From NCBI GenBank assembly GCA_951406725.2, contig OX597821.1:75082001-75146000 (forward strand): DNA of 64,000 bases, in the 5' to 3' direction. This document shows, in pieces, positions 1 through 64,000 of the stretch (the first letter of the stretch is position 1; every line of letters starts with the position of its first letter). The stretch comes from Octopus vulgaris. Lineage: Eukaryota. The notes beneath the pieces were generated by a model. The model worked only from the letters and a program-made list of their open reading frames with translations. It did no database searches and was not told the origin of the DNA. The translations under genes and the position numbers were made by a program.

Positions 1-136
1 GGAGCCCTTGGGAATAGTGAGCAAAAATCTCGAGAAGTACGTAGAACAAATTGGGGCTGCAATAAGGGTGGAGCACTTGCAGAAAACAGCACGGCTTGGA
101 ACCGCTCGAATACACCGTAAGGTGCCTGAAAATTAA
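1..136 (+). mobile_element. 3' end of a Dong/R4-like (RLE) non-LTR retrotransposon ORF
   Basis: Frame 2 reads LGIVSKNLEKYVEQIGAAIRVEHLQKTARLGTARIHRKVPEN*, matching the R4/Dong C-terminal GALG...LQKTALLGTARILRKVL motif. A (TAA)n tract follows downstream. Confidence 0.8.
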
Positions 137-319
137 GAGATGTTAACCTGAAGGCATTGTCGATGTGTGCATATACTTGTCTGGTACTGATGTTGCAGTA
201 GCCATCTTCGACTTCTAATGTTACTTCATTCAGTAATGTAAGCCCGAACGAGTCGAGTTTCTGCTAGAAGCCTGCGAAATTTTAATAACACATGGAGTCA
301 AATCAAACTACATTGAAAA

Positions 320-352
320 ATAATGATAATAATAATAATAACAATAATAATG

Positions 353-431
<79 letters not shown>
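320..431 (+). repeat. (TAA)n microsatellite, the Dong-type target/tail
   Basis: Seen directly; lies between two Dong/R4-like fragments. Confidence 0.95.
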
Positions 432-2018
432 GGGGGGACGTTTCAGAAAGATACACCGGGGGACGTTTAAGATGTAAGAACGATAAAACAGAGCTCCGAA
501 CTCTATCCACAAACATCGAAGACAAGGACATCGTATGGAGCCAAAGATTTACTAACAAAGGATTGGACTGGACCCGAGTAAGTAATACTCATTGAAATTT
601 ATTACTATTTTCGAAACGAAATGATGTATTTTGACTCGATATCATCTCCGCCTCTAACACAACACATGTAAACATGCGTGGTACATTACGATCCATCAAC
701 ACCAGATCATCCCCGACCCCAAACTCCATGTACAAAGGAACTACGAAGAAATTAAATACCACCGATATTATTGAACCCAAGAATAACAATCGGGAGGTAC
801 GTACTTTAAACTTACAACACAAAATGTACGAAAAACTACACGTGCAAAACAATGTGACAACAGAAATGAACGGACCGGTACCCTACAAAAATGACGACCG
901 TCAAAATAATGGCCGGACGCTGTTCCTCATGTCCCGCAAATAAAACCCAAAAGACATAAATGGACACGTGAGGAGTACATTTCTATCCTACACGCATACT
1001 TCACAGCAGTGCTCTACCCAAAAAATGAAAACACAACAACACATACATATAAAATATGGAAGGAAAATAACATAAATATAGACTTGGATACAGCAATGAA
1101 CCCTAATAAACTAGCTAACGTACGAAGATACATTCTCAACGCAAACAAAATATCAGAAATAGAAATAGAACATCTAAAAGAAAAAATACACCAGGAAAAT
1201 GTAGATAGAAGCCACACAACAATGCCCAATAATATAAACACTGAAACAGTAAAACACGAAGACAAACGTAACATTCCAAACATACACGATGTAAACAAAA
1301 AACAACAAACCCAGACCGTAAGGATGCATAATAATACACGACAAACAGCAAGCCAAAACACAGCAAACAAACATATAAATAAGAAAGAAAGCGACACAAA
1401 TCTAAAACCTGGAAACAACGAAGGGGAGCCTAATGATTATGATAATATAAAAAGTAAAATAATCAAAGAACTGAAAACCACAGAGCTCAAAATGGACCAC
1501 CGACCATACCTCCCAAAAATCAAAATAGACGAAACAACAACACCAATTATAAACAGCATAAACCTAGCCGTTACGGAACTAATAGCCACTGAAACAAAAA
1601 ACGATATCACTGAGATAAATGACTTAGTATACGCAGCAGCCACTGCAGCCACAAAAGAAGCTGGATACTCACTCAAACCCATCCAAACAGGAGTACCGCC
1701 ACCCAAACAAACCCTGTGGATAAATAACATCCAAAACAAAATACAAAAAATGAGAAATGATCTGTCGATTCTTAATGAAATCAGTAGACAATCAACGCTA
1801 CTGAGCAACAAAAAGAAAACAAAAATACTCCGCAAATATAACATCACAGAAAAAGATTTGCCGGAGATAAAAGAAAAGCTGAAGCAAGATATCCTTGCCA
1901 AAGCACAAAGGATCCACCGGTACGAGAAACGCCAGTGCTTCTTTGAACAAAACAAAAAGTTCAACTCCAACCCCAAGAAGTTCTACCAAGAACTTGGCAA
2001 CAATAAAATACAAATAGT
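432..2018 (+). mobile_element. 5' portion of a Dong/R4-like non-LTR retrotransposon, truncated before the RT domain
   Basis: Starts right after (TAA)n. The frame of ORF 1009-2082 extends upstream to KRHKWTREEYISILHAYF and contains NKLANVRRYIL and WINNIQNKIQKMRNDLS...EKLKQDILAKAQRIHRYEKRQCFFEQNKKFNSNPKKFYQEL, typical of R4/Dong N-terminal regions. ORF 674-943 is probably the frameshifted N-terminus. Confidence 0.8.
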
Positions 2019-2490
2019 TAATTATGATTTTATTCAACATACAATTATTGCAAGGGTCATTCACATTTTCTATGCCATGTAAAGAACTCAGAGGTTTTGG
2101 CCTCCAACCACGCTGTTCGCACCTTAAAACCAGGAAATGTTTCACACCACCTCGTGTATATATGTGTGCGTGTGCGTGTGTGTGTGTCTTTCTTCATATG
2201 CCTATCCATGGTCTCATATTGACTACTGGGAAGTATCAGTCCTATGAGATATCACAGTCGGGATGAAATTCAGTGTAAGGAAATGGTGATAAACACAAAA
2301 GTGGCATATTCTATTTAATAGGTAGAAATCATTGTCTACCGTTGATATACACACACACTTATATATATATATGCCGTGTGGGCATGCGTTAGCGCATATA
2401 TGTATGCATGTAGGTGCATATAGTTAACGAGAAAAGGATAGAGGAGATATGGACAGAGAAATAGAGTGAGCGAAAGAGAGAAAAAGAAGG

Positions 2491-2526
<36 letters not shown>

Positions 2527-3664
2527 GTCTCTTGTGTACGTTTCTGTTTTTCCCAATTCGTGTTCTATTATTACTGACTTTGCGACAAAATAAATCAGAT
2601 TAAATTATTTTATACTGAGCTAAAAGAAAATTCCCAATTATATATATATATGTAGTTGTATACACATGTACTTAAGTATATATGCAATATATACATACAT
2701 ACATTCATGCATACATATATATATACACACATACATATACATATATACACACATATACATATATATATATATATACACATGCAAATATATATGTATAGAT
2801 AGATATGTATACAAACACACATACATGCAAATACATCCACACACATGCATACATAAAAGCTAGCATCTCCATATACGAGGAAAAGATAGACATGTAAGTT
2901 TAGAGAGAGAAAATATGAAAAAATTACCGAATTGCAAAATATTCATTTAGTGTCCAAAGCAATATAGTCGTGATATATAATTTGGTGACAGTATTCTAGA
3001 AATAAGAATTAAATAAGGTTTAATGTGTGCATATACTAGAGTAAATATTTTCTTAATATTAAATTCGACAGTACACTTTATTGCTTAATAATCTTATTCA
3101 ATTATTTATAACCTTAAGGCGTTATTTTTGTTGTGAAGTGTAAGACAGGGCGAAACAGAGAGAAAATACAATTAAAAAAGCAAAATAGAATTGAAGACGA
3201 AATAAATAAGTGAAGAAAATAAATATTTCTTGCTGAATATGACATATAATATATGGAAATATAATAATGATGGTTGGGTAAGATTAAGTTTTTATTCATC
3301 ATCATAGACGCACGTTGATATATATATATATATATACACACAGGCACGCGCGCATTTATCAACGATGGACATGTATATGCGATGATATCTGAATATGTAT
3401 GTTCAAGTGTGTGTGTTTGTGTGTGCGTGTGTGTTTGTGCATATGTATGTGTGTGCATGTGTGTGTTTATGCATATATGTACACAAAATCACACACACAC
3501 ACACACACTTATACAGTTACACGCGCACATACAAAGATGTACGTACACTCACACGTGCGCTCGCTCACTTACACACATACTCATACTCACGTATATATAT
3601 ATATATATATATATATACGTGTGTGTGTGTATGTGTGTGTGTGGATATATATATATATATATAT

Positions 3665-3718
<54 letters not shown>

Positions 3719-4366
3719 GTATTACGAATACCTATCCTTTTCATGTTAAGAATCACCATGTGTTATGATGTTCCATTCTAAAAATGTTCTTGTTGTTGCT
3801 GTTGTTGTTCTCGTTGTTATTGTTTCTGCTGCTTTTGCTGATGTTGGATGTGATGAGCAGATGTCTGTAGCAGGAATTGGATTTACCAAGTTTAATATGA
3901 TAGAAAGCAAGTTCTTTTTCTATGTCTTATTTTATCAAGAAAATTCTGCGTAATGTTTGAGTGATTATTTTGTTAAGTTGGGGCTGGAAATAAGTGACGG
4001 TATTGAGCAATTTTTATATTTTATATAATTTTGTAAACATATCTTTTTTATATTTCAAACTGGACAATAGTAGGGGAAAACGATAGAAGCTGATGGTCCC
4101 AAACGTGACAGCTCTGAATATACTTTCTAATTGTTTGAAGAAATTCTGGAAATTTTGAAATATACATAGAAAAGATAAACACCGAAAAGCAATGTGGAAT
4201 TTTTCAGACAGACTTAAGCAGCAATAGATCAAAATCTGAAACTATAGATGGATCAACAGTAATTGATAGTTTGCAAGCCTTGATAGTTAGAAAAGTACAC
4301 TGGACACAGCGAGGCTTCCTCTCACATCTAAAACATATAAGTAGTATACCATAACATATAAGTGTT

Positions 4367-4765
4367 ACTCTTTACTCTTTTACTTGTTTCAGTCATTTGA
4401 CTGTGGGCATGCTGGAGCATCGTCTTTAGTCAAGCAAATCGACCCCAGGACTTTTCTTTGTGAGCCTAGTACTTATTCTGTCGGTCTCTTTTGCCGAACG
4501 GCTAAGTTACGGGGATGCAAACATACCACGGTCGGTTGTCAAACGATGTTGGGGAGACAAACACAGACACGCATACATATATATATATATATACATATAT
4601 ACGAGGGGCTTCTTTCAGTTTCCACCTACGAAATCCACTCACAAAGCTTTGGTCGGCCTGAGGCTATAGTAGAAGACACTTGCCCAAGGTGCCACGCAAT
4701 GGGACTGAACCCGGAACAATGTGGCTGGTAAGCAAGCTACTTACCACACAGCCACTCCTGAGCCT
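4367..4765 (-). mobile_element. tRNA-derived SINE, family A (CORE-like domain, internal microsatellite)
   Basis: Minus strand reads GGAGTGGCTGTGTGGTAAG...GGTTCAGTCCCA...GGCACCTTGGGCAAGTG and ends in (GAGTAAA)-type repeats. Several copies in the window. Confidence 0.9.
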
Positions 4766-5349
4766 ATATGTTATGTCATTTTAGTCAATTATCTCATTTA
4801 AGGAAAGACAGTGAATAATCTAGCATAAATATGTTTTTTTCGAGAAATGAATGACTATCATCTGTAACGTATGATAATCTTTCGACGAAATATGTGTGGG
4901 CTCATAAGATGAAAACTAAAATACCGATAGGTGATATGGTGTAGACTATTCCTGGTCTTCGAAATCTTTTTTAATGAATAGTGGGATACAATATGAGAAA
5001 TTATTCCAATTAAAATGGATATTTTGTGGGGAGTAGAATAATGATTTTGTAAGAGTACTTACTATAGACACTGATTGGTGTGTGGTGAAATTGCCCTTGC
5101 ATTTTCAGCGGCATCGCGTCTGGAATTATGAGTTTGGTATTTAACAGCGAGAATAACACAAGAAACTATACGCTGATACATCATGCATTTTTACACTGGT
5201 AGGTGTCGCCAAATATGGAAAGATGAAACATAGGCTTTAGTGTATAGAATACTGGAATTTGCCATAGCAGGTGGGGGAGGTACTGAGAGCATAGCTAACA
5301 GGTAAAAACAAGGATATTTTTACAGACATAGAGATCATAATAACCATAT

Positions 5350-6200
5350 ACGAAAAAGGGGAGAGACCTTGCGCATTACATTAAATAAATGGCGACCCAG
5401 AGAAATATTTCGGCTTGATGCATTTCAACGGCAGTATTGTATGTATTCTAGCGTATTCAAATGGCGGATGGCTATGTCTTTAATGATAGCTAATGTTGAA
5501 AACAGCAATATTATCAGATATAACATTCTTCAGGAACGAATTGTGGATATCTTTAAAATCATTGAACTTCCACTTAAGAATAAAGTCCATTTTTTCGTAT
5601 CAATTTTCATTGCCATTGATGAAAGTACTGGCAGTTCTGAAGTAACGAAGCTTTGCATTTATATTAGAAGCTTGATGAAAATATGCATATGATAGAAGAA
5701 TTTATGGAAGTTGTACCGTTGTAAAGCAAAAAGATATCTCAAAGTTAGGTTGTCTCTTAACATAAATTAAACATAAAATCGGGAAAATGTTGCGTTTGAA
5801 TACAGATGGAACACTACAAATGTTAGGCAGGGAGTTATGTGTGGTGTTCAGGTTAATATCAAAATTGTAGGCTATAAAGATCACCATGTCTACGGAGTTC
5901 ACAGCATTTTATATTGCAATGTGTTATACTGTAAAACTTCCAAAATACATAGACTGCCATTGATATCGGGATAATACAGTAAATTTTATGTGTGCCTAAC
6001 TTCGCGTCTTCGATGATTTGGTCGACTTTTAAAAGGCCCCAGCAATGATTGTTGGCCGAGGCTATTGTTTTGAAATGCTTCTATGAAAATCAAAAGTTTT
6101 CCTGGTAATGAAAAGAAAATTCTGCCTTAGTCTGAAGCTGCTGAAAAGATTCATAAACTCGTTTCTATTGGTGAGTTTCTGGTCATTTGAATGTACGGAA
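5350..6200 (+). mobile_element. Degenerate hAT (Charlie/GTF2IRD2-like) transposase fragment
   Basis: ORF 5369-5692 contains FIAIDESTGSSEVTKLCIYIR (hAT motif FSLALDESTD...QLxxFIR). Downstream is TDGTLQMLGR (TDGAxxMxG motif). Boundaries are approximate. Confidence 0.7.
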
Positions 6201-6613
6201 TCTAAAATGCGTAGAAAACAATTAACTTTGTGTTTAGACGTTTGTCACGCATTGACACACTGCGAGACAGGCTAGAACAATTCTGAGTGCGGGTTCGGTT
6301 TAGTCTAAAACACATGCTTTTATCCCAGTAGCAAAATCTTTGTTGTCCAGTGTAATCTGAGTGTGTACTGCATCTTAGAGACGGAAGCGCCATCTCTAAA
6401 TTAATGATTTCGGTTACGTAATTCCTGTTGCGTCGCCATTTTAGAAAATTTATTATTACACTCAGCACTTCAGTAGCGATTTATTCTGAAGCATAACCAA
6501 ATAATATTCCAACAGCATGTTATTAGTATCGCTATGACTACGTCATACAAACACATTCGAAGTCACTGACAGCCTTTGCTATATGTCTGTATCTGTGTGT
6601 GTATGTGTGTGTG

Positions 6614-6647
<34 letters not shown>

Positions 6648-6875
6648 ATGTGTATGTCTATGCATTTGTCTGTATGTATATATATGTCTGTATGTATATA
6701 TATATATTATGGCTGCCCCCTCGTTATCGAGTATGGCCATTGCACGAAGTTTAACTGTTACTGGTGCTGTGATCGAATGTGACTTTTTGGCCCAGCTAAA
6801 GATCTACAATGTCTTGTACAGAATTGGCAACTAAAACCTTTACCGGTAATAGCCGGCTGTAGTTGTAACTGGGCT

Positions 6876-6964
6876 TATTTTATTTATTACACTATTGTAT
6901 GACTGAGCGCCCTCGCGTCGATTCGATTCGTTTCGTTTCGTTTCTTCTTCTCCAAGTAAGATTT
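6876..6964 (+). repeat. 89-bp direct repeat, copy 1
   Basis: Identical to 7694-7782 (TATTTTATTTATTACAC...CCAAGTAAGATTT). Confidence 0.95.
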
Positions 6965-7418
6965 TATATATAATTATGACGCGAAACTCTATAACTCTTT
7001 GCTTGACCTTCCCTTCTTTCCCTATCTCTCTCTCTCTCTCTCTCTCACTCCTCCTCATCTCTCTCACAGCCGCTTGTCTTCCTCTATCTCTCTCTCTCTC
7101 TCACTCCTCCTCATCTCTCTCACAGCCGGCCGACTACTTCCTTTCGCCTGCGGCCTCCTAACAGTAAACACACGGTCTTCTTGCGCTCTTAAGAATCTTT
7201 CCTCGTCTAGGCCAGAAAAGGCCCTCTTTGTTTTCTTGTTTGTTTTTATTTCTTGTATTGTATTTTTTTGTATTGTATTTTTATTTTGTATTTTATTTTG
7301 TATTTTTTTTTGTAATTTTTTTGTATCGTTTTTACGTCCTGTTTGTGTCACATTTTTTTCTTTCTTTGTTTTTACCCCTCTGCGAAGTATTTTTATTTAA
7401 TTCTTTCGCAGGAAGGGC

Positions 7419-7492
7419 TAGTTCGACGAGTCGTGTTCTGTCCTCACCTTCGAAACACGCTGGAGTTGAACTAAGGACAGCTGATGAAGGGG
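7419..7492 (+). ncRNA. Candidate non-circularly permuted hammerhead ribozyme (order: site, GAAA, CUGAUGA)
   Basis: Stem III CGTGT 7432-36 / ACACG 7455-59; site GUU ending at 7437; stem I CTGTCCT 7438-44 / AGGACAG 7474-80; GAAA 7452-55; CTGATGA 7481-87; stem II CCTT 7447-50 / AGGG 7488-91; extra helix TAGTTCGAC 7419-27 / GTTGAACTA 7465-73. Confidence 0.75.
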
Positions 7493-7693
7493 TTTTTCCT
7501 TGTGTAGTTTGTCTTGTACTCTGTTTTTTCGTTGTTAAAAAAAGGTCCGTTCCATGCTTGTTTTTACGTTTTCGTTTCTCGTTGAGGTCTACGTCTATTT
7601 GTGGTGTCCTGTACTCACGTATATATATTTATATATGCATGTTTATATACATGTAGATGTAGGTACGTACATATATGCATGTATGTATGCATA

Positions 7694-7781
7694 TATTTTA
7701 TTTATTACACTATTGTATGACTGAGCGCCCTCGCGTCGATTCGATTCGTTTCGTTTCGTTTCTTCTTCTCCAAGTAAGATT

Positions 7782-7782
<1 letters not shown>
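7694..7782 (+). repeat. 89-bp direct repeat, copy 2
   Basis: Identical to 6876-6964. Confidence 0.95.
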
Positions 7783-7878
<96 letters not shown>

Positions 7879-8135
7879 AATAGGGGTTATAGTATATATG
7901 CATGAATATGTTTATGTATGCATAAATCTGTAAGTTTGTATCTTTACCTTAACTAGAATAAAACAAAAAAAAAAAAGAGAAATCCTTCCAAAATTCGGTT
8001 AATATAATCTATTGTTTACTCTGTTTACCGCTAATGAATTCGTAAATAACTTACAGCTTCCACCGTTCGGTTGCCTGGCAAGAACACAACGAACGAATCT
8101 ACTACGACATCATAAATTGATAATTATTCACCATG

Positions 8136-8182
<47 letters not shown>

Positions 8183-8388
8183 GATTATTATTGCATTTTT
8201 TGGGTTCCTTCTTTATCAAGGAGTCTGTCAGTTATGCTTGATTTTTGACGTCCAACATGAATTTGATATCAGCTTCTGAACTAAGTAAGATATATAACTG
8301 ATGATTGGCTATCAGAAAACCGTATATCCTTAACTGTCACGACTGAAAACTAGAAACACCTTTCTCCTCATCCTTCTACCAATCATTT

Positions 8389-8434
<46 letters not shown>

Positions 8435-9385
8435 GCTGTCTTCCTCTTTCCTCTGTTGCCAGCTATCTCCCTATCAGTTTCTCCCACTCCCACCTCTCTC
8501 TATATCTCGTTCACGCCAAGTCTGTTTTAATCGACTTTACTGACCGACCGATATAGAAAGGACAGACTGACTGATAAAACTGACCGGCGACCGGCCAACT
8601 GACCTACCGAGAGACGCAAATAAAAAAAAGGAAACAAACATAAAAATAAATAACAATATGGCGGGTGAAAGATATTTCCTCCAACCATCTGCCTTCTTCC
8701 TCTTGCTTAGCTATCAAGGCTCGCTCATTACAAGCTGACCGCCCTAATTATAATGATGAATCATTCAGCGGAATGATGGCAGTTAAAGTGTCCATTTTGA
8801 AGGTAGGGTGCGGTGGGAGGGTAATGATTGACATATCCAAGTTGAAACTGTACAAAAAGGTCTATTTAGACGCCTGTTCTGAAAAGGGTCTTTCACGTGA
8901 CTCTACGAAGCCTGTCAATGTTTCAAGTGCTGTGTCAACTTGTTGTGGTTTAATGTTGCAGTTGATGTCGTTGTTTGTGTTGTTATTAGCGTTGGATCAA
9001 CGTATAAGGTTGACTCCCCCATTTCGGGGGGAACTCTCTCTCTCTCCGGTTGCTAGTTATTGTTATCTACATATTGATGTTCCTTGTTACTGTTAATCTC
9101 ACTCGTTTACTTAATCACATAAATATATTTCGTTTCTTCTCGCTTCTTTTTTTAATTTTTTTATTTTTGGTATGTATTTCGTTTCTCTGCTTTTTCCTAA
9201 CTTCTCCTAAGACAACAAAAGGCATATCCTCCGCATGCGAGGCCCCCGTGGCGAAAAACAATTCAACCCTGCCTCTCATCGTCGTTGTTGTTGCTGTTGT
9301 TGCTATTGTTATCATTCGGTCATAGGCGAACATTATTTCGAAACTGTGGCGTGTGCAATAAGCAGAGGAAAATCTCATCACATGA

Positions 9386-9387
<2 letters not shown>

Positions 9388-9474
<87 letters not shown>

Positions 9475-9795
9475 TTACTACTACTAATACTACTACTGCT
9501 GCTGCAGCTGGTACTAGTACTATCATCACCACCACCAGCACCACTACCATTACTACTACTATCACTACTACTTCTGATATTACCACTAATATTAACACCA
9601 CCACTAATACTACTACTTCTACCCCCCAACAACAACACTATTACTACTGCTACTACTACTACTACTACTACTATAATAATAATATTACTACCAACAACAC
9701 TACTACTACTTCTATCACCGCCACCACCACAATTACCACAACCACTACCACTAACTACAACTGCCTACACCACCACCACCACCCCACCCATCACT
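9388..9795 (+). repeat. (ACT)n/(ACC)n compound trinucleotide tract
   Basis: Seen directly; it explains the poly-T/L/V ORFs in the track. Confidence 0.9.
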
Positions 9796-9796
9796 A

Positions 9797-10033
9797 ATAC
9801 CTATTTTTTACTACCCACAAGAGGCTAAACACAGAGAGGACAAACAAAGACAGATACACGGATTTAGTCGATTATATCGACCCCCAGTCCGTAACTGGTA
9901 CTTATTTGATCGACCCCGAAAGGATGAAAGGCAAAGTCGACCTCGGCGGAATTTGAACTCAGAATGTAACGTTAGACGAAATACGGTTACGCATTTCGCC
10001 CGGGCGTGCTAACGTTTCTGCCAGCTCGCCGCC
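9797..10033 (-). mobile_element. tRNA-derived SINE, family B (Deu/Nin-like central domain)
   Basis: Minus strand reads GGCGGCGAGCTGGCAGAAACGTTAGCACG...GAGTTCAAATTCCGCCGAGGTCGACTTTGCCTTTCATCCTTTCGGGGTCGA. Confidence 0.9.
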
Positions 10034-10520
10034 ATTACTAATACCACCACCAACACCACCACCACCACCACCAACACCACCACCACCACCATCGTCGTCG
10101 ACAACTCAGAAGGGGAATTATTATTTCCAGATTTGCTTATTGTAACAGCTATTACTTTCCTGGGTAATATTTTGCCAGTGACCTGGGTTGTATTGTTGCT
10201 GTTCGTCTTGCTGGTGTTATAAGCATTTTCTTCATTCTTATTCGGTGCAAAAATATCGATTACTCTCCAGAAAACTACCAATAACACAATTACCCATCAC
10301 CACTAATTCTTCCAAATCTCCAAGCCTGCAAAAATAAAAAAAGAAAAGCAAGAAAATTTCAGAAAAATAAAACGGAAAACACACAAGAACACAACGTTCT
10401 ATATTCTTACTTGGAAAATGGTTCATAAAGTTGCCCAAAATAGCTGAGAATGTTGTCTTTTAATATACTCGGATATTCTTTTCGTTGCATAGATTCCGTT
10501 TTTTTTAATATATTTATATG

Positions 10521-10570
<50 letters not shown>

Positions 10571-10649
10571 TATATGTGTGTGTGTATATATGAATATATA
10601 AACATATATATATATATACACACACATATCTATACATACACACATTTAC

Positions 10650-10688
<39 letters not shown>

Positions 10689-10948
10689 TGTATACATACA
10701 CATCTATAATACACATTTTTACGTGTATGTATATATATATCTATATATATATAGGTGGGTATATAAACACACATCTATACATATACGTATTTACGTGTGT
10801 ATATATATATGTATCTATACATATACATATTTACGTGAGTGTATATATACATGTCTATGTGTGGTGTGTATGCACACGCGCACATATGCGTATATATATA
10901 TATATATATACACATACAGTAACATATTTATCTAAGCAATATATATAT

Positions 10949-10992
<44 letters not shown>

Positions 10993-11653
10993 AATTCGTA
11001 TATACACGCACACACAGAGGCACACAGATATATATGAATGTGTGTATGTATTTGCATTCATAGAATGCGAATTCTTATCTGACCCTCGTTAAAATTCTTG
11101 TTTGTTTTTGCCTTAGATATTGCTCTTTTTTTCCCCTCCTGTCAGTAGTTTTAAGTTCCTCCATATTATGATCAATGCTTGTGTTAAGAAAAATAAGAAA
11201 AAATAGCAATAAAAAAAGGAAAGAAAAAGTAATAACAAGCGTTCTATTGATGAAATTGTTCCTACACATTAAAAATGTGTGATAGAATTACAACACAAAT
11301 ATGAAAATAAAACAAACCGTTATCAATGAATATAAACAATTGAATTAAGTTATCTAAATGATCCGTTTTCAACTGAGATTAAGCAAGAAGCACATTTTCT
11401 AATGCTTTCAGTGGAGCAAGTGTTTTCCTTCAATCTTACTCGGCTTCCTTAAGAAAATGAAAAATTCTGCAAGACATTACCGTTTTGTCTATTGAATTGT
11501 CAGGGCATATTTCCCGATTCTGTGCTTCTTATATACAGAACAGAGAACATTGAAAGGCGGTTTTCAATATTTACTGAATGGCGTATGAAATTTGAAGTAG
11601 GAAATATATTTAGCTAACAGTGTGTATATGTATATGCACAAAGGCACACACAA

Positions 11654-11714
<61 letters not shown>

Positions 11715-12520
11715 CTTACTTTTGTATAGAGGAAAGTGTGTGTGCATATATATTATATATATATACACATATATATATGTATATGTATGTATGTAGAATA
11801 GATGCATGCATATAGACACCGAACAAAAAATACGTGCATACGCAATATTGCCATGGTAATGTCGCAGCCCTGTGATCGAAGGAATGAAAAAAGGTGAATA
11901 TATATACATCTACAATATATCTTGGAATTGGATCTCGAAGCACATATAAAGCTAGAAATAAAGCCGTAACTTTCGGTGTTGCTCTAAATTCCGTAGAAAT
12001 ATCTGTACAGATAATGTAAAAAGTAATAGCATGTTGAAAAAATTCTTTTGGATAGTTGCCAAATGCTATCGTGGGATTTGAACTCACGTCACGGCAAATC
12101 TTCGAATTACTTTCTCCATTCTTGAAACTTTTCTCTTGTCCGCGGGAATTGTATATTGTTGACATATGAGTGTATGAACTTTCGAGAGAATGTGGTATAT
12201 CTCATTTTGGAACAGGATCTCGAAATACATATCAAGCTTCAAATAACAACATTTAACTATTTGATTGAAAAATTCCCTTTGGATCGAAAAAGACGGAGGC
12301 TGTCGGTGGGACTGGAACCTACATCTCTTGCAGACATATCAAGCGCTCTACCCATGTACCAATATTTCTCTGCTGTTGCTTATAGCTTCCTATTTGCTTC
12401 GAGGTTAAATTCCAAATAAGAATAATTGTACGTTCTTTCAAAAGTTTATAAATTATTATGCTATCAGTAATATTTGTGTGTGCGCGCACGTGTGTATATA
12501 TGTAAACAATACAAAAAATT

Positions 12521-12870
12521 GTGAAGGCACATGACCAAGTGGTTAGTGAGCCGGGATCACAATCATGAAATAGTGAGTTCGATTTCCGGACCGGGCTGTG
12601 AGTTGTGTTCTTGAACAAGACACTTTACTTTCTGTTGCTCCACTTCACTCAGCTGCAAAAATGAATTGCGATGTTCCTGGTGCTAAGTCGTATTGGCCTT
12701 TCCCTTTCCCTTGGATAAAATCAGTGGCGTGGAGATGGGGGAGTCTGGTATGCATGGGTGACTGCTGGTCTTCCTTAAACAACCTTGCCTAGATTTTGTG
12801 CCTTGGAGGGGAACTTTATAGATAGGTGCAATCCCATGGTATTTCATTCCCGAAGGGGGTCTTTACTCTT
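12521..12870 (+). mobile_element. tRNA-derived SINE, family C
   Basis: A-box-like AAGTGGTTAG, B-box GAGTTCGATTTCC, then GTGTTCTTGAACAAGACACTT. Confidence 0.7.
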
Positions 12871-12896
12871 TTTACCCTAGAAATTTTTTTATCAGT

Positions 12897-13068
12897 GTAG
12901 GAGCGGCTGTGTGGTAAGTAAATTGCTTACCAACCACATGGTTCCGGGTTCAGTTCCACTGTGTGGCACCTTGGACAAGTGTCTTCTACTATAGCCTCGG
13001 GCCGACCAAAGCCTTGTGAGTGGATTTGGTAGACGGAAACTGAAAGAAGCCCGTCGTATATGTGTATG

Positions 13069-13136
<68 letters not shown>

Positions 13137-13366
13137 TGTGTGTGTGTTTGTGTGTCTGTGTTTGTCCCCCCAACATCGCTTGACAACCGGTGCTGGTGTG
13201 TTTACGTCCCCTTAACTTTGCGGTTCGGCAAAAGAGATCGATAGAATAAGTACTAGGCTTACAAAGAATAAGACCTGTGGTCGATTTGCTAGACTAAAGG
13301 CGGTGCTCCAGCATGGCCACTGTCAAATGACAGAAACAAGTAAAAGAGTAAAAGAGAGTAAAGAGT
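12897..13366 (+). mobile_element. tRNA-derived SINE, family A
   Basis: Full-length copy matching 4367-4765, with an internal (TG)n tract. Confidence 0.9.
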
Positions 13367-15211
13367 GAAAAATGCATTCAAGAGCTGTGCTTTTTTTTTT
13401 ATCTTGAATGGAAACATCTTTGTGCATCACTTTACTAGAGAACAAAATGTCGTATTGAATTTTATGGATAAAATATACAATAATACACTAGTGGATATTA
13501 TTGTGTATTTTATTATTCTGTAACCAGTGACAGGAAGATGAAATTGAAATCGTCTGAGCGTAAAGAAACTTATAGTAATTCGGTACAGAGGTGAATAGAG
13601 GGCGTTGTTGAGGTCATTTCTTGTTGGTTGTCCCACTTTTAGTTGTGTGACACAGTGTATTTGGTTGAAATACACCTTGGTACCATTTGGCGATATTTCT
13701 TTTCTGATGGTACCCAAAAGTAATCAATCGAATCCTTTGGCTCATCACGTGGCTGTGAGGGGGAGGGGATCAGTCATTAGTGAAGAAGGAATTAAAGACA
13801 AGCCTGAGTAAGTTTCACCACTGACTATTTTTTTTCAGAGATTCTCGAACTGTTGAGAGGAGTTATTGTCAAAGTGGTCTAAGGTTTAGACTTAACTAAA
13901 AGCAACAAAATGCCAGATGTTGTAACTGATTTCATCACACTTCTATGCGATACATCTAGGTCAGCATCATGTTAACGTTTCTTTCTTATTTTGTTTTCCT
14001 TTTTCAAGGTAGAAAGTTGTGATTGTAGTGAATTAGGTTGCTATTTCTTGTGGACCGCGCAGCTATGTAGCGGCTTTCTTATTGGTTAATAATTCTAAGA
14101 CATTACTCTATTCTGGGTTTACTGAAATGCTACACAAGATTCGAAAAATTAACTCTGTTATTCACATACACACACGCACACACACACACATCCATACACA
14201 CACACACACACACACACATTCTACGCACAAAAGTACATATACACTCTCGCGCGCGCGTTTGTGAATGTCTGTATTTGTTCATGTCTTACAAATTACGTGG
14301 TTGCTCTATTATAAAGTATATTCAAATGACTGCGGGCTGGGTTTATGGCTTTTGTAAGTCCTCCAAAACTCGTATGACTAATGAGGCTAAATGCTCATTT
14401 AAAAAAATTCAAAACCTGTAAGACACTGGGTGCGAAGACAATTCCAAAAGACCGATATTTGGAGGTAAATGAAATGGGAAGAGAGGTTCGTGAAGAATTA
14501 GAGATGAGGTTAAAAGTACAAGAAATTAGTATAACTGGTCAGATGGTACCAGCTTGCTCGGGAGGAGTTGAAGATATTGTAACTGTAGCCGATAAGTAAC
14601 TCCGAACAGACTGCACATCTAGAGGCCGAAATTAGTTGGGGAGTGACCCTCTCTCTTAATTTGCCTTCTAACCTGACATCATTAACTATAGATTAATAAA
14701 TATAGGTAATTTGTATTGAAATTCTCATTGAAATGGTTGATAACTATACCCGGAAGCTATGTAATCTCGTTCTCTTTTCTATTTTTCTTTCTGCTAGCTG
14801 TCTTTTGTCTGTCTGTTTGTCTCTTTCTCTTTCTCTCTGTTCCCCGCCTTCTCTTTCGTTCTCTGTCTGTCTTTCTGTCTGTCTGTCTGTCTGAATCTCT
14901 CTGACTTGACATATATAGTATCATACTTTGATACTGTATGGACTGAGATCTCCGTTGACAGACTCATGATATTAAAGAAAGTGTTAACACGTTATGCAAA
15001 TTAGTTTCTCCGGCTCTCTCGTTGTTACTCTTGGATTTGTTGATTATATAGATAGACTAGCTGTTACTCTGGGTCTGGTCAAATTGATGAGGACACTTCT
15101 GACGAGAACCAAATCAGCAGCAAAAATCGATGAAAGATGTTTATAATTGTTTTCAGTCTATGGAGAAATATTTAAAACTTACATATACATATATACTACA
15201 TAGTTTACATA

Positions 15212-15262
<51 letters not shown>

Positions 15263-16069
15263 TGCAAGAGCACACACATCATACCTGACCGTGTGACATG
15301 TTAGATTCTGGTTTGCCAAATCTGGGTGTGATTAATTTTTTCCATTTAAAACAAGTTCCAAGTGAGATAATTTGAAAACCAGTAATATACTGTGTTAATA
15401 CATGAATGTGTGAATATATTTAACCTTGTTTGCAGTTGGAATGGTTTAGAAGAGCTCGTGTACCTAAGTATGCCATGTGATTCCGCAGAGCAACTAAGTA
15501 ATATACACAGCTAACGTAAATATGATAGGAAAATCAATAAAATATGCTAATTTAAATCACATACAGTTAATTTTGTTCCAAATACTCGAAGTTCTTCAAT
15601 TTTCAAATTTTCTGCCTGGAGATAATTATATGATAATATCTGATAAATCTGTTTGCTTAAACTTTAATTGTTGTGAGACCAAAAACCTATCTTTATATAC
15701 ACCCATACCATATTTTGCATTAAGTCATAATCACATTCGTGCGTATACGGAAGAACTTAGGTGAATAACAGCTATATATATATATATATACATACGTACA
15801 TACATGCACACACATATATGTATATACACACGTGCACAAAAATTGACATATACACACAAAAACACGAACAGCTGCACACAAAAACATACATGCAATCAAA
15901 TATGAACGGAGAGGGACGGCCCCACTACGAAACACACACACACACACATACATACACACACACACACATACATACATACACACATACACACAAACAGAGA
16001 ATTCAAGGCTTATACATAAGAAATTTAAAAATGAGTAACTTCGATATTAGTGGTTATAAATATTCACAT

Positions 16070-16081
16070 CTATCTATCTAC

Positions 16082-16137
<56 letters not shown>

Positions 16138-16153
16138 CTACCTACCTACCTAC

Positions 16154-16200
<47 letters not shown>

Positions 16201-16221
16201 CCTATGTACCTACCTACCTAC

Positions 16222-16313
<92 letters not shown>

Positions 16314-16392
16314 CCACATATCTATCTACCTATGTACCTACCTACCTACCTACCTCACCTACCTACCTACCTACCTACCTACTTATCTATCA

Positions 16393-16470
<78 letters not shown>

Positions 16471-16510
16471 ATATCTATCTACCTATGTACCTACCTACCT
16501 ACCTACCTAC

Positions 16511-16560
<50 letters not shown>

Positions 16561-16610
16561 CTATCTTTATCAATCTCTATCTATCTGTCTATCTAGCAAT
16601 CTATCTACAC
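16070..16610 (+). repeat. (TATC)n/(TACC)n compound microsatellite
   Basis: Seen directly; source of the YLSI-repeat ORFs. Confidence 0.95.
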
Positions 16611-17037
16611 ATACAGACACACACACACAAATACATACATATTTATATGTGTGAATGTATGTGCCTTTGTGTGTGTGAGAGAGAGAAAGAAAGGGAGAGA
16701 GAGAAAACAGAGAGAGAGTGAGAGTGGTGTTTATATACGCATACGTATTCTTTTAAATATTCAAGCAAGTATATATGTGTGTATGTGTGTGTGTGTGTCT
16801 AAGCATGTAATAATTTATTTGAATAAACTCTCATTATACTCATGCAGTTATAAACACATTCTCGCGCCTGCGCTTCAAGTAGAGATATTAACTGTTTACC
16901 TTTGTTGTATTTGGTTTATATATAGCCGTTAGGTTTACGTAGTTTTGTATGAAGTATTTTTATTCAATCTATATACATACGTGTGTGAATATCTGTATAT
17001 ATCATCTTTATGTATATATATACATATGTATGTATGT

Positions 17038-17115
<78 letters not shown>

Positions 17116-17536
17116 ATACATGCGTGATGTGTCTGCATCTATGAATGTGTATGTGTATGTATGTATGGATATATATATATTCATATATATATTTGGGTGT
17201 GAGTGTCTCTCTACCTGTGTGTGTATACAATTGTATATCTGCGTAAAGAATTTGCATATAATTTCACACGATCCTCTTTCTAAATCATTAAATTTCATTG
17301 AAGCATGAATTTGTGTTTAACATTTCATATATAATTTATATGTTGTCTTTTTATATTGTCAAGTTTTGGTGTTTGTGTAAAGTGATATACAGAATGAAAA
17401 GCATTTCTAACCCCGAAACAGAATTTGAAAATGAATAAATGTGAAGTTAGAGGCGGAGAAAAATATACGAAGAAAATGCTTGGATGGTTCGAAATTGATG
17501 GAAGAGGAACGTACAGTTCTGTATTTAAGAGATGAG

Positions 17537-17960
17537 GAATTATGTACGTTATTTACATTTGACGGATATCTGTCCTCATCAGGTGTCTTGAGAAAACTTT
17601 GAACCTGGGTTCTTATTCCTAAGGTACTTTTCGATGTTATTATTATTATTACTACTATTTTTCAGATCACTATCTGGAATCGACCTCGGAATCAGTAGCC
17701 CGAGCTTTCAACCACTCCTCCATATGCCCATGGGCAATTACAGAGTGAATTTTAGTGCTTATAAATCAAATATTCTCCTATCTTTCCTTAACCTGAATAA
17801 TAATAATATTAACATCGAAAAATATCTTAGGAATGAGAAACCAGGTTCGAAATTGCCCCAAGACACCCGATGAAGGCTGGGGGGTATATCAGCCGAAACA
17901 ATTTGTTAACAACAAACTAGATGAGGACAAATATCCATCAAATCTAAATAATATAAATAA
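17537..17960. mobile_element. Divergent (inverted) pair of a tRNA-headed repeat with a Penelope-like hammerhead tail
   Basis: Arms 17537-17665 and 17793-17960 are imperfect reverse complements. A tRNA-like head starts on the minus strand at about 17729 (GGGCATATGG...GAGGTCGATTCCAG). The right arm has CCGATGA-AGGCTG...CAGCC-GAAAC. Confidence 0.7.
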
Positions 17961-18702
17961 GAGGAGTATAGTTGGTCAGGCCACAGCAAGGTGCCACGGA
18001 GTGGGACTGAACCCGGAACCAGCAAGCTTCTTACCACAAATCATACACACGCACACACACATATATATAATCGAATACATGAGCAATATGACAACTGCTC
18101 GTACTCAGCAGAGTTTCTATGAAGTTTGCCGAGGCAAACACATGGACGTGTTTTGAGGACATTTTAGCATATTACTAAGGCGTGTGTTGTTGGTGCCGCT
18201 TTGTTCCATGAAGATGCGCCTCATTGCCGATGTTTGTTAATGGTTTAACGAAGCTGTGACTCCGTCTTTTCGGACACTTCTGTCCCTGTTGAAATTGACC
18301 ACTGGAGATAATACTCTTTCGGCAATACTCACCCAAAACATATTTATTTTTGATAGCTAATAGAGAAGTCTTTCAAATTTGGTTAAGTTTCTGCTGAGAT
18401 TCCTTCCTTTAGGACAAACGAATACTCAGCGAGAATCCAGAGCACAGATAACTGCGTCTTCTTTAAGCTCGAACAAACTGTTTTGCTCGCTTCTTCAGTC
18501 ATGTGTGTGTTTGTGTGAATGTAAGTATGTATGTGTGTGTATGCGTGTGTATAAATATAATATATATATATATATGTATATATAATATTCTACATATATA
18601 CACCCATATGTATAGATGTATAGAAAAGTATGTTTATACATAAACACATACATGGATACGTACATACATACGTACATACATACTTACATGCATATATATA
18701 CA

Positions 18703-19275
18703 GGAAAAGCAGAAAAATGTGATAACCAATGCAGACTTCGGGGAGTTAGTACCGAAGATATCACCCACATCAGAAGCAGTTGTCGAAAAATGCTATCACG
18801 GTATTATCTACCGATGAGACATGATATTGTAGCTAGGACATTTTATAACGAGATCCGCCGGAAGGATAACCCCGAGGACAAAGAAATAAGACCCAACAGT
18901 ATATAAGACCCGTAAGAAGCGATAACTACTCATAATAAAAAAGGAATACAGTGGAATGTCCCAGTGAAGACCTCAATAAAATGTAAGCACAACAGACCTG
19001 ATAAAATGATTTGGGATAGAGAAAAGAAACTGTGTACAGCTGTGGAATTTAGCTGCCCAGCGGATGTTAATATAAAGCTGAAGATCAGCGAAAAAAAGAA
19101 CACATATGCTAAACTATTGAGAAATCTGCAGTTACTCTAGCCAGATTACAAGTTCAGATTTATACCTGTAATTATTGGGTCCCTGAGATAAGTAACACAC
19201 TGCCTAAATACCAATCTTCAGAAATTAGGCTTCTCAAAACCAGAGAGCTAATTTGAAGACTGGAACTGTAAAATT
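18703..19275 (+). mobile_element. Dong/R4-like 3' fragment (zinc knuckle plus RLE endonuclease), pseudogenised
   Basis: CRLRGVSTEDITHIRSSC...MRHDIVAR, then KHNRPDKMIWDREKKLCTAVEFSCPADVN...FIPVIIGSL, with in-frame stops. Confidence 0.85.
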
Positions 19276-19570
19276 TTTGGTAGCCATGTTTAATTCGCGG
19301 AGAGAAAATTAACATACAGATAAGTTAACATTTCTGTTTCCTAACATTTCTTTTTCCAACTATTATTCCACATTTCTGTTCATTATTTACTAAAGTAAAA
19401 TTATGCGCACACACACACGCGTGCGCTCCTATTAGGCTTGGATAACGCTAACATAATGGTTTCTAGTTTTGTGGTTATGTGGCGCATATATATATATATA
19501 TACGTGAGAATGAAGGAGCACATAAACCTATACGCATACATACACACAAACACACACACGTACACACACA

Positions 19571-19643
<73 letters not shown>

Positions 19644-20562
19644 TTGTACTGCGTATTTATGTATGCGCTCGTGTTAAAGTTGTGAATAATATTTTGTTTA
19701 GAAATATCACGTGAAATAACAGTTACGCGACTCATTTTTTTTCTCGAACATTCAAAATCCTCACCTGTCTTTGAAATGTTAGCAAATCCACGGGACATGC
19801 AACAGGTAGGTGTATTAGGTATATACCTATCATCATAACACTGAATCGAAATACGATTCAGTTACATATTCTTCGATAGATTTCGCTTTACATTATAAGG
19901 CTATTTTCATAGTTGCTGACTTTTGTTATTTCTTCGCCAAAGGAATTGATAGAGTGGATTTCTTTCATTAAAGATGAACATAAATCTCTTTAAATATCAC
20001 ATTATATTTATAGAGGTCTGAAAATTTAGGTAAATGTAGGCACGGATCAAAAGAACATACACACACACACACACAAACACACGCGCGTACACTCAACGAT
20101 AACTAGTATTAACGCATACCATTTCTTCATCTCTCTTCAGTGAATATGCACAATTTAAATTCAATGATTACGATGATGGCATATTTTTGTCTGTTCTCTT
20201 TATATTCGAATCAACATTTAGAAGTGTTTTTACAGACATAATTTATGCATAATTTATGCGAACATAAAATTTAAACCCTCCAAAAATATGCGGAGGAACA
20301 TAAACATATGTGCATCTGCATATACTCACTGATACGCTTATATATACGTGTCTACACATTGGTATGTTGTGAATGTATATACTCTTAAAATAGCAAATAT
20401 ATTGCAAGTCAAAATCTCAAAACATTAAAAGCGTGACGTAAGTGATTTTACATACGTATACATATATATACATACAAGCACACACACGCATATATATTTA
20501 TAGAAATACACATATATGTATTTATATATCGATTTATATGTATATACATGCATATTAAGTAT

Positions 20563-20624
<62 letters not shown>

Positions 20625-20636
20625 TTGTATGTGTGT

Positions 20637-20686
<50 letters not shown>

Positions 20687-22082
20687 ACTTCGTGAGTGTG
20701 TGATTATGTGTTAGTGTATATATATTTATATACATAACCGTTGATGTTTGTGAATGATTGTCGACCTACTTTTGCAAGGAGGTTTAAAGGTAAACGACAC
20801 CGATGCATTTAAGACAATCTCGCCGCTTTCGAACTGTGAAACGGAGATGAACCGACAAACAAACTGTAGGGAGAATCCGAATGTCATAATACGGCGTTAG
20901 TTTAGTGTAGGCGTCAGTGTGTTACACAGAAACGTCATCTTTCTATATTTGACAATATTCTTAGCGTAACCTAATTCTTGTACCCTGATACATTTGCTTG
21001 CTATGTCTGCATAAAAAACTTTGAAGCTTTCCATAATAGGTGTTTCTTGGAATATAATGCAGAAATAAATAAAAAAAAGGAATGAATACTTGAAAGAGGA
21101 TGAAAATTTTGCAGTCTCCAGGCAAAATGAGAAATCTCTTTGGTATCACGTCTGTGCCTGTTTATCATTCAGTCGTCAGTAACATTTGCATAACCATCAG
21201 AATGCCATGACAGAAGAGAAGTGTTATATCAAATGCAACAGAAGAGGGAACATAACCAGGTGACACTGGGAATGGAATTGTAGAAATATCAAAAAAAAAA
21301 AAAAAAGCTAAAAGGAAAGAAAGAAATGGGACGCGTCTCAAAAAAATCTATCCGACGTTTATCTTAAACTCTTCCTGAATTATAGAGAAGAAGAGTGTTT
21401 TTTTAGTAAACGTGCCATCGTGGATCCTGAAAGTGCCATTGTACAGGATATGAATGGTATCCTCATTTACCAAATACCATTCCTATTCACACTAGTTAAC
21501 GTTAACGATGCTGATAAATATCTAACATTGTCTAACAAATCTCTGCAGCTCACTGCTGCTGTCCAACTTCATAATATTCTAATAAACTTTGGTGCACCTA
21601 TAAACTTGCTAAGAATTTGGATGCACCAAAAATCTGTAACAGTACAAGATTACCTGCCACAAATGTTATATTCTATGTGATCTAACGCGTTATTATGACG
21701 TCAGTGTGCCAAATGAGAAAATGTTTAAATTCCAAGCATTTCCTTCGACCCATCAGATATGTCATTTCTGTAACAACGCCTTCGGGTTCCAGTGACAATG
21801 CCTATTTCCTATGACCATTATCAAGCTTTACGCAGAGTCCCTCAGGCTTGGAGAAGTTGAACTGACAAATCCATGTTCATCTCACACATGGCCAGCTTTA
21901 TTTTGCGTGATCACTTTTTGAGACAGAGCCAACAGCCTTTCATATTAAAATTTTGTCTACGCTACAACTCTAAACCGAACAATACGCATTCTTGTTAGAA
22001 TTACTTCCGCTCAATATGTTGCATATCAATATAGAATTACGAGAAAATATATAAGCTAAAACAACGATAGTATTTACTGAAG

Positions 22083-22673
22083 AAGGCGGCGAGCTGGCAG
22101 AGACGTTAGCACGATGGGCGAAATGCTTAGCGGTATTTTGTCTGCCGCTACGTTCTGAGTTCAAATTCCGCCGAGGTGGACTTTGGCTTTCATCCTTTCG
22201 GGGTCAATAAATTAAGTACCAGTTACGCACTGGGGTCGATATAATCGACTTAATCCGTTTGTATGTCCTTGTTTGTCCTCTCTGTGTTTAGCCCCTTGTG
22301 GGCAGTAAAGAAATAGGTATTTCACCCGTCGCTACGTTCTGAGTTCAAATTCCGCCGAGGTCGATTTTGCCTTTCATCTATTCGGGGTCGGTAAATTAAG
22401 TACCAGTTACGCACTGGGGTCGATGTAATCGACTTAATCCGTTTGTCTGTCCTTGTTTGTCCCCTCTGTGTTTAGCCCCTTGTGGGTAGTAAAGAAATAG
22501 GTATTTCACCAGTCGCTACGTTCTGAGTTCAAATTCCGCCGAGGTCGATTTTGCCTTTCATCCATTCGGGGTCGATAAATTAAGTACTAGTTACGCACTT
22601 AATCGACTTAATCCGTTTGTCTGTCCTTGTTTGGCCCCTCTGTGTTTATCCCCTTGTGGGTAATAAAGAAACA
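22083..22673 (+). mobile_element. Family B SINE trimer: one head plus three bodies of about 183 bp, inside a 17-bp TSD
   Basis: TSD GATAGTATTTACTGAAG at 22066-22082 and 22674-22690; bodies restart near 22317 and 22500. Confidence 0.9.
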
Positions 22674-23033
22674 GATAGTATTTACTGAAGTCACGAAATT
22701 AACATTATGAGTAAAAGCATTATGAGAATTCCCTCATATACGAGAAACAGGAAAAACCCAAGTGACACATGTACTCGCATTACGCAAACAAAATATACGC
22801 AAATATATCTGAAAACGTGCTACACATTCTGCATATTTAAAAACATGTTTAAATGAGTTTGTAGAGAGTTGGATCTTTTAAATTTAGCAAAAACGAAATT
22901 GTTTCTACTCATTCACACACGGCCTTTCGCCGAGCACACACATGGATCTTAACTGAGTGGTATTTGCTTCTCTTCTTCTTGACAACATACCGTCAATTAC
23001 AAGATGATGGTACAAATATATTTGGTATCCATA

Positions 23034-23085
<52 letters not shown>

Positions 23086-23221
23086 TATAATATTTTGGAC
23101 TAATGTGTATATGTCGAATAGTGTGTTGAAGTGTTGAGTAGATTGGGTCTACCTGGTGTCATCCACAGTCGGGTTATATTTCCGTTGGATCAACTTCAGG
23201 AACTCCGTAGTGTTAGTTGAG

Positions 23222-23364
<143 letters not shown>

Positions 23365-23533
23365 ACTCTTTCTCTCTTTCATTATATTAAAACATAAGAA
23401 AATGCACCGAAATCTTCATGATAATAATGCTATGTTCACAAAATCAATGTTTAGATTTTATAAAATATTTATAATTTTGTATTTAATAATTGTGTTATAA
23501 TTTTATGGTTCCGTAACTCGACTAACTAAAAAC

Positions 23534-24128
<595 letters not shown>

Positions 24129-24140
24129 TATTATTATTAA

Positions 24141-24171
<31 letters not shown>

Positions 24172-25316
24172 TCTGTAGTAACCAGATGATGGATTTGGCA
24201 TTTATTCCTTCGTAACACAGTGTAGGTAAAAATGCACTGGAGTCTTTAGTCATTCGTCAGGTCACAACAAGGACTTCGTATAGGTATTTTTGTTAAGATG
24301 TGCGCTGTGCCTTATTGAGCACAGCGTACATCTATTGAAGAATAGATATAAGCAAATACCTCGTTGCTAAGATTTAGCTGTGTGTTACTGGTAAGACGCA
24401 GATGTGTCCTGGAATAATTTGTACCATTATACAGGTAGAGACGACATTTCACATTCTGTCCTCTAAACTGTAGATAACTCAACATTCTTATCTATTTGAT
24501 CAGTGTCTGTTTGATTCGTTCAGTCTCTAAATATTTTCATCACTTATTATTGTAGTCGTTATTAGATATTGAAACTATCGAAATACAATATGGCCGGCTT
24601 TTTAATCTGGTTCGACCCTTTATGAGGTGATTACTGTCTGAACACCAATCGCATATCCGATCATTTTAATTTCTGCTTGTTATAAACCCAAACTGGAATA
24701 TCTAAGTCTGAAAGGTTTGAATCGACTAAAAATACAGCAATCTACAATACAAACAAAGATTGCTAAATTGTAAGCAAACCCAAACTTCAACAACGCAATA
24801 ATAGTTTTATGCAGCGAGTTGCTACAGTCTCGACTAACTAAAAACCAACACTGAACACGTCGTGCCGGAAACAGAACAGGACACCGCGCAGCCGCACTGC
24901 AGGCAAATGACAGCAAACGAGACAATCAAAATCACGTGATCAAAACTAAAATCACAACATTGATTTTCTTTTTTTCTTTTGTTTTGACTTTTGATTTTCA
25001 GTTTCTTTTATATTTTTACTGGAGTTTTGCTTACATTTATTTGACAAACAGTGACAGCAAACCCAAAGTTAGATGGAGAGTAAAATAAGGTTCTGTCACT
25101 ACTTCTAATCGCATTTGATTGGAGATAGTTTCTTCTATCTTTCAACGTCATCATCAGTAGTATTGTGTGTGAGGGCATTTTTGCAAATATATCTATATTT
25201 CCTCCGTTCCTTCATATCACGTCATTTCTTTCTCTTCCTATTTTTCTTTCCCTATCTGTTTTCTCTCTCTTTCTCTGTCTGTCTCTCTGTCTGTCTGTCT
25301 CTCTGCCTCTGCCTGA

Positions 25317-25356
<40 letters not shown>

Positions 25357-25404
25357 TTCATTATATTAAAACATAAGAAAATGCACCGAAATCTTCATGA
25401 TAAT

Positions 25405-25747
25405 AATGCTATGTTCACAAAATCAATGTTTAGATTTTATAAAATATGTATAATTTTGTATTTAATAATTGTGTTATAATTTTATGGTTCCGTAACTAGT
25501 TATTGTTTGTGATAGTGTTATGATCTCATAATTTCATACATAGATATTGTTAAGAGTAGGGGTAGACTCATTATTGATCTTCCGGTAATGTATTAATCTA
25601 AGAAAAAACAATTAAAGTTTGGTTTCTGATTAAAGGCACATTTATTCCCTTCTAAGAAACACGCAGAAATTTTACAGCTTTAGAATATTGAAGCTGAAGT
25701 TGTTTTTAGTTTCAAAATCTAAACATTGATTTTGTGAACATAGCATT
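25405..25747. mobile_element. MITE with 34-bp perfect TIRs, possibly PIF/Harbinger-like
   Basis: AATGCTATGTTCACAAAATCAATGTTTAGATTTT at 25405-25438 is the exact reverse complement of 25714-25747. The superfamily is a guess from the GCTATGTTCAC terminus. Confidence 0.75.
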
Positions 25748-26039
25748 GTAATGTAAAATATACCTGCGATACGAAGAAAATTCTATATGGAATATTCTAT
25801 ATTTACTCCACATGAAATGATATACTGTGGATGATAGGAAAATGATGGAAATGAAGGCCGTCTTCAAAAGTTGAAAATTTTCAGTTACGTTCCTCATATT
25901 TTTCAAACTATGGCTGACGTTTAGTCGTATATATACGCGCTGATTTAATTGGAAAAGAGTGATTAGGTTGCACTTTAGATTGCCTAGTAGGAATCGAATA
26001 GGAAATAATATCACCTTAGCTCAGAAATAATGAAATATA

Positions 26040-26912
26040 TACAGGGTGCGGTGAATAAACTCGTCTAAATTACGCAAAAATGAAAATAACAGACAGATTT
26101 ACCAAAATTACATAAAAATATCTTGAAATACTAAAGTGTAAATTTATTCAATAAAATCACCATTGGCTTCAGCAACAGCCTCCAGATGACTACTGAATCT
26201 CGTGCAACTCTTCTGGACGGTCTCCTTGTTTAAGTTGGTGAATGCTGCCATAATCCTTGCCTTCAGTTCATCTTTGGTGTTACAAAGAGTCCTTGTTGGT
26301 TTCTCGCCCAACTGCACCCCACACATAATAATCAAAGGGGTTGCAGTGTGGGGAGTTAGGTGGTCAGATGTTAAGGGTGATGTGGTCGCAGAAATTGTCT
26401 GACAGCTATAACTGGGTTCTCCTGCTTGTATTGCACAGTGCAGAGTTCTGTTGCCGACCAATTTTTCCAGTAGCTACCTCATTGACCCAGGGCAGCAGTA
26501 CTTCATTCAAGAACTTGATGTAGGCCTCTGTGTTGAGTCTGAAGCTGTGTGGGAAGATGCATGGAAGTATAACGTCGCCATCCCTAGTGATCACTCCAAA
26601 CACAATGATGTTGACTGGATGTTTGATTTTTATCACTCTCGTACATGTCCTCAGATTGCACTCTCCTCAGATTGACACCCAAATACTCTGAAATGTTCAT
26701 ATTGGAACTTCTGGCGCAAATGCCAAGCAGTACAGCATATCGTTTCAAAATTTCTGGCAGGCGAAATTGCTTCATGGTGCTATTTTTCTCACAGACAGTG
26801 CCCAACTGACCTTATTATACTGTGTAGTCGACAAAACTAAAAACAATAGATGTACATTCGCGAAATAAAAAAAAACTATAAAATGGCGACAATTTGACCA
26901 TCGAACACTGTA
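26040..26912 (-). mobile_element. Internally deleted Tc1/mariner transposon, maT/DD37D-like
   Basis: Minus strand KHPVNIIVFGVITRDGDV...LNTEAYIKFLNEVLLPW...QQNSA...PPNSP...DYYVWG; C-terminus RFSSHLEAVAEANGDFIE; TACAG...CTGTA ends. Confidence 0.8.
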
Positions 26913-29900
26913 AATATTGCATTGGGGATATAGCTGGTGGCTGGGAGAGATAAAAGAATGATAACTAAATGTTATGTGAGATTTACGATTCTTGTTTTCC
27001 TTACAAAAAAAGTGGGTTTATTGCCACTAGAGATAATTGGTTTGAAATGTATTCTGATGAACCTCAAAAATTTGAATCGTCTAGTTTGAGAACATATGTT
27101 GAGCGCAGCAGTTCGGGATTGCGTCTAATGCTACCCTTAATAAACAAGTATCAGCTGGCTACGTTGTTAATGCCCTGGATGTCATACAGAATCTTGCAAT
27201 GACGCTTGGTGTCTCTCTTATCCAGTATTTGTTTCGCTCACTGCCGACAGACAAGATAAACGGGAGGAAAATGTTCAAAAGTTAGCTGAAGAACAAAGCC
27301 ATATACAAAAATGACCAAAGTCAGAAATAAGTTTTATAAAGTATATATTTCTAAAAAAAATTTTTCAAGTTTTAAAAAATTTTTTATTGATGTGTTATTG
27401 CAACGAATCGTATATAAAATTATTTAAATAGACGTGGAATATTTTTCTTTATGGTAAATTTGTCAGCGATAAGGTTTTTTTCAATACCTAATTTCATTTA
27501 TTTATAACATTTTAATATATTTGATTAATTTTTTGGAATATAATCCAGTCCTAAATTTGGTTATAACTAGTCGTATTAATTATTTTAATTAATAATTATT
27601 TCTATTGATTAATTTTAATTGTTTCTTACCAAAATAAATATTGTAAAGAATTTTTGGTCGAACAAAAAATAAATCGTATTTTGAAATCGACAAGTGAAAT
27701 GCGTTTTTTAATAAACCTAAATTGTCATATTAATGTTTTAAATCTATAAATAATATTCTCACTGAATTTTCTCATTTGAATTAAATTTGAATGTTAAATG
27801 ATTCTATCTTAGGCATTTAAACTTATACCAAAAACTGATACCTAAAAATTTGATCCCGTCCCAGCAAAATCCACTCTTTACATTTGATATATTAAATATA
27901 CATACTTCCAAAAGTTATCTTAAAAAAAAAATAAACAAGATGTAAATTCGGAATTCTGCAAAGATATCCTTAAAAAACTTCAACCAGCAGAAAATAATGG
28001 AACAAACACCCAACATTGATACACCTGTACCATAACAAATTGGCTCACAATGAATAATTGTACAATGAATTTTAAATTTACTCACTTTTATGTTTTACGT
28101 TTTATAGAAAATTTACAAAAATAAAATCACAAATTAAGCATGCACATAATCTGTAAAGATATTCGTTGGTGTTTTGTTCTAAAATGCATAACCGGTCATC
28201 TGCATAATTTTTAGAACATTTTATAAGAACCATTTCTCGGATGCAAAGTTTTGAAAGAGAAGGTATGTTGAATTATCTTCCAAAATATATCAATGAAGTA
28301 TATTTGTAGTATCTTTTGTACGCTGTGAATTAGTATACTAAACCCCTTCGATTATGGAATGGAACCGGTAAAATTCTAGTTGGAAATGTCTGTAGCAGAA
28401 ATACGATAGCGCTGAACCAACGTAGCCAGCTGAATTTACATTTGAAAGATTAACATAATCTCTAAATTATCCACTTCGTGATTGATGTTAACTGTAAATG
28501 ACAAAAATCTGGAAGCGCAACTGGCACCAAAGTGTGGTATGCCAACACATTTAACTGTTCGCTTAGTCTGGTATAAATAATATTGAATCTCCTTTACAGT
28601 GTACCGTACCGTTTATAAAAGTAAAGTATGCTGGGTAATATCCAGATCACCCCTAAGATTATGGCTGGCATTCGTTTGACCAAAGGTATGCTACGTGAAG
28701 ATTAACCTGGTTTCACGCAACAATAACATCTTACTAAAAATATATTCCACTCCCATTATGTCTTCACCTACGAAATATCAAAATGAGATCCGTAAATACT
28801 ATTTTGGGTCCCAATATTTTATTCCAGATCTTTAGAGAAATTAAATAAAAATCTCATATAAAGTTACTAATGGTAAACTGGCAGCTTAGCCGTGCAGGAA
28901 TTACAAGCATGTAGTGAGTTAGAGAATATATGACTTCATGAGAGAATAGTTTGTAAACTGTGATTCAGTATCGACGCAGATATTCCATATATATTCTTTA
29001 GACAGTCTTGGACAACTGCAAACATGAAGCCATAAATTTACATACCAATGCAATTTACACATCGCATCGCTTTTGAAAATACACCCACGTACCAGAAACT
29101 TACAGAGAGAAGCTATGTATATGTAATAAAAATATGCATAAAATCTTCCCCTCTACTCGATTACAGAGTATTTCGTAACAATATGTAAAAGCATATTCTG
29201 AAATCTAATGTTCTTTCATAAGTAGCGGTGTCATTATTGAGTTGACAACATCGACTGCTGATACACACCTCTGAGAGATTCTGTCAGTGATTAAATTACT
29301 TTATTTTGTGTTCTAATGTACGTTGTTTAGAGTTTTGGCTTTAAAAAAATATCAGCTCAGTGTAACACGATATGGATTTATTTTCAACTTTGCGGTCGTT
29401 TATTCCGTTTGATTTTTAACGTGGACAGAGAGATGACATTGCACAAAAGTAAGATATTATAGCTAATAGATAGAGGAACACATAGGAAGCAGAGAAAGTA
29501 TATGGAGATTATCTGATGGAGTCAACAAAAACCATGCATTGATCGGGTTATTAATATAAGTGGCGATTATTTTAATGAAACCATATAAATAAATTTAATG
29601 TGTTTGCAGTTGTTTGCAAATATTCAGCGACCAACATAAAGATATTGCAAATATGCAGAATAGGGACATATTTTAAGCGTTCTTATTCTGCAAAGCAATG
29701 GCAAACTTTGACAATACTTAACTTTAATGCTAAAGTATTCGAACTGAAATATTTCATTCAATAACTACAGTGTTGAATTGAAAATGAACTGTGTTCGCAT
29801 CCCCTGAAACTTATAATGTGTGTGTGCATGTATTTATAGATGTATGTAAATATGTATGTATGTGTGTGTGTGTTTGTGTTGTGTATGTATCTACGTACGT

Positions 29901-30199
29901 CCGTACGTCCGTACGTACGTACATACATATATTCTTACATACATATAATGTATTAATGGTAGTCTCTCGGCCAAGGAAACACGATTCTGCAACTTCTTGG
30001 TGAGCAATCTGCAGATGATTTGTTTATTAGTGTTCAATTATTTGTGCTGCACATAAGCTCACTTCCTATCCGATCGAACAACAAAACCCTGTTACTGATG
30101 TTGAAATTCCAATGAATGAGCCTTGGATCTAGGTTAGAAACAAGCACTTTCTCTATTGGCAAGAAATCTTGAAATAAAACTGAAATATGACATACAAAC

Positions 30200-30241
<42 letters not shown>

Positions 30242-30369
30242 TGCCTGTTAGTGATTTAGAAATGCTCAAATGCATCACTGTCATTGTAATATTCAATTTC
30301 ACTCGTGTGTCCTGTGTTGATCCACTTCCACAGTGTATGGACCCTAAATCAACCGCTGAAAATATCTCT

Positions 30370-31330
30370 CTATATAGAGATACTGAAATATGTCACCCTG
30401 TTAGATTTTGAGAATTCAAAGTTTCGTGCGTTTCGTACACACAAATGAGTGGAAGAGAGGAATTTAAAGAAATAAATGGCTGTGAACCTTGTGGAGTAAG
30501 GGGATAAGTTTGGAGGTGATTCCACCAATGTGAAAAGCTTGGAATTGGATGTAATACAAGGCAGAGAAAGTTCTGTGAGCAATACAGCCTAATAGTTCGA
30601 TATAACTGCCGGATCCACACTGTCTTCATAAGCAGAAGCTTCGAAGACTCTCCGCAAAGAACATAGCAACTCATTTCTATTTTAACATCGCAAAACGCAA
30701 TCACTACTCATATCTAAAAAGAAAAAAAAGCACACCTCCACCCTCCCTCAACCTGATTAACATATCCCTAGAACCGGAATGCTGTGACAGACGCTGGGTC
30801 TCATCGTTACTTGAGAATTCTCATGATGTTTTCAAATATTCAACATAACAAAGACTGACCTTCTTTTCAAAGTCAGAAATACTTTATAGCCCCAACAAAT
30901 TTCAGCTCAATACAAACCTAATGTGAGACCTACACTTAAATACAACTGCTACACCGGACATTGCAGCTGTTACACACCCGGCCCGCATCCAAAAGTGCGC
31001 CACTCGCCTGACTGAAATGCTATCATTTACTAACCCACCTCAGCATCTGATGGTCTGATGCTCTGTTCTACTTCTCTAACATTAACACACTGGCCTCTGC
31101 TCCACGGAATTGCCTGATCTCGTCTCATTACTCAGCTACTCCTTATCCTTTCGCTTGTTGTTTTCTCATCTATCATAATTTGTTCACGTTACAAATTTTT
31201 ACTAACTACTTCGCCTTCACTCGGAGCATCAGTCCTCTGAAACCCTTCCCTGCCCATGTTTATCCTGCAGCCACCAACTTCCAAATGTCCACCAAAAAGA
31301 TAACCTGCATCAGTCTCACCGGTCCTGTGG
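30370..31330. mobile_element. Highly decayed CR1/L2-like LINE 3' fragments, both orientations
   Basis: Plus strand YKPNVRPTLKY...RIQKCATRL...FPAHVYPAATNFQM; minus strand SQNFL...WWNHL. Confidence 0.5.
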
Positions 31331-32484
31331 GAGTCTGGGAAGGCTTATGGGCGCAGAGTCTTCCTCCAGCACAGATCATTAAGAAAAATAGGAAGTAAAA
31401 CAGACTAAAAAAGTTGATGTTCGCCGGACGAAGAAGCATATGTGTATAAAACGGAAGAAATTATGAATCTAAATGATTTAGTAGCAATTGATAAAGCAAT
31501 TCAACTCTGATAGTTTTTTAACGGGGGGAAGAAGGGCAGAGATAAATTGTGATTATTATATCTACTCTCACTTCACATTTCTTCCTCTCTAACAGCTTCT
31601 TTTTCTTTTCGATGCTTAAAAATAACATAAACATCTCAGAAAACACCTCTGCTCCCTTCAATCAGCCTGACACGATCGTAATTATAATAAAATTCAATTA
31701 TCTTCTGCTTCTTTTACTATTTTCTTCCTGCTCTCATTTCTTCCTTCGAGCCATATTAACACGGCCGACTATTTCCCACTCAGCACCCATTACTCTTTCT
31801 ATCTCACTATTTTTAAATATGTTTACCAGTAATTTTATTCTGTTTCTATCCCTGCTTGCCACTGTTTCTATCTGTCTGTTTTTCTCTCCCTCTTTACATA
31901 CACACACACACACAGACATAACATTCATTGCTCTTTTCCCCAAAACCTTGTCCTCACTCTCTCGCTTGGTCACTCATTCTCATTAACTCTATCATGTCTC
32001 CTATTTATTTCATTAGTTCATCCTTGATACCGTCTTGCTACATTTTCCACCCTAACTTCATTCTCTCTCCTCACCAGAGGGCTGTACACTCTATAATTGT
32101 GTATTCATTCCTTCTGCCCACTCAGCACTCTTTTCTCTTCTTATTTCGTTCTGCCTCTTTCACTGGTTCAAAGCTTATTTCAACCCTTTTTTCTCTTTTG
32201 CATCTCTCTTAATTTACACCTACATACACACATGCACACATACACATATATGCCCACATCTACATATACCTATAAACATGTGGGTATATGTGTATGTTTG
32301 TACATGTGTCTTTAGCGTACAATATTTGGTTGATAGATATTTGCATAAATTAAAATAAACACCTAAATATGTATGTACTATACATGTATAAACATGTATA
32401 CATCAATAGATACAAGCATATATTACGGCCACATATGCGGACAGATCAATAAGTTAATACATATGGTTATGTATGAATGCGCGT

Positions 32485-32516
<32 letters not shown>

Positions 32517-32542
32517 TAGTACACACACATTTATTGACACAA

Positions 32543-32710
32543 GACGGCGAACTGTCAGCAGCATTAGCACACCGGGTTTAGCGGTATTTCATCCGTTTTT
32601 ACGTTCTCAGGTCAAATCCCGCTGAAGCAGACTTTTCATTTTATTATTTCTGGGTCGATAGCATAACTACCGGTTGTGCAACGGGATCGACTGTAATTGA
32701 CTTAACTACT
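32543..32710 (+). mobile_element. Diverged family B SINE
   Basis: GACGGCGAACTGTCAG...GGTCAAATCCCGCTGAAGCAGACTTT...GGGTCGAT. Confidence 0.65.
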
Positions 32711-32937
32711 CCTGCGTATGAGTATAAAAACTGTAGACCTCTGCTCAGCTATGTTGAGTCCGTGTGCCAGAGTATCATCATCAAGCTCGTATGATCCCTT
32801 GGTGAAGAGAACATGCTCAGGTCCTCGTCTTTCAGTGGAGATAACATAAGGTAATGCAATCCATTACTAATATATTTGATAAATATATGATATTATATAT
32901 GTATACACACACACATATATGTATACACACACACATA

Positions 32938-32998
<61 letters not shown>

Positions 32999-33038
32999 GT
33001 ATACACACATATTCCCGGCAAGTTTCTTGCCGGTGCCT

Positions 33039-33113
33039 CCAGAGTGGAAGCAATATTATCGATAATGGCCGAAATTGCGTTCAGCCCTCTGGTCGATAAC
33101 TGATGAGCAGTTG
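33039..33113 (+). ncRNA. Candidate non-circularly permuted hammerhead ribozyme, second family
   Basis: Stem III GCAAT 33050-54 / ATTGC 33074-78; site AUA ending at 33055; stem I TTATCGA 33056-62 / TCGATAA 33093-99; GAAA 33071-74; CTGATGA 33100-06; extra helix CCAGAG 33039-44 / CTCTGG 33087-92; upstream hairpin CCGGCAAG/CTTGCCGG at 33015-33033. Confidence 0.75.
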
Positions 33114-33289
33114 GAAATCTTCTGTGTTTTCTGTTCGCCTGTGTATTTACTACACATTTTCTTAATTATATATATAGGTGTGTTAAATTTTCCTTTGTGC
33201 CTTTTTATTTAATCCTGAAATACATGTGCGTGTGTGTATGTGTGTATATATATATATGTGTGTGTATGTGTGCATGTAGGAGCGTATTC

Positions 33290-33522
33290 GTGTGTGTGTG
33301 TGATGTGTCTTCGTTTCTAAGTCTGTTCCATACCTACTGTTTCACAACCGGCGTTGATGCATTTATGTCCCCGTAACTTAGTGGTTCGATAAAATTAACC
33401 GATAACTTAAGTACCAGGCTTTAAAAGAAACACATAATAGGGTCGAATAATTCGTCTAAAAATTCTTGTAGGTACTGCTCCAGCATGGCCGCAGTCTAAT
33501 GATTGAAACAAGTAAAAAGTAA
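33290..33522 (+). mobile_element. 3' half of a family A SINE
   Basis: ACAACCGGCGTTGATG...CCCCGTAACTTAG...CTCCAGCATGGCCGCAGTC...GAAACAAGTAAAA. Confidence 0.75.
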
Positions 33523-33902
33523 AAGATAACTATATATACGTGTGTGTGAGAGAGAGAGAGAGAGGAGAATAGAGAGGGACAGAAAGAGAGAGAAAATGAG
33601 AAGGATGGAAAGTAAGAGAGAGAAAGTGAGAGGGACAAAGAGAAAGTGAGAGGGTCAAAGAGAAAGAGAGAGAGAGAGAGAAAGTGAGAAGGACGGAGAG
33701 AAAGAGAGAGCGAAAGTGAGAGGAACAAAAAGAAAAAGAGGCAGAAAGAGAGAGAGAGAGGGGAGAGAGATATAAGTAAAACTAAACTACTTACCTTCTA
33801 ATCCAATGAGTCGTATTTTTTCTCTTTAACTCCAAATTAGACCAGAACAATGAAAAGACATTTTCAGCCACGACAATCTCATCTCCTTCAAACATAATGT
33901 AA

Positions 33903-34070
33903 ACACATTTACAGAAAGACGAAGACAAGTGTATGAACAACAAGCAAATGTATTTGGAGAAATGGAAGTCTTTTACGTTTCAAGCCTAAGCTCTTCGACA
34001 GAAAGGATAGAAGGAAATAAATAGAGACAGAATGAAAAAAAACGTGTTGGGTTCAGTGGTCCAGCATGGT
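33903..34070 (-). mobile_element. Penelope-like short repeat with a hammerhead-like motif (family D)
   Basis: Minus strand CTTT-CTGTCGA-AGAGCTTAGGCTT-GAAACGTA-AAAG; homologous to 58209-58390 and 61431-61603. Confidence 0.6.
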
Positions 34071-34771
34071 GAATATATCCAAGATATGCTTGTCCAATGT
34101 TTCTTCTACGATTTTCTAAAAAAAAAGGATGGCTGGTAGTTTTAAAACGTCCTGAAAACAACGAAGAAGATCCCTTAATAGTTCCAATGAAAAGGGAGTT
34201 CTATTTTGCGAGCAACTCGGATTATTGTAGTGACGGAATATTTATAAATCAATCTTTATGTCCGGTTTCAGTGATATTTTTATTATATACAACACAAATA
34301 TAATACAAATGTCTCCTCTTTGAATGTCTGGAAAAAATTTTGATTTGAAACCATCTATTGACGCTGAAATATTTTGAAATGTGTGACGGTCATACTGCCA
34401 ATAAACACCGATTGTTGTTTCTTCATATTTACATTATCAGAATTTCTTCATTACAATTTATTTTTCAAATACTCCCAGAATTTTATTTTCACTACTACAT
34501 GATGTAAATGTGCGATTATGCAACTAAAATCAACTTGACTCATTACATCGCTTGGTGTGACTTTCCAGAGTATAACTCTAATGTAGACGTTATTTTCCAC
34601 GATACTCTGAGTATACATTCTGATGAAGTAAACTATGTTTTTCAAACAATAGTTTCTTAGTAGAACTGCAATAATTCTCCTTTAAATCTGAGGCCTCATA
34701 CCAAGAAAGAAATCAATATTCCACTCAGTCAATCAACTGGATTTTAAAAAGTAGAATCAGTCATTATATTA

Positions 34772-34980
34772 GTTCCAAATTTTGGCACATCGCCGGAAAT
34801 TTCGGGGTTGGGGTAACTCGATTACATAGACCCCAGTGCTCAACTAGTACTTAGTTTATCGACCCCGAAAGGATAAAATGAAAAGTCGACCCGGCCACAT
34901 TTGAACTCTGAAATTAAAAAGGGACGAAATGCCACTAAGCATGTTCCCCGGTGTGCTAACGATTCTGCCAGCTCAACGTC
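34772..34980 (-). mobile_element. Family B SINE
   Basis: Plus strand shows TATCGACCCCGAAAGGATAAAA...GTCGACC...TTTGAACTC...GCTAACGATTCTGCCAGCTC. Confidence 0.8.
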
Positions 34981-36235
34981 GCTCGTTATATTGAGGAATT
35001 AAACCAACCGCGTTACATAGTTAGAGGTGTTAAATGACATAGAGAGTTGAAGGTTAGGTCTGTCTTAGCCTTGGTTGCTACCTATTCCAGATGCTGAGAT
35101 ACGAACAGTCACGCCCCATTTCATTGAACGTCGTGTTACGCTGTTGATAATCATTTTAGCCATCAAACAGATAACATGGCCATATTTGAATAAGTGAATA
35201 CGCCGAAATATATAAACAGCAACCAATTGACCTATAAATTTAGCGAGAGAAACAACCAATCACTTTCCTTTTCTCTCTATCTATCTCTACTTAAATACAT
35301 ATTCACAACCATAAATACACATATGCAAATATATACATTATATGGAGCCAGGTTGTGCAATAAGCGCGAACTGTCCTTGATATTATCAACTGCAAGATTT
35401 AGGAAGCTCCATAGATGTTAATTGTAGAGTTACAATATTATTGAGGTAATGAGTTTAGAATACTATTGAAAAATATTATTGCAGTCTTGAGAAAGTCACT
35501 GCCTTACAGAGAACATCGGTTTCATCATATTTGCGAAACTTGGAACTAAAATTCCCAACCGGAGACTCCACACTTATGAATGTGGGGTAAATATTAGCCA
35601 AACTACAGCGATATGCATTAGTATACGCACACACACACATATAAATATATTGACACACACACAAACACATATATTAATGGGAAGTCGGTTAGATTGATGA
35701 TAGTGCTTGACTGGTTCTTCAATCTATGCATCAGGAAGAAGAATAGGCAAACAAAACCTCGGTTGGTTTCGAACTCGGAATGTGTCAGAGAACAAGAAAT
35801 ACTCGAATGAATTTTAGGAAACAATAACAATTACGCCGTCGATAATATTGGTTTTCCAGAACAGTTTTGGAAACAAATATCTCCGAACTAGTTTCAAATT
35901 GTGGCACACGGCCAGCAGATTTAGAGGAGGGGGTTAAGTCGGTTACATCAACTGGTACTTATTTTGTCGATTCCGTGAAATGAAAATGAAAGTCAGTTCC
36001 GACGGAATTAGAACTCAAAGTCGGGCGAAATACAGCCGAGCACTTTTCCCAGTATTTCAAAAGGCTCTGCAGCTCGCTGTCTCAGTAACCCTTAATAATA
36101 AATATTATAATACGTATATACAATCATATATATATATATTTTTATATATATATAACAAAGTGGAGTTGTAAGGTACCGCACGAGTGGAATTATATATGAA
36201 AGAAGGTTTGAAATGCAATTTTAAAAGATGTTTAT

Positions 36236-36582
36236 TTACTTTGCCGGTTTCACTTTTTAGAAAAAGATTGTCAAAAGTAACATATAAAAGATTGGTTGTG
36301 TTAGTAACTGGTTGTCACAAAATACTACAATACACATGTACATTCTTTGATAACAAGAACATGTTAAGAACAGTCCACAAGGGAAAATTTTTGGAAAATA
36401 TACTAAATGTTTAACAAGTTCATCAAAATATTGGGCACAAAAGCTTGGTTGTGCCAGCTACTGGTTATCACAAAATATTACAATATACATATACACTGCT
36501 TGATAATAAGAACATGTTAAGAACAGCCTACAAGGGAAAATCTTGGGAAAATATAAGAACGTTTAACAAGTTCATTAAAATA
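36236..36582 (-). mobile_element. Penelope-like remnant: decayed type I hammerhead plus a tandem duplication with a period of about 153 bp
   Basis: Minus strand TTACTT-TTGACAA-TCTTTTTCTAAAAAGT-GAAA-CCGGCA-AAGTAA; duplication 36292-36430 vs 36445-36582. Confidence 0.5.
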
Positions 36583-36679
36583 TATATGTATACTTGCAAA
36601 TGGATGCGTGGAGTTCGATCATATAATAATATAAATAATATATAAATTCATGCATATATACATACATATATTACATACC

Positions 36680-36716
<37 letters not shown>

Positions 36717-39139
36717 TATATATATGTGTGTGTATGTATATGTGCATGTATATAGATGTCTATACATATGTTCAAGCATTATGTAATATCGAATACACAC
36801 AGTTATATACTGTCTATGAATGATCAAGCGAAGCTACTTTGATAAAAGTTTAAAATAAATTTCATCACTGTGTGTGTGCATACGTGTGTGTGTGTATGTG
36901 TGTGTATGTGTGTGTGCGTGCGTGCGTGTGTGATTATGTGGTGAATTGACAAGTATGCAGAAAGGATCACTGACCGTTGATAGCCATAGCAATAAACATG
37001 TACAGCGCCACTATGTGGACCACTGGTCACTCACGTCTACAAGAGCAGATCTGAAGAATGTCATCGTAGGTTCTGATTGTCTGCCAACATGTGCTGTGGT
37101 AATAAAATTTACATACTGTTTAGTTATGTCTGTAGCAAAGGTGCACATAACCTCTTCAGTTGTTGTTGTTGCTGCATTTACAGGAAATCCTATTGGGAGT
37201 GACATGTAATGCTGAAGTGTCGGTGGTGGGGCGGCCACCGAATTAATGCGGCTCTTACGCGCGCGTATTATATGTATACGTACATACATAGATACGTAGA
37301 TACATACATACATACATATACACATAGATAAATGTATGTATATGCCAAGAGAGAAAGTGAAAGAGAAAGACAGTGAAAGAAAGTTCCTTATATGTGTGAG
37401 GGATAAATGCGAAGCTGTAAATGTTTCTATGTGAGAGACAAGGAGGGAGAAGGGGAGGAAAAATTGCTGCTCTTCTTGTTGCTGCTGCTGCTGGTGATGA
37501 TGATGATGATGATAATGATGATGATGATGATGATGATTACATATAATGCAACTGTATGTATATGTCATATATATATAAGTGTATGCGTTTCGAAAGTGAG
37601 AAATTGGATTTTGTTCAGCAACCTGTTAATTTAAACGCTTCATTTCTCACAACAGAATATTAATTTTATTACTACTTACACAGTTTGGAATATTAATTAT
37701 ACAATCATCGATTTTAGTTGTATTTTAATTAATTTCTACTTCCTACAGTTGTAGCCGCTGGATAATTCTCAGAGCCAGACTTGAATGAGCAATAATATTC
37801 ATCTAACCATAATATCTATAAGTTATCATATTGCTTAAAGGCAGGTATGCATGATGGAAAAATCTACTTATCGTTATGTATTTCATACCAAATTTCTATT
37901 TGTCGTTGCAGGCATCCCATTTGGGTTTAAAATAGTAACATTATGATAACATAAAATGTAATTACCCATCTAATTTCACGATTATTACATACCTAAATAT
38001 ATCAAGGGAAACGGCGTACGTCTATATTCACTTCCACGTTATTGTTTTAGAGAGGATTAACAGCTGATTATCTGTTAAAATCCTTTTCTTAAAGAAAGAG
38101 TCGAGACTGATAAATGATGGTGCAGTTGGATAAAATATCGAACAACAAACCGAGAGGTTAGCGGCTCGAATCGTGTCATCGGTTGTTGACATATTAATGG
38201 CATTCGTTCAAAATATTTCATAATCAATGTTTGATAACATCGTATATTGGCTTCATTAGCAGCCGGAAAGCACTATTGCTACACATATAAAAAAAACATC
38301 ATTGAATTCCACCTACAAATAATAAACTGTAGGTTTCTAAAAGCCTGAAGGTCGGTACAAATACTTTCCCTCGCCATTACCGAGTATCTCTCCTGGCGAA
38401 CACACGCCCACAGCGCAGAAAACGACAAGGTCTGTAACACATAGACAGAACTTCCGCTGCAGGGACAGGAAATATACGAAGTCCCCCTTAGTAATTTCTA
38501 ATTGTCTACAAAACACACGTAAGCCACACTCTTGTTTACTAGTCCCCATATCTAGAATATTAATGCTGTTACAACTAAGAACATTCAAGATCACTTACAA
38601 AAATATGTGAAGTGGTTTTTGAGTACACTTAAAACACATACGGTTTTTATCATCTGCCTGCCTGCCTGCCTGCCATTCTGTCTGTTTGCTTGCCTGTCTG
38701 TCTGTCTTTTTAAAACATTTGCAATATGGCCTCTGCTCAGAATTGACTGATAACATACCATTTCCATTCACGTACTACCTCTTGGCCTTCTTTATCCCCC
38801 CCCCTACTCCATTATGCTCCACTCAGAATCGTACTAAATGAGTTTCCACCTGTTTTTTTTTTACCGGAATGTCGAATTTCTGGGGGGTTGTCACTCTGTA
38901 CAAATTGCTTACTTTAACGATTAACTTGTAAGTATTTAAGAGGGAAACTAACTACATCGACATCCGAGGGCTTGCGAAGGCGTCGGGCACAAATTTCCAC
39001 AAACACAAATAGATATACAACTAAATCAGGAACAGCATAATTTACCCTGTTAGCAGCAGCTGAGCCGAATAATTGTTGAGGTGAGTAATTAATTACTTTA
39101 ACAGAAATATTAAACCACCATAAACTAGTATAATATATA

Positions 39140-39352
39140 CTTTACTACTCTAGGCTCACGACCAGAAATTTTGGGGGGAGGGGGCCTGTCGATTAGAAAG
39201 ATCTCAGTATGCAACTAGTACTTGAATTTATCAACCCCGAAAAGATAAAAGCAAATCGACCGCGGCAGCATTTGAACTCAGAACGTAGCGGTAGACGAAA
39301 TATCGCTATGCATTTCGTCCGGCGTGCTATTGGTTCTGCCAGCTCGCCGCCT
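39140..39352 (-). mobile_element. Family B SINE
   Basis: Matches family B; imperfect TSD TAACTAGT(A/G)TA(A/T)TATATA. Confidence 0.85.
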
Positions 39353-39410
39353 TAACTAGTGTATTATATAAAACACATGCATGACTTAAATTTTACATCA
39401 TACACAAATT

Positions 39411-40005
39411 CCCATCAAAAATTCTTTCCTACTCTAGGTACAATGCCCAAAATTTTTAGGGAGGGGGGTCAGTCGATTAGATCGACCCCGAAATGACGAA
39501 AGGCGAAGTGGATCTCGGCGGAATTTGAACTAAGAACGTAAAGACAACGAAATATCGCTAAGCATTTCGCCCTGCGTGCTGACGTTTCTTATTTCTTTAT
39601 TGCCCACAAGGGGATAAACATAGAGGGAACAAACGAGGACAGACAAAGGGATTAAGTCGATTACATCGACCCCAGTGCGTAACTGGTACTGAACTTATTC
39701 GACCCCGAAAGGATAAAAGACAAAGTCGACCTCGGCGGAATTTGAAGTCAGAACGTAGCGACAGACGAAATACCTATTTCTTTACTACCTACAAGGAGCT
39801 ATACTCAGAGGGGACAAAGAAGGACAGGCAAACGGATCGAGTCGATTATATCGACCCTAGTGTGTGACTGGTACTTAATTTATAGACCCCGAAAGGATGG
39901 AAGACAAAGTCGATCTCGGCGGAATTTGAACACTGAACGTAACGGCAGACGAAATACCGCTAAGCATTTCGCCCGGCGTGCTAACGTTTCTGCCAGCTCA
40001 CCGCC
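39411..40005 (-). mobile_element. Family B SINE multimer inside an 18-bp TSD
   Basis: TSD TTACATCATACACAAATT at 39393-39410 and 40006-40023; three B-box-containing bodies. Confidence 0.85.
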
Positions 40006-40462
40006 TTACATCATACACAAATTACGTTAGTACCAGATTAACGGAGCATAGACATCCTTGACAGCACAAATGAAATTTACTAAATCCGATACACTAATCA
40101 GTATTAGAGTTTAATCTCTATATAAGTGGAGCCATATCTAGTAAGGTAAATTGTTACAAGTTGAAATTATAATATATTTCACTGTTTGATGTTCTGCGAG
40201 AGAATCTTGGTAGGAGAATCTTTCGACAACCTCATATAGAGCTGTTTGGCTAAATGATGCCGTCTGTGGCGATCGATTGAAACATCTCCGTCTTTGTGAA
40301 TTGGCATATCGTGGAATGTTATTCTTTGAAGTTTAACCCTCTGAAAGCTTGGACTACCAAATTGTGTCGCTACTTCATAACATGATATACATACATAAAC
40401 ATGCATTACATATATATATATATATATATATAAATATATATATACTTATATACATATATATA

Positions 40463-40494
<32 letters not shown>

Positions 40495-40528
40495 GAATAT
40501 ATACACACATATATATATATATACATAC

Positions 40529-40593
<65 letters not shown>

Positions 40594-40705
40594 CATACAT
40601 ATATATACATATATATAACATACATATCTAAATATCGCTATCTATCTTTCTGTCTGTCTCTCTATCTGTCTATCTATCTATCTAGCTAGCTATCTGTACA
40701 TATGT

Positions 40706-41092
40706 GCAGGAGTGGCTGCGTGGTAAGAAGCTTGCTTCCCAATCACATGATTCCGGATTCAGTCCCACTGCATATCATCTTGGGCAAGTCTCTTTTACTA
40801 TAGCTTCCGACCGACCAATGCCTTGTGGGTTTTATTTGCAAGATGGAGACTGAAGGAAGCCCGTCGCGTATATGTGTTTGAGCGTGTGTGTGAGTGGGTG
40901 CTTGTGTATGTGTGTGTATGTGTCTGCTTGTGTCTGTGTTTTCCCCACCACCACTTGACAAAGGGTGTTGATGTACTTATGTACCCGTAACTTAGCGGTT
41001 CAGCCAAAGAATCCGATAGAATAAGTACCAGGCTTAAAATTTTTTACTAGGATCGATTCTTTTGACTAAAAAAAATTCACAGAGGTGGTGCT
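40706..41092 (+). mobile_element. Family A SINE
   Basis: GCAGGAGTGGCTGCGTGGTAAGAAGCTTGC...GGATTCAGTCCCAC...TTGGGCAAG. Confidence 0.85.
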
Positions 41093-41254
41093 ATATCCAA
41101 AGGCGACACGACCTTGTCGCTAATATAATATAAAATTCCATCCGAAAAGTAGACTCTCCAGAGATAAATATAGAGAATCCCGCTCTTGTTATTGTTTACA
41201 TACATAAACATCAGCAAAATGAACATACATACGTATCATATCTATCTATCTATT

Positions 41255-41670
41255 GGTGGAACGTTCCCATCAAAATTTCTACTAAGTTCAAACATAACAG
41301 CCTCGATATTGTTGTTTGGGACGGACAAGAAAGAGTATGAATTTGAGGTCAGCTGAGGTCATCTTCCCTGCTGATGTGAATATGTCTTTGCACACCCTCC
41401 CCAAAAAAGTTGGGGATGGGGAACTGCGGATAACTGAATAATTGAACTGCTTCGAAATTTCTAGCTTGAATATCCAGGATCGATATTTATACCAAGAATA
41501 ATTGGTGCCTTTTGTTTTGTGAGTAAAGGCCTAAGTGACAATCTCGCTAATCTGAGGTTTTCAGAAAAAAAAAAAAAAAGATTATCAAACGAATTCTCAC
41601 ATTACAGACACGATCTGTAAACGGAACAGTAAAAGTATGCAAGACATTTTTCAAGTTCAAAATGTGACTT
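41255..41670 (+). mobile_element. Decayed Dong/R4-like RLE 3' fragment
   Basis: KHNSLDIVVWD...PADVN...ELLRN...IIGAF...SVNGTVKVCKTFFKFKM*; same family as 18703-19275. Confidence 0.75.
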
Positions 41671-41832
41671 TGTGTTTGTTGTCAACATTCCAACGATAAG
41701 GATATGTATCTTTGTTACAAATAGACTCTTGCTTTGCCGGATGATATCAAGTAATTAAAAATAGAAGAGAACTTACATTTATACACGCAAGCGCATAAAT
41801 ATATTATTTTTAAGTTGTAGATTCTATTTGTC

Positions 41833-42635
41833 ATGTCGCCCGCAGACAGATTTGATAGTGAAGAGAAATAATATGAGTGATAAGAATGACTTTATAGCGG
41901 TTTTGACTGCTATTTCTAAACATGTATGTGTTTTTGAAACCCTCTGAGTTATAATTGCGACTTGTTCATAATTATAAACAGTCTTCTGCGTATTTTATGA
42001 TAACATGTTTGGCCATTGATATACTCATAAATTATTACTAATTGTTTAGAATGTAACCTCCGTAATGCATTATTACATCACTTTTTAATTATTTAATTTT
42101 CCCGACTCACAACCGGTGATTTTGCGGAGGCTTCAATTTACCGCTCTTTTCTCATAAACGCTGTACATGGCATTTGAATTCAAAACTTGAATGTATACAT
42201 AGAGGTTGACACATTTCTCTTTCCGGTCGGGATACATGTTAGCACCAAGGTAAAGTGTTGGATTGATTTCTATCTATAGGAATATAACCCTGACGAGACG
42301 AATGAGTCCCTTAATAGGTCCCTAACGTCGAAATTGCAAGAGGGAATTAAGCAGTTATTTTAACGTTGTGGATTTTATTTTTTATGTCGCCTGCAGACAG
42401 CTTTGATAGAAAAATAATATGAGTGATAAAAAATGGCTTTATAGCGGTTTTGACTGCTATTTCTAAACATGTAAGGGTTTTTGAAACCCTTTTAGTTATA
42501 ATTGTGACTTGTTCATAATTATAAACGTTTTTCTATGTATTTTATGATAACTTATTTGGCCATTGATATATGCATAAATAATCATTAATTGTTTACGATA
42601 TAACCTTCGTAATGTATTACTACATCAATTTTTAG

Positions 42636-42638
<3 letters not shown>
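41833..42638 (+). repeat. Diverged direct repeats of about 260 bp (41833-42100, 42384-42638) bracketing a type I hammerhead relic
   Basis: Both copies begin ATGTCGCC(C/T)GCAGACAG and share GCGGTTTTGACTGCTATTTCTAAACATG. Between them: CTGACGA 42290-96, stem II GACG/CGTC, GAAA 42330-33. Confidence 0.75.
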
Positions 42639-42705
<67 letters not shown>

Positions 42706-42929
42706 GTCTGCATACATGCATATCTATGTTAATAATTTTGTTCTTCTGTTAAGTTATATGTAAAGATAAGTTATCGTTAAACAGAAGGATCGTCCAATAT
42801 TTTTTAAATAGAGAACATTTCTTAAGCTTTACAAGGAAAATGGTTGACAGTGAGTTTTCTGATTGACCAATCGATGACGGTTTGTAAATCGAGACTTCGA
42901 AGTCATTGTCAAACACTTTCTTTTAAAAA

Positions 42930-42998
<69 letters not shown>

Positions 42999-43043
42999 GT
43001 ATGTCTTTCTTTCTTTCTGTCTTTCTTTCTTTCTTTCTGTCTG

Positions 43044-43082
<39 letters not shown>

Positions 43083-44037
43083 AATCGGTGACGTACTTCT
43101 CCCATAAACAGCACCCTACCGATACAGACACAGAAGCGTTACACTACATAGTTTTGTGCTACTTCTGCTTGTCTCGCCTTATTCCGTCAACCATTTGGTG
43201 TCTCCTCCATCTTGCGCGCTAACCACTCCGTTCATTTCTTTCCACCAACCCCAAAACTTTCTTCCTTTCTACTTCTCTCCTTTCACATATGTTTAATGCT
43301 GCTGATGAGTTGCAAAAATCTAAACCCGCGAACGTTGCCACATTTAGACCATCGGCCTCGCTGGCTTAAGAACAGCAGAAGCATTCGCCAACACTTAAAA
43401 CACTAAACATATCATTTCTGGTTGTTTGCTAGTCATTAAATACAGCTAAAGATTACTTTAGCTACAGATTAATTTTACGACTTCTACTGAAAAAGAGTGG
43501 AACCATTTCCAGTACGTAATATGAATTCATAATATATACGTAGATTTTCTCAGTGACTAAATCTAAAATTAAGAAAGAAAAAAGAATTCGAAGAGAGATG
43601 ACATGTTCATCAAAAATGTATTCATGTCAAATATTTTTAGATTGAATTATGTAATATGGCAAATGCTAAATAATATTTATATTAAAACCCTTCTAAACCA
43701 AAACCTGCTATGTTTAAGAAATCTGACGAGTGCAACTTTAAAAACAGACTAAAATAAAATGCAAATTTATGCATCTAAGAGATTCTTGGAACATATGTTT
43801 CATAATACATAGAGAGAATTATTGTATCGTCCGGCATCTGTTTTAAAGCAAAATATAAGCAATATCTTTTCATATACGTATAGAAACAGCATTGCTTTAC
43901 CAGCGATAGATTGTTCGTCCCAAGCAAGTAAGTAGATTTTGCATAAGATAAATACGTTAGTATTTTAGGAATAATTATTTATTCAACCACCATTTAAAAG
44001 GTTGCAAGACGCAACGTAAATTTTAGAAAAAATAAAT

Positions 44038-45073
44038 ATCATGTCATCCCATAAGTTCTGTCCGATTTACTATTTTTCTAAAAATTGAATGAAATTTATT
44101 GGTATTTTAGAATGTCTAATGGAATTAAAAATTATTTTTATGCATTTGTGCACATTTAAACTAAGGAAATATTTTACAGAGTAATAAAATTAAAATTTCT
44201 TTGATTAAAACTTATTCTAACATGGAAGTATCCAAAGAACATTTAAAGGTACATAATGCTTTATGAGTACAAAAAAAGGAAACTCTGCAGCCGAAGCGAC
44301 TCGAAACATACACTCAGTTTATGGGAAAGAATGCTTGAATGAAAGAAATTGCAGATGGTTTGCAAAATTCAGAAGTGGAAATTTTAGCCTTGAAGATGAA
44401 GATTGAACAGGACGTCCAGTTGAGTTTGATGATAACCTCCTCGAGGTATTACTTGAGGAAAATTCTGCATTATCAGTTGAAGAATTAGCAATAAAGCTTA
44501 GTTCAAACCATACAACTGCTCATCGGCATCTTCAACAACTTGGAAAGGTTCCTAAACTTGGAAAATCGGTGCCTCATGAATTGTCTGAAAGCAACCACAA
44601 ATCCCAAGTTGACATCTGCTCTTCTCTCCATTCTCGCGAAATCATTTCACCCTTTTTGGACAGTCTTTTGATTGGTGACGAAAAATGCATCTTCTATCGC
44701 AATGTTAAACGTCATAAACAGTGACTTGGTAAAAGGAAAAAAGTTCAACCACAACTGAGAAGAGGTCTTCATGGAAAAAAAGTTATTCTCTCTATCTGGT
44801 GGGATTGCAAAGGAGTAATTCACTTTGAATTGTTACCACCTAATGTAACAATCAATGCTCAAGTCTACTGTCAGCAATTAGAGCGTTTGAACCAAGCTTT
44901 GAAGAAAATAAGACCCGCTTTAGTGAATCGAAAAGGAGTGATGTTTCATCAGGGCAATGCGCAGCCCCACACTGCAAATATCACATCACAGAAGATTGAA
45001 GAGCTTGGTTGGGAACAAATTCCTCATCCAGCTTATTCTCCCGAACTTGCTCCTTCAGACTACCATTTATTTC
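44038..45073 (+). mobile_element. mariner (DD34D) transposon pseudogene, 3' truncated
   Basis: ATG at 44222, MEVSKEHL...WFAKFRSGNFSLEDE..GRP; SVPHEL; IGDEKCIFY; HQGNAQPH; HPAYSPELAPSDYHLF; stops and frameshifts. Confidence 0.9.
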
Positions 45074-45404
45074 GTATATATACATACATACACAATACAT
45101 ACATGCATATATACATATGTATATGTATTTAAGGCACACAGTTCAGCCATCTCACCACAGTTGTAACTTGTAAAACATAACAATCACCACTACTACACGA
45201 ACTTGAAGATTGCATAGTTTAATGCATGTAAGTAATAGTTCAATCAGAATGGATATTTAATATCCTTTCATTTCATTATCTTATCTTACCTTTTATTATA
45301 TTATTATGAAATTGCAAATACGACATGAAAATCAAAGTTGGAATTTCTTTGAGTAATACACACACACACACACACACACACATATGTATGAATATATACA
45401 TATA

Positions 45405-45600
45405 TACGGGAGGGTGCTGAAAAATTCCTGGCTTAAAGGGTGTCGTGAAAGGCATGTTTGGAGGCCCAGATTTCCGAGTTCTTTTACAGCTGCAATAAGT
45501 GTGTGAATCTGAGAGGCGAATATGTTGGATAAATTCATAACTGGTCCTCTTGTATTTTCTTGTACCCAAAACGAGGAACTATTCAGCACCCACTGCTGTA
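45405..45600. mobile_element. Tc1/mariner-type MITE
   Basis: Left end TACGGGAGGGTGCTGAAAAATTCCTGG and right end GAGGAACTATTCAGCACCCACTGCTGTA are imperfect inverted termini with TA flanks. Confidence 0.65.
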
Positions 45601-45639
45601 TATATATATATTCAAAAAATTCGACCTAATCCACTTCGG

Positions 45640-46392
45640 TAAAATGACTGCATTTCAACGATCTACACACATCCCTCGGGCAAAACCCTTGTAGCATCCA
45701 GCACTGCTAGTAGAGACCTGGTTGTTACTATTGACAAGAAAGTAAGCTGGAGTGGTCACATAAATAGCAAAGTTAACATGGCCCGCAGGGCGTGCTCCTG
45801 AACCCTCAGGACGTTCTGGTCTAGAGACGCTCCTACCACTAACCTACTATTTTCCACTTTTGCTCGCCCTCAACTTGAATACTGATGTCCGTTGTGGTCT
45901 CCCCACACGATACCGAATATTATGAAAATTGAAGCTCCCCAGAGATCAATCACAAAAACAACTATTGGGGTCGACTCAAAAAGCTCAAGCTTTACTTCTC
46001 CAACGCCGCCACATCTGTATGATGTGGAAAATATTCCATCAACATTGTCCAAATGATATAGGTGTCAACTTTAAAATTCATCCGAAGCTTGGTCCCCGTG
46101 CAATACGTCCATTACAGAAATCATGTTCGTGCCGTATCACAATACTACGACAGAACTATTTCACTTCAACTGGCCCGCCTCTCTTCAGCATCGTGCCAGC
46201 CCACATAAAGGAGGAAAGTGATTTCACGGCATTCAAACGGTACCTAGATGATTACCTCCAGACAAACCACTCCACACAGATATGTCTCTGCTCGAATGGG
46301 CTATGATGCCCAAGAGTTGACTGTGTATCTCTTCCAGGTGGTGCTATTAAATTAGACATGGCCTGGGCCAACTTCGGAAGAAACTTATCTAA
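45640..46392 (+). mobile_element. CR1-like LINE 3' fragment
   Basis: RDLVVTIDKKVSWSGHINSKVNMARR...RTFWSRD...FARPQLEY*CPLWSPH...NYFTSTGPPLFSIVPAHIKEE...FKRYLDDYL. Confidence 0.85.
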
Positions 46393-46397
46393 GAATC

Positions 46398-47670
46398 TAA
46401 TAGTTTGTTTCGAAAATAATGACCGATTTCAGATACATAATTTTATTCTAGAAAATTAACAATAGAAATGTTTTGAATAGTCAAAGTATGAGTCGTGGAG
46501 ATCTTTGAATCTCTGTTATTAAAGAACGAGATTATTGATGCATCGTTGATAAAATCTTATTGGCTTTGACGCTAAGAAATCTTTGAAAGCTGATTCCAAC
46601 TCTGGTTTGGACATGAAAGTTTTATCACTTAAAAACGTGTTTAAATGCTTTAGAAAATGGTAGTCAGTGGGTGAAAGATCAGGAGAATATGGAGGACGTG
46701 GTAAAGTCTCGTATCCCAAGTGTGTGAGTTTCTGCAGCATCATTCTTGCAACGTATGGCTTTGCATTATCGTAGAGCAGAATTGGGCCACGCCGATTCAC
46801 CAATGCAGGTCTAATTTTTTGCAAGTGAGCATGTATTTGTGTGAGTTGATTGCAGTAAACCTGTGCTGTGATGCTCTGATTGGTTTCCAGAAAGCTGTAA
46901 TGGACAACACCAATTGCAGGCCACCAGACAGTCACCATAATCTTTTGCTGATGCAACTGTGGCTTTCGGAAATGTTTGGGGGACTCATCACGATCAAGCC
47001 ATTGGGCTGATCATTTACGGTTATCACAAAGGATCCACTTTTCGTCATAATTGACTATTCAGTCAAGAAAAGGATCATCTGTGTTTCGCAGAAAGAGCAT
47101 CGAGCACACTTCAAAACGCCGAAATTTTGATTTTCATTGAGCTCATTCGCTACCCATTTATCGAGATTTTTCACCTTACCAATTTTATGAAGATTGCGTA
47201 AGACCGTTGCAATACCAACAAGTTCCTAAGACATTTCTCTGACACTTTGACGTAGGTTTTCCTTTCAGTTATTAATTGTCAAGACTGCTTGACCGTCCTC
47301 TACCTTCTTCATCTTCAAAGCTCTCATCACCACTAAGGAATTTATGAAACCACCTTCGTATTATGGAATCACTTATGGACTACTCATGCCATGCTCTGTT
47401 GATATTGGCAGAAGTTTGGGAGGCATTGTGCCCAAGCTTGAACTCATGCAAAAAAAGTAAGCAAAGAACTTTTTTGTGATGTTCATAATTAAGGGCGCCT
47501 ATGCTTCAAGACTGTTTTCTGTCTGAAATGAAATGAGTAGAGAATTATTAAAGAGCATACATCAATTATTAAGAATGTCGAAATTCACCTAAAATATAAT
47601 TAAAATTCTATAAAATTGCGTTTCAAAACACAACACTTAGAGTGGCCATTATTTTCGGAACAACCTTATA
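46398..47670 (-). mobile_element. Full-length (about 1.27 kb) mariner, Hsmar1/cecropia-like, pseudogenised
   Basis: TIRs at 46398-46428 and 47641-47670 (GTTGTTCCGAAAATAATGGCC). Transposase motifs HEFKLGHNAS...WFHKF..GDESFEDEEGRGR, KIMVTVWW, LLYDNAKPY, PPYSPDLSPTDYHF. Confidence 0.92.
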
Positions 47671-49156
47671 ACTAAGTATGTGTGTGTGTTTGGCTTTGTG
47701 TGTGTATTTGTGTATGTGTGTATGTGTGTATGCAAATGGACATTTCACGATCTCATATATGTAGATCTAAAGGCGTGAAGGCAATAATTATGTTAAGCGA
47801 GCCAAATGTATCACGTTATACATTAATCGCGGGATTATTGGCGTAAGAATAGCAGCTGATAGTTTCCATACATTTAGAATCATACGTTGAATCGCTGAAA
47901 GGTAGTGAATGCCTTATGAATTCAATCCGTTCGAACTAACGCAAGAAATTAAAATAGATGTGAAAGTACAGGAAAAGTTTGAAATGCTATCGTGATGGAT
48001 ATTCGTGGTTTGTGCTTAGTGTTTTGTTAGATGTGAATCTAAAGGGTAAAAGGTAAGTGTTAATTAGCACAATACGGAAAATAGTATTTAAATATCAAAA
48101 TAAAAAGACATAATCATGTTAGTATTTATTTGAGAAAATTTCATCCGAGATAATATTTGTTTATGAAAATAACCACGCAAGAAATCTGAACTACCATACG
48201 GATATTTGTATTAATATAGATAACATTTAATAGGTATATAGACAAGTCTGTATATTTAATCTCAGCTCAATTAGACTGTAACATGATATTATAAACAATA
48301 AAAAAGATCAATAAAACTATTTGATCTTTAGTATTATCTTGACGATATACAATATTGTATCCAGTGTACAATTAAAACCAGACTATACAAAATACAAGGT
48401 GATAATCGTATTATTATATTAAAATAAATTATAATACAATACAGTTCAAAATAATTATATAGAAGGTGTTATTTGATTGAATTATTATTATTTTAGATTT
48501 ATCCTCCTCCGTTCCAAATTCAAAATATATTTAATATGTTATATTATTTTGGTGTTATCTTACATGAAAAGGAGGGACAGTGCCCATGAATATTTTACGT
48601 GTAAGATAGGAGGTGGGGGCAGGTTAAACTTAGAATGATGACTGGCCACGACGCTTGTAAAAGAGAAGGCTCAGCCAAATCCCCTCAAATGGCAGGTGTT
48701 TTAAAATGGGCGAAGGATGAAGTCTGCCGACAAACAACGACAGGTTTCTGACAACGTGCTTTTTGAAAGTTTCCGTCTATAACAATATTTGTATATTAAA
48801 TTATATGTATACATCCGTAGATACAGGAGCTTTCTGACCAAATATCATCTGATACAAGAAAATTTGGGATATTACACGTACACTCTGATAAATCGGGAAA
48901 TCTTTACCATTTATACACAGACACACACACATACACATATATGCATGTGTGCGTATGTGCGTGTGTGTGTATTTGAATATATAGTAAAACCGTAAAGCAG
49001 TTTGTCAGGAAATTCCCTCCCACATTTCTGCGGACATTTATGGTATAGAATGAATGTCATCGCGCTGTTATTTAATCCAAAGTTTGTCATTCTAACACTT
49101 AGAAATATTTCACTTCTGATTTACGTTCATTGTGCCGAAAATAGATTCTCTCTCTT

Positions 49157-49537
49157 TAACTCTTTTACTCTTTCACCTGTTTCAGTCATTTTGACTGCGG
49201 CCATGCTGGATCACCGCCTTTAGTCGAGCAAATCGACCCCAGGACTTATTCTTTGTAAGCCTAGTACTTATTCTATCGGTCTCTTTTGCCGAATCGCTAA
49301 GTTACGGAGACGTAAACACACCACCATCGGTTGTCAAGCGATGTTGGGGACGCACACACACACACACACACACGCACACACACACATACATACACATATA
49401 TATACGACAGGCTTCTTTCAGTTTCCGTCTACCAAATCCACTCACAAGGCTTTGGTCGGCCCGTAGAAGACTCTTTCCCAAGGTGCCACGCAGTGGGACT
49501 GAACCCGAAACCATGTGGTTGGTAAGCAAGCTACTTT
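49157..49537 (-). mobile_element. Family A SINE
   Basis: Matches 4367-4765. Confidence 0.9.
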
Positions 49538-51445
49538 ATTATATTTTATTTGCCATGAAGGCAGTATACAGAGTAGCTGCGGGCTGGACAAACACATTAA
49601 TTAATGAAAATGAAATAAAATGAAGAAATGAGAGACGAAACCCAACACTCGCCGATTGGATTTTTCTCGAAAATATATTTTCTTTTCTTAAAAATCAATG
49701 TGAAGTTTCAAACCTCTTACAAGAAGGAGGCACTAAAACCTCTTGCTTAACATGTTTTTTTTTTAAGAAACACCCAATTGAGGTTATAAACCACTACAAA
49801 TAATGCAATAATATGAGGTTTCAAACCCTCTAACGAGGCTTCTTCACCTCCTGCTCATCGATATATCCATCAATATATCCATCATTATCTTCAATGCCGC
49901 TTGAGTTCCTGTACCCCGCCATTTCCCATGCCTCATTCATGTACGAGGCATATGACGTGTTAGGGCCACCCGGCCATATGCGACATTCCTCTTTAAATCT
50001 TTTAAGCTTTTCATACATGGAAAACTTTATGACCTCCACAGCTATGTGCGGAGGGCATTCGGGACCCGTGTGAAGGCCATATCTACTGTCTCTTTATGTT
50101 CTTCTACTATTTTTCCACCTTCCCACCCTTGTAGAAAAAGATGAGTAATTCTTCATCTTTAAGGTGGCACAACTTCTGGACGTGCAGACGGCACATCATC
50201 GTCCACCTGCAATGACCCGTTCTTCTTCTTTCTTATTTTATTTTCTTCCTGACTTCGGGAGAGTGGAGCTCTTCCGCTTTGTCCGGAGTCTCTCCCCCAC
50301 CTTCCGAAGCCTGAGGGTCCTTCGGCGGGCAATCATTGTGCCCGCTTTCTTCATTTTAAATCCTTTTTGGGTTAAGGAGACTAAGCCTCCTCAACCACAC
50401 CCACCTCTCCCTATGACCGGGTAGGGGAGGTGGTATCCAGTGACTGTTTTAGGACCTTACCATGGTCCTGGGGCAGTTCTTTTTAATGTGGCCTGGCTGC
50501 AGGCACGAGTGAGACTTATGGGGACGTCCCTCAAGTATCACCGGATACCTGCAACCAGCCATTTAAAAAAATCTGGAAAAACCAGATCTGTTGCGGCTGA
50601 TGGTGTCCACAGGGTCAAAATCGCCTTTGACCCTTCACAATCGACCGCCGGTGATACCCTTACATTTAAGAGCCTGGGCCCGCTATCCCCCATTCCCCAT
50701 GGTTAACAGGGCACAGTAAAGGAATTCTAACAATGCTCATTATCCATCTACCAACCAGTAAACAATTCAAGGCTAAGTAGTTACTTCAGGATATTAAACA
50801 TGCTGTAATTCCAAATTTAAGTAACATGCTGCTACACATTTTTGCAGAATAATGTATAATAATAAATGTATACGAATGGAGTGAATCTTTTAATTGTGTT
50901 TGGCGCATTTCCATAGAATTGTTGTTTATTTATACATTACTATATTTCAACGTAGAACAAAATAACCAGACTATTTCGTCAGACGTTTTTGTCGAATCGA
51001 AACACATTGATCTTCGACAATTAATTTGAAAATTCAAGTAAAATATTTAGAAAAAATGTGGCATTGTCAGACACAGCAACTGAGGGAACGGATTAGTTTA
51101 ATATCCAGTCAGTCTACGCCCACATTGGCTAAGATATATCACAGGAGGGGAAGGCATTCACATAAAGATTAATAAAAGGTGTTCATTTTAATATTTAGCC
51201 AGAGGTGCAATGCAATGGGACTGAACCCGCAACCATGTTGTTAGGAAGCAAACTTCTTATCACATATCCACACTACTGTGGGGAGCAGAATTTAATATCT
51301 GTAATAGATGTTATTCACATTTAAGTATAACCTGTTTATTGATTTTTGTCAGCTCACAGCGTTTTGTATGCGATATTCCGTCGTTTTATATATATGCGTA
51401 TGCACACACACCTTCACAGACCCATTATATTGTGTGTTTTTATAC

Positions 51446-51467
51446 ATATCTATCTATCAATCTATCC

Positions 51468-51565
<98 letters not shown>

Positions 51566-51641
51566 ATATATATATCTATCTATCTATCTATCTATCTGTC
51601 TATCTATCTATCTATCTACATAACTATCTATCTAGCTATTA

Positions 51642-51708
<67 letters not shown>

Positions 51709-51762
51709 CATCCATCAATTCCATCCATCCATCCATCCATCCATCTATCTAGCTAGCTATCT
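51446..51762 (+). repeat. (TATC)n/(CATC)n microsatellite
   Basis: Seen directly. Confidence 0.95.
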
Positions 51763-51835
51763 ACCAGTTCACTCGCCTATTTTTCTGCCTGTCTGTTTAT
51801 CTCTCTTTCTTTCTCTCTTCATATATATACAGTAT

Positions 51836-51903
<68 letters not shown>

Positions 51904-52320
51904 TGTGTGTGTGAGTGCGTGTGTGTGTGAATGACCGAACCTTTCTTTCAACTACGTTTGCCCTCACCCACTTCAATCACTATCTTCTTACTGATTATTA
52001 TTTTATCCCCAGGGAGTAATTTGAGTGAATGAAAGCAATGCAACAAATTAACTTTCACTCACTACGTTCTTAGCTCTATCTAAATATTTAACTGGCGTGT
52101 TTTAGACGCTCTGATCCGGATGGAATTTAATCGCACATTTGCTCACCAAACAACAGATATTTGGTTTGAATTTCCTTTACAGTATCGTCTGAGCCTCTCA
52201 ATCAGAGGGCCATGACTCAACAAAATGGCTCAAACTGCTCTCTCAAGACATAACTGTCTTCAGGAAAAGTAGATGTTTAGCCGTTAATATCTTCTAAGAT
52301 ACAATATGTCTCAAGATTGA

Positions 52321-52600
52321 AGCGCAATGGCCCAGTGGTTAGGGCAGCGGACTCGCGGTTATAGGATCGCGGTTTCGATTCCCAGGCCGGGCGTTGTGAG
52401 TGTTTATTGAGCGAAAACACCTAAAAGCTCCACGAGGCTCCGGCAGGGGATGGTAGTGATTCCTGCTGTACTCTTTCACCACAACTTTCTCTCACTCTTT
52501 CTTCCTGTTTCTGTTGTACCTGTATTTCAAGGGTCCGGCCTTGTCACTCTCTGTGTCACGCTGAATATCCCCGAGAACTACGTTAAGGGTGCACGTGTCT
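52321..52600 (+). mobile_element. tRNA(Arg)-like SINE, family E
   Basis: GCGCAATGGCCCAGTGGTTAGGGCAGCGGACTCGCGG...GGTTTCGATTCCC (A and B boxes), then GTGTTTATTGAGCGAAAACACCTAAAAGCTCC. Confidence 0.75.
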
Positions 52601-53105
52601 GTAATTGGTAGAGTGTATTTGGTTGTAGTCCAGATTGATCAAAAGAATCCCAGGGCTAAATTCCAACAATAACACCAAAAAAAGAGAACCTATCCGTAAT
52701 TGCTCGACCTACGAGAAACAACAGCCAAATCCTTTTTAAAGCAGGAAAAAATAATTGTTAAATAAATTCTCGATATAATGTGTTGTAAAAAACCTATTGG
52801 ACACAGTCCTGGGTAGCAAAAGTTTGATTCTAAGTCAGCTGGTTCTGGGATGTCGCGAGGAACAAGAAACAACAAAAGCGGCGACTATGGCGACAACACT
52901 CTAACAAAATATATTAAAATTGTATTGTTAATCCATTCTTTTACTACAAAGAGCTATTTCACTGACACAGACGACAATATCAGCAGATCCATATATCTGT
53001 ATTGGAATCTCTCTAGAAATGGTTTTAGAAAGATAATTTGAGTCCAATTGCGAAACATTTACTATAGTAAAAAAAATAAAACAACAATAATTCCAATTTA
53101 TATGA

Positions 53106-53160
<55 letters not shown>

Positions 53161-53313
53161 GTGTATATATATGTGTATATTTGCATATATACATACACTC
53201 ATTTGTGTAAATTTGCATGGACATTCATGCTTGTATAATATATATATATATATACACTGTATATGTGTGTATACAATATATATAGATGCATATATGAATG
53301 TGTGTATATATAA

Positions 53314-53350
<37 letters not shown>

Positions 53351-55099
53351 TATATGTGTGTGTGTGTGTTTGTCTAAAGAGAAAGAGACAGAAAGAAGAG
53401 AGCGAGAGAAAAGGAGAGCCAAAATTGACAATAGCTGTTATTTTAATTGTTTTTCTTCTTCTTCACTGTTTATCTCCAGTATTTCTTTTCTTCTTCTTTT
53501 TCTTTATATTTGGTATTGTTCTTTTATTTTGTTTAATTTTTTATTTTTTCCAAAACAATATATATTGGCTTTTCTGCTTTCTTCATTTCCTTTTCGATTT
53601 TCTTTCGAGCAATTAGTTTCCAAAGACTATTAACTCATCTGATGTTTAAAATATGATAGTTGTCCAAAACTCCACAATTGTATAAGTGAAAATGAAAAGA
53701 AAAATGAAAAAAAAAAGGAAAGGAAAGAAAAGAAATAGTATACACAGAATAAGACATAAAATGAAGGAACATAAATTAAAAAGAAACAAATATTAAAAAA
53801 AAAAAGCAAATAAAATTACTTGCTGGAACAAGAACTGCAAACTCACACATACATATATACGTTCTTAGTCATCACAAACTAATATGACATACATACACAT
53901 AACTACAAACGCAAACATACACACATTGTACAAGAGAATGAAACAAAGCAAATATATGATATAAATATAACAAAATAGCAAAAAATATAAAATAAAGGAA
54001 AAGAAGATCTGAACATCACAAATACTGTAGAACTGTGAAAACAATGGAAGGATGAATGAACTCAGCTCTGAGCTACTGCTAACACATGTATGTGTGTGTT
54101 CGTGTATGTGGGTGTGTGTGTGTGTGTGTGTTGTGTGTGTGTGTGAATGTAAGTCGCTCTGACAGAATGGAGATATAGACGGATAAGCATTACAGTACAA
54201 TTACGAGGGTAGGGTGCGCAGAGGGGCGAGAGCGCAAAATTGATTGTGCAGTTCGTAGGGTCATATTTAATATAAACTTAGTTGGAAAATTGGAGAAAGG
54301 AAACCCCCCATCCACCATACCACCGCCCCTTCAAAAAACAACAGCAACAACAACGAAATCAGTTGTGATAAAGCTTTTTCTGGAGAGTATAAGTAGATAC
54401 GTAGGAGTAAAAGAGATGTTACTGTTCGTCTTGTCCTTGTTATCTGTGTCTGGTGGTGGCGATGGAGGTGGAAGTAGTTGGGTAGTGAGGCTAATTTTGT
54501 CAATAGAGTATGAGAAAAGCAAATTAACTATATTTACCTCAACGTTGTGGAAATAAAATTAATTTAGAACTTTGAATTTCCCCAGCATCGGCTCACCCAC
54601 ACATCGAAACCTCACACACCGCACTCACACTACATAACAGATTCGGTTATTGAAATAGCTATAGGCTGTCAGTAATTACTTTTCTTTCCTTTTCTCTCTT
54701 TCTATATATTTTATTTGTTTATTTCTATATTTATTTTATCCTCTTAAATTTCACTGCACCGTTCTGGCCATTTCTACAATTGCAACTCTGGCGATTGCCA
54801 CCATCATCGCATTCTATCGAACACCATTCACAAACTCCTCCTCCCCTTCGTCGTCATCGTCCTCGTTATCGTCGTCAGCACCACCACCACCAGCACCACC
54901 ACCGTCGCCGCCGCCACCACCGCCACCACTACCACCTCCACAGTCATCGTTGTCATCATCATCATCATCATCATCATCATCAATACTACTGATTGCAAAC
55001 ATTGTTTACATTGAAGCCTTCTTCTTCTTCTTCCTCTTCTTCCTTTTCTTCCTCTTCTTGTAATTCTTATTCTTCTACTACCGCTATCACCAATATCAC

Positions 55100-55270
55100 C
55101 GCCTCCACCACCGCCGCCGCCGCCGCCGCCAACGCCGCCGCCGCCGCCAACGCCGCCGCCGCCAACGCCGCCGCCGCCAACGCCGCCGCCGCCAACGCCG
55201 CCGCCGCAAACGCCGCCGCCGCCAACGCCGCCGCCGCCAACGCCGCCGCCGCCAACGCCGCCGCCGCCAA

Positions 55271-55303
<33 letters not shown>

Positions 55304-55323
55304 TGCTGCTGCTGCTGCTGCTG

Positions 55324-55387
<64 letters not shown>

Positions 55388-55388
55388 A
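55100..55388 (+). repeat. 15-bp (AACGCCGCCGCCGCC)n minisatellite grading into (GCT)n and (ACT)n
   Basis: Seen directly. Confidence 0.9.
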
Positions 55389-55707
55389 TTAAACAGCCCT
55401 GCATTCAGTAAAATGTTGCTGCAGCTGAAAATTATTTCATATATTTTTAGCGAATTTCCATAAGAATACGGACCAGGTTCTAAGCCAGTAGGCTGACAGA
55501 ATCGTTAGTACGAAGGACACAATACCCAAGAGCATTTATTTCTTTTCATCTTTGTAGTGTCGATAAAATAAAGTACTAACCAAGTGCACGGTCGATGTAA
55601 TCGCCATGCTTGCCCACCCTCTGATCTGCTACACTTAAACCCGTTGTTCGGGCCGATATCCCGTTCAACGGGTATGTTGTGATTTCGGTTATTTATTCGC
55701 AATGGAA

Positions 55708-56445
55708 GACGGCGAGCTGGCAGAGAAGTTAGCACGCCGGGCGAAATGTTTAGCCGTATTTCGTCTGCCGTTACGTTCTGGGTTCAAATTCCGCCGAGGC
55801 CGACTTTGCCTTTCATCCTTTCGGGGTCGATAAATTACGTACCAGTTACGCACTGGGTACGATGTAATCCACTTAATCCGTTTGTCTGTCCTTGTTTGTC
55901 CTCTCTGTGTTTAGCCCCTTGTGGGTAGTAAAGAAATAGGTATTTCGTCCTTTTCTAAGTTCAGTGTCCAAATTCCGCCGAGGTCGACTCCGCTTTTCAT
56001 CTTTTTGGGGTCGATAGATTAAGTACCAGTTGCATACTGGGGTCGATATAATCGACTGCCCCCCCCCTCTCCCAAAATTTCGAGCCTTATGCCTAGAGTA
56101 GAAAAGAATCGTTAGCACGCCGGCCGAAACGCTTTGCGGTATTTCGTCCGTCGCTACGTTCTGAGTTCAAATAACGCCGAGGCCGACTTCGCCTTTCAGC
56201 TTTTCGGGGGTTGATAAATTAAGTACCAGTTGCATACTGGGGTCGAACTAATCGACTGCTCCCCACTCTCCGAAAATTCCGGTTCTTTAGCTTAGAGTAG
56301 AAAAGAATTGTTAGCACGCCGGCCGAAACGCTTTGCGGTATTTCGTCCGTCGCTACGTTCTGAGTTCAAATTCCGCCGAGGTCGACTTTGCCTTTCATCT
56401 TTTCGGGGTTGATAAATTACGTACCACTGAAACACTGAGGTCAAT
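55708..56445 (+). mobile_element. Family B SINE tetramer
   Basis: One full head at about 55708 and B-box bodies near 55780, 55960, 56160 and 56360. Confidence 0.85.
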
Positions 56446-56700
56446 GGTGGGTTCTGTGATGGTTCTGTGCTTAATTTAAGACTTGAAAGAATGTGATGTG
56501 TTCTAGCTGAGGTAGCTTTTTTTGATACAGTTTAGATTCCAGGTAGAACTATACCTATATTCTATTATTTTGTATAGCGACGTCGCATGATGTTTCTCAA
56601 TTGTTTTCTTATAAGAAGGCAGGAAATTTAGTATCCTGTTCAACGTTCCACGATACGTTCTGATTCCATAGTTCCGTGGCTGTTTAGCACATAGTCAATG

Positions 56701-57369
56701 TACAGGGAGGCCATAAAGTGACGCACCATCCTGCAACATGTGAAATTGCTAACATTCTTTATTTTATCTCTTTACACAACTGCCGATATTATAAACCAAT
56801 CCTCATTGGATCGAGGCGGATAATCAACAAGGCAGGGGCAAGATAATTGCGTGGTGTGGGATTTGGCACAATCAAGTAATTGGACCATTTTATTTTGAGG
56901 GATCTGTGACAGGTGGTTCGTGTCTCGACATGCTTGGCAAGAAGATGGTGCCTCACGTAAGCATTCACTTAGAAAGGGAAATCCTCTCTGGTTTCAGCCG
57001 GATGGCGCCCCGCCCCATTATGCACTACAGGTTCGTTATTTTCTGAATGAACATTTTCCAGGGAGATGACTCGGGTGTCGTGGCCCAATTGAAAAGGCAC
57101 CACAGTCACCAGATTTAACTCCCATGAACTTTTTCTTCATGGGATACATTAAATCCTTTGTATATTCTGAAAAGATTTGTCACCAAGGACATCTTCTTTT
57201 ACTCCTTTATTCTTTTACTTGTTTCAGTCGAGCAAATCAACCCCAGGACTTATTTTTTGTAAGCGTAGTACTTATTCTGTCGGTCTGTTTTGCCGAACCG
57301 CTAAGTCACGGGGACGTAGACACACCAGCATCGGTTGTCAAGCGATGTTTGGGGGATAAACAGAACACA

Positions 57370-57445
<76 letters not shown>

Positions 57446-57820
57446 CGACGGGCTTCTTTCAGTTTCCGTTTACCAAAACCACTCTCAAGGCTTTGGTCGG
57501 CTCGAGGCTATAGTAGAAGTCACTTGCCCAAGGTGCCACGTAGTGGGATTGAACCCAGAACCATGTGGCTGGTAAGCAAGCTACTTACCACACAGCCACT
57601 CCTACGCCTATCTTCTTCAAAGAATTGTTAAAGCGCGTGAACAAGTCAACAGCAATGAAAAGTTATTTGAGAGGGTTCATCGCAATTTCAAATTCTGTAT
57701 GAACACTTGTTTAGAGCTCCATGGCCAACACTTCGAACATTTGTAATGGATTACCTACTTCATTGCAAATAGAGCATACTTGATATCTCCCATGGTGCGT
57801 GGCTTTGTGGCCTAACTGTA
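56701..57820 (+). mobile_element. Internally deleted Tc1/mariner (rosa/DD41D-like) transposon interrupted by a SINE
   Basis: TIRs TACAGGGAGGCCATAAAGTGACGCACC and GGTGCGTGGCTTTGTGGCCTAACTGTA. Motifs WCGIWHNQVIGPFYFEG, WFQPDGAPPH, SPDLTPMNFFFMGYIKSFVY and HGQHFEHL*. Confidence 0.85.
57199..57609 (-). mobile_element. Family A SINE nested in the DD41D-like element
   Basis: TSD ATCTTCTT at 57191-98 and 57610-17. Confidence 0.9.
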
Positions 57821-58208
57821 TGCATATGGCTAGAAACAGGAGGCGAATAGACATTATTTGATGAAGCATGACTAGAAGTGTGCCTGATTGATTTTTATTT
57901 ATCCTTACACAGAGAAAGAGTAGTGGTCGCAGTTGATGATTCCGTGTGAGACAAGGAAACATTATTTCCTTTGGTTGTTGACACTGTCTGTACGTCACCT
58001 GATAAACTAAGGAGAGATATAAGCTGTTGTATAGCCACATTGTTTTCACTGAATAATTGTACTTACGAGTTAAAGTTCATATTGTTTAGAAACGAATGGA
58101 AAACTAGTCAATGCATAGACAGAGAAACATGTACTCCATCTTTACTCAGGGTTTCCTACACACACACATGTATATGTGGCATATATATGCGTGTGTGTGT
58201 GTGTGCCA

Positions 58209-58390
58209 TGATAGATTGCTAGCCACTAAACCCTTTTCTATTTCCTCTCCCTGTTTATTTCTCTGTTCCTTTTTGTTGAAGAGCGTATGCTCGAAACGTA
58301 AAAGACTTTCTCACTTCCTGAGCGTTAAAATAATACAACAGTTTGTTGTTTACACACCTGTCTTCGTCCTTTACTTTTTGTAAATTCTCA
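58209..58390 (+). mobile_element. Penelope-like short repeat with a hammerhead-like motif (family D)
   Basis: CTTT-TTGTTGA-AGAGCGTATGCTC-GAAACGTA-AAAG at 58269-58304; near-identical copy at 61431-61603. Confidence 0.65.
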
Positions 58391-61300
58391 CTATATATAT
58401 ATATATATAATATAGTCTGGTGTGTGTTTTTGCACACACAGACACGCATATAACGTGCATCAGTCTTGTTTGTTTTAAATATGTTAACTCTTTGAAATAC
58501 TAGGCTTTAAATGTCCCATAAAATTAGGACATAGAAATAGAATTCATATTTGGGGACACGCCATCTGACAGGAGAATATAAAACTAAATCTGAGGTCGAA
58601 CGAAAAACTAGTCCAGTTAAGAGTGTTGCCACCGTTTACATCAATGAGTTTATGGGAAGCTATTTACAACCCTCATCAGTTTCTTCCTCTAACTAAGTTT
58701 TACACTATGTAAAATTTCATTTAATGAGTATTGATCGTGGTCTCAACGCGGTGCCAGAAGCGAGATGTATTGGCTGAGAGTTCCAGCTGTGATAATATTT
58801 CACATTATAAATGATGGTCATTAATTATACAATTCATTACATGTAAAATTCGTTTTGACACTCTGTGAAGGTAACACAATAGCATGCCATTGTTTCAAAT
58901 AGATTCTGAGATGTTTTACATCGTGACTTTGTTTATTAAAAGACCCAATTTAAAGTCTATCAAAATAAATAAACAAATAAATAGACTAAAATAAAAATTC
59001 ATAAAACTAATTCCTTCGACAAATATTCGTTGGATACTAATATATTTTCGTGCGTTTATTTTCCGTCACACCACTGTTATAGACACTCAATCGTTGTCTC
59101 GCAATGTAGTGTAAGATTTTAGAAATCTGGTTTATGAGATGAAATAGAGGATAAAATTATAAATATATCACAAAATTCGATTTATTCTGTGGTTTATCTG
59201 TGTTGACACATGCAATTAACATCTTTCGTCTTTGACGCCAAATAATTAAAATCTAACAACCGAAAAGACACGAGTTTTCGTTTAATTTACACTTGAAAAC
59301 ACTTATAATCGCAAAAGTACGAAAGAGAAAAATAAACAGCTCTTGGTGAAGAATGAATGAAAATAAATATGTTTCTTTCTCCATTAACGCTGAATGAAGA
59401 AACCCTATTTATCATAAGATTGTTCTATTATCTTTTGTTTTATTTTCACCAAATATCAAATTCTTTGCAAACAATGGGAATCCATTTAAGCCGGAAGTAA
59501 AGTTAGCGTTAGAAGTTCATTGAAATATATTCAAGAGTATGGATTATAAGTCAAATGTGATGCCATTAAGCATAGACGGCACAATTTATGTTTTATAAAT
59601 TCAAAAAAATTTGGAAACTGGAGAGGTATTAGCATTTATATATAAGTAATTTCAAGACTTCTAAATAATTCGAAAACTATCATCTACCATTTAAAAATCA
59701 TACTAGTTCTACATAATGAATCGAGATAAGTGTTTTTATACGTTTCTCACTTCAGTATAAGCTTTAAATTTTTTGGGGCCTAAAATGGATTTTTAGAAAA
59801 TATTTTCCATACTTTTTTCATTTAGTAATATTTATTCTACTTGGATAGTCATCAGAGATATTTCTCTGACACCATGTCTACGAACGCCTTTTGCTACATT
59901 CCTTGACAAGCATTATTTCTGTGTGGTGAGAAAATATACAATTTTGTGCCCAATAGTATTGTTTCATATAGTGTTTGCTGGATATAAACAGATGTCATTT
60001 ATTTTTTGTTAGTTGTAGGCAAGTTTTCCACAACTGGTTTAGTACACAGAACGTAGATAACCGGAACAAATACCGCCAAACCTGTCCTCCTGACACTTGA
60101 AGACTTTTAGTAATCTACAATTCTACAATTCTATGTTCTGATTTGGAACTTTATTGACGCCAATGGAATAAAATGTTACATTTACGTCGTTGGAACTCGG
60201 ATTCAGAACATAAAAAAAACCCTAACAAATATCGTAAAACTGTTGTTGTACCGATTCTACAAACGCTACACTTTGAATTCAAAAGACCGTATATTGTTTG
60301 AGTAACCCAGTTGGTCTTCAACACATTGTTTTAATGCATACATATCTAGGTATATCTGATTTATCGTACAGCCGAATCAAAAATCATAGATTAATCGAAT
60401 AATTTTAATTAAAGATGATTGCATAATAATTTCAATTAAATCTAAATATTAAAATTAATAACGAATAATGTCGAACGAAATTCCCACACTACTGTAAATC
60501 ATCAGCGATTTTCAAATAACATCCAACTTTTGAGAATATTTAACTGCCATCCACTTCCCAACCGTCAGAGGTTTTCTTGTTACTACGTATTATTATATTT
60601 GTTGCAATAGGTAGTCTTGAAATAACGGTAAACTATTTAATTCCAATGCCAAAACGTATTGATACGGCCACGTAATCGATTCTTGTCACTCTGTGTTGAT
60701 AGATATTTTAAACAAGCACTGTTATTAAACATTGTTTAGAATCTCAAAGATATCATCAGTAAGAAACTAATCTCTCTCTCTCTAAATATATATATGTGTG
60801 TGTGTATGAGAGAGAGAGAGAGAGAGTGTGTGTGTCTGTGTTTGTGTATGTATATCTGTATGCATGTTATGTCTGTATACATATATACAAAACACGTATT
60901 ATAGTAGTGGGTCCAACAAACTGGCGAATGAACCCCGTCGTCAGTAAACTATGGCTGGTGGCAAAATGTGATCAGAACAAAATTACGATTTATTATATGT
61001 AGATTATCTTTTCCATGCGTGAGTATCATTTTAATGAAACATTCAACTGTTGCGATGGTCATGTTTTGATGGCTCGTTTGCTTCTCTCAGTCTGATGTCT
61101 TTGAACTCGTCTGATTTATTGATCGTTATTCATTAATGAAACAATGACAACGAAGTTATATCATTGTCATTTTTATTATTTTAAAAACAAACACACTTAT
61201 ACACAAAACAAAATTTGATGATCAACGAAACAATACAAACGTTTGTACTTGGCTCTTCGTTCAATCACTGAAAGCGATGTAATCTTCCAAAGCCTGATAA

Positions 61301-61430
61301 ATACAGCAACTGTGTTAGAGTTTATGATTAAAATAAACTAAGGATAATATGCATGTGTGTGTTTGTGTGTGTACCTCTGCCAATATGCAGAAAATTATAT
61401 ATAAATACATATATGTATGTGTGTATATAT

Positions 61431-61601
61431 AATAGATCGCTAGCCACTAAACCTTTTTCTATTTTCTCTCCCTGTTTATTTCTCTGTTCCTTTTTGTTGA
61501 AGAGCATAGGCTCGAAACGTAAAAGACTTTCTCACTCCCCGAGCGTTAAACTAATACATCAATTTGTTGTTTACACACCCGTCTTCGTCTTTTGTTTTTT
61601 G

Positions 61602-61603
<2 letters not shown>
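61431..61603 (+). mobile_element. Penelope-like short repeat (family D)
   Basis: Close copy of 58209-58390. Confidence 0.65.
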
Positions 61604-61651
<48 letters not shown>

Positions 61652-62309
61652 TGTATGTATGTATGTATGTATGTATGTATGTATGTATACTTATGTATGT
61701 ATGTATGCATGTATGTATATATGCAAATATATATATCTGCACACACATATATAAAGCATAAATAAGGAATTATGTGAGGTGAAGATATATATTTTTAATC
61801 ACATGACTTCTATATGATTACGGCCGTTTTGCAACCTTTTTCATGTAATACAAAAATACAAGAAATTATGCGTATATTATGCGGATTAATATGCAATAAT
61901 ATGCCCAGCGTTATACAATACAACTGCTTATTCAGAAATTAATGTAAATGAAGAAATCTAGGTCATCAGATCACCAGAAAATCATGGTTACATTAAGAGA
62001 TCAGCTCTAGATATACCTGCAAAATTAACTGTTTATAATTAAAACGTACGGAAGCCCAGAATTGACCAAAATTATATTGGTTTGGTCAATAAAAGGAAAT
62101 TAACATTGCGAAGACATACTGTGGTACTATTCATTACAGAAATCACTTGGTTTTGTTTTTTTTTGCATATAAGCGAACTCAGATCAATTAAGTTAAAGTG
62201 TTAAATGAGAATTTAGGAATTTACCATCCTTGACCAAATTTTTACAGATGACTGAAAATAGGTTAAAATGAAAAAAATAATTATTAAAATAATTATTAAA
62301 AAATACTCG

Positions 62310-62406
62310 GTGTCCTATAAACAGGACACTGAGACAATGTGATATAGCTTATTTAATGTTCTCATTTTGTGTCCTATTTATAGGACAGTGGGACTTAATG
62401 GGTTAA
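62310..62406. mobile_element. Possible piggyBac-type terminus
   Basis: Ends in GGGTTAA and carries two subterminal quasi-palindromes GTGTCCTAT...AGGACA. The partner end was not confidently found. Confidence 0.4.
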
Positions 62407-62688
62407 TTTGAGCAACACAAGAGGAAATAAAGTAAAATAAAGTAAAAAGTGAAGTCAAAAACTATGGACTTATAATATAGAAACATTTAACAAAGTATTT
62501 ACACTGGCGTGTAGATTGGCTTAGGGACAAAACAGCTGTTACCTTAAAGATTTTAAAGAATTCATTTCTGAGTGCCATGAGGTGAGGGGTCAGCTTCTAC
62601 TACGACAATGACTGATAGCCGTGTCCGAAGGAGGAGCCTACTGTGACAATGGAAATGGTAGTTTGCATCATAATATATAAATATATGC

Positions 62689-62719
<31 letters not shown>

Positions 62720-62754
62720 CATACCTACATATATATGTATATATACATGCATAT

Positions 62755-62915
62755 ATGGGTACAGGACATCAAAACAAAAACCATAATGAGAAACGAAAAC
62801 AAAAACATAGAAACGAACTTTAATTTCAACCAACGAAAAAACAGAGAAACGAGACATGCAACATAAAGAATATTCCCCTTCTTCAGTTGTCCCTGTTTCA
62901 TGAAGGGGCATCCAT
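62755..62915 (-). mobile_element. Decayed relative of the 7419-7620 permuted-hammerhead element
   Basis: Minus strand CCCCTTCAT-GAAAC-AGGGACAA-CTGAAGA-AGGGG, followed by a tail homologous to 7490-7620 (CTCTGTTTTTTCGTTG...GTTTTCGTTTCTC...TGTCCTGTAC). Confidence 0.7.
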
Positions 62916-63471
62916 AAACATATACATACATACATACATACACACATACATACATACATACATACATACATACATACATACATACATACATACATAAGAT
63001 GCAAAAATGACAAACATCAGCTGGTAGACATTTTAGTATGTCTGTTTATTCAAAAGAATTAGAAAGTATTAGAAGAATACATACACATGTAATAACTATG
63101 TGTTTCACACACATGTATTAATATTACAAAAAAGAGCAAAATATCAGATTGTCAGAAGATACTAAGTTCCTTACGGCCGTTTCTGCCAAGAGGCATCGAA
63201 ATCCTCCATGCCATCTCTATCTCCTCAGTGTTCTGTAGGGATGGGCAGATGTATGTATGTATGTATATATGTATGCACACACTCACACATGTATATATGT
63301 CTGCACACACACATATATTTATTTTCTTTATTTGTGAATTAAGGCTACGAATGTTAAAAAATTATTTATAAAGAAATTATTTATCCACCAATCCGGTGTT
63401 GAGCACTCATTCCAACGTTCTACATTTACATGTATATACTTATATTTATATATATATATATATATATATAT

Positions 63472-63527
<56 letters not shown>

Positions 63528-64000
63528 ATGTGTGTGTAGATATATGAATGTGCGAATGTATATACTTTCATATGCATCTGCGTATATATGTGTGTATTTG
63601 TGTGTGTTTATGTGTATGTACATACAGAACACACATAAATATTGGTTGAACACTGCTACATGTAGTGTAATAAGTGCGTTTTATTGACATTAAAATTATC
63701 GATTGAAATATCAAATCTAAAAAGTGTGGGGTGGGGGAGAGAATGATAAAAGCTTAGAGTGTTTTACATAATATAATATTTTTTAAACGTGTCTTTTTTT
63801 AGTTGTAAAGCAGCAAAATATGAATAAGTGTGTGTATATATTCACGTCTGTGTGTATGTGAATGAAAATACGTGTACGATTGTGTGCGTTTCTTTGCGCG
63901 GACGCGTTAGTGTGTGAATGCATAACAATATGAATAATCTGGGAAGCGTATAGATGTGACCTGAGAGACAATCCTGTTTCACGAGCAGGTGGGTGTGGTC

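Follow-up and report, generated by a model that had tools for sequence, protein, structure and literature searches.

We have identified, in a 64,000-nt stretch of the Octopus vulgaris genome (the window, meaning the whole stretch of DNA analysed), a motif at 7374-7493 that is probably a hammerhead ribozyme near the 3' end of a non-autonomous Penelope-like retrotransposon, with a design related to that of Naiad elements. We provide comparative evidence that its stem II has apparently been replaced by a gap-free four-way junction of the catalytic core, two helices (IIa and IIb) and a hairpin (H), and we consider it likely that this four-way form is the active ribozyme. The proposal draws on sequence, covariation, the structure of genomic copies, a link to Naiad reverse transcriptase (RT) genes and an excess of copy 5' ends close to the predicted cut. 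The motif would be a variant within a known class of ribozymes, with good comparative support, and may be the ribozyme that Naiads, a whole group of retrotransposons, were thought to lack.

A hammerhead core in a non-circular block order

The core bases of a hammerhead are present on the forward strand: GAAA at 7452-7455, CUGAUGA at 7481-7487 and a GUU triplet at 7435-7437, after which the RNA is predicted to be cut. Stems I and III abut this core, as expected of a hammerhead with CUGAnGA, GAAA and an NUH triplet. The blocks follow the non-circular order cut site, GAAA, CUGAnGA, known as type SGC. A first-pass annotation of this DNA had proposed a permuted hammerhead cut after 7437, and its core coordinates, GUU site, stem III and hairpin strands all hold, as do the permuted order and 7437 as the predicted site.

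Stem III is formed in the window copy by 7432-7435 and 7456-7459 together with an A7455-U7436 pair, so that its 3' strand and the triplet occupy 7432-7437, a placement supported by covariation and by the triplets of subfamilies. The segment 7447-7459 holds a strand of helix IIb (7447-7451), GAAA and the 5' strand of stem III, and 7475-7493 holds the 5' strand of stem I (7475-7480), CUGAUGA and a strand of helix IIa (7488-7493), both segments being assigned from sequence and covariation. Stem I pairs 7438-7444 with 7474-7480, and an additional helix, P0, pairs 7419-7427 with 7465-7473 with one G-U pair.

Position 7474 is G in 32 of 34 aligned copies, and G also predominates there in four public runs (assembled contigs covering parts of the unit); the A of the window copy is nearly private to it. 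Thus, in the family at large, P0 has 10 bp with a C7418-G7474 pair (strands 7418-7427 and 7465-7474, the latter placed by family comparison, the helix pairing in families A-D despite their different sequences), stem I has 6 bp (3' strand at 7438-7444 in the window copy, from aligned copies and covariation) and the linker has 3 nt. The perfect 7-bp stem I and the 9-bp P0 with one G-U pair reported earlier therefore describe the window copy correctly, P0 being a real helix, but not the family; the short link from stem I to the strand before GAAA is likewise present, at 3 nt in the family rather than about 2.

A descriptor covering all six block orders found one site in the 64,000 nt, the motif at 7374-7493, and none in 60 block-shuffled windows searched on both strands. 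The Rfam profile search of the window returned no match at gathering score, and the Rfam hammerhead models returned none on 7300-7600 at E values up to 10; this is expected because the block order is non-circular.

An apparent four-way junction in place of stem II

The hairpin at about 7380-7411 had been listed as a separate upstream item, and the motif as spanning 7419-7492. We found instead that the hairpin covaries and that its flanks pair with both strands of the supposed stem II, which makes it part of the fold and extends the motif to 7374-7493. Upstream of the hairpin, 7374-7379 pairs with 7488-7493 as IIa, as seen from covariation and the majority sequences of families; downstream, 7412-7416 pairs with 7447-7451 as IIb, with compensatory change in three of five pairs, and G7412 would replace G10.1. 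Between these two partner strands lies H (7380-7411, with strands 7380-7386 and 7405-7411), a predicted arm of the junction with a U-rich loop of variable length and compensatory change in five of seven pairs. Both joints of the junction are gap-free, with no unpaired base, in the majority sequences of family A, to which the window copy belongs, and of families B, C and D. Families B, C, D and E supplied the sequence variation for these comparisons, D and E being unrelated to A in sequence.

Across 17 sequences from about eight subfamilies, a set from which family D, misaligned in the cross-family alignment, and one other row were left aside for the covariation tests of the junction and of stem II registers, IIa, H and IIb were paired in 92% of 306 cells, and slid controls of the same alignment were paired in 37-55%. 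Both-side changes affected 10 of 18 pairs (41 cells), and none of 500 shuffles scored as high. Stems I and III showed both-side changes in eight of nine pairs (42 cells; three family D rows are gapped at stem III), again with no shuffle of 500 as high. Such cell counts overstate the number of independent events because the subfamilies are related. While the stems vary, the catalytic bases and a valid NUH triplet (GUU, GUC, GUA or AUA) are all retained across subfamilies.

Some families could form a conventional stem II if one extra A is allowed after A9: in families A-C this helix is 97% paired with five both-side changes, a level reached by 2 of 500 shuffles (17 sequences). As a single helix from after A9 to before G12, however, it fits neither family D, where two pairs can form at most, nor family E, where one or two can, whereas the four-way pairing fits all families. 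Family E, unrelated in sequence, was found after the junction model had been built; its IIa is paired in 123 of 149 cells and its IIb in 109 of 120 with one bulged U, against at most 56 of 119 for any direct stem II. The register preferred in the first-pass annotation, with one extra C before GAAA, did no better than shuffles (262 of 500 as high), has one pair broken in 6 of 17 sequences, and disagrees with family E and with the majority sequences.

Calculated nested energies on the window sequence were -21.1 kcal/mol for the junction set, compared with -11.3 and -11.7 kcal/mol for direct stem II variants with an extended hairpin, a difference of about 10 kcal/mol in favour of the junction over either. 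The nested fold of 7370-7500 was not unusual (z -1.0) and lacked IIa and IIb, nested folding being uninformative for a structure with several pseudoknots. A junction search reached 14-15 of 15 in 44 of 85 real copies, truncated copies included, and in 2 of 425 with shuffled upstream sequence, a moderately sharp separation.

These comparisons suggest a fold in which the strand after A9 would pair with 7374-7379 and the strand before G12 with 7412-7416, so that stem II would not be one helix, and the core, IIa, H and IIb would meet in a four-way junction. By analogy with four-way junctions in general, IIb would stack under the G12-A9 pair in the place of stem II, and the backbone would leave the core after A9, a point where hammerheads are known to tolerate extra bases, to form IIa, probably stacked on H. 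P0 would brace the far ends of stems I and III. As different strands would pair with the bases that follow A9 and precede G12, the topology would fall outside the six block orders thought possible.

A rather unlikely alternative is a two-state switch, in which the active form would be an ordinary type-SGC hammerhead whose direct stem II is short (the extra A after A9, then G-C, G-U, G-U and G-C) and the four-way pairing would be a conserved inactive state that limits cleavage. The pairing and covariation of that helix in the 17 sequences would suit such a switch, as would the extra base that published SGC-1 likewise has after CUGAUGA (PMC10085705, supplement oligos) and the many copies that run through the cut site (about half, see below), which imply that much template was uncut; extra bases after A9 are also known in Penelope-like hammerheads, according to passages of PMC4209133. 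The near absence of the helix from families D and E, its absence by eye from three published Naiads and its lower predicted stability argue against it, and we continue with the four-way form as the probable active ribozyme.

The host repeat

The motif lies in a non-coding, Penelope-like unit of about 818 bp, recognized by comparing the period and shared ends of 30 loci. The window holds one such family A unit (6966-7783, forward strand, ends approximate), whose longest ATG-started frame is 61 aa, preceded by a 3' piece of another (6876-6965, forward strand) in a partial tandem of pseudo-LTR-like appearance; 6876-6972 and 7694-7790 are 99% identical over 97 bp. A (TA)n run followed by (TG)n at 7784-7880 of the same strand is the likely insertion target: 27 of the 30 loci end at one of two places, after a short tail in 18 and about 70 nt earlier in 9, all running into TA repeats. 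The 5' ends are variable, and partial tandems and inverted 5' pieces occur among the 30 loci.

The passages of PMC8557442 on the subject give 5' truncation, tandems, inverted 5' pieces and an optional tail as marks of Penelope-like elements, and family A shows these together with fixed 3' ends, as a non-autonomous member of that group would. The presence of two 3' ends agrees with data on a Poseidon element, for which the relevant part of PMC11167929 shows two starts of reverse transcription.

The unit is abundant. In the 2.8-Gb genome (227 contigs), a 131-nt query gave 1,455 candidates, of which the 40 scored had 95-100% identity, and a degenerate core pattern gave 9,810 matches, against 11 for the reversed control. 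The first 100 core-pattern matches form about eight larger clusters and several singletons.

Genomic 5' ends near the predicted cut

A pattern located some 130 nt 3' of the cut had 2,053 matches, and we placed the 5' ends of 98 copies among the first listed, all on one contig. The 5' end lay within -5 to +20 of the cut in 24 of the 98, or 0.017 per nt against 0.003 both upstream and downstream (ratio 5.5, binomial p 4e-9); the zone was picked after seeing the data, yet it is also the top 25-nt window. The ratios were 7.0 and 9.7 after dropping 16 copies judged doubtful by eye (internal deletions, local duplications or subfamily mismatches) and 14 inversion junctions. In a second sample of 100 copies anchored on the core, which shares a few loci with the first, 18 of 93 ended at +6 to +10, two of these being internal deletions, and the end rate dropped about tenfold upstream of -5.

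The peak sits at +7/+8 rather than +1. Few 5' ends fall at other helix edges (two at IIa and one each at stem I, P0 and H), with nine close to the 3' edges of stems III and IIb; together with the position of the peak, these nine suggest that polymerase stalling may contribute. Since about half of the copies run past the cut site, RNA that was uncut, or had been re-joined, must also have served as template. TA microhomology was considered as a cause of the pile-up and fails on the window's own sequence.

The pile-up hints at a fossil trace of cleavage. It would be best explained if templates were cut at 7437, copied as far as the new end and trimmed when joined, with a possible addition from stalling. 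The RNA would be cut after 7437 in part of the transcripts, and cut RNA used as template would yield short copies with 5' ends at or just 3' of the cut. The two products would be held together by about 25 base pairs, which makes re-joining or circle formation plausible. If this is correct, the excess is rare genomic evidence on the role of a ribozyme during transposition.

The fold could also be kept for another job, such as binding a retrotransposon protein, RNA stability or template switching, with little or no cleavage and with RT stalling in the knot. We regard this as improbable: a peak at +7/+8 would suit it, as would the weak in vitro activity of metazoan Penelope-like hammerheads reported in passages of PMC4209133 and the finding, in the part of PMC11167929 concerned, that hammerhead cleavage is not needed for insertion of a Poseidon element in vitro, but the stems change around an intact set of catalytic bases and a valid NUH triplet, the edges of IIa, I, P0 and H have few ends, and the excess goes no further than the cut site. 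That one ancestral repeat acquired the arrangement by chance and was amplified with no selection is very improbable and appears largely refuted by covariation, since every helix has compensatory changes across subfamilies and in the sequence-unrelated families D and E and the descriptor found nothing in shuffled windows, even though all copies are related and the nested folding energy is unremarkable. A ribozyme cut in part of the transcripts thus remains our preferred reading.

The inversion junctions at three loci (L294, L308 and L155) fall on the strands of stem I, which suggests fold-back or template switching through the ribozyme's own complementarity.

Relation to Naiad elements

Naiads are reported to target (TA)n and to lack canonical hammerheads, although some contain a whole or half core that no descriptor matches; in the parts of the report concerned, eight annotations read 'half-core' and several 'core', and these are left unexplained (Craig et al. 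2021, PMC8557442). Family A and the Naiads of that report are alike in their (TA)n target, 5' truncation, partial tandems, inverted 5' pieces and optional tail, and Naiad 3' untranslated regions (UTRs) in the Octopus vulgaris genome have the same ribozyme layout as family A. Unlike Naiads, family A has no open reading frame (ORF), and so neither N-terminal GIY-YIG, DKA motif nor RT, and it has no sequence similarity to the Naiad 3' UTRs that were fetched.

The genome contains 523 exact matches to a 17-nt core motif of the two Octopus Naiad consensus sequences, and none to its control. The ribozyme fold lies 3' of the end of a Naiad ORF, within 1.5 kb, in 13 of 30 loci, and downstream of divergent Naiad RT matches in 4 of 16. 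A survey by eye of part of the 54 consensus entries in the supplement of PMC8557442 showed the four-way SGC layout with P0 terminating Naiad_Obim, Naiad_Ovul, Naiad-2_Movir, Naiad_Plae and Naiad_EuTe. In these five, as read by eye, GAAA is always preceded by a C that pairs with the first G 3' of the hairpin, and in the last three a direct stem II would oppose C to C.

Six further entries in the surveyed part, from nematodes, show type-CSG hammerheads, again by eye, cleanly formed and with stems I and II joined by a helix: Naiad-1, -2 and -3_Nbra, Naiad_Hcon, the entry preceding Naiad-1_Nbra (Naiad_Parc by table order) and the entry preceding Naiad_Lpol. By eye, no hammerhead core was seen in Naiad_Ppla, Naiad_Dcar and Naiad_Omin. 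Among arthropod entries of the same supplement we also noted further CUGAnGA cores in S-G-C-like order with other peripheral helices.

These observations lead us to lean towards a broader proposal, that Naiads across animal phyla carry non-circular hammerheads invisible to standard searches: CSG forms in nematodes, and in a cephalopod, a box jellyfish, an acanthocephalan and a clam shrimp an undescribed four-block form with a four-way junction, which would be active and cleave in vivo, its cut site imprinted in thousands of genomic 5' ends. This would give a testable answer to the seeming lack in Naiads of the ribozyme found in other Penelope-like elements.

No intact Naiad that could drive family A was found among 55 of 55 scored candidates, nor among 150 of 3,070. 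The genome does contain a young Penelope-like family with intact ORFs of 753-782 aa and copies about 99% alike (L132:1294-3552, reverse strand, and also L133-L135), in which RT is followed by a cysteine-rich endonuclease-like region and the 3' UTR holds CUGAAGA flanked by possible stems, with no GAAA. It is a possible driver of family A; four of its loci had no 3' sequence in common with families A-C.

Relation to known ribozymes

Type-SGC hammerheads (HRIMA-1 and variants) were described in 2023 from metatranscriptomes only, with none in genomes of known organisms (Eckert et al., PMC10085705). The Octopus motif shares their block order, a link of about 3 nt after stem I and an intact core, and its cut position is assigned by analogy; the idea that this covalent link joins stem I to the strand before GAAA was already published for type SGC in that work. 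Eckert et al. had two CSG sequences only and assumed that CUGAnGA must lead straight into stem II, whereas our family comparisons favour a block broken by the split of IIa and IIb around a hairpin. Type SGC further has a direct stem II and a helix joining stems I and II, from the sequence before stem I to that after stem II; no such helix occurs in the Octopus motif, in which the strand pairs with the 5' leader as the extra helix P0, and the host is an animal retrotransposon.

Retrozymes and the minimal hammerheads of Penelope-like elements, as presented in passages of PMC4209133 and bioRxiv 10.64898/2026.07.22.740005, resemble family A as non-coding, ribozyme-bearing repeats of a few hundred bases with ties to Penelope-like elements. 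They are of type I, one per unit of a tandem array and often as dimers, whereas family A has a complete non-circular monomer of order SGC in dispersed, mostly truncated copies, with a second same-strand ribozyme piece in 2 of 30 loci. The models in the part of the 2026 retrozyme preprint concerned are of type I only (bioRxiv 10.64898/2026.07.22.740005).

A literature search, largely at abstract level and with most subscription journals outside its scope, found no report of non-circular hammerheads in animal genomes or Naiads, and none of stem II giving way to a four-way junction. Nothing similar appears in passages of Forgia 2023, a 2019 review and a 2026 preprint, and hammerhead variants that have additional helices are noted in a passage of a 2026 paper, with Weinberg et al. 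2015 as its source. Within that scope, the family would be the first in an animal genome to combine a non-circularly permuted hammerhead with a high copy number. Descriptors that include the four-way topology could expose many missed invertebrate ribozymes.

The natural form of the hairpin ribozyme has a gap-free four-way junction beside its catalytic core, which docks two loops. That ribozyme is of a different catalytic class, and the Octopus junction would substitute for a helix of the core.

Other features of the window

A second ribozyme copy, of family E, lies at 33010-33115 on the forward strand, with an AUA triplet at 33053-33055 and the same layout (a predicted four-way SGC fold) in unrelated sequence; it is probably copy 2 of the first-pass annotation. 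Family E is non-coding and has 624 candidates in the genome, and family D includes decayed RT and DKA pieces. A 5'-truncated family B piece at 62671-62900 on the reverse strand retains the CUGAAGA half only.

The window contains no tRNA gene. It holds five copies of a dispersed repeat of about 400 bp (4365-4767, 12895-13371, 40700-41039, 49146-49536 and 57223-57611), and another dispersed repeat shows partial tandems of an internal unit of about 184 bp (9796-10043, 22082-22677, 39137-40011 and 55702-56446).

Follow-up and report, generated by a model that had tools for sequence, protein, structure and literature searches.

A putative split-core hammerhead ribozyme near the 3' end of a non-coding retroelement of Octopus vulgaris

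A candidate hammerhead ribozyme with an unusual strand connectivity lies in a 64,000-nt stretch of the Octopus vulgaris genome (contig OX597821.1, positions 75,082,001 to 75,146,000; hereafter the window). We read the motif as a split-core hammerhead, in which the backbone would be opened between A9 and G10.1, situated near the 3' end of a ~710-nt non-coding retroelement; this prediction from sequence is given a probability of about 0.62. From 5' to 3', its parts would be the 5' strand of stem II, the first strand of a helix P0, stem III with the cut site and stem I, the 3' strand of stem II followed by GAAA and stem III, the second strand of P0, and stem I with CUGAUGA, with P0 clamping stems I and II together. 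As a monomer, the RNA would be cut after A33055. Judging from the hammerhead crystal structure, A9–G12 could still stack on G10.1–C11.1 without a backbone link. The split-core fold is quite probably the working form of the superfamily of repeats described below, and the chance that the window copy itself is active is about even.

The motif resides in a copy of a repeat family termed F2. A search of the animal's own 2.8-Gb genome with the window island returned 638 candidates, 40 of which were scored (84–90% identical), and 39 of the 40 other matches were aligned as sister copies. An earlier sequence-only reading had described the island as non-repetitive and about 210 bp long; the length agrees with the extent of the F2 copy, but the number of candidates contradicts the first part of the description. 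Full F2 units are ~710 nt, arranged head to tail with (TA)n at both ends; tandem units have a period of 707–721 (L113, L122, L129), and an interrupted dimer is found in L047. Met-started frames within one unit reach at most 82 codons, an inverted partial copy is present in 10 of the 39 loci, and the ribozyme motif is located ~60 nt before the unit 3' end. The family shows the traits of a non-autonomous Penelope-like element, namely 5' truncation, inverted partial copies, a tail and a microsatellite target. It is also a non-coding tandem unit with a hammerhead, as in non-LTR retrozymes, but this hammerhead is not of type I. The reverse transcriptase and GIY-YIG frame of an autonomous Penelope-like element was found neither in the unit nor upstream of its start.

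The window copy comprises the final ~165 nt of one F2 unit and the initial ~45 nt of the next, with a 23-nt internal deletion near 33144–33149 (Table 1). All strings on which the sequence-only reading was built (hairpin, P0, stem III, AUA with A33055, stem I, GAAA and CTGATGA) are present where it placed them, and its expectation that stems I and III and P0 would be preserved in homologous copies is borne out. Each pair of the 8-bp hairpin is present in 35–38 of the 39 sister copies, and the sister family S1 carries a related hairpin with one pair changed. In the proposed 7-bp stem I, the seventh pair forms in only 11 of the 39 sister copies, and a suggested extension of stem III by GAA/TTC is not preserved across families. 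The cores are retained in 23 of the 40 F2 copies, and the window copy is one of five among the 40 with no defect in the cores, in stems I and III, in P0 or in the four upstream stem II pairs. The ribozyme proper of the window copy is proposed to end at A9 (33106), and the bases 3' of A9 differ between families. A weak hairpin is predicted at 33105–33122 and at the equivalent place elsewhere (13 of 15 family majorities), 3' of or overlapping G8–A9; it may account for the purines kept 3' of A9, or may represent an off state. The window copy and the F2 copies L006, L010 and L018 all have their 5' ends no more than a few bases from where the 8-bp hairpin starts, at about -45 to -49 from the cut.

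Table 1. Coordinates of the F2 copy, its predicted ribozyme parts and other features of the window
Feature	Position	Strand	Remarks
Open frames, judged by eye to resemble a non-LTR element and two transposase fragments	909-2079, 16990-17479 (-), 44724-45129		
Family F1 copy with split-core motif	6880-7783 (motif 7409-7495)	+	In a longer-than-unit insertion; unit ~815 nt
CTGATGA with stem II deleted	17530-17600	-	Presumably a Penelope-type end
Tandem arrays, 184-199-bp units	22146-22671, 39590-39958, 55939-56426		Taken to be a tRNA-derived SINE
Family F2 copy, 5'-truncated, of ~710-nt non-coding repeat	33011-33222	+	Alignment to complete units L122, L129, L123
8-bp hairpin 5' of the ribozyme	33015-33033	+	Arms 33015-22/33026-33; terminal G is the proposed G10.1
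Proposed stem II, 5' strand	33033-33037	+	G10.1 is G33033, T33034 bulged, then GCC; upstream of core; cross-family covariation
P0, 5' strand	33039-33044	+	Adjoins stem II strand, like the stem I-II helix of type SGC/CSG hammerheads (PMC10085705)
Stem III, 3' strand, with U16.1 (33054) and A17 (33055)	33050-33055	+	Predicted cut 33055/33056
Stem I, 5' strand	33056-33062	+	Opens a 12-nt palindrome (33055-33066) peculiar to F2
Stem II, 3' strand	33067-33070	+	C11.1 is 33070; covariation
G12-A13-A14-A15.1 (GAAA, 33071-74) and stem III, 5' strand (33074-78)	33071-33078	+	
P0, 3' strand	33087-33092	+	Each P0 pair kept in 33-38 of 39 F2 copies
Stem I, 3' strand (33093-99) and C3-U4-G5-A6-U7-G8-A9 (33100-33106)	33093-33106	+	
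(TA)5 unit junction	33167-33176	+	Unit 3' end/insertion target
'Tail'	33177-33222	+	Start of next unit, read through the junction; same sequence opens full units L113, L116, L122, L126, L131
Type I-like minimal hammerhead	42290-42340	+	CUGACGA, 4-bp stem II, GAAA, then a 6-nt palindrome; no Rfam hammerhead match
Family C copy, 5'-truncated	62790-62905	-	Begins inside P0; short inverted piece at start

The F2 motif belongs to a larger superfamily. Two core patterns gave 180 (control 27) and 9,603 (control 64) matches in the genome, and 15 motif-bearing families were defined from the fetched loci; F2 is distinct from the family of the other window copy, F1, as the sequence-only reading had proposed. 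The core elements CUGAnGA, GAAA and UH of a hammerhead are present, and stems I and III, on either side of the cut, show covariation. Their strands pair when taken from the same family but not when taken from different ones (0 of 100,000 label permutations; 12 families). Stem I is 92% and stem III 98% paired with changes on both sides; the alignment rows were pre-filtered for at least three of four pairs in these stems, which inflates the percentages paired but not the compensatory changes. U16.1 pairs with A in 28 of 28 distinct rows, and GAAA is invariant across 29 rows that were chosen by the GAAA motif itself. A G at position 17 blocks hammerhead cleavage. As catalysis requires, each of the 15 family majorities has A, C or U at position 17, and position 7 is variable. 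P0 does not align in a single register across clades (61%). Family F1 carries a GUU site in 27 of 27 copies and has 1,872 candidates, with top matches 95–99% alike; family N has 2,948 candidates with top matches 92–99% alike. Contigs of runs under four coded organism labels also fall on family N; among the matches listed, their differences are confined to P0, the linker and a single position of stem III, sparing the core bases and stems I and II.

The pairing partner of stem II was examined in a gapped alignment, made from sequence alone, of the 29 real copies nearest to the majorities of 14 families (family H left out), which was filtered on stems I and III, not on stem II. The five bases before GAAA pair with the strand just 5' of P0 in 93.4% of cells. 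This upstream helix has 48 cells changed on both sides and a covariation of 0.816 (0 of 500 shuffles), compared to 32–45% pairing in slid registers; the shuffle and permutation counts given here overstate independence, because the families are related and hold about six distinct stem II sequences. Its first pair is G–C in 25 of 28 rows and it ends exactly before GAAA, so that the upstream strand supplies the G10.1–C11.1 pair beside G12 that is expected of a hammerhead stem II. Families S1, P and N form 5–6 upstream pairs versus 0–1 downstream pairs at offset 0 or 1. Among 137 distinct descriptor matches, 39 combine at least four upstream with at most two downstream pairs and one shows the reverse, at least four downstream pairs are possible in 58, and the upstream duplex is the more stable in 14 of the 15 family majorities; for these counts and those for S1, P and N, upstream partners were sought over a broader range than downstream ones, favouring the upstream strand, whereas the alignment covariation used fixed columns. 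An automatic search for the upstream register had misplaced families K, F and G, with 366 of 100,000 in its re-searched permutation, and the gapped alignment with more copies corrected their registers. In F2, the upstream stem II pairs are kept in 35, 36, 33 and 39 of the 39 sister copies. The sequence-only reading had instead placed the partner at 33107–12, which leaves C33070 unpaired before GAAA and includes two of six pairs that form in only one and two of the 39 sister copies, C33108 being almost unique to the window copy (1 of 39). The cross-family covariation moves the partner upstream, to 33033–37.

Evidence bearing on cleavage comes from the 5' ends of copies. From the 9,603-match pattern, 93 loci were chosen by the part from GAAA onward alone, and 84 were scored. 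Of the 5' ends, 17 fall within -3 to +11 of the cut (15 nt), compared to 20 in the 97 nt upstream (p = 1.5e-6); two copies start further downstream and 45 extend beyond -100. The end of L116 at the cut is an insertion instead of a truncation and was excluded. A second scoring method applied to 91 loci gave 27 versus 23, and 14 loci of family C, selected blind to the upstream part, gave six ends in the cut window, two upstream within 100 nt and one downstream. Several ends lie within 2 nt of the cut, and most lie 6–11 nt after it, often at TA-like bases common to the target. This pile-up in sister families suggests cleavage in vivo. It supports cleavage and not a topology, because those families could use either stem II partner. 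Stalling at an RNA structure is a rival explanation for the ends, but the 3' strand of every helix would already have been copied by that point.

An unlikely alternative is that the superfamily cleaves, whereas F2 or the window copy is a weak or dead derivative that lost a stem II base relative to S1, gained a palindromic trap and misfolds. F2 has the weakest upstream stem II of the families, with 4 bp and a bulge, or 3 bp in another register, and is one base shorter here than S1; S1 and P retain a perfect 5–6-bp stem II with the same upstream strand. The modest likeness of the F2 copies and the predicted alternative folds point the same way. G33033 (G10.1) also closes the 8-bp hairpin, resulting in competition, and the nested minimum-energy fold of the window copy, a type of fold that cannot score pseudoknots, lacks P0 and stems II and III alike and sequesters GAAA within a hairpin that the copy's own changes at 33082–84 favour. 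Furthermore, AUA is a natural but slower cleavage site, which ranked last in speed when four triplets were compared in a natural hammerhead (PMC1636495), and the 17 F2 loci show no clear pile-up at the cut: three ends fall in the cut window and five at -11 to -14, with the script behind the 84-locus count having scored only two of these loci. However, further F2 ends at +1 to +11 occur in mixed selections (L174, L122, L139 and L404), and F2, carrying this stem II, has reached hundreds of genomic sites. The window copy has every element intact, and its differences from the family majority spare the core bases, stems I and III, P0 and the upstream stem II. The earlier suggestion that it is partly decayed, which was drawn from the misplaced stem II, is not supported for the ribozyme.

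It is quite unlikely that the motif is an ordinary type SGC hammerhead, in which the active stem II would form with the bases 3' of CUGAUGA, allowing for one extra base, and the upstream helix would serve as a conserved off-switch. With the extra base, the downstream register is 70.1% paired, with C–G in 23 of 28 rows and covariation matched in 8 of 500 shuffles; a G stands two places after A9 in 14 of the 15 family majorities, and four pairs are possible in the F1-like clade. In addition, an extra base of this kind is present in the tested SGC-3, judging from its oligos (PMC10085705). However, the downstream pairs are mostly G–U and lack family specificity (81,004 of 100,000 permutations), and the downstream G was partly demanded by the search patterns used to collect the families. 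The canonical downstream register pairs at 48.9%, like shuffles. Downstream pairing is impossible in S1, P and N; in N, a U follows A9 in 14 of 14 copies, and four downstream pairs form only by looping out five bases. The window copy forms one downstream pair. It is moreover the upstream strand that P0 adjoins, rather than the downstream strand. In the split-core reading, the motif has the block order of type SGC (site, GAAA, CUGAnGA) and a P0, the strand of which lies 5' rather than 3' of the core. It lacks the uninterrupted block C, in which CUGAnGA is followed within 1–2 nt by the stem II 5' strand.

The idea, also raised by the sequence-only reading, that the RNA acts as a dimer through the palindrome at 33055–33066 is very improbable. 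A strong self-duplex is possible in F2, and the minimal hammerheads of Penelope elements have been proposed to act as dimers (PMC4209133), but the full palindrome is found in only one of the 15 families (F2), the duplex would occupy the stem I strand and place no CUGAUGA beside the cut, and the lengths of stems I and III suffice for a monomer.

The block order in the window (cut site, GAAA, CUGAUGA) is not a circular permutation of types I–III. A descriptor for this order, requiring the cores, a stem III of at least 4 and a stem I of at least 5, matched twice in the window (7451, 33070) and once in 150 dinucleotide-shuffled windows, in line with the earlier prediction of a non-circularly permuted hammerhead with an AUA site at 33055. 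It did not match any of 120 viral loci chosen as core-only matches as a negative control. A search of metagenome contigs with one family-specific pattern gave no matches. A chance arrangement within low-complexity DNA would agree with an Rfam scan of the window that returned nothing at gathering score (best hammerhead 15.7 bits versus 37 required; a weak Hammerhead_II match, E 1.3), but it deserves virtually no credence, being refuted by the cross-family covariation, with the core-pattern, permutation and descriptor counts also contrary. The motif is not a circularly permuted three-way junction matching a model of Rfam clan CL00010, and the Rfam models are unable to express its block order.

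In the proposed cycle, tandem transcripts would be cut to unit-length RNAs, which a Penelope-type reverse transcriptase/endonuclease would copy in trans into (TA)n. Linear cut templates would yield short copies starting at the cut, and uncut, multimeric or circular templates would yield copies like that of the window, which begins 45 nt upstream of the cut and runs past the junction. Mobilisation in trans is inferred, because no coding partner sharing the F2 ends was found among the loci examined. A reverse transcriptase/GIY-YIG frame beside L012 was rejected; it belongs to another family, F2 sequence occurs at only one of that family's 30 loci, and both Pfam scores are below cut-off. L110 is unrelated, and the frame beside the F1 copies in L065 is antisense. 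Among 30 GIY-YIG loci checked for the motif, there were no sense-strand copies and one antisense copy. An expression search with the family N query gave no RNA source among the matches listed.

The genome also contains a Neptune-like Penelope family that is young and has open frames of 781 codons (L347, L352 and many further loci); ~70 nt ahead of the (TA)n end, this family carries a type I-like motif in which the core is altered. The coding Neptune-like elements carry such type I-like motifs and not the split-core one. The L040 family has a motif without the CUGA core at the same place near its end. In a further repeat (L173, L177, L182, L183, L186, L187 and L190), an additional CCGAAA precedes a type I-like CTGATGA...CCGAAA motif, with no site block found.

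The closest known relatives of the motif are the permuted hammerheads of Eckert et al. (2023), who derived six orders on the assumption that CUGAnGA and its neighbouring strands are uninterrupted (PMC10085705). The SGC and CSG forms have an extra helix, the strands of which follow stem II and precede stem I (PMC10085705). Because P0 has the neighbours of this stem I–II helix, the split-core motif would be the same ring opened between A9 and G10.1. From G10.1 onward its order is identical to that of type CSG-1; in types SGC and CSG, CUGAnGA runs straight into stem II, whereas in the octopus motif that step is an open end (PMC10085705). The examples of Eckert et al., which derive from IMG/M data sets and one bacterial GCS candidate, have been shown to cleave, whereas the octopus motif is a prediction, and the supplement of PMC10085705 contains no match to 'octopus', 'Metazoa' or 'Eukaryota'. 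The motif would thus function in the manner of types SGC and CSG, housed in a retrozyme-like element, yet fall outside SGC by its block C.

Smaller departures at the same position are known. Penelope hammerheads typically carry an additional base between positions 9 and 10.1 (PMC4209133), a viroid hammerhead likewise has one at A9/G10.1 (PMC3705267), and engineered hammerheads function with a linker in place of helix II (PMC544870). For a full backbone break at A9/G10.1, no precedent was found in the literature searched. That search, which covered sources other than subscription journals and repeat databases, found neither a split-core hammerhead nor a permuted hammerhead in an animal; the repeats themselves may already be catalogued. 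PMC13725137 (November 2026) cites Eckert et al. and two other works for hammerhead variants, and the accessible part of one of these, PMC10162972, holds nothing relevant.

Among mobile elements, animal non-LTR retrozymes are likewise non-coding, carry one hammerhead per unit, occur as monomers and tandems and have a proposed Penelope dependence; however, they have type I hammerheads in units of ~220–390 nt, whereas the octopus families have the permuted split-core motif in units of ~710–880 nt and are mostly dispersed and 5'-truncated (PMC7229834; bioRxiv 10.64898/2026.07.22.740005). Penelope-like elements resemble F2 in the near-3'-end position of the hammerhead, the tail, the inverted 5'-truncated copies and the microsatellite targets (PMC4209133; Craig et al., bioRxiv 10.1101/2021.04.23.441226). 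Their pseudo-LTR hammerheads, however, are of the minimal type I (PMC4209133), and no reading frame is linked to F2.

Taken together, we consider it probable that the octopus motif is a seventh natural hammerhead wiring with its core split at A9/G10.1, that it is active in vivo and that it occurs in about ten thousand or more copies of at least 15 Penelope-mobilised retrozyme-like families of one animal genome. If true, this would overturn the assumption that CUGAnGA and stem II must be contiguous, and the motif would be, within the literature searched, the first non-circularly permuted hammerhead linked to an animal mobile element, supplying many natural variants for structure work. With an end pile-up at the cut, genomes alone could test whether Penelope-type hammerheads cleave the retrotransposed template, a long-open question. 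Since standard descriptors all miss the split-core motif, elements now called hammerhead-less may carry it, and a new descriptor would become available for Penelope clades reported without a hammerhead, such as Naiad (bioRxiv 10.1101/2021.04.23.441226).
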